From the NCBI GenBank assembly GCA_048881705.1, contig JBHLSH010000001.1, forward strand, positions 32,001 through 96,000: a stretch of 64,000 bases of DNA. Reading direction: 5' to 3'. The stretch is from Candidatus Heimdallarchaeota archaeon (GTDB lineage: Archaea; Asgardarchaeota; Heimdallarchaeia; Hodarchaeales; Hodarchaeaceae). A program made the translations under genes and the position numbers. The notes beneath the pieces are model-generated. The model was not told where the DNA came from, made no database searches, and worked only from the letters and a program-made list of their open reading frames with translations. Below, one piece after another: positions 1 to 64,000 of the stretch; the first letter of the stretch is position 1; each line of letters starts with the position of its first letter.

Positions 1-144
1 TCTATGGCTGGTTAAGACTAATATCCAAGAATATTACTAATCATGTTCTTTTGGCAGTCACTCTTCGAAAAAAGTCAATAAATAAAGAGAAAAGATGAAG
101 ACCCGTCTAGAAAATAGAAATCATAAAATCATCAAAGGAAGGAT

Positions 145-1065
145 GTGATTACAATGAAGATAAATAAGACACAACTATTCTACTCGTTTATCTTTTTGAT
201 TTTTATTATACTCATTATCTCGATCAATACACTTGGCTACGACACACCATTGGCCACTTTTGTGGATGAATCAACGGTTACTGGCACTTATAAACTCATG
301 TTCAACTTATTCGTGCAGCTGTTGGTTTGGATATTAATTGCTATGGTGTTGTTACTTATCTGGGGTTCTATGCTTGAAGTAATAACCCCAAGAATGACCA
401 AAACTGTTATCAACACGCTAAGAGTGTTGGGTAGAATGATAATCGTCCCTTTCTGTATTATTGCTTATTTGAACAATTTTCCTGCTTTTCAAGGGACATT
501 ATTGGGAATTTCAGCAATTTTAGGAACCGCCATTGGATTCGCTTCGACTACTACCCTAAGTAACTTCTTGGCAGGGCTTTATATTATGGCAACACGTCCT
601 TTCCTGATCGGAGATTATATCATTCTTCCTGATAGTAAAGTGGAAGGACGTGTAAAAGAGATTACCGTGAATTATACTAAAATCACGTTGCCCACTGGTA
701 ATACGATGCTGGTTTCGAATAGTAAATTTTTGGGGCAATCTATCATTAACACAAGAACCACTGAAGATTCTTTGATCCTTAAAAAAGATCAGAAATTACG
801 TTTTGTGTATCCCTTAATGTGGGGGGCTAATTCGGATGAAAAACATGTTTGGTCTGTAGAAGCCATTGAAAAAACTGGCAAGGAATTTAATCAAAAACTA
901 TCAGAGCCTATATCATGGTTTGTCTATTCGCGCAATAGACTGGATACAACTTTCCAGGTTAATTTGATCTCGAACAGTGCAACCAAGCTGTTGGATATAT
1001 CGGGGGAGTTTCTCACCGCATTGTCGAAGAATTATGATGAAACGAAGGAAAGATATAGGCATTAG
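145..1065 (+). CDS. mscS: Small-conductance mechanosensitive channel (MscS family)
   Basis: N-terminal TM helices, then MscS motif NFLAGLYIMATRPFLIGDYI...GRVKEITVNYTKI. Confidence 0.85.
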   Translation: MITMKINKTQLFYSFIFLIFIILIISINTLGYDTPLATFVDESTVTGTYKLMFNLFVQLLVWILIAMVLLLIWGSMLEVITPRMTKTVINTLRVLGRMIIVPFCIIAYLNNFPAFQGTLLGISAILGTAIGFASTTTLSNFLAGLYIMATRPFLIGDYIILPDSKVEGRVKEITVNYTKITLPTGNTMLVSNSKFLGQSIINTRTTEDSLILKKDQKLRFVYPLMWGANSDEKHVWSVEAIEKTGKEFNQKLSEPISWFVYSRNRLDTTFQVNLISNSATKLLDISGEFLTALSKNYDETKERYRH

Positions 1066-1088
1066 CCTCCTTTTGATTTGTCGTTGGC

Positions 1089-2486
1089 CTATTTACTCGT
1101 CTTTCGAAAGAGTTGCCTATTCCAGATAGCAGATTGTCGAGATTTCACAGGAGTGGGTACTAATTCGGGACCTTGTCCTGCGTTAGACCTAAAATCTTTG
1201 AATAAGAAGTTGCGCCGAGGATGTACGATAGATCCTGGAAACATAGGTTCTTTAACTCTGGCTAAAAGGGCAAGCGTAAACAGCGTAAGCATGGATCTTA
1301 TCATAAAGATTGAAACAACATTCTGTAGTATTTCTGTAAGGATACCTCCGACTAAGGCACCAATGAACATTGTCAAACCTGTTATGGTATTGTAGGCCGC
1401 AATAAGAGGGAGACGGTATTGTGGATGGATGAGATCCAGTAAAAAAACTGAAATCGATCCATTCACGATTCCCCAACCAGATCCTAGAATGATCCAAGAA
1501 ATTATACACCACAAGAATGTGGGGACGTTCAGGTAGTACGGGATAATTACTGAGATAGTTGCAAAAGAAACCAAGACGATTCCAATCAATAACGGGAATC
1601 TACGTCCATACCTATCTAAAAGCTGAACTTTACTTATATACAAACTTGCAAGGAATTGGGCAGCTGTGGTGACACTAGTAAGAATAGATGCCATGAAAAA
1701 GGAAAAGCCATAAATCTCAATCGATAGTATAACAAAGAATGGACCAGCAAGATAAACCGCAAAATAGTATATTCCCGCAAAATTACAAAAAACCCAAAAA
1801 TTTAAAAACTTAGTAAGATAAATTTTTGCGATTTTATAGAAATCCAAACGAGAGGGAGTAGAATTATAGATAATGCTATTCTCGATTATATCAGAAGGGC
1901 CGATTCTTTTCATAGACGGATTTTCGTAAACAGTTAGATGAAATAAACCAGACGAAAGGAATCCCAAAAAGATTGTCCAACCAAATGCGATCAAAAATGC
2001 GGTCTCCCATTCAAACTCTAGACTATCTGTAATAAAACTGATCAAGGTACCTCCTGCTAAAGTACCCAAAAAGACACCCAGAAGCCCAATTCGTGTAAAA
2101 AAAGTAATTCTCGACGCGCGTTCCCGCAGAGGAATCTGCTCTGCCAATATAGAACCCAGGGTTGGGGCGGCAGAAGAATGAAAAATCGCTTGAAACGTCC
2201 GAATGATAATTAAAACGGTCATCTGACCAGTCTTAAGCAACATCATGGGTATAAATAATAGTGAATTTCCAATCCAACCTAACACAACAAAGATTTTCAG
2301 TCTTCTAAGTCTCTGTGATAAATAAGCCCAAAAAAATTGGAACAAACTTGCAAGGGAAAACAACCCAGTCATTAATCCTATCTCGCTTATTGATCCTCCA
2401 ATTACGCGCGCGTATATGGGCATAAATTGGTCTACCCCTCCTCTACCAACGCTTTCAACGAAATTAGCTAAGAATAACCCCGTCAA
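1089..2486 (-). CDS. Major facilitator superfamily transporter
   Basis: About 12 hydrophobic segments in two halves; motif-A-like LLDRYGRR; soluble C-terminal tail. Confidence 0.85.
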   Translation of the reverse strand: MTGLFLANFVESVGRGGVDQFMPIYARVIGGSISEIGLMTGLFSLASLFQFFWAYLSQRLRRLKIFVVLGWIGNSLLFIPMMLLKTGQMTVLIIIRTFQAIFHSSAAPTLGSILAEQIPLRERASRITFFTRIGLLGVFLGTLAGGTLISFITDSLEFEWETAFLIAFGWTIFLGFLSSGLFHLTVYENPSMKRIGPSDIIENSIIYNSTPSRLDFYKIAKIYLTKFLNFWVFCNFAGIYYFAVYLAGPFFVILSIEIYGFSFFMASILTSVTTAAQFLASLYISKVQLLDRYGRRFPLLIGIVLVSFATISVIIPYYLNVPTFLWCIISWIILGSGWGIVNGSISVFLLDLIHPQYRLPLIAAYNTITGLTMFIGALVGGILTEILQNVVSIFMIRSMLTLFTLALLARVKEPMFPGSIVHPRRNFLFKDFRSNAGQGPELVPTPVKSRQSAIWNRQLFRKTSK

Positions 2487-3319
2487 TCTCGTGTCGGGCC
2501 GTTTGAACCGATCCTCAAGCTCAAATCCGAATTATTCACAAATGTTCCATGATCACTACTTCTTATTAAAAGCTTCCGTAGGTACTACTAAAGCAAACAA
2601 TCTCTTTTTGGATATTGTAAAATTCCTAATATCTCCAATTCTCTGTAATACAAGACAAAGTTTACTCAAATCCTAAGTTGAGAGCTGTTATTGTTAATCG
2701 TATAACTTCCTAAAGGAAAATCCTTTTCGATCTTGTGTGAATACGATGCCCAATCAGGTTTTTATTCAGCCATGACATTCTAAACGGATTTCTCCCAGCG
2801 TTAGATCGAAAAGCGTTTTTAAACACCGCAACAGGTAGAATTGTGGATTTTTTCCATGAAAACGAACAAATTTTTTACAGATTGTTGGTTCAGCTCCGAA
2901 TCTTCATAGTTTTCGGCAGTATGAACCTGAACCTTATATAAATCGTGATTAGAAAATATTCATGCTTGATGAAGTGAAATTAAACCTTAAAATGGTGCGA
3001 ATTTAACATCAACTTCTATTCACTCCATATTAAAAAAATTCCTCCCGATCTCTTACTGATAGTTAATCTGATGGGGTGATCGCGCCACTAGACATACCCC
3101 ATTAAGAGTTAAGAAGATTGAAAGGCATTGGGCACCCCGATCGATGATTATAAATCTGGAAACGAAACGAACTGCAAATGATTGGAGATCTAGGATAGCA
3201 CTCCGTTAGAAAAAGTAGTTGAATTTCACGGAAAAAAGGATGAAAGTTGTACTGTAGGTCTGTGTTTGAAGGAATTCAATAGAATTTTGTTAGGGAATAC
3301 CGATCTGGAATGAAAAGTT

Positions 3320-4693
3320 ATGAAATCGAGCTCCATACGAATCCAACAAACTAAAAGCCCGTTAATCATGCTTCGAAGACCTTTCAAGGATTTCTTGAAA
3401 ACAGAAGCCTTTAGTGGTATTCTGCTCGTGATATGCACCGTACTAGCACTGGTAATCGCCAACTCTCAACTTTCACATGACTATTTTGAGCTATGGGAAG
3501 TGGATCTCGAAATCACGGTAGGTTCTTTCACTTTCGGGAAGCCATTGCATCTTTGGATAAATGATGGATTAATGGCCTTGTTTTTCTTTGTAGTCGGACT
3601 TGAAATCAAAAGAGAGTTACTTGTAGGAGAACTCAAATCGCCTAAAAAAGCTTTATTGCCAATAGCTGGCGCAATGGGAGGAATGATCATGCCTGCAATC
3701 CTATACAGTCTTATAAATCTGAATAATCCAAGTGGAGCTAGAGGGTGGGGAATTGCGATGGCTACTGACATTGCATTCGTGATCGGCGTGATGGCGCTTT
3801 TAGGTACAAGAGTACCCCATACCTTGAAAATATTTCTCACAAGTCTCGCCATTGTAGATGACATTGGTGCCGTATTAGTAATAGCGGTATTTTATTCTCA
3901 AACACTTGATTATACATTCTTGTTGATTGCCGCAGGGCTGTTTCTCTGTCTGCTTATAATTAATCAGCGAGGGGTTCAAAATCATATTGTATATGGAATA
4001 TTAGGTATATTGCTATGGTATTTTATGTTCTCAAGTGGTCTGCATGCAACACTTGCAGGGATCCTCGTTGCACTAACAGTGCCAGCTCAAACTAGAATGA
4101 ATCCAGAGGAATTCATTCAGGAAGGACAATCAATATTGGATAGATTTAAAGCAGCAGGACGTCGCGATAAAGAAATCCTCTTAAATCGACAGCATTTGGC
4201 AGCTTTAAAAACGTTAGAGCTAGCGGTTTTAGATGTTCAAACTCCTTTACAACGTTTTGAACGAGCTCTTCACTATTGGGTAGGATTTGCTGTTATGCCT
4301 TTGTTTATCTTTGCGAATGCAGGTATCACCATTGAAAGGATCGATCTTGAGATGTTTTTTGAGCCAGTGAGCTTAGGAGTCATCATTGGTTTAATCCTAG
4401 GAAAACCACTAGGAATATCTCTATTTTCATGGATCGCAGTAAAAATCGGATTGGCTGACCTACCATCAGGTTTGACGTGGAGTTATATATATGGGGGTTC
4501 GTGTTTAGGTGGAATTGGCTTTACGATGTCATTGTTTATTGCAGGTCTGGCATTAATTAGCCCAACCAATTTAATCATGGCAAAAATTGGAATAATCACT
4601 GCTTCGCTTATATCTGGAATCGTAGGATTTGTAATATTACGTTATATGGGGATAAGAGCTCAGAAAAAACATGAAGAAACCAATATACAATAA
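3320..4693 (+). CDS. nhaA: Na+/H+ antiporter NhaA
   Basis: WINDGLMALFFFVVGLEIKRE, GWGIAMATDIAF, LAIVDDIGA (DD pair), GLHATLAG, GIGFTMSLFI. Confidence 0.95.
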   Translation: MKSSSIRIQQTKSPLIMLRRPFKDFLKTEAFSGILLVICTVLALVIANSQLSHDYFELWEVDLEITVGSFTFGKPLHLWINDGLMALFFFVVGLEIKRELLVGELKSPKKALLPIAGAMGGMIMPAILYSLINLNNPSGARGWGIAMATDIAFVIGVMALLGTRVPHTLKIFLTSLAIVDDIGAVLVIAVFYSQTLDYTFLLIAAGLFLCLLIINQRGVQNHIVYGILGILLWYFMFSSGLHATLAGILVALTVPAQTRMNPEEFIQEGQSILDRFKAAGRRDKEILLNRQHLAALKTLELAVLDVQTPLQRFERALHYWVGFAVMPLFIFANAGITIERIDLEMFFEPVSLGVIIGLILGKPLGISLFSWIAVKIGLADLPSGLTWSYIYGGSCLGGIGFTMSLFIAGLALISPTNLIMAKIGIITASLISGIVGFVILRYMGIRAQKKHEETNIQ

Positions 4694-5552
4694 TCAGTTT
4701 AAGGAGATGGTAGAAATCATAAGCCAAGTTCCCTCCTTGGAAGGATTACAAGCATTTCTGACAGCTTTTACCGTTCAAGATTACGTAGTTATTTTCATTC
4801 TGGTTTGGATCTTGGGTAGGGCATTCAAATATATATTCAAAAAAACACCCCGTATCAATGCAGATGTAAAAAACGGATTACTGGTACTTGTTGCATTCTC
4901 ACAATTTACAATTTTACTCTTAGCTACCGCACTTCTACTCTCAAACCTTGGAGTTCAGTTCGAAATCATTCTTGGTTCAATGGCAATTCTAGCCACTGCT
5001 ATCGGCGTGTCGTTTACAGGAGTTGCCGCCAATTTTATAGGGGGAATGTACATTTTAACTACCAGACCATTTAGAGTGGGTGATTTTATAAAAACACAAG
5101 GGATTGAAGGAATAGTTGAAGAGATTGGGATTAATTTCACTCGTTTAACCACAATGGACAGGACGATAGTCAAGATCCCAAATGGAAATCTACTAAACAC
5201 TTCATTATTGAACTTTACAGAAAGAACCGAAAATTCGAATTTTACAACGTCCTCGGGCTTATCAAGGCAATTCGTGACCTATAAAAAGATGATTGAGTTA
5301 AAACTAGATATCACTACTCCACCTATATCGATCAAACGAGTAAGGGAAGGTGTGGATCACGTCTGTAATGAGTTTGGATCTGTGTTTGGGGTCAAACCAG
5401 AGTATTATCTTGGACGACACGACTTTAGACAGGAAATTTACCTGATTATTCGTGCAATTGATGGATATACCATTTTTAATGTGTGGCCATACTTTATGGA
5501 GAGAATTGCAACAGCGGTTTATCAAGAATTACAGCAGGAGATATCTTTATGA
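4671..5552 (+). CDS. mscS: MscS family mechanosensitive channel (true start may be ATG at 4707)
   Basis: ANFIGGMYILTTRPFRVGDFIKTQGIEGIVEEIGINFTRL...IPNGNL. Confidence 0.85.
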   Translation: MKKPIYNNQFKEMVEIISQVPSLEGLQAFLTAFTVQDYVVIFILVWILGRAFKYIFKKTPRINADVKNGLLVLVAFSQFTILLLATALLLSNLGVQFEIILGSMAILATAIGVSFTGVAANFIGGMYILTTRPFRVGDFIKTQGIEGIVEEIGINFTRLTTMDRTIVKIPNGNLLNTSLLNFTERTENSNFTTSSGLSRQFVTYKKMIELKLDITTPPISIKRVREGVDHVCNEFGSVFGVKPEYYLGRHDFRQEIYLIIRAIDGYTIFNVWPYFMERIATAVYQELQQEISL

Positions 5553-6391
5553 TTTTTCAAGATCACACGGAATTCCTTTTCACCATAGGGATCAAGATAT
5601 CTTTGATTGTCGGAATTAGTTTATTCGTATTAACTGTTCAGCGAATACTTCAAGTATTTATAGGTAGATATTTGGTTAAAAATGCCAGAATCTCTTTGGA
5701 CATGGTCAATAGTTTAAAATTGCTTGTTAGAATTGGTACACTTGTCATTATTTTTTATTCATCCCTAGTTATCTTTGAATACTCTATAGAATCTATATTT
5801 GGATTTTCAACAGTGATTGGGGCCCTAGTTTCCTTTGGATCAGTCCAATGGGTAAGTAATTTTATTGCAGGGGTTTACTTGTTATTTCTTCGGCCTTTCA
5901 GCATCAACGATTTCCTCCAAGTAGGAGCAGATATCAGAGGAACTGTGGAAGAGCTATCCTTAAACTATACCAAAATCAGGACCATAAACGGAATTTATTA
6001 CCATATTCCTAACCGGGTTGTCGTAAAATCAAACCTTAAGCTCTTTTATGGGAAAAAGAAAAGGATTATTGGGGCTGAAGGTTTAGACAGGCAGTCTAAG
6101 GACCTAGTGATACATAGATTTCGGGATTTGGCTAGGTACTTGCTCGAAGAACGAACAATACGTTATACTTTTCTCTGGGGAGCCCCCATAGGTGATATCC
6201 AGGTTTCAAAAAGAAATATACTTGAGGTGTGTGAAATTTACGCTGGAGTTTTCGGTTACACCCCCGAATATTATCTTGAATCCTTAGGGAACAGAATGTT
6301 CTTTAGATTCATCATCGAAACTCTAAATACACATTTATTAGTAGAAAATATCCATGATTTCAGAAATGACATAATATCAAAGTTTCACTAA
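5549..6391 (+). CDS. mscS: MscS family mechanosensitive channel (start refined to ATG 5549)
   Basis: SNFIAGVYLLFLRPFSINDFLQVGADIRGTVEELSLNYTKI...IPNRVV; AGGAG at 5536-5540; ATGA overlap with the upstream stop. Confidence 0.85.
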   Translation: MIFQDHTEFLFTIGIKISLIVGISLFVLTVQRILQVFIGRYLVKNARISLDMVNSLKLLVRIGTLVIIFYSSLVIFEYSIESIFGFSTVIGALVSFGSVQWVSNFIAGVYLLFLRPFSINDFLQVGADIRGTVEELSLNYTKIRTINGIYYHIPNRVVVKSNLKLFYGKKKRIIGAEGLDRQSKDLVIHRFRDLARYLLEERTIRYTFLWGAPIGDIQVSKRNILEVCEIYAGVFGYTPEYYLESLGNRMFFRFIIETLNTHLLVENIHDFRNDIISKFH

Positions 6392-6399
6392 GAAATCGG

Positions 6400-6738
6400 A
6401 TGATAATTTGTCTTCATGTCACAAATCTTTGAACCAAAGACCTAATTGCACTAATTGTAAGGCAATCCGAAGATTGGGAATTATTTGAAACCCCGAATGT
6501 AACATGAAACGATAAAGAATATGTATCCCCTGAGTGACTGTTCGTAGTCCTACGACAGTATTTAAATACAAAAAGCTCGGCAATTGATGAGGTTCTTTCG
6601 ATGAAAAAAGTCGAATCGTATCAAGATCTTTACTACGCGTGGATGCTTTTTCAAGCGCTAAGAGAATCCAGAAATCCAAGATTCATTGAACTGAGAGAAA
6701 GATTACGAACGGAAATTGAAGATTTTTGCGGAAAATAA
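6400..6738 (+). pseudogene. 112-codon ORF with three in-frame TGA codons (pseudogene or recoded)
   Basis: Manual translation MIICLHVTNL*TKDLIALIVRQSEDWELFETPNVT*NDKEYVSPE*LFVVLRQYLNTKSSAIDEVLSMKKVESYQDLYYAWMLFQALRESRNPRFIELRERLRTEIEDFCGK; fills the mscS-corA gap. Confidence 0.5.
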
Positions 6739-6794
6739 TGTCACACTGGTGATACATACACAATCAAGTTAGAAATACCATTTTTGGGACCTAG

Positions 6795-7874
6795 ATGGGC
6801 TTGTTAAGAAAGACACAATTGATTAAACGAAGGACGAAAAAGTTAGGGCTGCCTCCAGGAAGCCCCGTGTTCGTTGGTCGCAAAAAAACGGACAAAACAA
6901 CACTAACACTTCTTCGATATGATAAGGATAATTCTGAGGAAATTGGTTTAGATGAGATTAGGGAGGTTACAAGGTATGAAGAGCAAAGAAAAGTTTTTTG
7001 GATCAATATCGATGGCTTGCATGATATAAGAGTAATCGGGGAGATCGGTAACACTTTTTCTATTGATCCCCTTCTGATTGAAGATATATTAAACACTGAT
7101 CAAAGACCAAAATTAGATGAATATACCGAAACTATCTTTATCACCGTAAAAACGCTGGATTATCTCCCCGAATATGATGCAATCACAGTAGAACAGATTA
7201 GTATGGTTCTAACCAAAAATTACGTTCTTACGTTTTTGGAAGCTCCTAATGAACTTTTTGATCCAATAAAAAACCGAATTAAGAGCTATAAAGGGAAAAT
7301 CAGACACTCAGGTTCCGATTATCTCTTTTATAGCCTCCTCGATCTAATCGTAGACAAATATTTCGTGGTTTTGGAAAAGCTTAGTAATAGAATTGAAAGG
7401 TTAGAAACCGATCTAATTTCAAACCCGAACACGGAGACCTTACATACCATTTATGACCTCAAAACGAATTTACTGCATCTTCGTAGGGCCGTATGGCCCC
7501 TAAGGGATGTTGTAAGTCGTTTAGAACGAGCTGGTTCAAACCTGATTCAGACGAACACTCGCCGATACGTTCGTGACATTTATGATCATACAATTCAAAT
7601 CATAGAGACTCTAGAAATCCTGAGAGACATGATCAACGGAATGATGGAAATCTATCTTTCTAGTACTAGTAACAGAATGAATGAGATAATGAAAGTTCTA
7701 ACGATCATTGCAACCATTACAATTCCATTAACAGTTATTTCGGGAATTTATGGAATGAATTTCAGATATATGCCAGAACTAGAATGGATTTTTGGTTATC
7801 CGTTGGCACTATTATTAATGCTGATTGTAGTAATTACAATGATAACCTACTTTCGGACGAAAAAATGGTTTTAA
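6795..7874 (+). CDS. corA: Mg2+/Co2+ transporter CorA
   Basis: GLPPGSPVFVG N-terminus, FWINIDGLHD, DILNTDQRPKLDEY, C-terminal ISGIYGMNF (GMN signature) with two TM helices. Confidence 0.95.
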   Translation: MGLLRKTQLIKRRTKKLGLPPGSPVFVGRKKTDKTTLTLLRYDKDNSEEIGLDEIREVTRYEEQRKVFWINIDGLHDIRVIGEIGNTFSIDPLLIEDILNTDQRPKLDEYTETIFITVKTLDYLPEYDAITVEQISMVLTKNYVLTFLEAPNELFDPIKNRIKSYKGKIRHSGSDYLFYSLLDLIVDKYFVVLEKLSNRIERLETDLISNPNTETLHTIYDLKTNLLHLRRAVWPLRDVVSRLERAGSNLIQTNTRRYVRDIYDHTIQIIETLEILRDMINGMMEIYLSSTSNRMNEIMKVLTIIATITIPLTVISGIYGMNFRYMPELEWIFGYPLALLLMLIVVITMITYFRTKKWF

Positions 7875-7989
7875 GGTATGTATTGAACTCAAGATCTGAT
7901 TCTGTTCTTTTTTCCAGTATTTCGATCAGATATAAAGCAGCAGACAAATAGGTGTATTGATGCTAAACTTCATTAATCTTGCTAATAAG

Positions 7990-8151
7990 TTATCTTTTTT
8001 TCTTTTTTATTCGTTTAAGTTCATCTTTCAGTTCTAATTTTCTTTTCAGTAATTTCTGACGGGATTTGATACCCGTTATAGTACTCAAATGTCTATCAAT
8101 AATCTGCAATTCCTTGCTAATAGATTTCACTTTTCTATCTGTCATCTTCAT
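7990..8151 (-). CDS. Small basic helical protein (53 aa), possibly a truncated gene
   Basis: Manual translation MKMTDRKVKSISKELQIIDRHLSTITGIKSRQKLLKRKLELKDELKRIKKKKR; below the ORF-track size cut-off. Confidence 0.4.
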   Translation of the reverse strand: MKMTDRKVKSISKELQIIDRHLSTITGIKSRQKLLKRKLELKDELKRIKKKKR

Positions 8152-8617
8152 AAACTACAACAATCCATGAAATTTCCTGAATCGACCTAATGGCATATCC
8201 AAAGGAAAATGAATGAGGTAACTACTTGGACTGAATTTTTTTCATACGTTTCTCCGGCTTTACCAACTATGCTGACAGGACTCATTCCAGTGACCTTATC
8301 ATCCAGAATCTAGATTATTATTTGCCAATGATGAAATATGGAAATGAAAACAGAATCCCCCGACGGCAAATTGAGAGGATTTGAGTAAAGTGAAAAAATC
8401 AAGGAAAAACAACTCCATTCATTTTTCGATCGATTTTTGGATTTATCTGTATTTTTCGGTGAAGGGCTCATTCCTTTAAATTTACCCATCCTATTCCGCC
8501 TCATTGAGATCTAATCAACAGCGGGATCAAAAGAAATCCAATTTTAAACTCTCCTCACTTAGTTTTAAGGCGGCTATCTTCAAAATTAGGTTCAATCCAA
8601 TACCTATTAGCTAGTCA

Positions 8618-8806
8618 TTATTCGTCTTGGTATCTACTAAAATCCTCATCGTAATCCTCATAATAATCTTCATCGTCGTCCTAATCGCAATCCTCGTCAG
8701 AGTCCTCATCATCGTTCTCAGCGTGTTCTTCTGATCCGATGATTCGTTTAGTGGGTTTTATTTTACTCATTTTATATCTACCACGCTTATTCAGGATTGT
8801 GTCCAT
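8618..8806 (-). pseudogene. Acidic D/E-rich mini-protein interrupted by an in-frame TAG (8681-8683)
   Basis: Manual translation MDTILNKRGRYKMSKIKPTKRIIGSEEHAENDDEDSDEDCD*DDDEDYYEDYDEDFSRYQDE; the D/E composition continues across the stop. Confidence 0.55.
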
Positions 8807-9297
8807 GTCCGTATATATAGAAGAGCCATGAGCCAAAGAGCCAACTCAAATATATCCATATTTTAACCTTTTCAATTTTAAGAGTTAACGTATCTATCAA
8901 GATTGAGATGTGTATTGGGTGTTCGTAACCCAGCATGGGGAACGTGCCTAGTCTGGTTTCGTACACTATCCCTGTAAACAGTTTATGATAAAAACGAGGA
9001 AATAGTGGTCTGCATACTTCACTCGGTTAATCATGTACTAGTACATTCTTGTTTCGTTAAGACCGTTGAAAAACCAGCTTCCTTCAGTATTTTCATTCAG
9101 GATGCATAAGGATTTCATAAGATAGCTGTGATCTATATTTTCAGCATCAAATACTGTATGATTTAACAGCATTTAATTGAAAGACCCATGAGATGACATT
9201 TGGAGGTTAATAGCATATCATCGAACTTATGTTTACTTAGAACACCTGTTAAACTGATATGTATTAGGAAAAACCATTCAGAGGGAAAAGAATAAAA

Positions 9298-9375
9298 TTT
9301 ATAAATAATGACGGTATTTCTGTTTTCTGTGGCTCTTTTAACAGGCCCAAAACACACTAGATGGAAAAAAGGTGA
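9298..9375 (+). promoter_or_regulatory. Candidate TATA box (TTTATAAA, 9298-9305) and archaeal Shine-Dalgarno (AGGTGA, 9370-9375) of the histone gene
   Basis: Purine-rich stretch precedes TTTATAAA; AGGTGA lies 6 nt before ATG 9382. Confidence 0.45.
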
Positions 9376-9381
9376 AAGTAT

Positions 9382-9612
9382 ATGTCCAAACGAACTAAAG
9401 CAAGACGGAAGTCAGGCTTTGCCCGGGCACGAGTAGAAAAGGTGATTCGCGACGCCGGTGCATTCCGTGTATCTGCTGATGCGGTTTATCGATTGAATGA
9501 GATATTAACCGACTATGGAATGAATGTTTCGCGATATGCAGTGGATATTGCAAAGCACTCAGGACGTAGAACTGTCAAAGAAGTGGATATTCGGCTGGCT
9601 GCAAGCCAATAA
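9382..9612 (+). CDS. Archaeal histone (HMf-like fold) with short basic N-terminal tail
   Basis: FARARVEKVIRDAGAFRVSADA...AKHSGRRTVKEVDI matches the archaeal histone-fold consensus; tail MSKRTKARRKSG. Confidence 0.93.
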   Translation: MSKRTKARRKSGFARARVEKVIRDAGAFRVSADAVYRLNEILTDYGMNVSRYAVDIAKHSGRRTVKEVDIRLAASQ

Positions 9613-9629
9613 TCAATTATTTAAACCAA

Positions 9630-9657
9630 TTTTTCCCCTTTTTCTTTTTTCCTTTCT
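9630..9657 (+). terminator. U-rich archaeal terminator after the histone gene
   Basis: Pyrimidine/oligo-T run TTTTTCCCCTTTTTCTTTTTTCCTTTCT about 20 nt after the stop. Confidence 0.55.
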
Positions 9658-9917
9658 CATGATTAAGAATACTGCCATCTAGTTATTGATCTGCTGTCGG
9701 AATTGAAAATAATATAATATCTCGCTTCAACATTGCAATTCTTCTTTTCTAGAAGGACTGGAGAATTTTGTAGTTGGATTCCATCGCACAATAGTAGGAT
9801 TTTCGGGGATGATGGTCTGATCAATCCCTCCGTACATGAAATTCCAAGATTTCATCACCAGTTTTTTGAAGTACCCAGCAATGTTCATTTCTACTAGGAC
9901 AGATTCGGTACACGATA

Positions 9918-12701
9918 ATGATTATTAAAGTATCCGTAAACACGATAACTATGGAAAAAAAGCTTGCTAAGGCCTATGTTCCCGCTGAATTTGAAGATGA
10001 GATTTATAGGTTCTGGGAATCGAATGATTATTTTCGACCTGAAACACAAATTGAACTAGGTCTCATAGATCGTGAAACGAGCCCAAGATTTTGTATCACA
10101 ATTCCGCTCCCGAACGTAACGGGTATCTTGCATCTAGGACACGCCTTGACCATTTCCATTGAGGATCTGATGACCCGGTATTCCCGAATGCAACAAAAAG
10201 AAACGCTGTTCATGCCAGGAACCGACCATGCAGGAATTGCGACACAGAACGTTGTAGAACGAGAACTCTTGAAACAAGGGATTAGGAGAAAAAAACTAGG
10301 GAGAGAAAAGTTCGTAGAAAAGGTATGGCAATGGAAGGAAATTTATCATGCTCGAATCACCGAGCAATCAAAAAAGATGGGGATGAGTAGTGACTGGATT
10401 CGTGAACGTTTCACATTGGATGAAATCTGCACAAAAGCAGTACGTGAAGCCTTTTATCGTTTGTATCATAAAGGATTTATCTATCGTGGCGAATACATGG
10501 TCAATTGGTGCCCACGTTGTGAATCGGCCATTTCGGATCTAGAAACAGAACCGAAGGACACTTCGAGCCACCTATGGTATATAAAATATCCAGTAAGGAC
10601 TCCGACGTGGAACGGTCCCAAATCAGAATGGGGTAGTGGAAATTGGGCAAAAGGAGCAGAAGAATTCATTATCGTGGCAACCACGCGGCCTGAAACTTTG
10701 TTGGGAGACACAGGGGTTGCTACAACCCCTGACCATAACGAATTCTCCAGATTTATAGGCCAAAATGCCATTCTCCCAGTCCTGGGCCGTGAGATCCCTA
10801 TTTTTGCAGATGAATACGTCGATCCCGAAGTTGGAACGGGAGCTCTGAAGGTCACGCCAGGACATGACCCTAATGACTTTGAAATCGGGGTAAGACACGA
10901 GCTAGATGTTGTAACAGTTCTAGATGAAAAAGCGCGTTTACTTCCACATGTTTCAGGGCCGTACGCAGGAATGAAACGGGAGGAAGGTCGAAAAGCTATT
11001 GTGACAGATCTAGAACAGGAGGGACTGCTAGTTAAGATCGAGCCATATGTTCACACCGAACCCCATTGTCAAAGATGTGCTACCGTCATCGAACCACGTG
11101 TATCAATTCAATGGTTCGTAAAAACAAAGCCTTTGGCAGAGGCGGCTATGGAGAAAGTCCGTAAGGGGGAAACAGTAATTATCCCTAAGAGGGAGGAAAA
11201 ACGATTTTTTCAATGGATGGAAAACATTAGAGACTGGTGTATTTCTCGTCAGCTCTGGTGGGGTCATCGGATTCCCATATGGTACTGTGATGATTGTTCG
11301 GAAGAAATCTGCCCGCCCCCGGATGTGGATGAACTTGCTGAATGTCCTAGGTGTAGTAGAAAGAATTTAGTGAAAGAGGAGGACGTTCTAGATACCTGGT
11401 TCTCAAGTGGTCTGTGGACTTTTTCTACACTCCATTGGCCAGACACCTCACACCCAGATTTTCAGCGATTCTATCCAACTGATACCAGGGAAACTGGCTA
11501 TGATATCCTTTTCTTCTGGGTTGCTCGAGAAATGATGTTGGGCATTGAATTAACAGGAGTAACCCCTTATCATACCGTATACCTGCACGGAATTATCAGA
11601 GATGAACGAGGGCGGAAAATAAGCAAATCTATGGAAGATGTGGAAGAATATGATCCATTACATATAATTAAGGAATATGGAGCGGATTGTTTGCGTTTTG
11701 TTCTGATATCGAACACCATTCCGGGGATTGATATCAATCTTGATCCCAGACAACTTGAGGCGGCTCACCGATTTGCCAATAAGGTCTGGCAATCCGCGAA
11801 ATATGTCCTTGGCCATATCCAAAAAGGAGACACATTCCCAACTCTGGATGAAATCGCTCCAACTCTGAGATTCGCTGATAATTGGATATTATCCCGATTA
11901 CATCAGACCATCAGATCAGTAACTGCATCCATGGAAGAAATGGATTACCTAAAAGCCGCTCGTGACATAAAAAGCTTTTATTGGAGCGAATTTTGCGACT
12001 GGTATCTTGAGATCAGCAAGATTCGTCTCCATGGAATCAATGAGGAGGCCAAGGCTGCTCCCAAGGTTATTTTACTTCATATCCTGGACAATACTCTTCG
12101 TTTACTCCATCCTATCATGCCATTCGTGACTGAAAAACTGTGGCAGCGGCTTCCAAGCTCAATACGAGTCCAACCTGCCTTGATCGTGGCCGAATGGCCA
12201 GATTCCCGTGATGATCTCGTTGACATTGATCTAGAAGAGGAATTTCTCCTTACCATGGAGCTGATTCGTGAAATCAGAAGAATTCGTGTGGACTATAATG
12301 TGAATCTCAGGGCCAAGATTCCTTTTCTTATAAGTCCAGGAGAATATGCGCCAACCTTTGAAGCAACCCGAGAAGAAATTGTGGCACTTGCAAAACTAGA
12401 TCCTAAAAAATTAGTCATATCATCAATTTCAGATTCCCCCAAGCGGGCAGCACGCGTAGTTCTTCCGGAAATTACTGCTTATGTCCCGCTTGAAGAAATT
12501 ATAGATTTGGAAAAGGAGAAGCAGCGAATCCAAACAAATTTGACCAAAATCACGAAGGATATTTCTGCTACTGTGTATAAGTTGAATGGTCCTTTCGGAG
12601 AACGGGCGCCTCCTGAAATTGTTGAACGGGAAAAAGGAATATTATCAGAACTGGAGACCAAAAAGTCTCTACTAGAGGATCAATTAAGAATTTTAAGTTG
12701 A
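9918..12701 (+). CDS. valS: Valyl-tRNA synthetase, bacterial/eukaryote type (start may be ATG 9951)
   Basis: HLGH, PGTDHAGIATQ, VATTRPET, WCISRQLWWGHRIP, DVLDTWFSS, KISKS, C-terminal coiled-coil arm. Confidence 0.97.
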   Translation: MIIKVSVNTITMEKKLAKAYVPAEFEDEIYRFWESNDYFRPETQIELGLIDRETSPRFCITIPLPNVTGILHLGHALTISIEDLMTRYSRMQQKETLFMPGTDHAGIATQNVVERELLKQGIRRKKLGREKFVEKVWQWKEIYHARITEQSKKMGMSSDWIRERFTLDEICTKAVREAFYRLYHKGFIYRGEYMVNWCPRCESAISDLETEPKDTSSHLWYIKYPVRTPTWNGPKSEWGSGNWAKGAEEFIIVATTRPETLLGDTGVATTPDHNEFSRFIGQNAILPVLGREIPIFADEYVDPEVGTGALKVTPGHDPNDFEIGVRHELDVVTVLDEKARLLPHVSGPYAGMKREEGRKAIVTDLEQEGLLVKIEPYVHTEPHCQRCATVIEPRVSIQWFVKTKPLAEAAMEKVRKGETVIIPKREEKRFFQWMENIRDWCISRQLWWGHRIPIWYCDDCSEEICPPPDVDELAECPRCSRKNLVKEEDVLDTWFSSGLWTFSTLHWPDTSHPDFQRFYPTDTRETGYDILFFWVAREMMLGIELTGVTPYHTVYLHGIIRDERGRKISKSMEDVEEYDPLHIIKEYGADCLRFVLISNTIPGIDINLDPRQLEAAHRFANKVWQSAKYVLGHIQKGDTFPTLDEIAPTLRFADNWILSRLHQTIRSVTASMEEMDYLKAARDIKSFYWSEFCDWYLEISKIRLHGINEEAKAAPKVILLHILDNTLRLLHPIMPFVTEKLWQRLPSSIRVQPALIVAEWPDSRDDLVDIDLEEEFLLTMELIREIRRIRVDYNVNLRAKIPFLISPGEYAPTFEATREEIVALAKLDPKKLVISSISDSPKRAARVVLPEITAYVPLEEIIDLEKEKQRIQTNLTKITKDISATVYKLNGPFGERAPPEIVEREKGILSELETKKSLLEDQLRILS

Positions 12702-12968
12702 ATTATCCGTTATTGTTCGATACTCTGTTGTTATGTACAATGTTCAGACAACTTAGGTTCCAAGGGGGTTGAAGAGTTTTGCCCACAAAGTTTAGAGAGA
12801 AACTGATCTTATATCAAATCAAAATCTCAGCCCTCTATCTAATTGCGAGCAGAGAGAACCTCCGAGCAATATAGAAAAAAGATTAAGGTTAGAGTAACAT
12901 TCATCCCTAATATTGCCCGATTTCATGACTTGAATCGAGAACTGAAGTTAGTAATAGGATAAATAAAG

Positions 12969-14489
12969 TCAAAATGGGAATAGAAATGAGAAAAGGGGCA
13001 AAATCACCCCAGTCAACGCGCTTAGTCGCCCGCCATATGCCCGTATGTAGAATCCAAGATCTCGTACTAGATCAATTTTGATTGTTTCACCAAAAATGGC
13101 TCCTCGGTCTTTTTCGGATACGGATAGATGAAAGATATGAGACCTAAATGCACTTCGAGACGTAGTAAACCAAACCGCGTCACCAATCTGCAAAATACGG
13201 CCTAAAACTCCCACGATATCATTCCCCTCTGAACTTATGAAAGGAAGCTGAGCCTCCGCCATACCCATAGGTTCTGCTTCATCTAGCGAAAAGGCGTACT
13301 CAATACTCTCCATAAACGAATTCTGGGCACCTTGTAAGTGAAAAGTAACCGTCCTTTTCTTTTGGCTAAATTCTGTCGTGTTTCGATTCAATGCAAAAGC
13401 TAAAATTCGAAAAGGATGCCGATTTCCGCTTACCTTTTCAGGGGCAGAAATTGATACCCAAATATCGTCATTTCCTATAAAATTAGCAAGATTATCTGTA
13501 AGTTCTATTATCAAACGATCAATTGTGGCGAATACCTCTGGGATTCGTTCACGGAGACGATCAAAGATCTCCTCAAGTACTGAAAAATTGATTCCTGAGA
13601 ATTGCCCCTCCTGAAGACTTCTCAAATGCTCCGCCTGAATGATTTCTGTAAGTTCATCCTCGAAAGCCTTTGTTGGCAGCTGGAGAGGCATTCTCCTTCG
13701 TAAATAGAACAGTAGAAGGATTTTCTCACGCGCACGTTCCATTCTAGTTCGTGGAGGGAGCGAAGGTTCGAAATCCTGGCGTAATGCCATCACGATTGAA
13801 TCCGTCCATTCATCAAAGCGCATCTTCGTAATTGGGTCAAGAAACGCCAGAATACTATCCGAAAGAAGATTATCGAGAGTGATTGGAGTTACACGAGGTT
13901 GAAAAACTCTCAAAAACGCTCCTACTTCAAAAGCAGGCTTTTCGGGGATTTCAAGAATCAATAGAATTCCTAGCGCAATTAATACCAACCCTAACGCGGA
14001 AAACAGAATAACGGGTCTTAGGAGAGCCTTAAGATTGTCAACAAGATTTGGTGGAAGAGAATCGGCTAATCCGGGAAATAAAACCAATAATTGCTCCAGC
14101 GTGGGGATGACTGAAATTGCAACAAGGTACAAAGCCAACGAAAGAAAAACAACAATCGTGATCAGAGTCGTTGAAGTACGAGTTGAAGAAACGTAACCTG
14201 AAACAGAAGAAAAACCTTCTAAACTCTCAACAGGAAATCCCTCGTTGGTTTTTCGTTCTGTTTCGTTAGAAAACGTCTTATGATTTAAAAATCCCAGAAG
14301 ACTAAAAGCAAATGCGTTTAAAAGTAGTGCAACCCAGAAAATGCCCGCTAGCGCGAGTTCTGCCCTTCCAGGTTCAAAATTACCAGTAAGCATGAAAAAT
14401 AGAATGATTATTGGAAGGATAAACATCAACCAGGTGCCATATTTCCGACAATAGCCATTCAGAAAGCCAGTGAATGAAATTCTTGTCAC
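12969..14489 (-). CDS. Hypothetical membrane protein (N-terminal TM bundle, large soluble domain, C-terminal hydrophobic helix)
   Basis: 506-aa ORF with about 4 N-terminal hydrophobic segments; no recognised motif. Confidence 0.8.
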   Translation of the reverse strand: MTRISFTGFLNGYCRKYGTWLMFILPIIILFFMLTGNFEPGRAELALAGIFWVALLLNAFAFSLLGFLNHKTFSNETERKTNEGFPVESLEGFSSVSGYVSSTRTSTTLITIVVFLSLALYLVAISVIPTLEQLLVLFPGLADSLPPNLVDNLKALLRPVILFSALGLVLIALGILLILEIPEKPAFEVGAFLRVFQPRVTPITLDNLLSDSILAFLDPITKMRFDEWTDSIVMALRQDFEPSLPPRTRMERAREKILLLFYLRRRMPLQLPTKAFEDELTEIIQAEHLRSLQEGQFSGINFSVLEEIFDRLRERIPEVFATIDRLIIELTDNLANFIGNDDIWVSISAPEKVSGNRHPFRILAFALNRNTTEFSQKKRTVTFHLQGAQNSFMESIEYAFSLDEAEPMGMAEAQLPFISSEGNDIVGVLGRILQIGDAVWFTTSRSAFRSHIFHLSVSEKDRGAIFGETIKIDLVRDLGFYIRAYGGRLSALTGVILPLFSFLFPF

Positions 14490-14596
14490 CTCAAGTTATA
14501 TTTTCAAATGAATGGATTAATGGGAATCGATTATTTTCGAAGGTTCATAAATGGAAACAGATTTCTGAAGTTAAAGATCCAAATAGAAATCCGGAA

Positions 14597-17296
14597 TCAA
14601 GTTGTTAATTCTTTCGCTACTTCTGTTAAATCCATTTGAATACTATGCTTAATTGCCGGAAGTTGGGACACTAATACAATCAGCAGAAGCCCGCCCCATA
14701 ACAGGATCCATGTGGTTTGATGAATAAGAATCTGGAAGTAAAACACCCGAATTACATTGTCCAGTAGCCAGCTTGCCATCCATAAACCAATAGGGATTCC
14801 GAAAATTATCCCAACGATGGCCTGTACAATGTTTTCCAATGTCATCATCATTAAGAATTCACCATCAGATAGGCCCAGTGAAAACATGGTAGCGATTTCC
14901 CGTTTCCTTTCCTGAAAATTGATAAAGATAGTGGTAAAAACGGAAGTTCCTGCAATCAAGCATGCAAGGATAAGAAAAACCCCTACTACTGCATTGAATA
15001 CTCCCATAACAATGTTGAGAGACGAGCGATAATCGTAGAAAAATTCGATTGACCTGACATTATCAAGTTTTTCTAGAATTTCATCTCTTAAAAATTCCAG
15101 CTGAGCTACATTATCCGGATCTTCAACTTTTATGATCAGTTGTGAGTAGGGAGTTAAATCGATATTAAGCTCTGAGGTTCGGAAGATATCAAGCCCCATT
15201 AGAGATGTCAGGATCCCAATGTGAGTGTAAATGAATCCTCCCCAGATTTCTTCCGAAACCCCCGATACCGAAGCATTGGCTGGAGCCACAGGTATTTTTT
15301 TAGCATCGGAAAACGATAGTCGTTCTTTACTCCTAGATAAAACCTTTTCAAGGAATTTCAACGCCTCAATTCTTGCCAAATCGTGGTAGGTCTCATTTTT
15401 TTCCAAATCAGGTTTCACGTAGAAAAATGCATTAGAATAGACCTCAGATGCAGCATAAAACGCTAGGTCAATACTGGGAATTTGAGGATAATCAAAAGAA
15501 ATGTTACTTCCAAGACCAATTGAAAATCGAGTCGCTAAGGCTGAACAAATAACCAAACTATCATTAAGCATCTCATCTCGCATGCTAGACCATTGAAAAT
15601 TGTGAACCTCAGGCTGGGTAGTGTTGAATGCTGTTATCAGTACCTCCTGTTCGACATCACCGAAGTGAATTAGAGATGGAATTTGTAAAACGGGATTCAC
15701 TGCCAAAATAGATTGATCTAGGTCAGTGATGGCAGCAATGTCTTCCTTTACACCAAGATCGGCATAACCGATCCCATCATATTTTACGATAATATCGTAT
15801 TGACTAGTTTGGTAGAATTGCCTATTAACACCCATCCCAATAGAGTCGATGAATGCCAAAGCTACAACCAAGATCATGACACTGGCGGTTAAGCCAACGA
15901 TCGTGGCGGCTGTACGTAACCTTCGACGTGTGAGGTTGCGTAGTGGGATTGTTAATTTCAAACCTAAGGGATTTATCACCAATAAACGTTCCAGTATAGA
16001 TCTCTTGCCTGATTCTACGTTTAAATTAGTCTGTAACGCTTCCTGGGGCACCATACGACTAGCCCCGTAAGCAGGCAAGATACCACTAACCACACTTACT
16101 CCAATCCCTGTTCCTATGCCTATTAGAATGACGGAAAACTCAGGGACAATTACAATCAGGAGACCAAATCCCATATAATATGAATAAATCCAAGTTACCA
16201 CCCCAGAAATGAGAATTCCAGCTATAACACCAGAAAAACTTCCAACAACGCCAATAAAAAGAACCAACAGGCCATAATGGATCAAAATATCGTTGGGTAG
16301 GTAACCCAGTGAGGCTGCAATTCCAATGCTCCGCTTCTGGCTTTGGACAATTCGACCAAGGGTGAGATAGATGGAAACTCCCGCTACACCGAGAATCACG
16401 GTCGGAAGAATGAGAGCAATTTCCCGAATTTCCGCTAGATCAAGTTGTAGTGCCCAGTTCGAAATTTGCCATTCTTGAAAGATCGGGGGAGTAAACGAAT
16501 TGCTGGTAAATTGGTTCAAGGTAGATGTCAGTGCATTAATAATTCGGTTACGATCATTGAGAGATGTTCCATCTCGAAGTTTGACAATTATATTATTTGC
16601 AAGGCCTGTAAGGTTACTATAGCCTTGAAGATGTTCTAAAGGAAGAAATCCTACTCCAAAACGATGTGTAGGTAGAAAATCGTATCGAGAAGGAATTAAA
16701 AGAAGATATTCAGGACTATAGACAATGCCCCTGATTGTAAAGTTGTAATTCTTTCCAGAGATCAGAGTAACTTGAGACTCCCCCACTTCAAGATCAAAAT
16801 GGTGCGCGTAATGGGCTTCAATGAGAACAGAGGTGTTTTCAGTGGTTTTATCGAAAAAACTACCAGCTTCGAAGAAGAGATCATTCACCCGAGAATCTGT
16901 GTCCCAATCTATCCCCACTAATCTCCCTTCGTTGTAATAATTTCGATCAATTCCTTCCCTAGAGCTTGAATGGTTAAGATTATGTCCCACTTTGACCAAT
17001 AATCGAAAATCCACCCTCTCTACTTCAGGGGTTTTGCTCCTAAACTCATCAACTTTAGCTTGTACGAGTGATAGATTAAACCATGTACCTTCATATGTAA
17101 ACAATTCAGCATCAGCAAAGCGAGTTCGCGAATAGAATCCTTGGTATGTATGGCTGAGATTGGTATAACCCATTGTTAACGCAATATAGGACCCAATTCC
17201 CAAAAAACAAAGCATTAAGAGGGCAGAAAATAGCAATTTTTGCCGGAAAATGTCCCTAACAGATTTTTTTATCCAAATCCGTGTTAGAGCTTTCAT
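14597..17296 (-). CDS. ABC transporter permease, FtsX/MacB-like (two repeats)
   Basis: Two FtsX-like units (QKRSIGIAASLGY; ERKREIATMFSLG) separated by extracytoplasmic domains; adjacent ATPase gene. Confidence 0.9.
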   Translation of the reverse strand: MKALTRIWIKKSVRDIFRQKLLFSALLMLCFLGIGSYIALTMGYTNLSHTYQGFYSRTRFADAELFTYEGTWFNLSLVQAKVDEFRSKTPEVERVDFRLLVKVGHNLNHSSSREGIDRNYYNEGRLVGIDWDTDSRVNDLFFEAGSFFDKTTENTSVLIEAHYAHHFDLEVGESQVTLISGKNYNFTIRGIVYSPEYLLLIPSRYDFLPTHRFGVGFLPLEHLQGYSNLTGLANNIIVKLRDGTSLNDRNRIINALTSTLNQFTSNSFTPPIFQEWQISNWALQLDLAEIREIALILPTVILGVAGVSIYLTLGRIVQSQKRSIGIAASLGYLPNDILIHYGLLVLFIGVVGSFSGVIAGILISGVVTWIYSYYMGFGLLIVIVPEFSVILIGIGTGIGVSVVSGILPAYGASRMVPQEALQTNLNVESGKRSILERLLVINPLGLKLTIPLRNLTRRRLRTAATIVGLTASVMILVVALAFIDSIGMGVNRQFYQTSQYDIIVKYDGIGYADLGVKEDIAAITDLDQSILAVNPVLQIPSLIHFGDVEQEVLITAFNTTQPEVHNFQWSSMRDEMLNDSLVICSALATRFSIGLGSNISFDYPQIPSIDLAFYAASEVYSNAFFYVKPDLEKNETYHDLARIEALKFLEKVLSRSKERLSFSDAKKIPVAPANASVSGVSEEIWGGFIYTHIGILTSLMGLDIFRTSELNIDLTPYSQLIIKVEDPDNVAQLEFLRDEILEKLDNVRSIEFFYDYRSSLNIVMGVFNAVVGVFLILACLIAGTSVFTTIFINFQERKREIATMFSLGLSDGEFLMMMTLENIVQAIVGIIFGIPIGLWMASWLLDNVIRVFYFQILIHQTTWILLWGGLLLIVLVSQLPAIKHSIQMDLTEVAKELTT

Positions 17297-17303
17297 AATC
17301 TTG

Positions 17304-18038
17304 CTACCAAATTATGTTATCTAGATCCGTAGGTTGTTGCTGAATTATCATGTTATAAGTTCCCGTTTGCATTCCAATAATTGTATCAGCAATTTTTGCG
17401 ATCTGCTGATTGTGTGTAGCAATTAGAAATGTCTTTTGCGTTGTTTCATTAAGACGTTTCATTAACCGCAGAATTTTAACGCCGTTACGATAATCCAAAT
17501 TTCCCGTTGGTTCGTCTGCAACCACTATGGGGGGATTTTTGGCAAGAGCCCTGGCTATGGCTACCCGTTGTTGCTCTCCCCCTGATAACTGACTTGGAAA
17601 ATGAGAAGCTCGGTTACCAAGACCGACCTCTTTCAACCAATGCAAGGCCTGAGTCCGGATAACATTCCTATCAAATGACCGGGATCCCACGTCGCCCTCG
17701 ACACCGACTAGATCTAATGAGAACTCGATATTTTCGAGGGCAGTTAACGTTGGAAGAAGGTTAAAAAATTGAAAGATGAAACCGATAGAATGCCTTCGAA
17801 AGACCGCACGCTGGGTTCGGGTATAAAATGAAATATCATTGCCATTAATAAGAATTTTACCTGATGTGGGGATATCTAGGGCGCTAACTAGATTTAGCAA
17901 GGTTGTTTTACCCGAACCGCTAGGACCAAGAAGTACCACAAATTTACCTCTATCAATATCAAGGGTTAAGTTTTTCAGAGCGTTTACTCTAACTTCTCCC
18001 AATTCATACTCCTTAGATACTTCTCTTAATGAAATCAA
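17304..18038 (-). CDS. ABC transporter ATP-binding subunit (LolD/MacB-like)
   Basis: [32 protein letters not shown]. Confidence 0.95.
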
Positions 18039-18053
18039 AATCGCGGTTCCTCA

Positions 18054-19076
18054 TTAGTCAATTGTAAGAATAACTTTTCCAATATTCTGACGGCTTTCGA
18101 TACGTTTATGCGCTTCATTGATAGACTCTAATGGAAAGACAGTGTCAATCACTGGTCGAAGTGAGTTTTCTTTCACAAGTTCGACCAGCTCGTCAAATAA
18201 AATCTTTATTCTTGGATATTGTTTAAACAACAGCTGCCCCAAGTGGAAGCTCATAACCCCCTGTGAATTTCCAAGCATCTTCAGCACGTTCACTTTGGGC
18301 AGAGTCCTATACGCTGCCCACCATGTCCATGGTTTGTATTTGCTGAAGCGTACGCTGCTTAATCCAACAACAATTATTCGCCCCATAGGTGCAAGGCAAG
18401 CAATGCTTTCTCGGAATATTTTTCCTCCAATGGATTCAATAATGACGTCCACACCATTTGGTTTCCATTGGAAAATTTCCTTTTGAAAGGAATCATAGCC
18501 AATTGCTAAATCAATGTCCATTTGGTTTTTTAGAAAAGTAATCTTTTTTGGAGAACTCGCCGTACCTGCAATCTCAAGATTTAAGGCCTTTCCAAGTTGA
18601 ACTGCCGCAGTTCCAAGTCCTCCAGCTGCCGCGTGGATCAGTAAAGACTCCTTGGGCCTCGCCCGAGCCATCTCCCTCAATGCCACGAAGGATGTGAGAA
18701 AGGATACCGTAAAGGCGGCGTTTTCCTCAAAACTGTAATCATCTATTGCCGGAAATACGTACCTCTGTGAGACCTTTGTCCGTTCAGCCTGACATCCGTA
18801 TTGATAGCCCACTATAACTGGGTCTCCAACCGAAAAATCCGACACATCCGGACCTATTGCTTCAACAATGCCCGCACCCTCCATACCAAGAACAAACTGG
18901 CTTTCCGCTGGAACCCAGCCATATATTCCCCGTCTTGTAAGTATCTCAGCATAATTGACACCAGCGGCCTTTAAGTGGATTAAAACTTCATCCAAGATGG
19001 GAGGATCGGGTTGTGGAATATTTACCGCACTGAGAACATCAGCATTGCCCCGTCGCTTTAGTACAATAGCTTTCAC
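18054..19076 (-). CDS. NADPH:quinone oxidoreductase / VAT-1-like MDR-family protein
   Basis: AAGVNYAE, LGMEGAG, IHAAAGGLGTAAVQL, C-terminal GKVIL; no Zn-binding Cys cluster. Confidence 0.9.
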   Translation of the reverse strand: MKAIVLKRRGNADVLSAVNIPQPDPPILDEVLIHLKAAGVNYAEILTRRGIYGWVPAESQFVLGMEGAGIVEAIGPDVSDFSVGDPVIVGYQYGCQAERTKVSQRYVFPAIDDYSFEENAAFTVSFLTSFVALREMARARPKESLLIHAAAGGLGTAAVQLGKALNLEIAGTASSPKKITFLKNQMDIDLAIGYDSFQKEIFQWKPNGVDVIIESIGGKIFRESIACLAPMGRIIVVGLSSVRFSKYKPWTWWAAYRTLPKVNVLKMLGNSQGVMSFHLGQLLFKQYPRIKILFDELVELVKENSLRPVIDTVFPLESINEAHKRIESRQNIGKVILTID

Positions 19077-19446
19077 ATCTCAAATCGTCCTTAACTGCTG
19101 TGTTACACTTGGTCTTGCCTTAATTGAGATCTAAGAGATTGGGTATCAACTGTATCAGCCGCTTTTCTATATTTAAAACAATTCAAATCCCCTTGAAAAT
19201 GGACTTATAGAGGTGGGGACTCTGTTAAAGCGATCGCAAGAGAAGTAATTCCAAAAATCACTCCCACAAAATGCCTGAATGGGAGAAAAAAACCTCTTCA
19301 AGTTTATCCTTGGTCAAATGCAAGCGGTGTTGATCCATCTATAACATACTAAAAACCTAGTAAAAGCGTGGTATAATTGAAATCTTGCACACTGAGAAAC
19401 ATTTTATATTGGTAGTTCGATACGATAACATTCAGGATGTTTTGAA

Positions 19447-21057
19447 TTGGCTGATGAGGTAATTTTTTTTTCAGATTCCCATATATCAAAGTACACAGGT
19501 CTATTTCATGAAAAAGTGTTCAACATGGGGGTTAATCTAGTCAATGAAATTCTTAATGCCCGACCCAATGCTTTTTTATTGCATCTAGGGGATATTACCG
19601 ATTCTGGGACGTATGAGGATTTTCTTTATGCAAAAAACGTACTAGATGCGAACTTTTCAAATATCGAGCGATTCTATACAATTCCTGGAAATCACGATAT
19701 GCGAAACATCGGATATCAGCTCTGGAAGGATTTCTTTGGGGAGCGTCAGTTCTTTATTGACACGAGAGAAGATGGAGGAAACATGCTCATCTTGGGAATA
19801 GACTCTTCAGAACCTGATGCGAATACTGGGATGATAGGAGATCGAGGCATAGAGGCCATTTGTGAATTAGCGAAGTATCCTGAAGATATGGTAAAGATAC
19901 TATGTTTTCATCATCATTTCCTTCCCATTCCAAATACAGGGAGGGAACGGGCAATGGTTCTAGATGCTGGCGATGTAAGGGAGGTTATTTGGGATGCAGG
20001 AATTGATATTATTGTTACCGCACACCGTCATTATCCAAATGTATTTTCTCTTTCAAACGGTGATAGAAGACTTTTGTTAATCAATTCGGGCACTTTCAGC
20101 AGTTTTAAAACGCGTGGAAGGGCGGGACATACCTTTGTTCATTTAAAGATGAATGAAAATCGTATCAAACTGAAGTTTATGGGTATCGAGGCCTATTCGG
20201 AATTCCTGCAACCCGCTCAATTTACTCAAGGTATTTCCAATGGTGAAATCACGACATACTCTCCATATGTTTTGCCTGAGGATAAGATATTGACAAAGAT
20301 CTGTCAATTTTCTGACACCCATTTTACAAATGGTAATGATTTTCTCCCCGAAGTTTATGATTTAGGCATTAAAATGATGGTTAGAGAGAAACCAAATCTA
20401 CTAGCCCATTGCGGGGACCTAACCAATGATTCGTATCCTGAGGATTTTGCTCTTGCTAAAATGAGATTACGTGAACTTCGTGAAAGTAAAATACCGTATT
20501 TAATTGTACCTGGGAAACGTGATCTTCAACCATTCGGTCGCGAGATGTTTATTGAACAGATTGGCCCGCTTGATCCCATCTTTGAAGATCCTACTGTACG
20601 CGTGGTTGGCATCAACACAGGCCCCGATGATTCAGGACATGTGGGACGTAGCCGACTTAAGATGATCCAAAGGGATTTTCATCAATATGGGTCATACAAA
20701 TTCTTTGTTGTGGTTATGCATCACTCAACGCTACCGATCCCCCGAGCAAAATTCAAGCGGAGTGTCCAAGATGCAGGAGATGTTATTAGTTTTCTTACAG
20801 GAAACCAGGTACCTCTCGTTCTTTCAGGGTTCGAACACTATGCAACCACATTACAGGTTGAAAACACCGTATTTGTGAATTCTGGAACATTCTCCAGTAG
20901 AAAAATTAGGTCACGACGATTAAATACGTTTGTGGTTATCACTGTGTACGAGAGTGGGATGATGTTGGTTGAGGAAATTGAAATCCATTCAGGATCACGT
21001 CATAGATTAGGTATTTTTAGGGTTCCACTAATACATATGAGGGAACCCAATCAATAA
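19447..21057 (+). CDS. Tandem calcineurin-like metallophosphoesterase (two domains)
   Basis: Domain 1: SDSH, GDIT, GNHD, HHH, AHRH. Domain 2: SDTH, GDLT, GKRD, HHS, GFEH. Confidence 0.9.
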   Translation: MADEVIFFSDSHISKYTGLFHEKVFNMGVNLVNEILNARPNAFLLHLGDITDSGTYEDFLYAKNVLDANFSNIERFYTIPGNHDMRNIGYQLWKDFFGERQFFIDTREDGGNMLILGIDSSEPDANTGMIGDRGIEAICELAKYPEDMVKILCFHHHFLPIPNTGRERAMVLDAGDVREVIWDAGIDIIVTAHRHYPNVFSLSNGDRRLLLINSGTFSSFKTRGRAGHTFVHLKMNENRIKLKFMGIEAYSEFLQPAQFTQGISNGEITTYSPYVLPEDKILTKICQFSDTHFTNGNDFLPEVYDLGIKMMVREKPNLLAHCGDLTNDSYPEDFALAKMRLRELRESKIPYLIVPGKRDLQPFGREMFIEQIGPLDPIFEDPTVRVVGINTGPDDSGHVGRSRLKMIQRDFHQYGSYKFFVVVMHHSTLPIPRAKFKRSVQDAGDVISFLTGNQVPLVLSGFEHYATTLQVENTVFVNSGTFSSRKIRSRRLNTFVVITVYESGMMLVEEIEIHSGSRHRLGIFRVPLIHMREPNQ

Positions 21058-21128
21058 GGCAGCTCTAGTTATGAATCTGTATTCAGACGTCACCATATCT
21101 TCTAGGCGGTAAGGGAAAAAAGGTGTCC

Positions 21129-22268
21129 CTATCGTGATTGTTTTCGATAGGAACTGATAATAACGATGATTAATCCTAAAACTGGATAAAAACCTTGTAG
21201 GACTGGGGTAAATGTAGATCTGACCATCTGGGGGACAGAGTTTGGATCCAAAGGATCACTTTTCAGATCTAATTCGACTTTATCTCCATAGGAATCATTG
21301 TCTGAATCAGATCGATTAGGAAAGGTGCCAATCTCCCATTCAAGTTTCGAAGAAAGGCCATCTTCGTCAGGATCTTTAGATGGAGATTCCGAATCCGTAG
21401 CATTTAGTGAAAATTGATATTCAAACCAATTGGGAAGATCATCTTGGTCAGGATCATTATGATCAAAGCGGTACATGAAATTCGGAAAACCATAGTTACT
21501 ACGATCTGTCCAAAACATAATATCCAGATTATGATCATCAACGGGCATATCACTTTTATTGAAGCCCCATAGACGCATCCATGTCAAATCCTCATAATCT
21601 AAGATGGAGTATGCGGCACTTCCATACCACGATTTAGGAACCTCACCTCCTTCCAGATGTTCTCCCCCGAAAAGGTGCGCTAATTCATGAAGTAGCATCA
21701 ATTGAGGTGTGGTCCACAAGCCTGGCTGATTATGGGCAATAATGAATGAATTTCCCAAGATAGCATTAGCATGATTTCCGCCTCCGTTGTATTCTTTTTG
21801 ATATATCATAAGAATGTCATATCCATTTTTCTCCAGATCTGGACTATTTATCGTTGAAGTCGGAAGCCAAGGGAGATCAATTTGAACGGCAGACATTGTA
21901 TCAAAAAGGGAGTCGTTCTCGTCAGGTGTGAATAACCAGATTTTTGCAATATGGATGTTGATCCCAAATTTCTTTTCAAATGGAGTCAACCAGGTTTTGA
22001 ATAGCCGTTGAACCGTCGAACGATTAAAAAAACTACCCAAACCGAACAGACTGTCGTCAAGTGCCAGGAGGGCCGCAATCGATCCGGTAGGCCTATAAAT
22101 ATGGGATGGTAATATTGTAGAAACACCATCCGAATTCAGAATTGCTTTATGTGGAAAAACAAGAGCGGAAGGAAGGAGGATCGAAAACATAACAAGGCAG
22201 CTGAAAACTACAGATTTCATCTTATCTGGTCTCATAATCATGGTAAGGAACTGAGCCAAAGAAACCAC
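21129..22268 (-). CDS. Secreted, membrane-anchored zincin metalloprotease with Asp-rich Ca-binding-like repeats
   Basis: HELAHLFGGEH (HExxHxxGxxH); DPDQDDLPNWFE / DPDEDGL / DSDNDSYGD repeats; N-terminal signal and C-terminal TM helix. Confidence 0.75.
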   Translation of the reverse strand: MVSLAQFLTMIMRPDKMKSVVFSCLVMFSILLPSALVFPHKAILNSDGVSTILPSHIYRPTGSIAALLALDDSLFGLGSFFNRSTVQRLFKTWLTPFEKKFGINIHIAKIWLFTPDENDSLFDTMSAVQIDLPWLPTSTINSPDLEKNGYDILMIYQKEYNGGGNHANAILGNSFIIAHNQPGLWTTPQLMLLHELAHLFGGEHLEGGEVPKSWYGSAAYSILDYEDLTWMRLWGFNKSDMPVDDHNLDIMFWTDRSNYGFPNFMYRFDHNDPDQDDLPNWFEYQFSLNATDSESPSKDPDEDGLSSKLEWEIGTFPNRSDSDNDSYGDKVELDLKSDPLDPNSVPQMVRSTFTPVLQGFYPVLGLIIVIISSYRKQSR

Positions 22269-22290
22269 CTATTTTAACAGCGCAGAGGAT

Positions 22291-22887
22291 TCAAGAAGAG
22301 AATAGAATCACCAATTCCCGTGGAGATATCTTTCTTTCAAACTTGACAGCGAAACGGTATTTTTGGAATATCTTTATCAACTGACCAAGATCTTTATGAG
22401 GTACCAGGATATGGAATGGTGCAGATTGAAGCCGGCTTTCTATCTGTATACGTCCAATTCGATCATATCCCCTGCCACGAAGTCTTCTTTCCCACTGGTC
22501 AAATTTGATCGATTTCAAGTCCCTGTACCGTAACTTGGTCAGTTGATACAAGTTTCTTTTGAAAATACTAGACGAAAAAGATCCAACACCGTATAGAGCC
22601 GCATGCTTATCCAGTTGGATCAGTTTATAATGTCTAGGAAGAAAAACTATCAGAAGAAAGATCCATGCGACAATGAGCACACCTATTGCTAGCCAGCCAA
22701 ACAATAGAAAGGAGAAAATGCCAATTACGATTGAAAATAAGACCATATCTTTTATTAATCCTTTTGTATCATGGGCACGACAGTAATAAATCGTGTTCTC
22801 AGCGTAAGGGGGATAAAACTGGCCAGGACTTAGCTCTTGGTCCTTACTAATCGCCATTCTTAAGTATTCGACAATAAATTCAAACAT
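22291..22887 (-). CDS. Hypothetical membrane protein (2 TM plus soluble beta-rich domain)
   Basis: 198-aa ORF co-oriented with the downstream protease gene. Confidence 0.7.
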   Translation of the reverse strand: MFEFIVEYLRMAISKDQELSPGQFYPPYAENTIYYCRAHDTKGLIKDMVLFSIVIGIFSFLLFGWLAIGVLIVAWIFLLIVFLPRHYKLIQLDKHAALYGVGSFSSSIFKRNLYQLTKLRYRDLKSIKFDQWERRLRGRGYDRIGRIQIESRLQSAPFHILVPHKDLGQLIKIFQKYRFAVKFERKISPRELVILFSS

Positions 22888-22914
22888 TTAAACCCTCTGT
22901 GGTGAAGTTAAAGA

Positions 22915-23577
22915 TTGAACTTGTACTCCAGCCAAGATAGGGATCGACAACGAATACTTCTGGTTCGACACGGACAGAGTGAAGCCAACGCCCAGCGGAT
23001 ATACCAAGGACAGAATGACTCTCCGTTATCATCACTGGGAAGAACTCAAGCTGTGGATTTGGCAAAGCGATTGAGAATCAATGGTTACAGTTTTGACCAG
23101 ATATATTCATCTGATCTCATTAGAGCCGCTGAAACAACTCAAATAATTCTCACACAAATGGAAACTGTAGGTTGCCCGGTTATTTACACTCCGTTGCTGA
23201 GGGAAATGGATTTAGGGGCGTATTCAGGAAGAAAAATGGATACGCTTAATGCAGACGAGCAGGCGTACCTTGATACGATCTGGAAGGAACGATCAAAGCG
23301 ATTTCCTGGTGGGGAAAGTGTAAACATGCTGGTGCGTCGTTTGATGGAGTTTATGATTAGGGTAGAGAATTTACCGACTTCATCAGCCACTATCTTGGTT
23401 GTGACACACGGAGGTCCAATCTATCATATCTTGAGCTCCATTTTAGGATTATTAGAGGGATTTTCCTTTGGTTGGTTTGAAAACTGTAAGGTAAATGAGG
23501 TTGAACGAATCAATAGCGCGTTCAAGGATCCAGAATGGAAGTTACTGACAATAAATGATAATCCATGGTCTGAATAA
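22915..23577 (+). CDS. Histidine phosphatase family (phosphoglycerate mutase-like)
   Basis: LVRHGQS, YSSDLIRAAET, LREMDLG, PGGES, VTHGG. Confidence 0.93.
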   Translation: MNLYSSQDRDRQRILLVRHGQSEANAQRIYQGQNDSPLSSLGRTQAVDLAKRLRINGYSFDQIYSSDLIRAAETTQIILTQMETVGCPVIYTPLLREMDLGAYSGRKMDTLNADEQAYLDTIWKERSKRFPGGESVNMLVRRLMEFMIRVENLPTSSATILVVTHGGPIYHILSSILGLLEGFSFGWFENCKVNEVERINSAFKDPEWKLLTINDNPWSE

Positions 23578-23726
23578 AAGTAGATCCATTCAATAATCTA
23601 AAATAGCTAGGATACTGGCAGAGGTTACGAAAGCACATATTTTTATATCTTAGTATGGCTTAGAAGGCATTCCCGAATTCTACTAAGGGTGAAATTTGTA
23701 TAGGAATAAGGATGATTTTGGAACTA

Positions 23727-24593
23727 TTAAAATTTACTAGTAAAAGGAAAACTAGATTGTCTAAATTCGATTTCTTGCTCATTATGGAAATCTATTTTCT
23801 GAACAGTACTGAGGAATTTTTCAATCAGACATACTGAGATGGTCAGAGTCAGAAACGGACTCAAGAAATCATGAGAAATAATGTGATATTCGTGTAGGTT
23901 TGCTAGAGCGGTATCAGAACTAGTCCAGGTTAATGCGAAACAAAGATTATTATCCGAATCTGTGATCTGGCATGTTCTTGAAAGCAAATACTCCTTATTT
24001 CCTCTTATTGAAAACGCCTCAACAGGAGCTTTGACTCGTAGGAGCCCGAACTGAGTTCTTATCTTTCCAAGGTTGAAAAGAATGCCAGATTCATCTATAA
24101 ATTTGCCTCCTGGAAGTTTTACATTAACCTGGTCATTACTTAACTTCCCCAGGATCTGCCAGGTAATTCTACCGAACAGGGGAATCTGCCCTCTGATTTC
24201 TCCTAGATTTATTCCAGTTAACGTCTCAACACGAAACGAATATAGATTGGCAAGTTCTACAAATGCCGTGACTATTATTACAATCGGAATTAAAAGCGAA
24301 GGAAGGATAAAAAAAAGCCAGATTGGTTCAAACAGGAAATTTAGAAGATTACTATTTATGGGAATTAGGATTGATGAATCTGGATAAATGTCATCAAGGA
24401 TTGCAATACATACTAGTAGTGTAAATATCCAGATAAGCTTCTTTAAAATAATCACTAACCTAACAAATGGGCGTCTCCCCCCTATTATCCTTATGAACTC
24501 ATGTCCGTTCACGACTCTAGTATTGTACTCGATTTTGCCCTCTTTTGCTGATCTTTGTAATCGGAAGGCTGTCATCGTGAGAATCTCACCCAA
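23727..24593 (-). CDS. Hypothetical 2-TM protein with possible LURP-one/scramblase-like domain
   Basis: Two TM helices, then repeated beta-hairpin units (SFRVETLTGINLGEIRG; CQITDSDNNLCFAL) and a terminal hydrophobic helix. Confidence 0.6.
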   Translation of the reverse strand: MGEILTMTAFRLQRSAKEGKIEYNTRVVNGHEFIRIIGGRRPFVRLVIILKKLIWIFTLLVCIAILDDIYPDSSILIPINSNLLNFLFEPIWLFFILPSLLIPIVIIVTAFVELANLYSFRVETLTGINLGEIRGQIPLFGRITWQILGKLSNDQVNVKLPGGKFIDESGILFNLGKIRTQFGLLRVKAPVEAFSIRGNKEYLLSRTCQITDSDNNLCFALTWTSSDTALANLHEYHIISHDFLSPFLTLTISVCLIEKFLSTVQKIDFHNEQEIEFRQSSFPFTSKF

Positions 24594-24797
24594 TTTTCGC
24601 TTGGGATCTGAAAACTAAATACGCACAATATTCAAAGCTCTATGGTTATTTGAACCTACGTATTTACGAAGTAATTTCAGGAGGAAATGAAAAGATGTCC
24701 TAATTATGGATTCTACGGATTTTTCCGATGGAAAATCCACCATCTTTCTCAAAAAGAAAATTTAATGGCCAAAATGTTTAGGAAATGCCATTATTCG

Positions 24798-25778
24798 TCA
24801 TAAAAATACAGATTCTTCAGACTCGGGATCAAATGAAAGAATATCTTTTGTTAATAAAATACGAGCCACATGGCCCGTTTTACCGTGAATAGATGTTGGG
24901 AGTCGCAGTAACCGACGGAGATCGATGGTTACTTTGTGATCGATTCGCGGGGCCCATCGTCGAAGGATTTCATCATATTTATTAATCTTAGCGAGATTCA
25001 GATTGAATCTCCGCATGAAATTTTCGTCGATTAGTCCATCCTGATGTTTTAGTTGTCGAATTACATCAGATGCGGTATTTGCACTGAATCCCAGCTCGAT
25101 TAGATCTTTTCGCTTGATATTTCTAAGAAAATACCTAAAAACAGTTTGTTCAATACGTTTACGAAAATCATATCGGAGTTTTGTCCGATCATGAACACGA
25201 GCAGTCTCTCCTTCACCATGGACAATTGACATATAGTCCACAATCGCCTTACGCTGTTCCTGATCAAGATTAAACCCAATATCGTCTTTTATCCACCCGT
25301 GGACTCCTCTACGTCCAGAAAACACCCATGTTATGTTTTCTAGCCCAAAATCCATACGTAAGGTTTCATCGATGATTTCGATTGCAAGGGTTATCAATTG
25401 CCAACAACTGTGACAAACCTGTTCTGCTCCTTGGCACGAGCAGATGAACTTCCGAACCGCATCATAGTCTGTGAGATCGAGATCAAATACTAACTCATGA
25501 CCCCTCCATTCGAGAGTGTGGATTGGTGTCTCCCGTGTTGGGGGAGTATCAAAGACGGCACCAACATATACGTCCGTCGGGGTTCGGTCAACCAAGAAAT
25601 CGACAAATTCATGAGGTGTTTCAAACGAGAGGTTCCGAAAGAATTTTCCGTGTAGGCTGATAAATCCAAACTCCCTATATGAGAAATTAGTGAGATCAAT
25701 AATATCAGATAAGTCTTGGAGGTCAAAATAAGACGCGTAATAATCACGGATCAGTTGTCGTTTCTGGTAAAGGGTCAT
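24798..25778 (-). CDS. priS: DNA primase catalytic (small) subunit
   Basis: YREFGF, ELVFDLDLTDY (DxD), Zn motif CSC...CHSC, FSGRRGVH, IDHKVTIDLRRLLRLPTSIHGKTG. Confidence 0.96.
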   Translation of the reverse strand: MTLYQKRQLIRDYYASYFDLQDLSDIIDLTNFSYREFGFISLHGKFFRNLSFETPHEFVDFLVDRTPTDVYVGAVFDTPPTRETPIHTLEWRGHELVFDLDLTDYDAVRKFICSCQGAEQVCHSCWQLITLAIEIIDETLRMDFGLENITWVFSGRRGVHGWIKDDIGFNLDQEQRKAIVDYMSIVHGEGETARVHDRTKLRYDFRKRIEQTVFRYFLRNIKRKDLIELGFSANTASDVIRQLKHQDGLIDENFMRRFNLNLAKINKYDEILRRWAPRIDHKVTIDLRRLLRLPTSIHGKTGHVARILLTKDILSFDPESEESVFL

Positions 25779-27028
25779 TATACCTCACGTGTCTCGTCAC
25801 TAGATGCCGATTTAATTTCAGATGCGGCCAAACTCCACTGCAATGGATGGACAATCTTACGAGGAGCAGGCCGACCATAAACAATCCGAAAGAACCAAGT
25901 ACATGCTAGTGTAGGATCGCTTCCACTCCTCCCAACAATTCGAGTAATTTGGTTATGTGGAGTTGACCGGGGATTACTACGATTCAGTGCATTAGCCTTT
26001 AAGTATTTTGTCAAAAGATCGGGGGCGAGATGAACAAACGGACAGAAATATCCTGTAGCTATCGTGGAGCATTTTGGAACGTGATAATCGGTACGACCTC
26101 CCTCAAGTCCATACAAATGCCTTATTTGGTAACCCGCCTGTCGTTGGAATGTAGAAAAACTCACTCCAACGTTGTCTACTGACTTTTCATACCAATACTG
26201 GAGCTGCTCGTCTACAGACATTCCCGTTTTTTTCAAAAAAAATCCCAATTGAAGGCGATGGACATGGGTCAGCCTACCTGAGCGTTCAAGTTCCATAGAA
26301 AGGTATGCCATGCACGGTGGGAAGAGCTCGGGATTTGTATGTAGATTGTACCCTTCAAGGTCAATTTCTCCAAATTGTGATCGAATTTGAACATGCTGTG
26401 CTAAATGTTGTTCAATTTCTTGAACAACTTGGTCAATATCCTCACGAAGACCTAATAGATTCTGAGCCTTCTCGATTTCGTGTTCAAACTTTTGTTCAAA
26501 GGCTTTCTTGAGACTCCCCCTAAAATCGGTTTCACTCGATATTACCCAGCCTTTACGCAGATACCCTCGCCTATTGGCTACCATCCAGGGGACTTGAGTA
26601 AAATGTACACAGATGATGAAATCTCTACGCGAACCTCCTTTCTGGCCAAAATGAATATCCTCGTACAATTGGGTAAGGTGGGGATTTTGAGACTCGTCCA
26701 TGATCGATTTAAATTCTTCATAATGCATAACATTTTCCGAACCAAAGATTGCCTGGAAAAATCTAGTTCGTTCTTCATGTGACTCCACACGATCAAAGTA
26801 TAATTGTTGGAATAGATCCCCTTCCGTTTCGATAAGCCACGCTTCAAGTCTTCTATTGGTTGCAGCAACCAACCGAAGTAAATATGCGCCCAATAAATAG
26901 TTCTTATAGATTTCGGGGAGACCAACATCATGGTAAGGGAAAGTATCGTGGATCACTTGTGAGGGATTTCTCGGAAGATCTTCAAGTAATTTGATTCGAT
27001 CTAGTGCCAACTTTTTCCAATCCAACAT
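25778..27028 (-). CDS. priL: DNA primase large (regulatory, Fe-S) subunit
   Basis: FPPCM, HVHRLQLGFFL, YQIRHLYGLEGGRTDY..PKC..CP; TAATG overlap with priS. Confidence 0.95.
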   Translation of the reverse strand: MLDWKKLALDRIKLLEDLPRNPSQVIHDTFPYHDVGLPEIYKNYLLGAYLLRLVAATNRRLEAWLIETEGDLFQQLYFDRVESHEERTRFFQAIFGSENVMHYEEFKSIMDESQNPHLTQLYEDIHFGQKGGSRRDFIICVHFTQVPWMVANRRGYLRKGWVISSETDFRGSLKKAFEQKFEHEIEKAQNLLGLREDIDQVVQEIEQHLAQHVQIRSQFGEIDLEGYNLHTNPELFPPCMAYLSMELERSGRLTHVHRLQLGFFLKKTGMSVDEQLQYWYEKSVDNVGVSFSTFQRQAGYQIRHLYGLEGGRTDYHVPKCSTIATGYFCPFVHLAPDLLTKYLKANALNRSNPRSTPHNQITRIVGRSGSDPTLACTWFFRIVYGRPAPRKIVHPLQWSLAASEIKSASSDETREV

Positions 27029-27360
27029 GTCAAGACTGAGGTCAGGAGGGGTTTTCAGTATGAACCAGTCTGGTAACGACAGCGTTTATCCCTTCATGCC
27101 AGGATTAGAGTGGAATAATTAAGAGTAGATAAGAGCTGAGCTTCAATACATACAACTCGAGGTTCCCTTATTAAAGAACATGAAAAAACCTCATACGAGA
27201 CCATATAGCTAATAATTCATAAGGTAAGGAAACAAGAAAACGCCTGCTTAGCCATCACTATATATACTACTATACGTTTTAGTTATCCTTCTGATATCCT
27301 TTTCCTCTGAAGAGGTGAATAACATTAGTTGACATTTACCGGCAATACTGTATCGATAAG

Positions 27361-27924
27361 ATGAACCTAGTAGAACGGTTTATCTCCAGAGAGTCCGGAC
27401 AGGTATTGGATGTGGGCTGTGGCAATGTCAACGTACCTGGACTTCAATACTGTTATTGGCGTTTAAGGGCAAAATATGACGTCATCGGAGTTGATATCCG
27501 TCCGGGACAATACGAGAATGTCCTAAAAGCCTCGGGAACCCATCTTCCCTTTGCTAGTCGCTCGTTCAAATATGTGGTCTCATTTGATGTAATTGAACAT
27601 ATTAAAGATTTTTCAGCGGTCATTAAAGAAATGTTACGGGTGGCAAAGCATCGGGCGATAATCATAGTTCCGTCAACCTCACGGCCCACGGTACGAAAAG
27701 CGTTAAATTGGGTTCGACGTATGCTCGGAGGTGCGGGCTCAGATCTAGGTGAACTTGTGTTACAAGGTCATTATTACGAGTTTTTTCCTAATGAAATCCT
27801 TTACTTCAAAGGAGAAGCGTTTGAGGCCTTTCATCTTACCTTAGATTATCCCATATACGGCCGAAATTTACTCCGTAGAGCTGGGGTCATCTTTGCGGGG
27901 TTGTACATTTTTGACCGTTTATAG
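27361..27924 (+). CDS. Class I SAM-dependent methyltransferase
   Basis: VLDVGCG, IGVDI, LPFASRSFKYVVSFDVIEHI. Confidence 0.9.
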   Translation: MNLVERFISRESGQVLDVGCGNVNVPGLQYCYWRLRAKYDVIGVDIRPGQYENVLKASGTHLPFASRSFKYVVSFDVIEHIKDFSAVIKEMLRVAKHRAIIIVPSTSRPTVRKALNWVRRMLGGAGSDLGELVLQGHYYEFFPNEILYFKGEAFEAFHLTLDYPIYGRNLLRRAGVIFAGLYIFDRL

Positions 27925-27969
27925 CCATTTCTCCCTAGTTATCTTGAAATCAGATGGTTTCCCAGAGAG

Positions 27970-29118
27970 ATGCCTATGAATATTGTGGAACTTCTTTTTA
28001 CTCAATTTGGCCCCCTCTTTTATAATGGAATCTTTCTCGGATTATGGTTACTCTGGTTTGTGTATAATTCTAACGAGAAAGGAATGCCTTTGCGAACTAG
28101 GTTCAGTACTTATCTCAAAAACCCACTATGGTTTTATTTGATAACATCGGGCCTAATTATATTGTTTCTCTTCCTAGTACTCTCCTACGCAATTCAAAAT
28201 ACGGACGTCGATGATGCTATTACATCTGGGGTTCAAGCCTTTTTGGCAGGCAACAACCCGTACAAGGAAGAAGTGGTAATACATCATCTGCCATCTGGAA
28301 TAACCTATGGCTTTTATCACTACTTTCCACCGGATTTGTTGTCATACAGTCTATTTTATCTTTTAGGGGGGAGATTACTCGTGTCTCTCTTGGACACATA
28401 TTGGTTTGTCCCATTCCATTTCATCCTCCTCATTCCTTCTTATTGGTTCGTATCGCGAATTGTAAACTGGCCGAATGGCCGCCGACTCCCTTTTTTCGGA
28501 TTATTAGTTTCCCCGTTCTTGTTTACAAATTCCATATTAATGTTATTCTTTTTTTTGATTGGATATTATCTCTATGAGATCCAAGAAAAACACACCCTAG
28601 GAATGACCTTCTATGTACTAGCAGCTTCAATAAAATATATGGTTGGCTTTATTGTTCTGTTCTATTTAGTTGAAAAACTTAGACTTCTTCTAAAGGAAGG
28701 TCTGCCCGCCTCGAAATGGACGTACATCCATGCAAATTTTGGTCCATACCTACTAGCGGGCATCACCCTTGCCGTTTTTTCACTCCCATTTGGTCTCGTT
28801 GATGTAATTATAGCCGTGTTTTTCTACCAAGGCCTGCTATCGTTCCGAAGTGAGGTGGCCCAATCTCAAGGACCATTACTAATCGAACTCATTCACTGGG
28901 GGGCATTAGATCCTTTTTATATTGGTTTTGTTGTCATCATTCTTATCAGCGCTTTTTTTATGGCACGAAAACAATCTACGTATAGCCAGATACTGCATTT
29001 TTCGTTTCTGGCGATGATAATCTTGCCATTTTACGCGACAGAGCTCTTCATTACCGTTCCCTTTTATTGGTGGTTCAAGGAAGGACAGGATGTAATGATA
29101 GAGGAACGGAATGTCTAG
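27970..29118 (+). CDS. Polytopic membrane protein, possibly GT-C glycosyltransferase-like
   Basis: Many TM helices; loop TDVDDAI...GNNPY...YHYFP resembles the acidic first loop of GT-C/DUF2029-type proteins. Confidence 0.6.
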   Translation: MPMNIVELLFTQFGPLFYNGIFLGLWLLWFVYNSNEKGMPLRTRFSTYLKNPLWFYLITSGLIILFLFLVLSYAIQNTDVDDAITSGVQAFLAGNNPYKEEVVIHHLPSGITYGFYHYFPPDLLSYSLFYLLGGRLLVSLLDTYWFVPFHFILLIPSYWFVSRIVNWPNGRRLPFFGLLVSPFLFTNSILMLFFFLIGYYLYEIQEKHTLGMTFYVLAASIKYMVGFIVLFYLVEKLRLLLKEGLPASKWTYIHANFGPYLLAGITLAVFSLPFGLVDVIIAVFFYQGLLSFRSEVAQSQGPLLIELIHWGALDPFYIGFVVIILISAFFMARKQSTYSQILHFSFLAMIILPFYATELFITVPFYWWFKEGQDVMIEERNV

Positions 29119-29160
29119 GAACAAAAAACCTTCAATTCCCCTCCCAGACTAATGATGGAC

Positions 29161-29394
29161 TCATCTAGTGTTTGCAATAGTAGAGATAACAGAGATACTT
29201 CTAACTGAGAATCTTTCATCCACATATAGGATGCGAACGTGTTCTTCATCATTGTCAAGACCATGGATGTCCACAACCTGACAGACCCCCGAAATCGATG
29301 GTTTGTAATCTTTTTTCCTCATTTTAAGGGGAATTGCTTTTTTGCAAATGGGACATGGCTCACAATTAAGGGCCACAAAGTCACCTTTGGACAT
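29161..29394 (-). CDS. Small hypothetical protein with CPIC and His motifs
   Basis: CEPCPIC...VDIHG...HVRILYVDERFSVR; protein-like composition. Confidence 0.7.
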   Translation of the reverse strand: MSKGDFVALNCEPCPICKKAIPLKMRKKDYKPSISGVCQVVDIHGLDNDEEHVRILYVDERFSVRSISVISTIANTR

Positions 29395-29580
29395 TTTCTA
29401 CGTTCCTTTAGACTTTTCCTGCTTTTTTAGTATGCCTACGAAGGCTTTCTTAAACCTTTCTTTATAAGATTAGTTAAAACTCCTAATTCCAACCGAGAAA
29501 TCTGGAAATGAGTTTTGGAAAGGTTTTTAAATGTAATTTATGGAGTATTCCTCAGTTTAAGTCGTTAGTCCCTGCTAAAG

Positions 29581-29916
29581 ATGAGGGTTTGTCTTATGAA
29601 GGATGAGACGGAATCGGAATTGACCGTCGATACCCCCTGGGGTAAATTGATAACAGTAAAAGGACTGAAATTTCTACTTGACGGGTTCACTAACGATTTA
29701 AGGAAAATTGATGGCTCATTACGAAACATTGAGACTCGCCTTGCAGAATTAGAGTCAACTTTGCCGAGTAGGAACACTATAAGTCGAATTCAAGCCTTAG
29801 AGGGATCATTTAAATCGCTCGAAGAAGAGATTCAACAGTTTCGTGAGAATCAGACAAGATTCGCCTCACATTTGAAAAAAACCTTAGAGCTTTTTTACGC
29901 CCGTTTAGAAAACTAA
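29581..29916 (+). CDS. Small coiled-coil protein
   Basis: Heptad pattern LRKIDGSLRNIETRLAELE...IQALEGSFKSLEEEIQQF. Confidence 0.7.
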   Translation: MRVCLMKDETESELTVDTPWGKLITVKGLKFLLDGFTNDLRKIDGSLRNIETRLAELESTLPSRNTISRIQALEGSFKSLEEEIQQFRENQTRFASHLKKTLELFYARLEN

Positions 29917-29952
29917 GTCATTTAATTTGAACTTCGCTCCATCTAAGCGATT

Positions 29953-32208
29953 TCAAGGTATTTCATGATCGTCGGGGGAATTTAAAATTGCTTGAATACG
30001 CTTTGCAAGTTTTTCCCCTATCTGAGGGACAACGATTAGATCATTGATTTCAGCGGACGAAATCGCCTGAATTGAGGAAAATCTCTCCAATAAATTCTTG
30101 GCCTTAGTATGATTGACTCCGGGAATGGTAGAGAGTATAAATAGCTGGATTTCCTTGATACTGTGCGTCTTTTTACCAGCACTTGGCAAAGCTATCTCCG
30201 TTATTTTTTTTTCCTGTTCTCGTTTTGCTAACTGTAGTAAAAGAGCTGTTGTTTCCGAGGGGGAGAGAGTAAATATGATAGGAATTCGAAAGTCCAGGAT
30301 AATTGAACTAATAGCTCCCATGATTGAGTTCAATGAACCATATGGGATAATTCCCTCTGGTTCCAACTGAACCACAAGTAGGGGAACCTTTTGCTGTGCC
30401 AATCGTATCAATTGGGACTCCCGGCCAGGGGAGGAGGGCTGAAATAATCGCCCGTCGTGAACCGATCTGATGAAATCGGAATAAGTCTTTAATTCTACCA
30501 CAACACGATTAGAGAGTAGATAATCCCCAACTTCAAGTCTCTCCTGTTGGATCCGTGCCCCTTCTTTTCGGAGTAACCTGGGAATCTGATCACGAGTCTC
30601 ACGTGAATCGACAATGATTAGAGGCCCTTCCACTGGCTTCCTGGCCGATGACTCCTCTGTTTCTTCTGAAAAAAACGCATCTAAAGTTGACTGGGGCTTA
30701 TGAGTCACTGTCTTTTCAAGCAACTCAGGCAACTCTTTTCGTAAAAAGGTCTTCATTAACCTGTCCTTTTGTTTTATGGCCCAGTACATGGCCTCGTCAC
30801 GCGTTTTTTTTGTTACAAGATGGATTACTCTCGATTCCTTCATCCTTCCACGTCCTTGACGCTGAATTGCACGAACAACGGATGGTACGGAGTCATAAAA
30901 TACTACAAGATCGCAGTTTCCAACATCCAATCCCTCCTCTCCAACTGATGTACTCACCAACACCTGTGTATCTCCGTTTTTAAATTCCTCCAGTACTTGG
31001 AGCTGTTTTTTTTGGGAAAGCCCTTTATCCCCTCTAGTACTAGCGTGACCAAGAAATATCCCTATCTTGATGTCTGTCTTGCTAAGTTCCTCATCAAGGA
31101 AACGAACAGTATCCCGGTAATTACTGAAAACAATGATTTTCGACTCGTTTACTTTGTCCACTCTAAGGGCGGCCTGAATTTCTTTGATAAGGAGTTTGAG
31201 TTTCGGATGAACTAAGGCAGATTCCTTCATTGTACGTTCAATATTGCGGGTACGGGAATCTTCGAGGAATAACCGTAAAGCTTTGGAGGCATGCTTGTGA
31301 CGCCATTTTTGTATCGCCTTGATTGCTTGTGGAAATCCTTGGCTTTCAACGAGTTCCTTCAAATGTTGGACCCTAATTAGGTTGGAAGATACCAGTAAGA
31401 GATTTCCATATGCTTGATCCTGTTTTGTAAGTTTTATGACCCTCTGGTGGATATCCAATGCCTCACGTTTTCCCACATATCTCTTGGTCAAGATCCCAGG
31501 TACACCTTTTTTTAGTTCAGCAATTAATTCGTCCTGAAAGACCTGAAGGCCATTAAGAATCCCCTCGTACTCCGGTGGTAGGGATATCCAAACTACTTTG
31601 GGAGTATGAATAGAGATATATTGGTTTACATCCAAATCACTTGCATCGGTGACCGAAACCTTAGAAATTTTGAGATTGTTGCACACTTCCAAGATTTTTT
31701 CTGTATTATTTCCTGGAGTAGCCGTGAAACCAACCACCTGACATGTAGCTTGAGCGGCGATTCCTACATAGGCGTAGTCACCAGTAGCGCGATGAACTTC
31801 ATCGACACATAACAATCCGATACGCTCAAAGGTAATTCGTCCAAATGTTAGGTCATTCTCGATTGTTTGGGGAGTAGCCACTATTACTCTAGCAGAGGGG
31901 TACATAGGTTCTCTTTTACTAGGTGGAACATCCCCTGAGATCTCTAACACCATTTCATCTGAAAGGTTCGGGATGACTTCAACCAAAACCTCCTTGATTT
32001 GGCGAACCAGCGGTCGAGTAGGAGTCAAAATAAGTACTTGATTTGAAGGACTTTTATTTAGGTGATAAGCCGTTAGATACGCCATGATCACCGTTTTTCC
32101 GAGTCCAGTAGGTAAAACGACCAATGTATTCCCAGGATTGGAAACAACCTCAGAGAATATGATTTGTTGATAAATGCGAGGTTCTACATCCAACAAGTTA
32201 TCGGCCAT
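29953..32208 (-). CDS. hef: Hef / FANCM-like DEAH helicase-ERCC4 nuclease
   Basis: LPTGLGKT, DEVH, STSVGEEGLD, QRQGR; PIP-box-like QSTLDAFF; ERCC4 domain VDSRE..GDY..VELKT..D; C-terminal HhH2. Confidence 0.95.
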   Translation of the reverse strand: MADNLLDVEPRIYQQIIFSEVVSNPGNTLVVLPTGLGKTVIMAYLTAYHLNKSPSNQVLILTPTRPLVRQIKEVLVEVIPNLSDEMVLEISGDVPPSKREPMYPSARVIVATPQTIENDLTFGRITFERIGLLCVDEVHRATGDYAYVGIAAQATCQVVGFTATPGNNTEKILEVCNNLKISKVSVTDASDLDVNQYISIHTPKVVWISLPPEYEGILNGLQVFQDELIAELKKGVPGILTKRYVGKREALDIHQRVIKLTKQDQAYGNLLLVSSNLIRVQHLKELVESQGFPQAIKAIQKWRHKHASKALRLFLEDSRTRNIERTMKESALVHPKLKLLIKEIQAALRVDKVNESKIIVFSNYRDTVRFLDEELSKTDIKIGIFLGHASTRGDKGLSQKKQLQVLEEFKNGDTQVLVSTSVGEEGLDVGNCDLVVFYDSVPSVVRAIQRQGRGRMKESRVIHLVTKKTRDEAMYWAIKQKDRLMKTFLRKELPELLEKTVTHKPQSTLDAFFSEETEESSARKPVEGPLIIVDSRETRDQIPRLLRKEGARIQQERLEVGDYLLSNRVVVELKTYSDFIRSVHDGRLFQPSSPGRESQLIRLAQQKVPLLVVQLEPEGIIPYGSLNSIMGAISSIILDFRIPIIFTLSPSETTALLLQLAKREQEKKITEIALPSAGKKTHSIKEIQLFILSTIPGVNHTKAKNLLERFSSIQAISSAEINDLIVVPQIGEKLAKRIQAILNSPDDHEIP

Positions 32209-32574
32209 TTATCAATCACCTTTTACAACGTAATCGTGTAAATCTGTTTCATCCTAGGAGAATTTATCGTGTGTCCGCATCAATATTCTCTCTATATTGA
32301 TCATCGCGGTCGAACTTTAGAGCTTTTCATTGATTAACCTTTGTATCGAACAGGATTAAGTTTCTTGATAACAAATGATAAAGTGTGATGTATCTGGTTT
32401 TACGACCAGAGTATCCAAAGTATCCAGAATCAATCCATAGATCCTTCCGAATAGGTTAAAATCGTTCCTGGTTCGAGTTGTTTTGAATGGATTATAACAC
32501 CACGATTATTATAGTCTGAGCTAAGCTTAAAAGGGAAGAAGACACCTATCTCTCTTAGAACCACAGATCTCAGT

Positions 32575-33420
32575 GTGAGAACGATGACTGAACAAGAAAA
32601 AGTTGCTGAAGGATTGAAACCCTCTCCACCTATTAAAACACGAAAAGTAATAGTAGACCTATGGAAAACAAAACTTCACGATGAAATCATTGGTATTAAA
32701 CAACATGAAGAGCATATGGCAAAATCCCGGCAGTTTACACGAGATATGAAACTTTTCGGAGAGGTTAAGGAGGCTAAAAAAGATGACAGCGATGAGGAGA
32801 CCATTGGATACCTGGGTTATCGAGAAGGATTATGGGATGACGAAGAACAACTCAATCAAAGGCTTGTTATTAAATTATTTTCCAAAAGCATGTATTATCA
32901 AGGGACGTTGGAGGAAATAATAGGACAGGAATTCACACGCTCCATCTCATCACAAAAGGAATTCCCCGCATTTAACCTGTTGCTCGACGGTCATGAATAT
33001 TTGGTCTCTCTGAATAAAATCCGTGGCGGATGGTGGATATTCGTTCCCGAATGGTTTGTGTTCCGCCTGAACACCCCAGATGGCTTTATTCCCGTTATCT
33101 TAAAACACAAGATGGGACTTGGAATCGATTATCGCGTCGTCAACGGACTGGGAAATACCGAATTCGGTTTCATTAACGGGAAAAAGTTTGATATCGGTGG
33201 CCGATACGATATTACACTCTCAGGATCTGACAAACGACTCATTGACAATGTGATGACCCGAATTTTGATCTTATTTGCAGCCTCGCTTAAATTCCACAAT
33301 GATATCTTAAAGAAGATTAAGAAAGGGACTAAACTAATGAAGAGAGGCGAATGGACACCGGATCTTTCAAATGAGGAATTGTTACTAAAACGGAACCCGC
33401 GGGCGATCTTAAGGCAATAG
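32575..33420 (+). CDS. Hypothetical protein, possible LURP-one/Tubby-C-like domain
   Basis: C-terminal GIDYRVVNGLGNTEFGFINGKKFDIGGRYDITL...RILILFAASL pattern. Confidence 0.7.
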   Translation: MRTMTEQEKVAEGLKPSPPIKTRKVIVDLWKTKLHDEIIGIKQHEEHMAKSRQFTRDMKLFGEVKEAKKDDSDEETIGYLGYREGLWDDEEQLNQRLVIKLFSKSMYYQGTLEEIIGQEFTRSISSQKEFPAFNLLLDGHEYLVSLNKIRGGWWIFVPEWFVFRLNTPDGFIPVILKHKMGLGIDYRVVNGLGNTEFGFINGKKFDIGGRYDITLSGSDKRLIDNVMTRILILFAASLKFHNDILKKIKKGTKLMKRGEWTPDLSNEELLLKRNPRAILRQ

Positions 33421-33648
33421 TCTGCTTTAAGTAACTGGAACATAGATTGGAATAAGGCCTGAAGAAAGCATTCTATGATCCTGTTCTAGTATAATATAAA
33501 TTAGTCTTTCTCTAGGAATTGATCCAGAAACCATACATGCAGAATTTCATTAATTACTCCATAGATGTATTGTTTTCCATATTTTACAACAAAGTTGATA
33601 ATTTCTGAGGAAAATGGAATCACATTGTGCATCAGGCTCGCCCGAAAA

Positions 33649-33912
33649 ATGAATGAAACCATCCCTTTCTAAAGAAGTGTTAATACTGGGGTAATATATT
33701 GCCCATATTGTGAATCCGAAGTCATAATCTGTAGATCATCCATTCAAAAGTCTAAGAATTGCGATAGGTTGAATGAGCGGATACGAAATTTGATGAATAG
33801 GTCGAATCCAGAAACATCAGAAAGACCCCCTCATATTACTAGCTCCGGCGAATATCGCCTACCATATTATGGTATGACCTGGGTAGCACGTCTGTGTGTT
33901 ACAAGGGTATGA
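33649..33912 (+). pseudogene. Degraded zinc-ribbon gene remnant
   Basis: Manual translation MNETIPF*RSVNTGVIYCPYCESEVIICRSS...; internal TAA at 33670. Confidence 0.3.
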
Positions 33913-34390
33913 CTACTGATTTTTCGGACAGGGTCTATGAAGATAATGAAGCTGATTATATAATACTAGGAAATCCTAGATTAGATTTGGCCGGTTAACG
34001 TATTCTTTGCCAGGAGTCCATTTTTGAGTAAAATTGTAGCGTTTCTGTTAAATATAACAGGTTGTGAGTCAACTCCGAATTATAACGGATTGAATAGTGG
34101 CGGACAAGATACTACTGATCCTTTCATAGACAGATATTCCCGTTTTTTTGATGGTTATTGGAATCTTGACAAAGAATCTCCCCAATTATAAATCTTTTTT
34201 GCAATATCCGAGCAAATACCTCTCGAATTCTGTTATATGGAAAACTTAAAATATGTTTAATTTTTCAAATGTTTGAATAGTTCGGTCATATTCGGCCACA
34301 TGGATTTGGCGGGATATCATCTACTGTGTCGCCCTGTCCGGGTACAATCATCATTGTTGATATCGCGAGTACGTTGGCTTAATTAGTTTA

Positions 34391-35740
34391 ATGGTATCAA
34401 ACATGGCGAATCTTGCGGACAAAATCAAAAAGGCCTTAGAGGATGGAAGATCAGGCCAATATGTTAAGAAAAGCCCGTATGAGCGTTTTGGGTTAAAGTA
34501 CAATCCATTTCGACAAAACATTCAAGATATGGAACCCCTGACCGCAGATCTACACATAGTCCGTGAAGATGTTTCGGTAGACTTCGCTGTGAAGTTGGGT
34601 AATGCCATTCGTCTTTTCGAGCAGGATCAAAGTTCCCGTTTTCGTCATTTCTTGGTCCACGGACTAAGAGGTGGAGGCAAGTCGTGTCTAGCACGGCAAT
34701 TCCATCGTGACTGGGCCAATTTCGGTTTTAACGAATTTAAGACCTTATATTCATGCTTATCGGATTGGAGTGATCCTACAGAACTAACTGGTCCATACGA
34801 TGCTTCAAAATCGACTTTAGCAACATACGAGGAATTTCTCGACCAGATTCGAAGGATGGATAAAGCCCTAATCGTGTTTTTGGATGACATTGACTTTATG
34901 ATAACTGGAAATCCTGCAATTCCACGTTTAAACCAATTCATGCAGGAAATTGAGGCCGCCGCTCCGCACGGGGTCATTCTGATCGGATTCTTAGGGAGTT
35001 TAACTTTGGCTGTTCTTCTGGAATTGGATCAACAAAGCGCTGCCAGGGATTTCTATGGATGCTTCAGTCCAGATCACTTTTTTTACCCCGTTTTTTCCAC
35101 GAACGAGATCCGACGAATGATTCAACAACGATTGCAAGTTGTGCGGCGGCCCACTGATCTATTCTCTTCGCGGGCAATTGATCACATCGCTAGCCATAGT
35201 TTAGGCCTACCTGCGGTAGCTTTACGTTTGGCAACAGCATGCCTCGACGAGCTAATCATTCAAGATCAGGAAAAGGTGACTGCTGCGGTGTCGAATTTTG
35301 CTATCAAACAACTGGGATATGAAGCAGCTGTAAGGCTAGTGGAAGTCCTGGATACCCCAGCGGATGAGGAGGTCACTAGCGTATTAAGCCTGAAGCGACG
35401 GGAGATTATTGCAAGTATTTTGGATCATCAAACACGTGAACGTTTTTTCTTTCCTCCCACCGAAGTTGATGGCTTACGAAGCTCTGATCTGGCTGACCAA
35501 TTTGCAGTCAATCTTTCTACAATGAATTACCATCTCAAACCATTGACCTCATCAATCCCTATTCCAATTCTAAGAGCAAAAGATGATGCTCATGATGGGC
35601 GGTCAAAAATATATTATGTAGATTGGCAATCTCCTGTAACGGCCGCTGCAGAAATAATTACGGTCTTCCATCGATTGACCCAAGAACGTTTTCATATCGC
35701 CCCAGAGGCATTGCTAATTACACGGAGGGAAGTTCAATGA
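34391..35740 (+). CDS. AAA+ P-loop ATPase with C-terminal winged-helix domain
   Basis: YERFGLKYNPF (ExeA-like N-terminus), Walker A GLRGGGKS, Walker B IVFLDDID, HTH LRSSDLADQFAVNLSTMNYHLKPL. Confidence 0.85.
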   Translation: MVSNMANLADKIKKALEDGRSGQYVKKSPYERFGLKYNPFRQNIQDMEPLTADLHIVREDVSVDFAVKLGNAIRLFEQDQSSRFRHFLVHGLRGGGKSCLARQFHRDWANFGFNEFKTLYSCLSDWSDPTELTGPYDASKSTLATYEEFLDQIRRMDKALIVFLDDIDFMITGNPAIPRLNQFMQEIEAAAPHGVILIGFLGSLTLAVLLELDQQSAARDFYGCFSPDHFFYPVFSTNEIRRMIQQRLQVVRRPTDLFSSRAIDHIASHSLGLPAVALRLATACLDELIIQDQEKVTAAVSNFAIKQLGYEAAVRLVEVLDTPADEEVTSVLSLKRREIIASILDHQTRERFFFPPTEVDGLRSSDLADQFAVNLSTMNYHLKPLTSSIPIPILRAKDDAHDGRSKIYYVDWQSPVTAAAEIITVFHRLTQERFHIAPEALLITRREVQ

Positions 35741-36885
35741 ACCCATCGGAATACGATTCCGGGCTTAGTGAATTGTTTACAAAAGCCGCACGTCTTGCTG
35801 AAGAGGAGCTAATTAGGAAATCTAAGGGGTTGGAATGCGATCCTTGTGATCCTCTACTCCCTCTTAAGCATGGGGCGGCGTTTTTTGGCCGAGAAGCAAA
35901 TCAAAACTTCGAACTTCTAGTAGCGGAAGTTTTTCGATTTCTTAAAGATCCCGCTATTCACTATCGTTTCCTCATCGGGCCGCAAGGAAGCGGGAAAACC
36001 ATATTTTCTCTGATATGTGCAAAGTATTTTCGCCAAAAAGGTTATAAAGCGAAATATCAGGATCTAAAAACTCTATTCGGAGATCTTCCACTTAATCAGG
36101 GAGGAAAAACGCCACCTCTTGAAGAAACAGAAGAAAAACATGATGTGATATTCTTTGACAATGCATTTGTCATCTACCAAAGCCTTCCCGACTTACTCTC
36201 CATGGAGGTAGCAGGAAAACCACAACGTACAAAAATATGCTTATTAATGAACTTGGCGGAGTGGGAAGCTTACAGGCGGCATTGTATAGTTAAATCGGGA
36301 AACCGTACTTACCAGTGCTTTACGCTTATGCCTAGTTTAGCCAGTCCTGATATTAAGGATCTCATCAAGAGCCGTTTGCAAGTGTGTAGTAGTAATGAAG
36401 ATCTTTCAATGGAATTCAGGCAGCTCTTAGAAATAATCCCTCCACTAGCCCACGGGAACCCAGGATTGGCCTTGAGGCTTTTGGAAGAAGCCATTAAGTT
36501 TTCTTCCACCAAAGATGACCTTCGAATTAGTCTCTCTGTGGATTTAGAAACGCTAACCGAATTGTCAGGAACCAAGATTCCCCTTGTTCGTGAAATTCTT
36601 GTTCGTGAGGCCCAGAATGAGAGTTGGACAGTAAAAGAAAGAACTTATCTTCAAAATAGGGATCTTGTGGATCTACTCCAGAAAAGTAAAGGTACGATTA
36701 GCCACCATCTTCGTCAACTGGTGCAGCAAAATCTTATCTATGAACAACCAATGAAAGATGGCCGAGAGAAGGCCTATCGTCCGAATAATACGTTATTTGG
36801 TCTCTTGGAACAATATACGTTCCAACCACCCCATGATTTGGGGAATTTGTCACACTCCCTCGAAGGGATCTCTCATGAAGAATGA
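35737..36885 (+). CDS. Second AAA+ P-loop ATPase with C-terminal winged-helix domain (start refined to ATG 35737)
   Basis: FFGRE, Walker A GPQGSGKT, degenerate Walker B IFFDNA, HTH NRDLVDLLQKSKGTISHHLRQLVQQNLI; GGAGG SD and ATGA overlap. Confidence 0.85.
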   Translation: MNPSEYDSGLSELFTKAARLAEEELIRKSKGLECDPCDPLLPLKHGAAFFGREANQNFELLVAEVFRFLKDPAIHYRFLIGPQGSGKTIFSLICAKYFRQKGYKAKYQDLKTLFGDLPLNQGGKTPPLEETEEKHDVIFFDNAFVIYQSLPDLLSMEVAGKPQRTKICLLMNLAEWEAYRRHCIVKSGNRTYQCFTLMPSLASPDIKDLIKSRLQVCSSNEDLSMEFRQLLEIIPPLAHGNPGLALRLLEEAIKFSSTKDDLRISLSVDLETLTELSGTKIPLVREILVREAQNESWTVKERTYLQNRDLVDLLQKSKGTISHHLRQLVQQNLIYEQPMKDGREKAYRPNNTLFGLLEQYTFQPPHDLGNLSHSLEGISHEE

Positions 36886-37294
36886 TAATTTAGAACTACT
36901 TGAATTAAAAGCTTTGATGCTCGAATATTGTCGTCAACGAGGATTCCTCGTCAACCAAAATCCACGTCGCCAAGGAATCGGGACTCCAATAGCTATGCTG
37001 ATACAAAATGGTGATATTAGGGAGACGATTGGCGTCATGATTAAAGACTGGAAACGTTCCGTTGGAATAGATGTTATTCTCAGAGCGGAAGATCTCTTAA
37101 AGATGACTCCTACCATTACTAAAGTTTTGATTGTGTCAAATCTATTTTCGGAGCCTGCACAGTCACTAGCCAAAAGAGTAGGGATACTCCTATTGACTCG
37201 TCTAGATTTGATTCGTATTCTAACAAGCGATACTGAAGTCTCTAAAGGTGTACACAGCCCTACAGACGATGGCCAAGATGTAGTCCTGTATTAA
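36875..37294 (+). CDS. Mrr-like restriction-endonuclease-fold protein, probably catalytically inactive (start refined to ATG 36875)
   Basis: Mrr_cat-like spacing RGFLV...MIKDWKRSVG...LIVSNLFSEPAQSLAKRVGILLL; the PD and Q/E catalytic positions appear replaced. Confidence 0.65.
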   Translation: MKNDNLELLELKALMLEYCRQRGFLVNQNPRRQGIGTPIAMLIQNGDIRETIGVMIKDWKRSVGIDVILRAEDLLKMTPTITKVLIVSNLFSEPAQSLAKRVGILLLTRLDLIRILTSDTEVSKGVHSPTDDGQDVVLY

Positions 37295-37372
37295 ACTATT
37301 TCTGATCTTCCAATTGATCTCCACAACACCCGATTCACAATAAGTGGAGTGAATCCCGAGGATGTTAACTCC

Positions 37373-38080
37373 TCACCGTCTGCGACGAAATTTAACAGGT
37401 TCCTTATCTGGCGGCTTTTCTTGTGGGTCTGAAATAGTCTCTGTCAATTCCCGTAGTTCCTGAAGTTGAGATCGCTCTTTCTTAAGGACAATATCCTGTT
37501 TTTTCGCCCTAAGAGGTCTATCGCTCATAACCGATTCCATTTTTTGTGATGTTCGGTACCCTCGTAGAAGAAGTCCCCCTACTAGAATGGAGAGCCCCAC
37601 TCCTGCGGCGATTAGAAAACCAAAATCCGGTGTCTGGCTTGGATTCTCGTTCGCCGTCGTAGAGGTGATTTCAGATGAATCATAAACTATCGCCAATAGT
37701 TTGACGACATAATAAAGGTCCTTACCTTCTAGTTCTGCTCCATAATTGTGATCTGTATGATTAACTACAAAGCTCTTCTCCTCATTCACCTCCATTCCAA
37801 TGATAGCGGCTGTGAATTGATCCAGATATCTGTTTTCTGCGCCGGGATACGTGTCTACGATTCTAGGAGGGGGAGACCCACCTCCACTTAGGTAAACGTT
37901 GAAGAGATTTTCATTAACATTGTTGGGAAATCCTTCCTCATGGGCCGCATCCAGATAAAGCGAATAGTTGACATTAACGACGTCTCCCCAATCTGCAGTG
38001 AGAGCAGCGTCGATTAGCGATGCAGAAATCGAAAGACCGCAAATAATAATGATTATCTCAATGGATCTGTATCGGAGCAC
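37373..38080 (-). CDS. Exported FKBP-type peptidyl-prolyl isomerase-like protein with C-terminal TM anchor
   Basis: Signal-like N-terminus; GDVVNVNYSLY...FTAAIIGMEVNEEKSFVV...GKDLYYVVKLLAI; TM helix then charged tail. Confidence 0.75.
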   Translation of the reverse strand: MLRYRSIEIIIIICGLSISASLIDAALTADWGDVVNVNYSLYLDAAHEEGFPNNVNENLFNVYLSGGGSPPPRIVDTYPGAENRYLDQFTAAIIGMEVNEEKSFVVNHTDHNYGAELEGKDLYYVVKLLAIVYDSSEITSTTANENPSQTPDFGFLIAAGVGLSILVGGLLLRGYRTSQKMESVMSDRPLRAKKQDIVLKKERSQLQELRELTETISDPQEKPPDKEPVKFRRRR

Positions 38081-38465
38081 TCTTTATCCGCCTATCCTGG
38101 CTACTTAGAGGCATAGTAAGGGATTTCTTTAAGTTTTTATCGAGCTTTCATTACTGATCATTGGATGAAGAAGCTTGCAACCTTGATATCGAACCTTTTC
38201 TAAGGGTATTCCCAGAGTTGGTGACCCATTGGATAAATATCTTGAATATAAAGGGTATTGGGGTTTTTAACAAGCTCAAAACCGCTTATAGCTAAGTTCA
38301 GGGAGAGCACCTGTTATCTAAGTAATTAAATAATATATAATATCGCGAGACGCACGAAAGACCAATTATCTGTCTTGAGCGATTTTATAAAGGAAACTTC
38401 ACCTATTAATCGCTGTAATTTTTTCCCTGTGCTTTTAACTGATTTTTTCTATTAAAATCACGAAG

Positions 38466-39743
38466 TCAGAGGGAAGACGTAAATCCCACCTCAAAGATAA
38501 CTTCGTAAAATTGGAGGCAAATGATACCGTTCCTAAGGTCAAGATTGATCTCCCTGGTCTGAGTCCAGATGATTAGCATTTCTACCACTTTTTCAGGAAT
38601 TATCGTGATTCGAATGCCTATCTGTGCTAAGGAAAGACGAGGAACCAAAATGGTTTCACTGAAATTCCCCCTTCCCACTATTTGAGACCCAAGTGTCTCA
38701 TTTAGTAGCTGATGGTAAAAATCAAAAGTGATACAGGTAAGATTATATCCCCAAAGAGGTTGCCCTTCAAATCCTAGGTTAACATCAAAGTAACCCCCGC
38801 TGATATTAATATTGTTTATCCCTAAAATGTGCAAGCTAGGAGTAAAATCATCCCAAAAAAACTTTGGACCATCCTGTACGGAAATATTGATGTTTTCGTG
38901 AGCGAATAAGAATTCCCCTTGAAACTTTCTAATACTTGCCTGTATTGTGCCATTGTTAAGTATTCGTTCTGTCAGCCAGGTTAACTCTGAGGCATTCGAA
39001 TGTAATAACAAAGAAACATTTGAACGTCCTGGGGGAATTGAAGTATTTTCAAAGTATGCAGTGCCAAAAGAACCAAACTCAGGAGAGGTCAATTGAAAAG
39101 AAGCAGAAGAGATATTCAACGTAACACCGTGAAAATTCCGAGCATGAACTAAAACGTGTAAGATATTGCCTGGGTATATCGGATAGATCTCTAGTATCGA
39201 TATAGATGGAAAGAAATCAACATCAATCCCAGATAACTCAATTTTATAAGGTGAGGTCAGTCCCCATTCCAAATGAATTTGACCTTGGATAATGATTGCT
39301 TCATCGCTGATTAAAACCCTCAGTAAAGACTCCAGATCGGGTACATCAAACATAAACGACAAATTTTCGACCTTAATACTCCCTTTGGGGAATATCAAGG
39401 ATTCTATGGTCGACCCCGTGGCAAGAATCTGAGCGACATTTCCTTCAGTTGAATCAGTTTGAATTGTACATGTTATCTTGTTTGCCCGAACAGAATAATC
39501 GAGTTCTTCTAGGAGCGTGAAAGATAAATCTGTGTAGACTGTATGATTCTCAATTCTTACAATCCTAAAATTCTCAAGGACAAATTTCGGAAACATACCG
39601 ACGGTTATGATCGTACTAAGAATACCGATCGCTATTATGGAGAATAAAACCAAGAAAATTCCCAAAGAAGCGGATAGAACGCGATGTTGACGCAAAACAG
39701 TGAGAATTCGTTTGCGTTTCCCCTCAAGATCAATCCTACTCAT
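38466..39743 (-). CDS. Single-TM extracellular beta-rich protein, LEA_2-like repeats
   Basis: N-terminal TM helix; repeated units like RNFHGVTLNISSASFQL...FGTAYFENTSIPPGRSNVSL. Confidence 0.6.
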   Translation of the reverse strand: MSRIDLEGKRKRILTVLRQHRVLSASLGIFLVLFSIIAIGILSTIITVGMFPKFVLENFRIVRIENHTVYTDLSFTLLEELDYSVRANKITCTIQTDSTEGNVAQILATGSTIESLIFPKGSIKVENLSFMFDVPDLESLLRVLISDEAIIIQGQIHLEWGLTSPYKIELSGIDVDFFPSISILEIYPIYPGNILHVLVHARNFHGVTLNISSASFQLTSPEFGSFGTAYFENTSIPPGRSNVSLLLHSNASELTWLTERILNNGTIQASIRKFQGEFLFAHENINISVQDGPKFFWDDFTPSLHILGINNINISGGYFDVNLGFEGQPLWGYNLTCITFDFYHQLLNETLGSQIVGRGNFSETILVPRLSLAQIGIRITIIPEKVVEMLIIWTQTREINLDLRNGIICLQFYEVIFEVGFTSSL

Positions 39744-39966
39744 GGTTTAGCCAGCCTATACCTCAGTATTCTTGGTATTATGTCAATATTTGGCATTGGA
39801 TCCTATTTAAAATACAGAGCCATGTGGTTTGAATACTTTTGTTATCGTTTCCTTTCTATCAGGCGCAAAAGAGGAATTTATAAGCGAGTCTGTCTTTCCA
39901 CTTCCCCGCATCTAGACCCCCTTAGGTGTCTTTGGACTTACCCATGTTACGATGTGAGGATATAAG

Positions 39967-40764
39967 ATGAATAATGATTCGTCTAAACTTGTACTGAGGC
40001 ATCGTTCGGAAAAAAAACATGATCCAGATGCCACCATTTGCGAGTGTGTCGCTGATTTTCAGCCTGAATGGGTTGCAGTCGGCTTTCCGGGTCATGGATT
40101 GGTCGGTAATATAGCTGCAAAGCATATGATCCAAGAGCTGAACCTTGAGTGGATTGGTTCGATCAGGTCACCCCACATCCCTCCAGTAAGTGTGTTTATC
40201 GATGGAATCCTGACATATCCATATCGGATCTATGGCGATAAAGATCAGAAACTTATGGTAATGATCGGTGAAGCTCCATGCCCACCCCAAGCATATTACT
40301 TTCTTGCCCACGCACTCCTAGAATGGGCAATCGAAATAGGAACTAGACAGGTTATCTGTATGGATGGGTTTATTGATACACAAGGAAAGACCAGCACAGA
40401 TTCCGTTTATCTAGTGGCTGAACCCCAATTTTACAAGGAAGATCCCGAACTCATAGCTCATGAATTCCCCAAACCCCATACCGGCTTCATTTCGGGCCTT
40501 TCGGGAGCAATCATGAATGAAGCGCTATTAACTTCGATTTTAGGATATACATTTCTCATACCAGTAGCAGGTTCCTATCCTGATCCTGGTGGCGCTGCAA
40601 AATTGGTTCAGGCGATTGGCAAAGTCAAAAATATTGAGATTGATGTATCACGGCTTCTGAAAGATGCAGAGCAGATTCAGAAGTCGCTTATGGAGTTGGC
40701 AGACCGTAATCGTCAAATCACTCAAAGTGAGGGCCTAATCCCAAGTAAAGGATTATATGTCTAA
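39967..40764 (+). CDS. PAC2 family proteasome assembly chaperone (Pba-like)
   Basis: GFPGHGLVGNIAAKH, PYRIY, ISGLSGAI, YPDPGGAAKL; C-terminal HbYX (LYV). Confidence 0.92.
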   Translation: MNNDSSKLVLRHRSEKKHDPDATICECVADFQPEWVAVGFPGHGLVGNIAAKHMIQELNLEWIGSIRSPHIPPVSVFIDGILTYPYRIYGDKDQKLMVMIGEAPCPPQAYYFLAHALLEWAIEIGTRQVICMDGFIDTQGKTSTDSVYLVAEPQFYKEDPELIAHEFPKPHTGFISGLSGAIMNEALLTSILGYTFLIPVAGSYPDPGGAAKLVQAIGKVKNIEIDVSRLLKDAEQIQKSLMELADRNRQITQSEGLIPSKGLYV

Positions 40765-40845
40765 AACCTGCATTGTGGTGCTTGGTCTCTAATCCAGCAA
40801 CACAGGGAATTGATGATATGTTGAATAATCTACTCAGATGATTCG

Positions 40846-41382
40846 CTATTCTTCTGTCCATTCTTTCCAGTTCTGAAATTCCTTCCAAACATCCAGAAAT
40901 TGACGGAGCGATCTGGCTAACGGAGTTTTGAATGAAATCTTCTTTTTCTTATCCAGAACGCCAAATTTATTCACATCGCTCGCAGGCAAAGACATGACCC
41001 AATGGTCATCCTCAATAGGGACCCCGTGTTTTTCAGTAATTTCCAGAAATTTCTGTAATTTTAACACCAGATAATGCTTGTCAACTGTCTGCTCTGTCTC
41101 TTCCTCTATCAAGCGAAAAGTGAACAGTACAAAACTATCTTCAGTCAGACAAAAAGAAAGGGGAAGTTTCCAAACTGTTTTCTCATCATCGGACTTTCCC
41201 GTACAAACCTTTACATCTGCATATCGTACCAGGTCCCCATTATCTGTTCGTATTATCATGTCGACCTTGCTTTGGTTGGCATAAGGGGTAAAAGATTCAA
41301 TTCCCAGCTGGAATAACTTCAATTGAGCCTCTAATTCATCAAGGCCTGCAAATTTGAAGTCATCTCGTTCTTTAATTCCCAT
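40846..41382 (-). CDS. Putative PD-(D/E)xK nuclease-fold protein
   Basis: LFQLGIESFTP...KVDMII...YADVKV pattern; GAGGTGA SD just before ATG. Confidence 0.55.
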   Translation of the reverse strand: MGIKERDDFKFAGLDELEAQLKLFQLGIESFTPYANQSKVDMIIRTDNGDLVRYADVKVCTGKSDDEKTVWKLPLSFCLTEDSFVLFTFRLIEEETEQTVDKHYLVLKLQKFLEITEKHGVPIEDDHWVMSLPASDVNKFGVLDKKKKISFKTPLARSLRQFLDVWKEFQNWKEWTEE

Positions 41383-41589
41383 TCACCTCACAAAGAGGGC
41401 GTGTAGATTTTTTACCTTACGGGAGATTGGGCGGCACCCGTTAAGGGAGGTGGGTGATTCCTGTAGTTATAAGTAATCTCATAGTATGGTATGAAAAAAT
41501 GTCACAAAACGGTGTTTGAAAAGGTTTTCATATTGAATCCTTGTCAAAGTTTCTCTGATATTGGATGAAAAAATGTTTTTTGCCCAGCT

Positions 41590-42567
41590 TCATAAAACAA
41601 GTCGTTCATGACACATAGGGCACTGATTAAAGACCTTAAGCCACTCTAATAGATGTGCTCTATGGAACTGGTTCAAACACATAGGACAAGATGTACTGGC
41701 CTCTTCTACGAGGATAACGGCCCGACATATGACACAAAATTGAGTTTCTGATTGATTTTCTTCTTCAAATGTCCAGGTAAGGCGAATCGAATCTGTGTTC
41801 GCAAATTCGTGTCCCAGACGGTCAACAGTTAAAACCTGTTCTCCTCCTTCGGAAATTCTTACTTGACCCTGAATTTCACCTCCATCAAGTACAGATTCTA
41901 GGATACGCGTGAGTAAGACCTCATCGATATCATGATCTGAGATAGCTTTTCTTGTCTTAAACAAGAGATAATCTGCTTCAATTTCATTTTTGGGTTTTGA
42001 AAGATGTTTTCGAACGGTATCCAGCATGATCTTCCTGGTTCTAGCTAGGAACAGCAAATTTTCGCGTTTTTTTTCAATTTCTCTCATGGAATCTCTTGCC
42101 ATCCCCAAGAGGAGGTCCAATTCTTCGTGAATATCCTGTTTTTTTATCAAGTTTTTACTAGATTTGATTTCTTCAGTCGTCTTTTGGTGAATGTCAGATA
42201 TTTCGCTGTGTAAGGCATCGATCTCTTTTAACGTGGAGTTTAATGTTCCCAAGGGTTGAAGCGAACCGATCTGATCGATTTGAAGCGCGATTTGCTGAGT
42301 ATCCAGACGACGATCATGCAACTCGGAAAAATAACCTGAAATAGTGTGAAAAAATGGACGACGAAGTATTCTATCGGTAACAAAGGCAAAAGCAAGACAT
42401 ATAAAGCCGATACTCAAGAGAATAAATTCGTTGTTCTCATTCGGGATGGTTGGGTCAAACGACGTTGCAAGCAAGACGATATAGAAACCCAAGGCTAAAA
42501 AAATTAGGAAATTTCCTGTTGTTTTCATCCGTGAGAGGCGAGGTAGCCTGGTAACACTTGTGGCCAT
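41590..42567 (-). CDS. Membrane-anchored RING-finger protein (putative E3 ligase)
   Basis: Two N-terminal TM helices, coiled coil, C-terminal CVIC...CPMC...FHRAH...W...CPMC. Confidence 0.85.
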   Translation of the reverse strand: MATSVTRLPRLSRMKTTGNFLIFLALGFYIVLLATSFDPTIPNENNEFILLSIGFICLAFAFVTDRILRRPFFHTISGYFSELHDRRLDTQQIALQIDQIGSLQPLGTLNSTLKEIDALHSEISDIHQKTTEEIKSSKNLIKKQDIHEELDLLLGMARDSMREIEKKRENLLFLARTRKIMLDTVRKHLSKPKNEIEADYLLFKTRKAISDHDIDEVLLTRILESVLDGGEIQGQVRISEGGEQVLTVDRLGHEFANTDSIRLTWTFEEENQSETQFCVICRAVILVEEASTSCPMCLNQFHRAHLLEWLKVFNQCPMCHERLVL

Positions 42568-42664
42568 TTTGGTTTCAATATCCAGGAGTTTGTGACTACG
42601 AAGATGCGTCTAATCTAACCTAATAAATTCCCATAAAATAAGATTTCCAAACCAGACTTCACAT

Positions 42665-43630
42665 CTAGAGAAATCTTTCGGAGATCTGAGTCTGTGAGAA
42701 TTGTTGATAGAAATCTCTCAAGACCAAAGCATTTTTGTGATCTCGCTGTAATACTGAGTTTGATAAGATTACACTATCAAGAATCTGGTGACATCCTTCT
42801 TGAATAACCACATGATCCCCAATCACCGATCTGTTGATTATAACTTCACCTGACATAGATACAGCTTTTCCAATCAAAGCACCAGTAGGATCTCTTGGCT
42901 TTATGGTTCTCAGAAATTGAAGGTTGTACCACCATAGGTCAAAAGGAGTAGTAATATGGCAAATCCTATCTGTCTCAACACCCCCAACAGGATGAGCGCC
43001 ATGGATGATCTCATTTATTACTGATGTAAGTTCGTATTCATTACGTTTGGATTTTCGGGCACGTTTCAAATATGGGAAAATCGATTGAGAAAAAGCGTAG
43101 CATGCAGCAGAGTTCAGATCACTGAGTGTCTCATCGATGGTTTGAGGCTTTTCACGTACTCCCCAAACACGTCCATCACGATAATCTACTGTCGAGGAGT
43201 GCCTCATAAGTTCAAAATTCATTTTTTCAAGGGAAAGCGTTATCCAGTTTTGGTCATCCAAATGCACTTTACTTAAAGCGCGTAAGAAGGAGACGGAGAA
43301 AAGGGAATCTCCGGCAATTACAATGAAATTCTCGTCTCTTAGGTGCTTTTCAATTTGGATAACCGCATTTGCTGTACCTAGTGGGATCTTTTGAACTATC
43401 CACGTGACATCAAGATCAGGAAAGGTTCCTTGAACTTGTGATATGATCTGGGTGCTTTCATTAGGAATTATAATACCTATATTGATGATTCCGGCTTTTA
43501 TAAGCCTTTCAATAGAATGAACTATGATCGGTCGATTCAGAAGTGGGAGTAGCGATTTCGGATATACCCTAGAAAACGGGTACAATCGAGTCCCCTTGCC
43601 AGCAGCAAGGATGTAAGCCGTGGTTATCAT
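42665..43630 (-). CDS. Sugar-phosphate nucleotidyltransferase (RmlA/GlmU-like)
   Basis: LAAGKGTRLYP...PKSLLP, QKIPLGTANA, VREKP; short beta-helix C-terminus. Confidence 0.92.
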   Translation of the reverse strand: MITTAYILAAGKGTRLYPFSRVYPKSLLPLLNRPIIVHSIERLIKAGIINIGIIIPNESTQIISQVQGTFPDLDVTWIVQKIPLGTANAVIQIEKHLRDENFIVIAGDSLFSVSFLRALSKVHLDDQNWITLSLEKMNFELMRHSSTVDYRDGRVWGVREKPQTIDETLSDLNSAACYAFSQSIFPYLKRARKSKRNEYELTSVINEIIHGAHPVGGVETDRICHITTPFDLWWYNLQFLRTIKPRDPTGALIGKAVSMSGEVIINRSVIGDHVVIQEGCHQILDSVILSNSVLQRDHKNALVLRDFYQQFSQTQISERFL

Positions 43631-43699
43631 TAGAATCGCGTGAATGGCAATTTTTAATAAGCTGAAGATACTTCTCCAAACTAAATCAAGCTTTCATTC

Positions 43700-44461
43700 A
43701 TGAGCTGTGTTCAGATGGTACGCCTTAATGCTTTCTACTTAATCACAGATGAGGGGTTCACTATCTACAATCAGTCCTTTGGCGCAACTGAACAGGATCA
43801 AGATATGGTGGGATCGCTAATCATGGCATTAACTACGTTTGGGAAGGAAGTAATGTCAGAGTCGTCACTAAAGGGTATTGAATTCGGTGAAAAGGATGCA
43901 GAAGGGGCGGAAATGGTTTTGGAGGAAGGTGTGAGGATCAAGGCCATAGCAATTGTTGTCTTCGATAAAGACAACAAGGAACGTGATGAATTAAAGATAC
44001 GTTATGACCTGAGAGTATTTGTTCGTGAAATCGAAGAGATCTATGCAGAAGAACTTTCCGATCCTATCTTCCGTAAGGGAGCCTTCTCTGGTATAGGGGC
44101 CCTAATCTCGGCTTGGTTTTTCCGTGATAAAATGAGTCGAATTCTACATGATCAATTTGATCCTCTAAACGTATACCTCAAATACCCAACAACGCTACTC
44201 TTTGAAATAACCCCCTTTGCGGGAAAATTGTATTCCTTTTATCGAGATTTTCCACCATTCCAAGAACGATTATCCGATATCGCCCCTGAGGAGTTTGACC
44301 ACCTGATCGAAGCTATGTCGGATAAAAATAGTATGATTTCCTTCAAAGATTGCTTGGAGCGGTTCGGGGAAGATCGAGGCGGCCAAATTTTGACTGTTTT
44401 TAGGTATCTAACCCAGAAAGGTATGTTCGATGCCTATAACTTCGAGCGAATAATGATCTAA
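43700..44461 (+). CDS. Longin-like domain protein with C-terminal winged-helix-like region
   Basis: AFYLITDEGFTIY..SF...DQDMVGSLIMALTTFGKEV...LKGIEFG, a typical Asgard longin/roadblock pattern. Confidence 0.75.
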   Translation: MSCVQMVRLNAFYLITDEGFTIYNQSFGATEQDQDMVGSLIMALTTFGKEVMSESSLKGIEFGEKDAEGAEMVLEEGVRIKAIAIVVFDKDNKERDELKIRYDLRVFVREIEEIYAEELSDPIFRKGAFSGIGALISAWFFRDKMSRILHDQFDPLNVYLKYPTTLLFEITPFAGKLYSFYRDFPPFQERLSDIAPEEFDHLIEAMSDKNSMISFKDCLERFGEDRGGQILTVFRYLTQKGMFDAYNFERIMI

Positions 44462-44495
44462 CAGATCTACCAACCAGATTGAATTCTCGTTTTGC

Positions 44496-45254
44496 TTAGG
44501 ATTCTTTGTCACGTTGAGTTTTTATTATAAAGGCCGTCATTTTCCTGACATCGTTTTTCATTGAGGCAAGTTCTGCAACAACTTTTTCCTCTACCGCATT
44601 GTTAATTGCCTGGCTTAATAAATCAGGGAGAGCTGCAATTGTTTGGGTCAATTGGGTTATAATATTAGTCAATCTGTTCAACGATTCATCTTGCATTGCC
44701 AGCCGCTCTGTCACTGAAGTTTTTAATTCGTTTACACTCGCTTCCAGATAGATAGTAATGCGATCTTTTAAGGCAACCAACTCGACCTGAATAATAGCAT
44801 GTACACGATCCCGAAGATCTGCAACAGCAGCCAGCTGATCAGTTTGGTTTTCGATTAATGCGTTTAATCGTCCCTCAATGATTTCGAGCTTGTCCGAAAT
44901 TGGAACAAAATTGCTCACACTCACTTCGTAAAGATTCTTAATCTGCCCGGTTGAGCCGGAAACTGTAGCTTCGATCTCTTGAGCGAGTTTACGGATTGGT
45001 CCGACCACATCTTCAAGGTAGCTCACCTTGATAAACTTGAGATCTTTTTTTGTCTCTTCCGTAGCACCCGTGAATGTATTTTGAAATTCATCCAAGGAAC
45101 TTTGAAGAGTTCTTAGAAGAATAGGGAGTTGTTCCACACTCTGGATCGTTTCAATACTAAGATTCTGCGGGGATGTATGTTGGATTTGCCGAATAGCGTC
45201 TATAATCTCAACAGCCATTTCTTCTATTGATTTAATACCTGCTTCGATTCCCAT
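44496..45254 (-). CDS. All-helical coiled-coil hypothetical protein
   Basis: 252 aa of continuous amphipathic heptads, no motifs. Confidence 0.75.
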   Translation of the reverse strand: MGIEAGIKSIEEMAVEIIDAIRQIQHTSPQNLSIETIQSVEQLPILLRTLQSSLDEFQNTFTGATEETKKDLKFIKVSYLEDVVGPIRKLAQEIEATVSGSTGQIKNLYEVSVSNFVPISDKLEIIEGRLNALIENQTDQLAAVADLRDRVHAIIQVELVALKDRITIYLEASVNELKTSVTERLAMQDESLNRLTNIITQLTQTIAALPDLLSQAINNAVEEKVVAELASMKNDVRKMTAFIIKTQRDKES

Positions 45255-45556
45255 GACCGAACCTCACGGCATAAATGTTGCTTTGAAGTCTGGAATTCAT
45301 TATCCTTTACAATCCTAAAAGAACCTTTCGGATTTACTCCTAGTGCGGAAGGTTTACATCTGTAGAGAAAATCGTCTGTAACCGTCAAGAAATGGTTTTT
45401 GCCCAGGTTCTTAGTAATTTTAACATCAGGGATCTAATATAAGAAATCTACCCCACAAATATTATTTTGCATTCTGCTATTATAAACAAGCCTCTTTCTC
45501 CTAAATTGACCGATCATAAACTGAGCGTAAAGGATTATTCAGTTTTAAAATGACAT

Positions 45557-46633
45557 TTATTTAAGTCGTCGAAGTAACTCAACGTAGCGCTTGTTATGAA
45601 GAAGAGATTCGTTCAATCTACTAATCATCACTAAAGTCTCAGAAAGAATGTATTGCTTTAAATCATTCCCAGTTGCCCGTTCGATGTCAGCATAAATATC
45701 CTTAGCGACACTAAACGATACATTCGGAATACGTGATTCAAGATCACCTCCTCCAAGATTATAATTCTGAAGAAGAATTCGTGAGGCACGTTGGGAATCT
45801 TGCAAGCTTCGTTCCTCTATTAAAAACTGCGAAATGCCAATATAATAGCGCGAAATAATATCACGAATCTGTTCCAAATCAGTCGGTTCAACTTCAGATT
45901 CCTGGAGGTCAGGAAACATTTTTTTTAGATTCTGAAGCAGTCGAGCAGAGGGAGCTTCACGCAGCAGTTTACTGATTATTGTTCGTAGGTGTGCCGTGGG
46001 AATCTGTAAGATTTCCGAATCGTGCGAATGAGAGTATTGGGGTTGAATCTCATAGGACAGAAGATCTTTGCAGGCCGCAAGATAATAGTTCGGAAAGCCC
46101 AGATGTGATAAAGCGGAATAAGAGCTGATTAGTGATTCAATCGACTCAATGATACCCCATTTGTCTATTGTTTGGGATTTCCTGAGAAAAATCCCGGCCT
46201 CAGTACTACCAGCTGGGGGGATAGCTTCTGTGTAGGCAGTTGCTTTTGTTGTGTTTTCGGCCATCGTCTCCTGGAGTCTTTTTAGCTCAGCTTCAAGTCC
46301 TTCTATCTTTTCGAGTAGTTTAAGCCCCGAAACAGGTTGTATTAACAATTGGTGAATATAATTTTCAACCAGTTTGATCTCACTACGTAATGATTTAGGA
46401 ATTGTACTGGGTTCTCCAATGTACTGAATAATTGTCGTAACCAGTTGGAGAAGTACAAGAACTAACCCCGTAATGATGTTGATTTTTTCGCCAATGTTTC
46501 CACGGGAATTCCAAAACTCAGGGTATCGCATCAATTGTTGAGATTTAAAATCGGAGGTTGATGGATTTATGGAGGAGGATGTAGATTCATCTTTTCCTCG
46601 TTGATGATTTTCGTCCACAGTATAGGCATCCAC
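45557..46633 (-). CDS. Hypothetical protein (one hydrophobic segment plus coiled coil); last gene of tubulin-like operon
   Basis: GTG start directly abuts the upstream TAA; IITGLVLVLLQLVTTIIQY segment. Confidence 0.75.
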   Translation of the reverse strand: MDAYTVDENHQRGKDESTSSSINPSTSDFKSQQLMRYPEFWNSRGNIGEKINIITGLVLVLLQLVTTIIQYIGEPSTIPKSLRSEIKLVENYIHQLLIQPVSGLKLLEKIEGLEAELKRLQETMAENTTKATAYTEAIPPAGSTEAGIFLRKSQTIDKWGIIESIESLISSYSALSHLGFPNYYLAACKDLLSYEIQPQYSHSHDSEILQIPTAHLRTIISKLLREAPSARLLQNLKKMFPDLQESEVEPTDLEQIRDIISRYYIGISQFLIEERSLQDSQRASRILLQNYNLGGGDLESRIPNVSFSVAKDIYADIERATGNDLKQYILSETLVMISRLNESLLHNKRYVELLRRLK

Positions 46634-48034
46634 TTACTCATTCGAGGTTTTTTGATCAGGTGTAATATAATATCCGAAAAGTTTCTCTAGATCATCGACC
46701 GCAGAAACCAGCGCACCTCTGGTTGTACCTTTAGATCTTTGAAACCAATGTTGTTTAAGTTCAGAGCTGCCGCTATGGAGATCGATGAGTGCTTTGGCTT
46801 CCTGCAAAATATCATAAAGCTCTGGGATTCGGGGGAGCCCAAAAAGTAAGAGTAAGGATGCTCTCGCATCATCATCATCATATGCGCAATATGTGGGAGA
46901 AATGCTAGCCCCTTTAGCAAGAAAAGGTGATAGCGCCTTTTTAAGTAAGGGATCAAATTCCACACGAGCAATCTCACGTGGTCCAGAGAGTACGGAAAAT
47001 ACCGATGATGCTGATGGATTGGTACCCATTTCTGTTAAGCTTCCATGACCCGCAGTGTATTCAACTGCAGTAGATAGTTGTGATCCGACTCCACCAACTT
47101 CAGGAAAGATCGCCAGATCATCAAACATGGCAGGGACAACCACACTATCAAGTTTTAATGCAAAGTCTCCAATATCCGTGGTTGGAAGTACCTCTTTACC
47201 TACTTCAGGTACCCCAGGTGACAGCATCTCCGCAATAGACTCCAAGGCCAAGGGATTTACCAACTCGACAAAAGCTTCTTCCATGTGAGGTATTTGAGTT
47301 GAATTTACACCTCCCAAAACCCCTCCCAAAGGGGAGGCGGTCTGCATGGGACCAGAAGTTTTAGATGTAGATAGATTTGATAGATCTTCTCCGGTCTGTC
47401 GACTTAATAGATCCACAGCTTCACCCCTTTGCATACTTAGAACACGTTCGAGCATTGTTCGATTAGAAAGCAAGAGGATGAGATCGGGCCCCATATTATC
47501 CTCCTCTAATTGAAGGCGTAATAGCTTGGATAATGCCCAAACACTATTCACGGCTTCTGATGACTGATTCAGAAAAGGTAGAACTCCAAAGACGTAAATA
47601 AATATTTTTCGTTTCTCTTGTTCTGCAAATCGTTTTCGAAGTAGTCGAATTAAAGCAGGAGTTCCCCCACAGCCAGTACCCCCTCCAAACGATGTTAAAA
47701 GGATGAATCCAGAAATACCCTCATAACCAAGCGATTGGAGTTGGTTGAGAACGATATCTTCCGAATTTAGCACTGCATCGTAACCAGCTGCGAATTTTCC
47801 GCCAACACCAATCTCGGCATCAGAATAGAGAAGAGTTCTTTTTGAGGAAATTGAATACTTCTTACGTGCTTTTAATAGGTCTCCACGATCTGTATTCATA
47901 ATCAAATATTCCCGTATCCGATGTGGAAGCTCCCCTCGGTTCGAACGAGCCAAATAGCTTCCAAGCAGGTTACTACCACATTCACCAATTCCTATTGCAA
48001 ATATTTCAGATTCTATTCCTTCCAATGCCATCAC
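46634..48034 (-). CDS. Divergent tubulin/FtsZ-superfamily GTPase (CetZ/tubulin-like)
   Basis: GIGECGSN (T1), NTD, GVGG (T3), SFGGGTGCGG signature (T4), VLPF, SN, TDIGDF (T7). Confidence 0.93.
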   Translation of the reverse strand: MMALEGIESEIFAIGIGECGSNLLGSYLARSNRGELPHRIREYLIMNTDRGDLLKARKKYSISSKRTLLYSDAEIGVGGKFAAGYDAVLNSEDIVLNQLQSLGYEGISGFILLTSFGGGTGCGGTPALIRLLRKRFAEQEKRKIFIYVFGVLPFLNQSSEAVNSVWALSKLLRLQLEEDNMGPDLILLLSNRTMLERVLSMQRGEAVDLLSRQTGEDLSNLSTSKTSGPMQTASPLGGVLGGVNSTQIPHMEEAFVELVNPLALESIAEMLSPGVPEVGKEVLPTTDIGDFALKLDSVVVPAMFDDLAIFPEVGGVGSQLSTAVEYTAGHGSLTEMGTNPSASSVFSVLSGPREIARVEFDPLLKKALSPFLAKGASISPTYCAYDDDDARASLLLLFGLPRIPELYDILQEAKALIDLHSGSSELKQHWFQRSKGTTRGALVSAVDDLEKLFGYYITPDQKTSNE

Positions 48035-48056
48035 AATTCACATACCTTGACAAAAT

Positions 48057-51000
48057 TCAGTCTAAATTAACGCTAGTTTTATTTTCAATAAAAAGCCTCA
48101 TAACAAGGGATAAATAGGCTTGAATCACGTTGTTTTGGGGATACGTCTCCTTGATTTTCTTTTTGATGTCTTTGTACTGCCTAAGATTCTCCTCTGGGTT
48201 TTCAGTAGGAGTATATCGAGGACGAAACATCCTAATGGCCCGATGCCAACGATTCAATTGGTTTGATACCTTAACCCATTCTACACGTTTTTGGTCAATA
48301 AAAGGGAGAAGCTCTAGAATGCGTTTCAAACTTTGAGAATGCGTGAGCTCCTCTCTTGCCTTGATGAGCTCAGAAAGAGGGTAAATTGAGTCTGAAGCTT
48401 CCTCAGAAAATCGAGAAAAGACTTCTTGAATACTAGAGTAGTATTTCAACTGCCCTAGTTCAGCCTGCAGAGCAATCGAGCGGTCTGCTTCCACGACCTT
48501 AATAGTATCGCTCACCTGTCTTGAAACTTGATTCAAACGAATTAAAGCCTCCGTCAGATGTCCCACATGAGTAACAGATGATAATTTCTGAAACACACCT
48601 ATCGCGGAAAAATCCAACCGATTATCTTGGCTTAAGTTTCGATTATGATATTGAGCTAGATAGTTAATCGCGGCGTTGATACTCTGTATGATTTGATCGC
48701 CCATGGACCGAATCTCTCTACACGCTGCTGAATCGGTTTGGAGGCTGTCAATCTCTGTAAAAACCTCAGTAATCTCCTTTATGTTAACATCTTCCTGATT
48801 TTTAACAAGTACTTGGGAGAAACGTTCAATGTAGCCTCCTACATGGCTGATGATAGATATTCCCATGTCTTTCAAATCATTGACATTTTTGAGAATCTTC
48901 TTCGATTCAACAACCGCTTGCGCCAGAAGAATAGCCACTATTTCGGTATCATACAAAAAGATCAGTTGTCTAAGTTTATTTGCCAGGCGTTCATGTGAGA
49001 CATCTTCGACCTCGAAATCTGCTATTTTTGTTTCTGCCGCGAAAACAGCTGCATCGACAGGTACAATCTCGTTTATTCTTGGAAGACTAACCCGTAGCCA
49101 ATTGTGGAGATTCTGATGCAGCTTTGCTAGGGAATTCTTAGCTAATTGTAATGATTCTAATGAATAACTCTCATAGATGTTAACCAACTGCACTATGTCC
49201 TTATGAGTCTTGATTTCTTCCATTCTCTCTCGCATAAGGGAAATAGGTTCCTCAAAGAATTCAGCATACTGAGGGGGCAGCTTGGAATAATCTTGAATGT
49301 GACTATGAATCTCCCGTTCCATCTGTTCTGTTAAGGCGGCCACACGCCGTTCTATATAAGCATTTAATTGCCAATACTCTGTTAAGGCTTCAGAGTAATC
49401 GAGAACATCAAATTCTCTTTCCGTGGAAAACGTAGGAGAGGTTCGACGTGATTTCAACAACCGATATAAGCGTTTATCTACCTCCTCCAAATTCTCAATC
49501 TGTTTTTTTAATTCTACCAATATCTCATTCTTATATTCTTCAATAGTTCTTAGAAATCCAATATATTCTTGGATCATGGCCTCCATGTTTCCGTCTTCTG
49601 ACAACTGATCGATATTACCAATAATCTCATTCCGCTTTTCACGAAGATCGAAACGTGTCTCAATAGGAATCAAAGGGAAGGGGATCGCTTTGAGATTCTC
49701 ACGAACTCGAGTTGCTATTTTGTATTTCCAGACAGGTATCTTTTCATATTCATCCAAGAGCTGGGGAAGCCCCTCTTCAGCTGCAATGGCGATACCATCT
49801 CGGAAGGCCTTCAAATCGTCTAGTGCTAAGACGGGAACATGAGCTTTTAATTTTGGAGGTATGGTTTCTAGGATTGTGAGTTGGCTGTATATTGGATTTA
49901 TCTCCGCATCAATCGCAGATAAGATCTCCGTGCGGATGGTTGATTTGAGACGAGTCAGGATGTCTATCTCTCTAACGAGTTCTCGTATTTCTTTGTCCTC
50001 CACACTCTTTTGTTTCCGCTGTGTCTCAATTTGTTGTGTTGTTGGTTCCGATAACAGCTTTTGGAGGCTTTCTCGAGAGTCTAACAAATTGAGAAGGTTT
50101 TGTCGCAGACTTTGCTGAGCTGGCTTGGAAAAAAACGCGACCAATCGGGTTTCCCAGTCCTTAATCTCGCGGGCTTTCGCAACCAATTCACTAGGAGCGA
50201 AATCCTTAAGGTCACGGATGATAGGAATTTGAGGTCCCTCACTAACGTTAATGGCTTCTTGAATGTATGGGTTCTCCAAAAGCCGATAGAAATACTGTTG
50301 ACAAGCATCAGCTAACATCGCTAGGAGATCGAAGTATCGTTGAACCAAGGCCATCCAGGTTGACATATTCTGAGCGTTTTTTGCATCTTTATCAATTATA
50401 CGGAGTTCTTTAGTAAATTCTTCTGGAATAGGTATCTTCATGGCTTTGATTGTCTTTCCTGCGTTCATGAGAGCGGCGGTGCTGATTAAATCCCTAGTTG
50501 CCAAGACTTGGTTTTGCTGCCATGTTCGGAGCTTTTCGATATCTCGGATAATTTCAGAAAGATCTGTTGTTGAAACATTTATTTCTGGAGCAGAAGCTAG
50601 GGAAGATTCTAGACCCAGTTTGCCCGAGATTTGGAGAATTCGGCCTATTCTTTCTTCAGTTTCAGCCTTTAAAGAGATTTCATATGTTCTAAGAGAGTTT
50701 AGGAATTCCGAGTTGAGTTCATTAAGTCCCTTTTCCCATAATATTAAGGATTCAACTGAGCTACTGTCTTCGGCATTGCTTTTAATTTCCTGAACTTGAT
50801 CCTTGAGAAGATTGATCTTGTCACCCAGCTCACTAGCCAAACTAATAGAGGTGACAGTGTCGAGATGTTGTTGAAGTTCGGAAGACATCTGGATGATCGC
50901 GACCTGAATCTTACCTTCGGTGCCTTTTCGGCGTTGTTTCAAATAGGCGCTTTCGGTCTCGAGATGATTATAGAGCTCAAGTAGATCAGAGACACCCATG

Positions 51001-51614
51001 ACGTGTACCGCATTTTTTGTTGTTCTCCTGGTTACCTGGATTTTTTCCTCATCAAAATCCACGAACTTGGTGTAAAGATCCAAGATCTCCCTATTATGAA
51101 CCAAAATTGCGATATTTTTTCCCCGTAAAATCTCCGAAATCTGGCTATGGGTCTTCAGGACGTTGGTACTGAAATTCAGAATCTGTTGAGGATCAAAACT
51201 AGGAATTTGAAGAGCCCGAATATTGTCAGTCTCTTGCGGGATAAATTTAGCGATTTCTTTGATGTTGTTAGCCAAATCAAAGTAAATCTTTCGATACCCA
51301 GTTAATAAGCTCTCTGTCAAATTCTCAGTAAGTTCGCGATATTTTCCTTCTTTTTGCGCCAAACTTTTCTTGAGACCACGCTTTTTGAAAAAACCTGCGT
51401 CAGGAAGGTCTTTTTTTATCCTTTCTATTTCAGTTACCAGCTTTTGTGCTTCGTTAAGCGGAGAGATAATTTGCACCATAGGATCTAATGACCTTAGTTC
51501 TGTAGCTAATCCACCAATCTCGTGCAGTTGTTCCTTTGAGACGTGACTCATGCGTGTATCTGATGACATAACCACCAATTCCACTAAATTCGAATTAAAG
51601 CTTATTAAGGGCAT
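48057..51614 (-). CDS. Giant alpha-helical repeat / coiled-coil protein (1185 aa; start may be ATG 51569)
   Basis: Entirely amphipathic helices with recurring 60-75-aa units; no Walker motifs or TM helices; GGTGG SD before 51569. Confidence 0.85.
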   Translation of the reverse strand: MPLISFNSNLVELVVMSSDTRMSHVSKEQLHEIGGLATELRSLDPMVQIISPLNEAQKLVTEIERIKKDLPDAGFFKKRGLKKSLAQKEGKYRELTENLTESLLTGYRKIYFDLANNIKEIAKFIPQETDNIRALQIPSFDPQQILNFSTNVLKTHSQISEILRGKNIAILVHNREILDLYTKFVDFDEEKIQVTRRTTKNAVHVMGVSDLLELYNHLETESAYLKQRRKGTEGKIQVAIIQMSSELQQHLDTVTSISLASELGDKINLLKDQVQEIKSNAEDSSSVESLILWEKGLNELNSEFLNSLRTYEISLKAETEERIGRILQISGKLGLESSLASAPEINVSTTDLSEIIRDIEKLRTWQQNQVLATRDLISTAALMNAGKTIKAMKIPIPEEFTKELRIIDKDAKNAQNMSTWMALVQRYFDLLAMLADACQQYFYRLLENPYIQEAINVSEGPQIPIIRDLKDFAPSELVAKAREIKDWETRLVAFFSKPAQQSLRQNLLNLLDSRESLQKLLSEPTTQQIETQRKQKSVEDKEIRELVREIDILTRLKSTIRTEILSAIDAEINPIYSQLTILETIPPKLKAHVPVLALDDLKAFRDGIAIAAEEGLPQLLDEYEKIPVWKYKIATRVRENLKAIPFPLIPIETRFDLREKRNEIIGNIDQLSEDGNMEAMIQEYIGFLRTIEEYKNEILVELKKQIENLEEVDKRLYRLLKSRRTSPTFSTEREFDVLDYSEALTEYWQLNAYIERRVAALTEQMEREIHSHIQDYSKLPPQYAEFFEEPISLMRERMEEIKTHKDIVQLVNIYESYSLESLQLAKNSLAKLHQNLHNWLRVSLPRINEIVPVDAAVFAAETKIADFEVEDVSHERLANKLRQLIFLYDTEIVAILLAQAVVESKKILKNVNDLKDMGISIISHVGGYIERFSQVLVKNQEDVNIKEITEVFTEIDSLQTDSAACREIRSMGDQIIQSINAAINYLAQYHNRNLSQDNRLDFSAIGVFQKLSSVTHVGHLTEALIRLNQVSRQVSDTIKVVEADRSIALQAELGQLKYYSSIQEVFSRFSEEASDSIYPLSELIKAREELTHSQSLKRILELLPFIDQKRVEWVKVSNQLNRWHRAIRMFRPRYTPTENPEENLRQYKDIKKKIKETYPQNNVIQAYLSLVMRLFIENKTSVNLD

Positions 51615-51730
51615 TTAATATTGAATCTAGATCAATGAAATTATAGTTCCTTTTAAATTCTTATCATTTGGAAGTCCTGATTACGGTTGAAAACTGTATG
51701 TGACATCATGTATGAGAGATTCAATATGCT

Positions 51731-53356
51731 GTGGTGATAGAAATCGAAATTTTTGATCTGATTATTCGTAATGGAGCCATATTCGATGGTAGTGGAAACC
51801 CCCCTTTCCGTGGAGATATAGCCATCAATGATGATCGTATCAGAGCAATAGGATCATTAGAAAGAGAACACGCAAAGCAAGAAATCGATGCAAATAATCT
51901 GGCTATAGCCCCAGGATTCATTAATATGCTCAGCTGGGCGTGTGATTCATTAATTGAGGATGGTAGGTCATTAAGTGATATAAAACAGGGAATCACTCTG
52001 GAGATTTTCGGCGAGGGATGGTCAATGGGACCACTAAATGATCAGATGAAAGAGGAATCACTCAAAAGGCAGGGAGATATCAAATATGATATCTCTTGGA
52101 CGACTCTATCAGAATACCTGGAATACTTAGAAAAAAAAGGAGTTGCCCCGAATATTGCATCTTTTGTGGGTGCAACGACCGTCAGAATTCATGCGCTTGG
52201 ATATGAAGATCGAAACCCAACTGAGGATGAAATGTATGAGATGACAGAATTGGTTGATCAAGCAATGCGAGAGGGCGCTCTCGGGGTTGCTTCTGCATTA
52301 ATATATCCACCTGCGTTTTATGCGGAGACGGAAGAGTTAATAGAACTTTGTAAGGTAGCAGCCAGATATGATGGCATGTATATAACTCATCTCAGGAGTG
52401 AAGGAGCGAAATTCCATGAAGCAATTGATGAATTAATCAGTATTGCAAAGGCAGCAAATATTCGGGCCGAAATTTATCATTTGAAGGCGGCTGGCAAAAA
52501 TAATTGGTATAAACTGGATTCAGCAATACAAAAAATCAATGATGCAAGAAAACATGGGATTCAGATTACGACTGATTGTTACACTTATACTGCAGGAGCT
52601 ACGGGATTATCATCATCTTTTCCTCCTTGGACTTATGAAGGAGGGCATGATGAATTCATTAAAAGGCTAAAAGATCCAGACCTAAGAAAAAGGATAATGA
52701 CAGAGGCGCAAGAACAAACTGATGACTGGGAAAATCTTTTTTTGGAATCTGGCCCTGAAAATATGCTTTTAGTCTCCTTTAAATCCGATGACCTTAAGGT
52801 TTTAACGGGAAAAACATTAGCACAAGTAGCAAAAGATAGAGGAACTTCCCCTCTCACTACAGCAATGGACTTGATTATTGAAGATGACAGTAGAGTCGGA
52901 ACGGTGTATTTTATGATGTCGGAAGACAATGTGGCAAAGAAGATCCAACTTCCCTACATGTCTTTTGGATCCGATGCCGCTAGTGTTGCCTCGGAGGGTG
53001 TTTTTTTAAAATCAAATCCGCACCCAAGAGCTTATGGGAACGTCGCCAAATTACTGGGACATTATTGTCGTGAGGAAAAGCTACTCCCACTGGAGGAAGC
53101 AATAAGAAAACTCTCCTCACTTCCAGCTAGTAACCTGAGAATTCAGGATAGAGGAGCTCTAAAAGAGGGATTTTTTGCCGATATCGCCGTTTTTGATCCA
53201 AATAAAATAATCGATAATGCCACCTACGAGAATCCACATCATTATGCCTCAGGTATGATTCATGTATTTGTTAATGGAACTCAGGTGTTAAAAGACGGAA
53301 AACCCACCAATAAAACTCCAGGACGGGTAGTTAGAGGGCCCGGCTGGAATTATTGA
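51731..53356 (+). CDS. N-acyl-D-amino-acid deacylase (D-aminoacylase family amidohydrolase)
   Basis: IRNGAIFDGSG, APGFINMLSW, THLRSEG, FGSDA, PHPRAYG, GFFADIAVFDP. Confidence 0.9.
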   Translation: MVIEIEIFDLIIRNGAIFDGSGNPPFRGDIAINDDRIRAIGSLEREHAKQEIDANNLAIAPGFINMLSWACDSLIEDGRSLSDIKQGITLEIFGEGWSMGPLNDQMKEESLKRQGDIKYDISWTTLSEYLEYLEKKGVAPNIASFVGATTVRIHALGYEDRNPTEDEMYEMTELVDQAMREGALGVASALIYPPAFYAETEELIELCKVAARYDGMYITHLRSEGAKFHEAIDELISIAKAANIRAEIYHLKAAGKNNWYKLDSAIQKINDARKHGIQITTDCYTYTAGATGLSSSFPPWTYEGGHDEFIKRLKDPDLRKRIMTEAQEQTDDWENLFLESGPENMLLVSFKSDDLKVLTGKTLAQVAKDRGTSPLTTAMDLIIEDDSRVGTVYFMMSEDNVAKKIQLPYMSFGSDAASVASEGVFLKSNPHPRAYGNVAKLLGHYCREEKLLPLEEAIRKLSSLPASNLRIQDRGALKEGFFADIAVFDPNKIIDNATYENPHHYASGMIHVFVNGTQVLKDGKPTNKTPGRVVRGPGWNY

Positions 53357-53487
53357 TTTTCTAACTCCATCTCTTATTCCAAGAGGTGCAGGATATATGG
53401 CAAATCTGAAACCAATCCAGGACGGATATCCCTTAAGTCATAAAGCTTTCTGTCTGAGCCCGAGATGTATCAAGGCATAGACGTTTA

Positions 53488-54297
53488 ATGGTCAATCTGA
53501 TGAATTCAGTCACTTGTTTACTCTTAAGTATTGGCAATGAACTGGTGCTAGGAAAGACAATTAATTCTAATGCATCGTTTCTAGCAGATCAATTAACAAG
53601 AATCGGTACCGTCGTTACAAAAATTGTAACAATACCTGATGACGAAAAAATGGTTGTAAAAGAGATAAACCAGGCCTTAAAAGAAAATTATCGAATAATA
53701 ATAGTTACTGGGGGCTTGGGCCCAACTTGGGATGATTCGACGGCTGCTTTCCTAGCCAAGGCATTAAATGTCAGGATGGTCTTAGATTCAAAGGCTTTGG
53801 AAATGGTTACCAAACGCTACCAAGAGTTATATGACTTAGACCTGGTTAAAACAGCGGAGATAACGGAGGCCCGAAGAAAAATGGCATTTCTACCAGAAGG
53901 AACCAAACCTGTTGAAAATTCAATAGGAACCGCGCCAGGAATCTTTTATGAGCACCATACTTTCAATACTTGTATTTATTGTCTACCTGGCGTTCCACGG
54001 GAGATGGAGGTGATGTATACGATCATAGAACCGCATATCATTACATTAATCAAAGCCCAAGATGCCCACTACTTCGAAATCAATTATACGACCTCTTTTA
54101 CGGATGAATCCCTATTGGCGCCGTTTTTGGAAAAGGTAAGAGAGAAATATGATGTATGGATAAAATCGTTCCCCACTTCTGGTGCAATCAAGCTTATAAT
54201 TTCCAAATCAGGCCAAGAAAGTGTTAGAAAAGAGGTTGAGGACGCAAAACTGTACCTAGATAATTTGATTGATGACAAAAATAGAACTGCTCACTAG
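53488..54297 (+). CDS. CinA N-terminal (molybdopterin-binding-like) protein
   Basis: SIGNELVLGKTINSNA, TGGLGPTWDD, NSIGTAPG, LPGVPREM. Confidence 0.92.
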   Translation: MVNLMNSVTCLLLSIGNELVLGKTINSNASFLADQLTRIGTVVTKIVTIPDDEKMVVKEINQALKENYRIIIVTGGLGPTWDDSTAAFLAKALNVRMVLDSKALEMVTKRYQELYDLDLVKTAEITEARRKMAFLPEGTKPVENSIGTAPGIFYEHHTFNTCIYCLPGVPREMEVMYTIIEPHIITLIKAQDAHYFEINYTTSFTDESLLAPFLEKVREKYDVWIKSFPTSGAIKLIISKSGQESVRKEVEDAKLYLDNLIDDKNRTAH

Positions 54298-54490
54298 ATA
54301 ATGATGAGATTTCCAATCAAGGAAATATGTCTTTAAGGGAAGTACTCGTATCAGGAATCTCTTTAATGCTAGTTCTCAGTCGGAGTACCAAAAGGCATAA
54401 AATATGATTGGAAGTGTATTAGGTCATAAATGGCCTGGCCATTTAAAAGATAAATTATAGCAATCTTAATAGAAAGATCTACTATCACTT

Positions 54491-56812
54491 ATGGATAGTG
54501 AGGAACATTTGTCAACTAATGGTAAATTACTCCTATTAAAGGTCGCCGAGGCAAATCAGAGTGATGTTGGTCGAGGATTAGTTCGGATTGACTATAAGAT
54601 CATGAGAGAATCCAATCTTGAGACTGGTGATATAGTAGAGATTAGTAAAGATCCAGGTAATGGGCGGAAAACGGGTGCCCTAGTAATTCCTGGACGCCAA
54701 GAAGATCGGGGAAAGCGTATTATTCGCATGGATGGCCTGATTCGCGGGAATGTAGGAACGTCTCTGGGAGAAACGGTTCGCGTTAGACCAATCAAAAAAC
54801 GTATTGCACGGCGAATTGTAATTGCTCCTGCTGAGGAACGCATACGATTATTAGTAAAACCTGAAATCATCCAAGAACGTCTTCAGAATCACCCGTTATC
54901 GCGTGGTGATCTACTGGTCATTATGGGGCAAATTCGGAAGATTCCCCCCTCAGGCGGACCGGGTACAGGTACTGGGATGGACGACTTTATTTCAAGGTTT
55001 TTTGGTGCTTCCCGCCCCGTAAGTCTCGGGGAAATAAAGGTGGTAGTCGTATCTACAGACCCTGATGGCATTGTGACGGTAGGGGAATCCACAATCGTAG
55101 AGATCATTGAAGAGGCTCCAAAGGATCTTCGAATGTTACCACGTGTAACCTATGAGGACATTGGAGGTCTCTCAGAAGAGATTAAGCGAGTACGGGAGAT
55201 GATTGAGTTACCGATGAAACACCCCGAACTGTTCGAGCGGCTGGGTATTGATCCGCCAAAAGGGGTGTTGTTGCACGGGCCCCCAGGGACAGGAAAAACT
55301 TTGTTGGCTAAAGCGGTGGCCAATGAATCTGGAGTTAATTTTGTCTCCATTGCAGGCCCCGAAATAATGAGCAAATTTTATGGAGAGAGCGAACAACGTA
55401 TTCGGGAGATCTTCAAACAATCCGAAAAAGATGCCCCCAGCATCATTTTTATTGATGAACTTGACTCGATAGCGGCCAAACGCGAAGAAGTGACTGGAGA
55501 AGTCGAACGCCGAGTCGTTGCACAACTTCTCGCACTAATGGATGGATTGAAAAGCCGAGGTAAAGTAATTGTGATTGGGGCAACTAATCGGCCTAATGCG
55601 CTTGATCCTGCCCTCCGAAGGCCTGGGCGCTTTGATAGGGAGATAGAAATTGGGGTACCCGACCAAAATGGACGGTACGAGGTTCTTCTTGTCCATACAC
55701 GAGGTATGCCGTTGGCTGAAGATGTTGACCTAAGAGAATACGCAGCTAAGACGCATGGATTTGTTGGAGCTGATCTTGCTGCGCTAATCAAAGAGGCTGC
55801 TATGCATACTCTTCGTAAAATCCTCCCTAAGATCGATTTTGATAAACCTCTAACCCCAGAAATATTGTCAAAGTTAATAGTGTCCAATGAAAACTTTGAT
55901 GAGGCATTAAAAATAACTGAACCCTCAGCCATGCGAGAAGTATTACTTGAAATACCGAATATCAGATGGGAGGATATAGGAGGCCTTGAGGATGTTAAAC
56001 AACAGCTGAAAGAAGCGGTGGAATGGCCAATCACATATCCTCAAATCTTTAAAAAACATGGGGTCACCCCACCGCATGGAATTCTGTTATATGGCCCCCC
56101 TGGGACCGGAAAAACCTTGTTAGCTAAGGCAGTAGCCACTGAAAGCCAAGCGAATTTCATCGCAATTCGCGGCCCAGAGCTTCTTTCGAAATGGGTGGGT
56201 GAGAGTGAAAAGGCTATAAGAGATGTGTTCCGTAAGGCCAAACAAGCTAGCCCTTCGATTATATTTCTAGATGAACTAGATGCCATTGCTCCACGTCGAG
56301 GGGTTTTTAGCGGCGGAAGTCATGTAATGGAAAGCGTGGTAAATCAAATCCTGTCATTGATAGATGGTCTTGAGAATCTGAGAGATGTTGTAGTGCTAGC
56401 AGCCTCAAATCGACCAGATATGATTGATCCAGCCCTTCTAAGACCAGGCAGGTTTGATCGGCTGCTTTTGGTTAAATCCCCAGATGTTTCTTCACGTGAA
56501 AAAATCTTACGAATCCACACACGGAAAATGCGGTTAGGAAAAGACGTTAATCTGGTTCAGTTGGCAGATGATCTTGAAAGTTATGTTGGTGCCGATATTG
56601 AAGCTATATGCCGGGAAGCAGTGATGATTGCACTACGAGACGATCTAAATATTGAAACAATTGAAATGAGGCATTTTGAAGCTGCAAAAAAGATTGTTCA
56701 TGCCAGTTCTGGACCAGAAATTGAGCAACGATTCCAAGAACTAGAACGAAAACTCCTTGGCAAGTCAGAAATCGGGAGAAAAGACGTCCTTGGCTTGAAG
56801 GATTATCTATGA
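54491..56812 (+). CDS. cdc48: CDC48/VAT AAA+ ATPase
   Basis: N-domain plus two AAA modules (GPPGTGKT twice; FIDELD, FLDELD; RPGRFDR twice). Confidence 0.97.
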
Positions 56813-56838
56813 TTTACCAAAACCGTCTTCATTTTCGA

Positions 56839-57777
56839 TCAGGAAGATCTCTTTTTATAGAGATCCAATGGCCATTGTTTTTCAAACATCCGTCGTAATA
56901 CAGCCGACGAGAATTGTTCAATTTCGATGGGTTGGGCGGCTGACTTCATTATCCGCTCTGAAATCAGCTTTGCTCGTACTACCGAATCCGAATATCCAAT
57001 GATGAGCCCTACCACCAAGGGATAGTTTTTCACGATGACCAACTGCAAATCCGATGCTGTTACTACCTCCATTCCAACTGGATTTTCATCCAATCTTGAT
57101 ACCGTTTCGGAGAGTCCAGCATTTATCGCATCTAGAATCTCAGGATTAACCGATACAAACTTGGTGGTATAAATTTTGTGGGATTCAAGGTCGATAAGGA
57201 TAACCTGACGAACTTTGCACTTAAATGTTGATTCTTTTCCCGCGATAACGTCGGCGAGCCAGTCGAAGGCATCATAGAAGTTTTCTCCTGTTTTTGCTGA
57301 TACACGAAATAGACCCACGGGTCTATTTGTAGAACGAGTGGCCCGTGTTAAATCCAAATCCTGGACAATTAGTTCAAAGGCACGTGCTCCAGGTAGGTCT
57401 ATTTTATTCGCGATGAATAACACAGGTGCTTTTTCGTTGCGTTTAATAGAATCCCAAAAAGCATCTGAAGCTTCAGAGATACGAATATCAGCGCTATCTA
57501 GGACGAATACAATTGCATTAGCTTTATCTAGGGAGGCATCCCAGAGTAAATTTCTGTAAATTTGTTGCCCACCAAGATCCACGAGATTAAACTCTATTTG
57601 TCGGTATTTTACTGTACGATAATTAACCCCTAATGTTCTAGTTGTAGGAATGAACTCTGAACGAAGTAAGCGGTTCACAATCGTAGTCTTACCAGCTCCA
57701 TCTAATCCGATAATGACGATTTGACTTGTTTCTGTTTTTGGCTTTCCTTTAAAGAACCTTCTAAGGATACTCGACAT
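56839..57777 (-). CDS. Arf-like small GTPase fused to C-terminal longin/roadblock-like domain
   Basis: GLDGAGKT, DLGGQ, NKID, VSAK; amphipathic N-terminus MSSILRRFF; about 135-aa beta/alpha C-terminal domain. Confidence 0.92.
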   Translation of the reverse strand: MSSILRRFFKGKPKTETSQIVIIGLDGAGKTTIVNRLLRSEFIPTTRTLGVNYRTVKYRQIEFNLVDLGGQQIYRNLLWDASLDKANAIVFVLDSADIRISEASDAFWDSIKRNEKAPVLFIANKIDLPGARAFELIVQDLDLTRATRSTNRPVGLFRVSAKTGENFYDAFDWLADVIAGKESTFKCKVRQVILIDLESHKIYTTKFVSVNPEILDAINAGLSETVSRLDENPVGMEVVTASDLQLVIVKNYPLVVGLIIGYSDSVVRAKLISERIMKSAAQPIEIEQFSSAVLRRMFEKQWPLDLYKKRSS

Positions 57778-57997
57778 GATTCAGAACCTTGTTAATCTAG
57801 GCTTACTCATCATTAGAAAAAGGTCAATTATGGTCTTGTGCAATCATGAAATTACTGGAGGAGGTTTTGAAAATAAGATTATTTAAATGATCCAAATAAA
57901 ACGCTCTCTTGATCTGAACTAAAGGCATTGATATCACTCAAAATCCTTATTTGACATGTAGTTCGGGATCTAAAAAACGGTATGGAACGAATTCAAC

Positions 57998-58957
57998 GTG
58001 AAAAGCTCTTTTCCAGAAACAGAAGAATTTAAGGCCCTTAAAGACACGATGGCGCGGATCAAGAACCTAACCATTCAGGGGGCCACGAATGTTGCGATTT
58101 ATGGGGTACAAGCATTTGCTCGGCATGCAAGTACGGTTCCTCTGGATGGAAAAGAACTTTTTGATCATTTGGAATCAGTTATACAACACCTTGGCAGTGT
58201 AAGAGTGACCGAACCTGGACTGAAAAATGGATTAAGGTATGTTATGACGGGAGTTTATACCGATGGCAAGGATGAGGCCATTCAATATGGAGAACATTAT
58301 ATTGGGCTAATTGAGTCTGCCAAGCAAAAGATATTCAAATTTGGGGCCGAGCGAATTCGTGATAACTCCGTTGTTTTCACCCACTGCCATAGTTCTATTA
58401 CTGTTGGGATTTTTTTGGAAGCGGCAAAGCAAGGGAAGGACTTCGAAGTCATTACCACCGAAACTCGGCCACTATATCAAGGCCGAAAAACTGCGCGAAT
58501 ACTCCTTCAAAACAACATCCACGTTACCCACATCGTTGATTCAGCAATGCGATGGGCCATGAACCGATATAATCCCCACATGGTTTTTCTTGGGGCAGAT
58601 GCAATCACAGTGGAAGGAGTGGCCCTAAACAAGATTGGTTCACGTCTTTGCTCATTGGCTGCAAGAGAAGAACATATCCCTCTCTATATTTGTACTTCGC
58701 TGTTAAAATATGACCAAACTACTAGCATCGGGCGTTTGAGCGAAATTGAGATGAGATCTCCCTTCGAAATATGGAAAGAAGATGCACCGGCTGGAATTAA
58801 GATTAAAAATCCTGCTTTTGAGACCATAGACCGTGGCCACATCGCAGCCTATATGACAGAGGTAGGATTGATACCTCCACAAACAGTTTCTCTCTTCTTT
58901 GACCGGATCTACGGGGATAAGATCAAAGATTATGAGCATTTAATACATCCGAATTAG
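57998..58957 (+). CDS. Ribose-1,5-bisphosphate isomerase (eIF2B/IF-2B family)
   Basis: IQGATNVA, THCHS (catalytic Cys position), TETRP, GADA, NKIGS. Confidence 0.85.
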   Translation: MKSSFPETEEFKALKDTMARIKNLTIQGATNVAIYGVQAFARHASTVPLDGKELFDHLESVIQHLGSVRVTEPGLKNGLRYVMTGVYTDGKDEAIQYGEHYIGLIESAKQKIFKFGAERIRDNSVVFTHCHSSITVGIFLEAAKQGKDFEVITTETRPLYQGRKTARILLQNNIHVTHIVDSAMRWAMNRYNPHMVFLGADAITVEGVALNKIGSRLCSLAAREEHIPLYICTSLLKYDQTTSIGRLSEIEMRSPFEIWKEDAPAGIKIKNPAFETIDRGHIAAYMTEVGLIPPQTVSLFFDRIYGDKIKDYEHLIHPN

Positions 58958-58980
58958 ATTCCATTTCTTCTAGATGTGGG

Positions 58981-59343
58981 TCATCTAATGTCGGGGCCGT
59001 CCCCAATATAATAAGCATCATCCTCAATAAATCCAACCTTTTCGAGCTCCTCCCGTACAGTACCCAAGATGAGAACAATCTCGGAATCGTCATCTTTGAA
59101 GGGCCAAATCGTAAATCCAATAATTATCTCTGCAAAATGACTTTCCTCATCAAATTGCTCCAGCTCTACCACGAATGCTCTTGCAGTTCCCGCAAATTCT
59201 TGCGTAGAGTTTTGTGCAACTTCAATAAGGTTAGCGTCAACTTCCTCAAAAGTTAAATCCTCGTCTCCCTCTCGAAATAGCCCAGAAAACACGTAATAGC
59301 GTGTCACAGCCGCTGTTACTGATGGTCGGTAAACCATTTGCAT
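58981..59343 (-). CDS. Acidic hypothetical protein
   Basis: 120-aa protein-like ORF co-oriented with nre/endoQ. Confidence 0.7.
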   Translation of the reverse strand: MQMVYRPSVTAAVTRYYVFSGLFREGDEDLTFEEVDANLIEVAQNSTQEFAGTARAFVVELEQFDEESHFAEIIIGFTIWPFKDDDSEIVLILGTVREELEKVGFIEDDAYYIGDGPDIR

Positions 59344-59420
59344 CTGCCTTATGTCTGCTACGTTTTCAGATCATCTTAAAATTTGTTACAACTTGGAACG
59401 TAAAAGACCTTGATGATAGT

Positions 59421-60689
59421 TTATTGGAACTTGGAAGAGTTGAAGAAGTCCGTCAGACGTTTTTGACGTAACAATGGACTTTGACGCGCATAACGATGCA
59501 TAGGAATTGTCAAATGGCTCTCAATGTACCGCAAAGCCGCTCTCAAACCTTCAAAACGATCAGGCACATTTTTTAATGCTGTTCTCATATTCTCTCGAAC
59601 CTGCCAAACGCCTAAAGGGATTGCATATCCAGATCCAACTTCTCGAAAAACTATCACTGACGCAATACGCCGTATTTGCCTTAATTTTTCCAAAACCGCT
59701 AGACGTGCTGCATAGTACCCTCCTACTGTATTAATAGCGTATGTTGTGCGTCCCTTGGGTCCTTCGGTATCAGATAGAATTTGAGGCATCGATCCAGTTA
59801 AATTCCATGCACTTTTCTGTTTCCATGTCTCATGGTAGTCAAAAAACCAAGCATCACGCGGTATGAAAAGAACCCAAAAATCGTTATCCAAATATGTATT
59901 ATGATAGACCAAATAGTCTTGAACTGGGGGATGGTCTTTGATTTGTTTCCTCAGATCATTACCAACCATATCGTCAACAGCTGTAATGCTCCAACGTGTC
60001 GGTACTAGACGTCTTTGCCTATTTAGTCCAAGAAGGCCTGCAGAAAGAATACGTGTAATCTGGGTAACAGTAGTTTGTGCTTTATATAGTTCATTGACGG
60101 CAGAAAATGCTATTAGGTCTGAATCCTGGACAATACGATCTACCTTGTGTTCAATCTTTGGGGTTGACGCCAATTGCAAAGTGTCTATCTGAACACGGGC
60201 ACCCATAGGTTGGATATTTCTAGTGAAGGTTAAATCTATCTTTGGTTTTTTCATAAATTTAATTTCTAAATCCACTGGGGACGAAGCTTGTACTTGTTCT
60301 TGAGTTAACTCCAACAATTTTGGGGGAGAGGTGACATCAGTAACTTTGTGAGGTTCTGTTCCCATAAAACGTAATAATTTTGCTCGAAAGTTCAGAACCT
60401 CCGCCATTGTAACACTAGTTCCCCATTGGTCAGGTTCATCAATGATCTGAATGTTATCGTGATCCAACGCCGCCATTGGCCCGACAAATACTTTAGGATA
60501 ACCAAATCGTCCGACAAATAAACTAGGAGGACTAGGGCCATAATATTCATTTTTCATCTCAGGTAACATTTTTTTTACTGGCGATAGGGCCTTAATCTTT
60601 AAGACAATGGGACAATAAGTTAATCCGCATAGTAATTTCCCTCCCTTACAACGTAAACATTCCTGGTCACTTGCAGGTACTGCAACCAT
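59421..60689 (-). CDS. nreA: Nre family archaeal DNA repair protein
   Basis: CLRCKGGKLLCG..CP, GPSPPSLFVG..YP, RRLVPTRWSITAVDD, GGYYAARL, C-terminal PIP box QKRLTDFF. Confidence 0.93.
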   Translation of the reverse strand: MVAVPASDQECLRCKGGKLLCGLTYCPIVLKIKALSPVKKMLPEMKNEYYGPSPPSLFVGRFGYPKVFVGPMAALDHDNIQIIDEPDQWGTSVTMAEVLNFRAKLLRFMGTEPHKVTDVTSPPKLLELTQEQVQASSPVDLEIKFMKKPKIDLTFTRNIQPMGARVQIDTLQLASTPKIEHKVDRIVQDSDLIAFSAVNELYKAQTTVTQITRILSAGLLGLNRQRRLVPTRWSITAVDDMVGNDLRKQIKDHPPVQDYLVYHNTYLDNDFWVLFIPRDAWFFDYHETWKQKSAWNLTGSMPQILSDTEGPKGRTTYAINTVGGYYAARLAVLEKLRQIRRIASVIVFREVGSGYAIPLGVWQVRENMRTALKNVPDRFEGLRAALRYIESHLTIPMHRYARQSPLLRQKRLTDFFNSSKFQ

Positions 60690-60707
60690 GTTATTCGCCT
60701 ATATCCT

Positions 60708-62099
60708 CTAGTGCGGCAACGTGGATTGTAGGGGATTGGAAGAATTGACTACGTTGACATCGCGATAATTGCCTTTATTACCAATTTGGAGAGTACCATA
60801 GACTCCATCAAAACCATATGGAACGAATGTAAAATTTCCTCTTTTTACCTCAAGAATCGCATCCAGTAGAGATGATGAGATCTGATTTTCTATGTTTTTT
60901 AGTAGTCCCTGAACTTCCGCAGTAGCAAGAGTCCAAAGATTACGCTCAGGTCCAATATGGTCGACGATTTTACGATATATCTCAATAATCGATTTGGCTG
61001 TTTTTGTTTTCAAACCGAGGACATGTGCAATAATCTCAACAAGTGGCACCATTCGAATGAACTTCTGGGTAGGAATTACGCTAGTTAAATCCCTTTCTTC
61101 ACCCTGAACTTTGCCTATTTCAGTGCACCTTTGATAAACTCCGATGGTGAGCGCCTTATGGCATATCGGACAAATATCGTTTTGGGGCGCATATTGGGGG
61201 GAAAAACAGCACCATTCATCCTTTCCGTGAAAGCCAGGCTTCTTTCTTCCGCTCCGGTGACCAGTCAAGAAAAATCTCCCTTCTTCGGGAGGAAATTCTG
61301 CCGTGTAAATGATGTTTTTATTGCGCAATGAATGGATTAAATGTCTGTAATCTTTTTTTCCCGAGGATACGATGGTATATTCACGACCCATTCGATGCAG
61401 GGCTCCAGAATGGGCATCAGAGCTCGAAATGAAAACACGATCATCAAGCTCGGGAATTAATCCCAGAAAGTTTGGATCCGCTGACAGGCCAGTTTCAAAT
61501 ATCTGTAAGCGCGACGTAACCGAGCCAAAGAAATCAGATAAATGGTTAACACGAATATTTGAACCGAAAATCCCTTGAGGGGTCATAATGTGTGCTGGAA
61601 TAGCTTCCACTAATGGATTTATGTCTAGAATGGCATGTATTCGCGTTGCTACATCCCGAATCGATCCGCACTTGATGAACGGACGGGCCATCTTCTGGTA
61701 TTTAACCCCCCATTCTTTAAGAAATTGATTTAAGACTTCAACACAAGAAAAATCGGGAAACAGAAAAACCATATGGACTATTTTGGATCTACGCCCAATT
61801 GGGGCGGTAAAAATGAGCTCAGTTTGGAGTATAAAGCGAGTTTTATCATTCTCATTGAGGTAGAAAAAACCTGGTTGATCTTCTGTCATCGCCTTCTTAA
61901 GGATCTCATTCCAAAAAGAAAACTGACAATCTCCTGTTCCGATTATATCGATCCCTTTGAGCGGCATGGTTTGCGTAATATTCTTTAGCTGGGAAAGAGC
62001 CTTTTTTTTATTAGTTTGAATTCTTTCTGGAGTAAGTTTCAATGAATGTGTACCCCCTGCAAAAATCGAGTGCGCATGAAGATCGACAGCTAGATCCAA
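60708..62099 (-). CDS. Endonuclease Q family (PHP domain plus Zn ribbon)
   Basis: DLHAHS, HIMTP, ETGLSADP, SSDAHS, GRE, GH...C...CPIC..LTIGV. Confidence 0.9.
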   Translation of the reverse strand: MDLAVDLHAHSIFAGGTHSLKLTPERIQTNKKKALSQLKNITQTMPLKGIDIIGTGDCQFSFWNEILKKAMTEDQPGFFYLNENDKTRFILQTELIFTAPIGRRSKIVHMVFLFPDFSCVEVLNQFLKEWGVKYQKMARPFIKCGSIRDVATRIHAILDINPLVEAIPAHIMTPQGIFGSNIRVNHLSDFFGSVTSRLQIFETGLSADPNFLGLIPELDDRVFISSSDAHSGALHRMGREYTIVSSGKKDYRHLIHSLRNKNIIYTAEFPPEEGRFFLTGHRSGRKKPGFHGKDEWCCFSPQYAPQNDICPICHKALTIGVYQRCTEIGKVQGEERDLTSVIPTQKFIRMVPLVEIIAHVLGLKTKTAKSIIEIYRKIVDHIGPERNLWTLATAEVQGLLKNIENQISSSLLDAILEVKRGNFTFVPYGFDGVYGTLQIGNKGNYRDVNVVNSSNPLQSTLPH

Positions 62100-62136
62100 G
62101 AAAATTCCTCAGTTTATCATCCGTTTATCGAGAGTA

Positions 62137-63429
62137 TTAGCTTTCTGAAGTTATTTTCGTTTCAAGGAGCTGTTCACTTACCAACTTCAGCAGTCCCACT
62201 CCACGAGAGGAGTCACCCACAAGAAAAAGACTAGTACTCTTTTCACTATTTTGGGCCACACGCAATACGAGGCTATTCATGATATGTTGTGATAGAACCA
62301 GTTGTCTTAGAGCATCCTTGGATAGTATTCGAGCTACATTATGTATTAGGGAAAACATTTGGCAAACTAAAGCATGTCTATGAGCGCCGTTAGGAGTAGT
62401 TGTCCGCAGCATATCTAATGTTCGGCGTTCGCAGGCACATCTTATTAAAGACACTTCCGTAATGATAGGATGAAAACTTTTTAGAACCTCAACAGCCTTA
62501 TCCAAGAATGGGTCATTGGGAAACAGTTCGGAAGCATCTCGAAACTGGATCCGAAAACGTGGGAAAATGGTGCTTGGAACCATGGAACTTTGGAGGTTTA
62601 AATCCCAGATTATTTCCCGAAAGACGCGGAAAAGACTCCCGAGTCGACCCTTACCTGAACTAAACGCTAAAATAAAGGTATTTTCGACTGCCAGTAAGTA
62701 AAACTGTTGCTGATTTAAAGTATTAGCATGAATTTCGAGGGGGATTGTATCGAAAAACGTTCCAGAAGTCTTTATCTCCTCACCCCAATCACGTAGAAGT
62801 GAAGAAATTTGACTGACCAAGGATATGATCTCAGGAGATAGTGAAACATTGTGAAATGCTCGGATAGTCCCATTTGATACAATAACAGTTTTTTCTTTCT
62901 CTGTCAATACCTCGGAAATCCGATCTTGTGTGATATTATCTATTTGTGTTAGAATAACCTTTTTTATATTATTGAACACCTTTTCTAAAGGGTATGCGGT
63001 TTTATTACCGTTTTCGTGTGTCTTAATATCCCGAATCGCTTCTTGAAGGATATTTGAAAACGATAGTGAGTGTTGAAGGAGCTTATCTTGATGAATTCGA
63101 GGAACAAACAACATAAGACTTTCAATTCGATTTTTTCCACGTACGCTGGGATCAGGTAATGAAAATGAGTGAATCAAAACCCTTCCTTGGATTCCAGTCA
63201 CGTTAATCGGGATTATTGCCGTGTCAGGCTCACCAGTAGGCTCTCCAACGCCTATTGCCATTGTAAACAATGTGGTGGTGACTCCTTGCAGAATAATGCG
63301 GGGAATTTCGAGACGATGAGCAAGATATGACTTTAAACTAGGTCCCGCTTCTTCATCAAAAACAATGTGTGCAAGGAAGAATTCTGTTTCTTCTGTTTTT
63401 TCAGGTTCGGCGTTTAATCTGATCCCCAA
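62137..63429 (-). CDS. uDENN/longin-like domain plus roadblock-like domains
   Basis: FDEEAGP and DPSVRGKNR motifs as in uDENN domains, followed by two small beta/alpha modules; TTG start. Confidence 0.65.
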   Translation of the reverse strand: MGIRLNAEPEKTEETEFFLAHIVFDEEAGPSLKSYLAHRLEIPRIILQGVTTTLFTMAIGVGEPTGEPDTAIIPINVTGIQGRVLIHSFSLPDPSVRGKNRIESLMLFVPRIHQDKLLQHSLSFSNILQEAIRDIKTHENGNKTAYPLEKVFNNIKKVILTQIDNITQDRISEVLTEKEKTVIVSNGTIRAFHNVSLSPEIISLVSQISSLLRDWGEEIKTSGTFFDTIPLEIHANTLNQQQFYLLAVENTFILAFSSGKGRLGSLFRVFREIIWDLNLQSSMVPSTIFPRFRIQFRDASELFPNDPFLDKAVEVLKSFHPIITEVSLIRCACERRTLDMLRTTTPNGAHRHALVCQMFSLIHNVARILSKDALRQLVLSQHIMNSLVLRVAQNSEKSTSLFLVGDSSRGVGLLKLVSEQLLETKITSES

Positions 63430-63536
63430 ATGAATAACCCGGGTTGATATTATAATGCAATCTAATATCTATGAAAAGAACTCTTCACAGCCCCGTTCAT
63501 AAATTTGACGAAACAGGGGGAGTCCAAGTATTTGCA

Positions 63537-63842
63537 CTAGGACTCTGGGTCTATCAACTTTATTTTTTCAATTAACTCCTCCCACTCTTTTTCCTTCTTG
63601 GTTTTTTTTGAAGAAACTAATTTGTCCTTTATACCTAAGACATCTAAGGCCCACTGCCGTTCTTTCTCACGTTTCTGTTTCCCCTTTTTTTGACGATGTT
63701 CCGCCGCCTCTATCCACGTAGGAAGGGCGTCTTCCTGGACTCCGCAGCTTGTGCAGACATAGATCGTCTCCTCCTTATTCCAATGGAGGGTGCCATCCTT
63801 ACATTCCCGACAAGGAATTCGTGAATCACGCATGATTTTCAC
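63537..63842 (-). CDS. TFIIB-type zinc-ribbon protein with basic C-terminus
   Basis: CRECKDG...YVCTSCG, followed by K/E-rich helices. Confidence 0.8.
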   Translation of the reverse strand: MKIMRDSRIPCRECKDGTLHWNKEETIYVCTSCGVQEDALPTWIEAAEHRQKKGKQKREKERQWALDVLGIKDKLVSSKKTKKEKEWEELIEKIKLIDPES

Positions 63843-64000
63843 TTTCCTATGACATTTCGAGAATCTTATCGATCTTATCCTGAGAGATATGGAGAGATGA
63901 TAGTGAAAACAAGGGCCGACTTTTCGGGTACTGGTGCTCTTCCAAGATCTGGAGTATTAAGTTCACGCCTGGACCGATAACCAGTTTTAGTAATTCCATA

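Follow-up and report, generated by a model that had tools for sequence, protein, structure and literature searches.

A conserved three-gene module built around the CetZ-like tubulin-superfamily GTPase Asg.Tub in Asgard archaea, a candidate filament system

Among known organisms, the nearest relatives of eukaryotes are the Asgard archaea, especially the Hodarchaeales, and the workings of the Asgard cytoskeleton are central to models of eukaryogenesis. Prior work in this area has centered upon FtsZ and the rare bona fide tubulins, the latter of which are said to occur in ~1% of Asgard genomes. In the window (i.e. the entire 64,000-nt stretch of DNA that was analyzed), an earlier note had pointed to three adjacent genes as a new cytoskeletal system comprised of a giant helical rod, a tubulin-like GTPase, and a membrane-associated partner. 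This raises the question of whether these genes truly constitute a unit and, if so, what sort of system they might encode. ORF and translation checks found all three minus-strand genes intact and tightly packed, with coordinates and junctions exactly as the note had read them. The first gene encodes a long all-helical partner (48057..51614; longest ORF 1185 aa), and its TGA is followed after 22 nt by the GTG-ATG of a tubulin/FtsZ-superfamily GTPase gene (46634..48034; 466 aa), whose TAA immediately abuts the GTG of the longest ORF for a small helical partner (45557..46633; 358 aa). Database records place the start of the long protein at M16 (position 51569; 1170 aa), that of the GTPase at an ATG one codon in (a possible start at 48031), and that of the small partner at a GTG five codons in (353 aa), the last of which creates a 15-nt gap to the GTPase gene instead of 0. 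These later starts make no material change to the reading of the locus. Upstream lies a divergent intergenic region of 116 nt (51615..51730, minus strand, read by eye), which may contain a promoter for the three-gene unit. At 51657-51651, also by eye, it includes a TATA-like TTTAAAA that precedes the first ATG by ~40 nt. According to domain annotation, the locus neighbors encode an amidohydrolase, a MoCF-type protein, Cdc48, an Arf-like GTPase, a nucleotidyl transferase, and unknowns. In agreement with the note, no SepF, division, mobile-element, or TubR-like genes adjoin the module, and no DNA-binding or mobile-element domains were found in these neighbors.

The middle gene passes the Pfam Tubulin model PF00091 (57.3 bits vs a cut-off of 33, E 3.3e-15, residues 10-172), confirming its superfamily assignment. 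As had been anticipated, it falls outside of canonical FtsZ, reaching only 25.2 bits with TIGR00065 vs a cut-off of 295.2 and having no FtsZ_C (PF12327) at E up to 1. A separate canonical FtsZ that passes TIGR00065 and contains an FtsZ_C domain is encoded on contig C37 of the same genome. The third genomic PF00091 match (C126) proved spurious, being quinolinate synthase NadA. When the GTPase family profile was compared to solved structures, the best matches were the CetZ structures 4b46, 4b45, and 3zid (6.6e-14, 6.1e-8, and 1.3e-8, respectively), followed by tubulins at ~1e-6. CetZ_C (PF21011) was undetectable at E up to 1 in both the GTPase and the whole genome, with the control positive in Haloferax volcanii. 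The GTPase is 54% identical to OLS26264.1 (P0060; 99% of query, E 1.2e-151), which is one of the four founders, together with PWI48967.1, KXH77455.1, and OLS30664.1, of the group Asg.Tub, described as a "novel CetZ-like group in Asgardarchaeota" (Santana-Molina, del Saz-Navarro and Devos 2023; PMC9871819). The other three founders share its motifs. Judged by its sequence, the GTPase thus belongs to the already published Asg.Tub and does not constitute a new family. Among 1.84 billion representatives, this family consists of two full-length clusters (E 4e-162 and 2e-95), with the next scores at 4e-20. The named matches carry Asgard labels, except for a few members of the Baldr-type cluster labeled Bathyarchaeota, Thermofilum, or Odin, and across these matches and 400 Asgard genomes the family proved to be restricted to Asgard archaea. 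In our own tree, which is unrooted and leaves the paralogue unplaced, the family is a tight clade far from its nearest relatives, with outgroup branches of 3-10 substitutions per site. In the published trees, Asg.Tub falls outside the node of canonical CetZ, where it occupies a long branch of 1.6-2.1 substitutions per site (PMC9871819).

The operon itself is likewise conserved across Asgard genomes. The long partner, GTPase, and small partner retain their order and strand at 24 of 25 primary loci, which represent nine Asgard families, and at the gene junctions the gaps or overlaps range from a few to ~20 nt. Because the arrangement recurs in order at this many loci and families, it is far beyond chance. 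Among the 400 Asgard genomes searched, 129 were positive for the long partner, 125 for the GTPase, and 123 for the small partner (~31% of genomes), although these counts include related genomes and co-inheritance is not independent evidence for each genome. Families positive for one module gene were positive for all three, with the module being nearly universal in several, while all three genes were absent from f4 (0/31), f20 (0/135), and the other negative families. Homologs of the long partner are found upstream of the GTPase gene in every sampled family, and the small partner occupies one locus per genome, adjoining the GTPase gene wherever both were mapped, with the exception of genome G387. 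Only the three module genes are conserved, as no other neighbors are common to different families. The flanks differ between lineages and contain ordinary housekeeping genes, and the module is chromosomal, is mostly present in one copy per genome, and has sequence identities that follow taxonomy. Congeners also encode a second long-protein and GTPase pair that lacks a small partner, which indicates that the small protein is not always required. A 311-aa gene upstream of this paralogous pair was considered as a relative of the small partner and rejected (hhalign probability 0.15%). Homology across classes was detected by BLASTP for both the long partner (5e-19 and 6e-11) and the small partner (7e-27), with partner identities of 20-28%. 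These results support the three genes as a co-inherited unit around a tubulin-superfamily GTPase. What is new at the sequence level is the constancy of gene order and strand, the lack of any further conserved neighbor, and the definition of both partner families as homologous across classes and co-distributed with the GTPase. The searchable literature contains no match to this arrangement, no bench study of Asg.Tub, and no description of either partner. Hence, of the earlier proposal, the co-inherited unit with undescribed partners is supported, but the novelty of the GTPase family is not.

Since neither partner has a recognizable family or fold, their roles are unconstrained. The small partner matches no Pfam family at E up to 1 and is comprised of an N-terminal three-helix bundle (residues 38-128) that a disordered linker joins to a conserved alpha-helical C-terminal domain (145-358), with an AF2 pLDDT of 78.5 overall and >90 in the C-terminal domain. 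D157, P181, P228, L232, G294, E299, R301, and K358 are invariant in the family alignment. Fold searches with Foldseek PDB, VIA-wide, and ESM Atlas yielded nothing reaching E 0.001 or TM 0.5, and their lists were dominated by generic three-helix bundles on residues 35-136, leaving the C-terminal domain scarcely sampled. In the 262-aa gene following the nearest outgroup GTPase (P0237), the F-x-W-G...L-E-x-R-I motif was matched only faintly (probability 21%). The coiled coil previously ascribed to the small partner instead models as a three-helix bundle. Its hydrophobic segment is TM-like only in the Hodarchaeales-type clade and is not a feature of the family. This segment is central to an alternative in which the small protein anchors the filament to the membrane, in the manner of FtsA, ZipA, or SepF, and the long protein cross-links filaments beneath the membrane. 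In the Hodarchaeales-type clade, the helix has a Kyte-Doolittle 19-residue mean of 1.5-2.35, with the helix here (INIITGLVLVLLQLVTTII) scoring 2.35 and those of close orthologs 1.5-2.25. The tight coupling of the small-partner gene to the GTPase gene would also suit an anchor, as would the failure to find SepF (PF04472) in this genome, which is 91% complete. However, the equivalent helices of Thor-type, Baldr-type, and other clades score 1.1-1.8 and contain N, S, T, H, E, D, K, or R, while several Hod-type orthologs have K or R in mid-helix. Furthermore, AF2 places the segment as helix 1 within the three-helix bundle, albeit at a modest pLDDT of 55-70, and the conserved part of the family is its soluble C-terminal domain. 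A prediction of the GTPase and small-partner complex was non-informative either way (score 0.02, mark 0.32). We consider membrane anchoring to be rather doubtful, and the notion of a membrane-associated partner is correspondingly weak.

The long partner fits its earlier description as a helical-repeat protein. Its AF2 model (pLDDT 83.9, pTM 0.41) contains only helices, many of which are ~40 residues long, though the low pTM leaves the overall shape, rod vs folded, undecided. Comparisons by hhalign identified approximately nine diverged repeats of ~130 residues, with offsets of 130, 258-264, 387-394, 509-532, and 660, and a probability of 90-95% vs <4% for reversed controls. A candidate period of 65-70 residues was rejected, as these offsets give ~130. 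From the conservation profile, both ends are conserved, with the C-terminal 130 residues being the most conserved part, while residues 391-650 are variable. In BLASTP, query residues 366-750 match only ~124 residues of a Thor protein. A spacer or cross-linker would at least be consistent with this anatomy, in which the ends are conserved and the repeats vary in number. No Pfam family was detected at E up to 1, including GRIP1/GRIP2 (PF17681, PF04130), and no GCP/GRIP-like gamma-tubulin partner appeared among the matches listed in the whole-model fold searches. The best Foldseek match was RNF213 (E 0.015), with dynein heavy chains at E 0.1-1 and TM <=0.1, and the VIA-wide search returned generic three-helix bundles at Z 10-11 over ~75-80 residues, which is common for helical bundles and within the noise range for helical repeats. 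PDB profile searches with both partner families produced low-complexity helical matches only (apolipoprotein A-I, 0.002). A second alternative is that the partners, rather than building a filament as structural components, are assembly factors or regulators of the GTPase (chaperone, nucleator, capper, sequestering, or depolymerizing factors), similar to the tubulin cofactors or proteins of the MinC/SulA type. Co-distribution and tight coupling would be equally expected of a regulator and of a structural partner, the paralogous pair does without the small partner, and the partners evolve much faster than the GTPase, with mean column identities of 24% and 34% vs 58%. On the other hand, it would be unusual for a chaperone or inhibitor to be a rod-like repeat protein that is 900-1300 residues long, keeps its ends conserved, and varies in its number of repeats, and similarity to known regulators was not found in the Pfam and PDB profile searches. 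For these reasons, we regard a purely regulatory role of the partners as unlikely.

Whether the GTPase itself forms a filament can be addressed from its motifs and predicted fold. Aligned with 22 divergent relatives (39-85% identity), its T4/G-box GGGTGCGG (residues 117-124), T1 motif GIGECGSN, and T6 motif SNRTM are all invariant or nearly so, with the G-box carrying Cys where Ser/Thr is usual in the superfamily signature GGGTG(S/T)G. The T7 loop P-T-T-D287-x-x-D290 is invariant and its stretch aligns with S-V-T-D-L-G-D-F of the CetZ structure 3zid. With all of the nucleotide-binding loops and the T7 acidic pair kept, the GTPase probably polymerizes. The strong constraint upon its sequence, together with 52-54% identity between Hod-type and Thor-type genomes, is the pattern expected of polymer interfaces. 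Its ESM Atlas model (pTM 0.82) is predicted to have the full two-domain tubulin fold, matching CetZ clusters over both domains (TM 0.66-0.68 by query, 0.79-0.82 by target) and eukaryotic tubulin clusters at TM 0.72 over residues 7-462, in comparisons having predicted models on both sides. One could nonetheless envision that the GTPase does not polymerize and instead serves, as a GTP-dependent switch or as a subunit, in some stable complex that is non-filamentous and has the long protein for its scaffold, given that the sequence alignment to solved relatives covers the N-terminal GTPase domain only, the C-terminal domain is family-specific (PMC9871819), and a variable insert of ~45-70 residues precedes helix H7. 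Such a switch is highly improbable, since the invariant T7 acidic pair completes an active site only across a longitudinal subunit contact, the two-domain fold is predicted in full, and members that form polymers typically have sequences under very strong constraint. It is scarcely credible that the module serves DNA segregation or a mobile element in the manner of TubZRC or PhuZ, as the support for this from phage and TubZ-like clusters in the ESM Atlas searches (TM 0.62-0.63) is countered by the absence of TubR-like or DNA-binding genes, centromere repeats, and mobile-element genes nearby, as well as by the chromosomal, mostly single-copy, taxonomy-tracking inheritance of the module and its lineage-specific housekeeping flanks.

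Our favored reading, which we consider reasonably probable, is that the locus encodes an Asgard-specific, vertically inherited three-protein module built on a polymerizing Asg.Tub. Most likely, the GTPase would form GTP-dependent protofilaments, relying on a nucleotide pocket and a T7 catalytic loop that are both intact. The long protein would be a rod or spacer of ~130-residue three-helix repeats having conserved ends and a lineage-variable number of repeats in the middle, and could serve as a filament-associated scaffold, bundler, or tether with binding sites at its ends. The small protein may be a dedicated adaptor or regulator acting via its conserved C-terminal domain, and the module would work alongside canonical FtsZ, not as its replacement. 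What the sequences demonstrate is the integrity of the genes, their conserved motifs, synteny, and co-distribution, and the repeat architecture of the long protein. We infer that the GTPase polymerizes, that the three proteins physically bind one another, and that the system may function in cell shape, protrusions, or membrane remodeling. More speculatively, and with far less confidence, a GTP-driven filament, with a three-helix-repeat rod of variable length as its spacer or cross-linker and the small adaptor linking it to cellular targets, might represent a previously unseen archaeal cytoskeleton ancestral to the Hod-, Thor-, and Baldr-type Asgard archaea. If true, this would provide an early example, on the lineage toward eukaryotes, of tubulin-family polymers having their own dedicated accessory proteins of a MAP-like or spectrin-like kind. 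The Asg.Tub module is much more common than the bona fide tubulins and is strongly conserved. Defining its composition as a fixed set of three proteins makes an orphan phylogenetic clade into a concrete system for expression and imaging and offers two partner families having no Pfam family or clear structural match. Asg.Tub and its two helical partners thus point to a candidate filament system in the closest microbial relatives of eukaryotic cells.

Several known systems share features with the module. The tandem repeats of three long helices in the long partner resemble spectrin-type rods in architecture, which is not evidence of homology. Their period is ~130 residues vs ~106, and there is no Pfam spectrin match. 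FtsZ-SepF belongs to the same superfamily and shares the idea of a small adaptor gene, but the small partner has no SepF domain. Similarly, TubZRC and PhuZ have the three-gene logic of a tubulin-like filament plus adaptors, whereas the module has no DNA-binding adaptor, centromere, or mobile context and is inherited vertically on the chromosome. BtubA/B-BtubC of Prosthecobacter and AtubA/B of Asgard archaea likewise combine a tubulin-superfamily polymer with a dedicated all-helical accessory protein in a tight operon, BtubC being a repeat protein that stabilizes the filament (PMC9871819). However, these are bona fide tubulins that form heterodimers and mini-microtubules, whereas the module has a single GTPase gene, which matches tubulins only at 1e-6 to 1e-5 over ~100 residues and has no Tubulin_C (PF03953) at E up to 1, and its partners have no detected relation to BtubC. 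CetZ, comprising haloarchaeal and euryarchaeal cell-shape proteins, is similarly an archaeal, non-division tubulin-superfamily paralogue that coexists with FtsZ, and it is among the best predicted-structure matches of the GTPase. Unlike Asg.Tub, whose sequence alignment to CetZ covers the N-terminal domain only, CetZ genes are not known to have comparable partner genes. With regard to Asg.Tub itself, the founding paper describes its neighbors as unknown, mostly coiled-coil genes and draws no conclusion about them (PMC9871819). That study was based upon four sequences, whereas the GTPase and its two partners are co-distributed here in ~125 of 400 Asgard genomes.

An ORF search of the window recovered the three co-directional minus-strand genes described in the earlier note, at the same coordinates and lengths: a long protein of 1185 aa (48057-51614), a GTPase of 466 aa (46634-48034), and a small protein of 358 aa (45557-46633). 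The window sequence also agrees with the note at both junctions, as the TGA of the long-protein gene is followed after 22 nt by GTG-ATG at the GTPase start, while the TAA of the GTPase gene abuts the GTG of the small-protein gene with 0 nt between them. It should be noted that public records place the starts later (long protein 1170 aa, GTPase minus one residue, small protein 353 aa), and due to the later start of the small protein, the second gap may be 15 nt instead of 0. A TATA-like TTTAAAA, read by eye on the minus strand, is located ~40 nt before the first ATG, within a 116-nt divergent intergenic region. The genes on either side code for an amidohydrolase, a MoCF-type protein, Cdc48, an Arf-like GTPase, a nucleotidyl transferase, and unknowns. 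In agreement with the earlier note, there is no SepF, division, mobile-element, or DNA-binding adaptor gene among them. The Cdc48-type double AAA ATPase (773 aa) and the Arf-family GTPase (312 aa, with a C-terminal extension) are located 3-6 kb upstream of the module (window 54491-57777), an adjacency that is not kept in other families. A 252-aa helical protein with a weak apolipoprotein-like match (20.6 bits) is encoded 300 nt downstream on the same minus strand (44496-45254). It is kept beside the module only within the genus and is absent there in other families, which argues that it is a local neighbour and not a fourth component.

The window GTPase passes the Pfam Tubulin model (57.3 bits vs a cut-off of 33), whereas it falls far short of the FtsZ equivalog cut-off (25 vs 295 bits), and the Pfam search found no FtsZ_C, Tubulin_C, or CetZ_C domain in it. 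Thus, the possibility that it is simply a canonical FtsZ can be set aside. Its family is not new, however, since it has already been named. Santana-Molina et al. (2023, PMC9871819) described a "novel CetZ-like group in Asgardarchaeota", Asg.Tub, from four sequences, with a position that was unstable between CetZ and the tubulins (the authors judged CetZ closer) and a genomic context of unknown genes, mostly with coiled coils. One founding sequence, OLS26264.1, is our match P0060 and is 54% identical to the window GTPase, while the remaining founding sequences have the same motifs. Judged by sequence, the window GTPase is a member of this known, uncharacterised family, and we found no paper in the searchable literature characterising an Asg.Tub protein or its neighbours. 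An alignment of 22 GTPase relatives (39-85% identity) shows an invariant or nearly invariant T1 loop (GIGECGSN), G-box (GGGTGCGG), T6 asparagine, and T7 stretch (P-T-T-D287-x-x-D290), with a variable insert (45-70 residues) ahead of helix H7. The best matches of the family profile were three CetZ structures (6.6e-14, 1.3e-8, and 6.1e-8), followed by tubulins (among them OdinTubulin, gamma-tubulin, BtubA/B, and AtubA; 1e-6 to 1e-5), with the alignments covering only the GTPase N-terminal domain in every case. The ESM Atlas model of the window GTPase (pTM 0.82) aligns with CetZ clusters up to approximately residue 414-429 and with eukaryotic tubulin clusters as far as residue 460-462, which is partly consistent with the last helices of the modelled GTPase being tubulin-like. 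Among 1.84 billion representatives, the family falls into two clusters of full-length proteins (E 4e-162 and 2e-95), after which the matches weaken to E 4e-20 and poorer. In the tree, the family members have short branches and are separated by 3-10 substitutions per site from the nearest outsiders.

We examined synteny in 30 loci from nine Asgard families, which include 25 primary copies of the module. The operon conservation that the earlier note had put forward as a check was evident, as 24 of the 25 primary copies have the long-protein, GTPase, and small-protein genes in this order on the same strand, separated or overlapping by a few to ~20 nt, and the single exception is a contig ending at the GTPase gene. 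The partners of the Hod-type and Thor-type clades are only 20-28% identical, yet they are clear homologues (cross-clade BLASTP E-values of 5e-19 and 6e-11 with the long protein and 7e-27 with the small protein). When every ORF in the 30 loci was clustered, no further gene proved common between families, indicating that the unit consists of exactly three genes. In whole-genome searches of 400 Asgard genomes, the GTPase, small partner, and long partner were matched in 125, 123, and 129 genomes, respectively, and the positive families were identical for all three. GTPase tallies include 20/21 genomes of Asgard family f1, 15/19 of f12, 5/5 of f28, and 75/89 for a pooled set of three families (mostly f31). 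None of the three components was present in f4 (0/31), f20 (0/135), or the other negative families. According to public-record labels, the positive lineages include Hodarchaeales/"Heimdallarchaeota" LC-3, Thorarchaeota, and Baldrarchaeia.

Several variants were also encountered. Many genomes of the same genus carry a second, divergent long-protein and GTPase pair (congener loci L056:8020-12780, L057:4560-9331, and L005:4569-9326), not found in the genome of the window, which may be an old or a fast-evolving duplicate. The pair is 52-55% (GTPase) and 23% (long protein) identical to the window proteins and is devoid of any relative of the small partner; large Arf/Gtr1-family GTPase genes lie beside it on the opposite strand in the three inspected flanks (the same loci). 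In one congener (G058, contig C96), an additional long-protein-like ORF of 1202 aa (L065:9655-13263; E 8e-122 against the family profile) separates the GTPase gene from that of the regular long protein, and the long partner thus appears to have been duplicated in tandem. In a Thor-type genome (G387, contig C69), the small-partner gene (20866-21918) is located ~8 kb downstream of the GTPase gene (11304-12614) instead of adjacent to it, which suggests an insertion into the module. The most divergent versions are those of the Baldr-type loci L038-L040 (GTPase ~40% identical, long protein ~1025 aa), in which the three genes, taken as their longest reading frames, either abut or share up to ~35 nt. 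In several Baldr-type genomes, one stop codon interrupts the part of the long-protein gene that matches the family profile, which may reflect assembly errors, frameshifts, or recoding. Outside of the GTPase family, the nearest relative is P0237 (30% identical, E 4e-20) on a Logan SRR7811641 contig (L066:7001-9149). No long-protein gene was found upstream of it on this contig, and the next gene, of 262 aa, overlaps it and faintly matches the small-partner F-x-W-G...L-E-x-R-I motif (hhalign probability 21%); the two may constitute a very distant two-gene version.

Fold searches with whole-protein models, together with profile searches, yielded no clear structural or sequence relative for either the long or the small protein, and the long protein has no Pfam family. 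The long-protein model (pLDDT 83.9) consists only of helices, many of them ~40 residues long, and its low global confidence (pTM 0.41) is what one would expect if the protein is elongated or flexible. When segments of its alignment were compared profile against profile, internal repeats were detected with 90-95% probability vs <4% for column-reversed controls, at offsets of 130, 258-264, 387-394, 509-532, and 660 residues, indicative of a period near 130 residues with about three long helices per unit. Conservation peaks in the last 130 residues (W1113, W1123, H1124, and Y1167) and is lowest in residues 391-650, while only ~124 residues of the 895-aa Thor protein match residues 366-750 of the long protein of the window. 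It follows that the long protein has fixed ends and a variable number of repeats in the middle.

In the small-protein model, an N-terminal three-helix bundle (residues 38-128, pLDDT 55-70) is followed by a disordered linker and an alpha-helical C-terminal domain (145-358, pLDDT >90), which contains the family-invariant residues. The membrane association proposed for this protein was not borne out as stated. A hydrophobic helix is indeed present in the window protein (2.35 in a 19-residue Kyte-Doolittle window), and close orthologues score 1.5-2.25, several with a K or R mid-helix. However, the aligned helix in Thor-type, Baldr-type, and other clades scores only 1.1-1.8, is rich in N, S, T, H, E, and D, and the model packs the hydrophobic helix into the bundle. 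Thus, a transmembrane anchor is not a property of the family, but at most a clade-specific feature.

The most economical reading of the locus is a dedicated three-part filament module, for which we infer GTPase polymerisation, partner binding, and a cellular role. The GTPase would be the polymerising part, under strong constraint (mean column identity 58% vs 24% and 34% for the partners). The long protein would serve as a rod-like repeat protein, its conserved ends being likely binding sites and its variable middle setting a distance, while the small protein, encoded 0-15 nt beyond the GTPase stop codon, would be an adaptor or regulator. In the same genome (G000, 91% complete), only one canonical FtsZ with Tubulin and FtsZ_C domains was found, on another contig (C37; L001:856-2151), and this coexistence makes a role other than core division likely for the module. 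The SepF Pfam model, which detects SepF in seven control genomes (three archaeal), had no match in this genome, which could be explained by incompleteness or divergence. A weak third PF00091 match (22 bits) on contig C126 (L003:1435-2466) was a false positive, as it is the quinolinate synthase NadA (E 8e-105) and adjoins a quinolinate phosphoribosyltransferase gene.

In the searchable literature, we found no description of the defined set of three co-inherited proteins or of the two orphan partner families. Although the Asg.Tub module shares none of the partners of BtubABC or TubZRC, lacks a DNA-binding adaptor, and is not mobile, it resembles these systems in its logic, in which a tubulin-like polymer and its dedicated accessory proteins are encoded within one operon.
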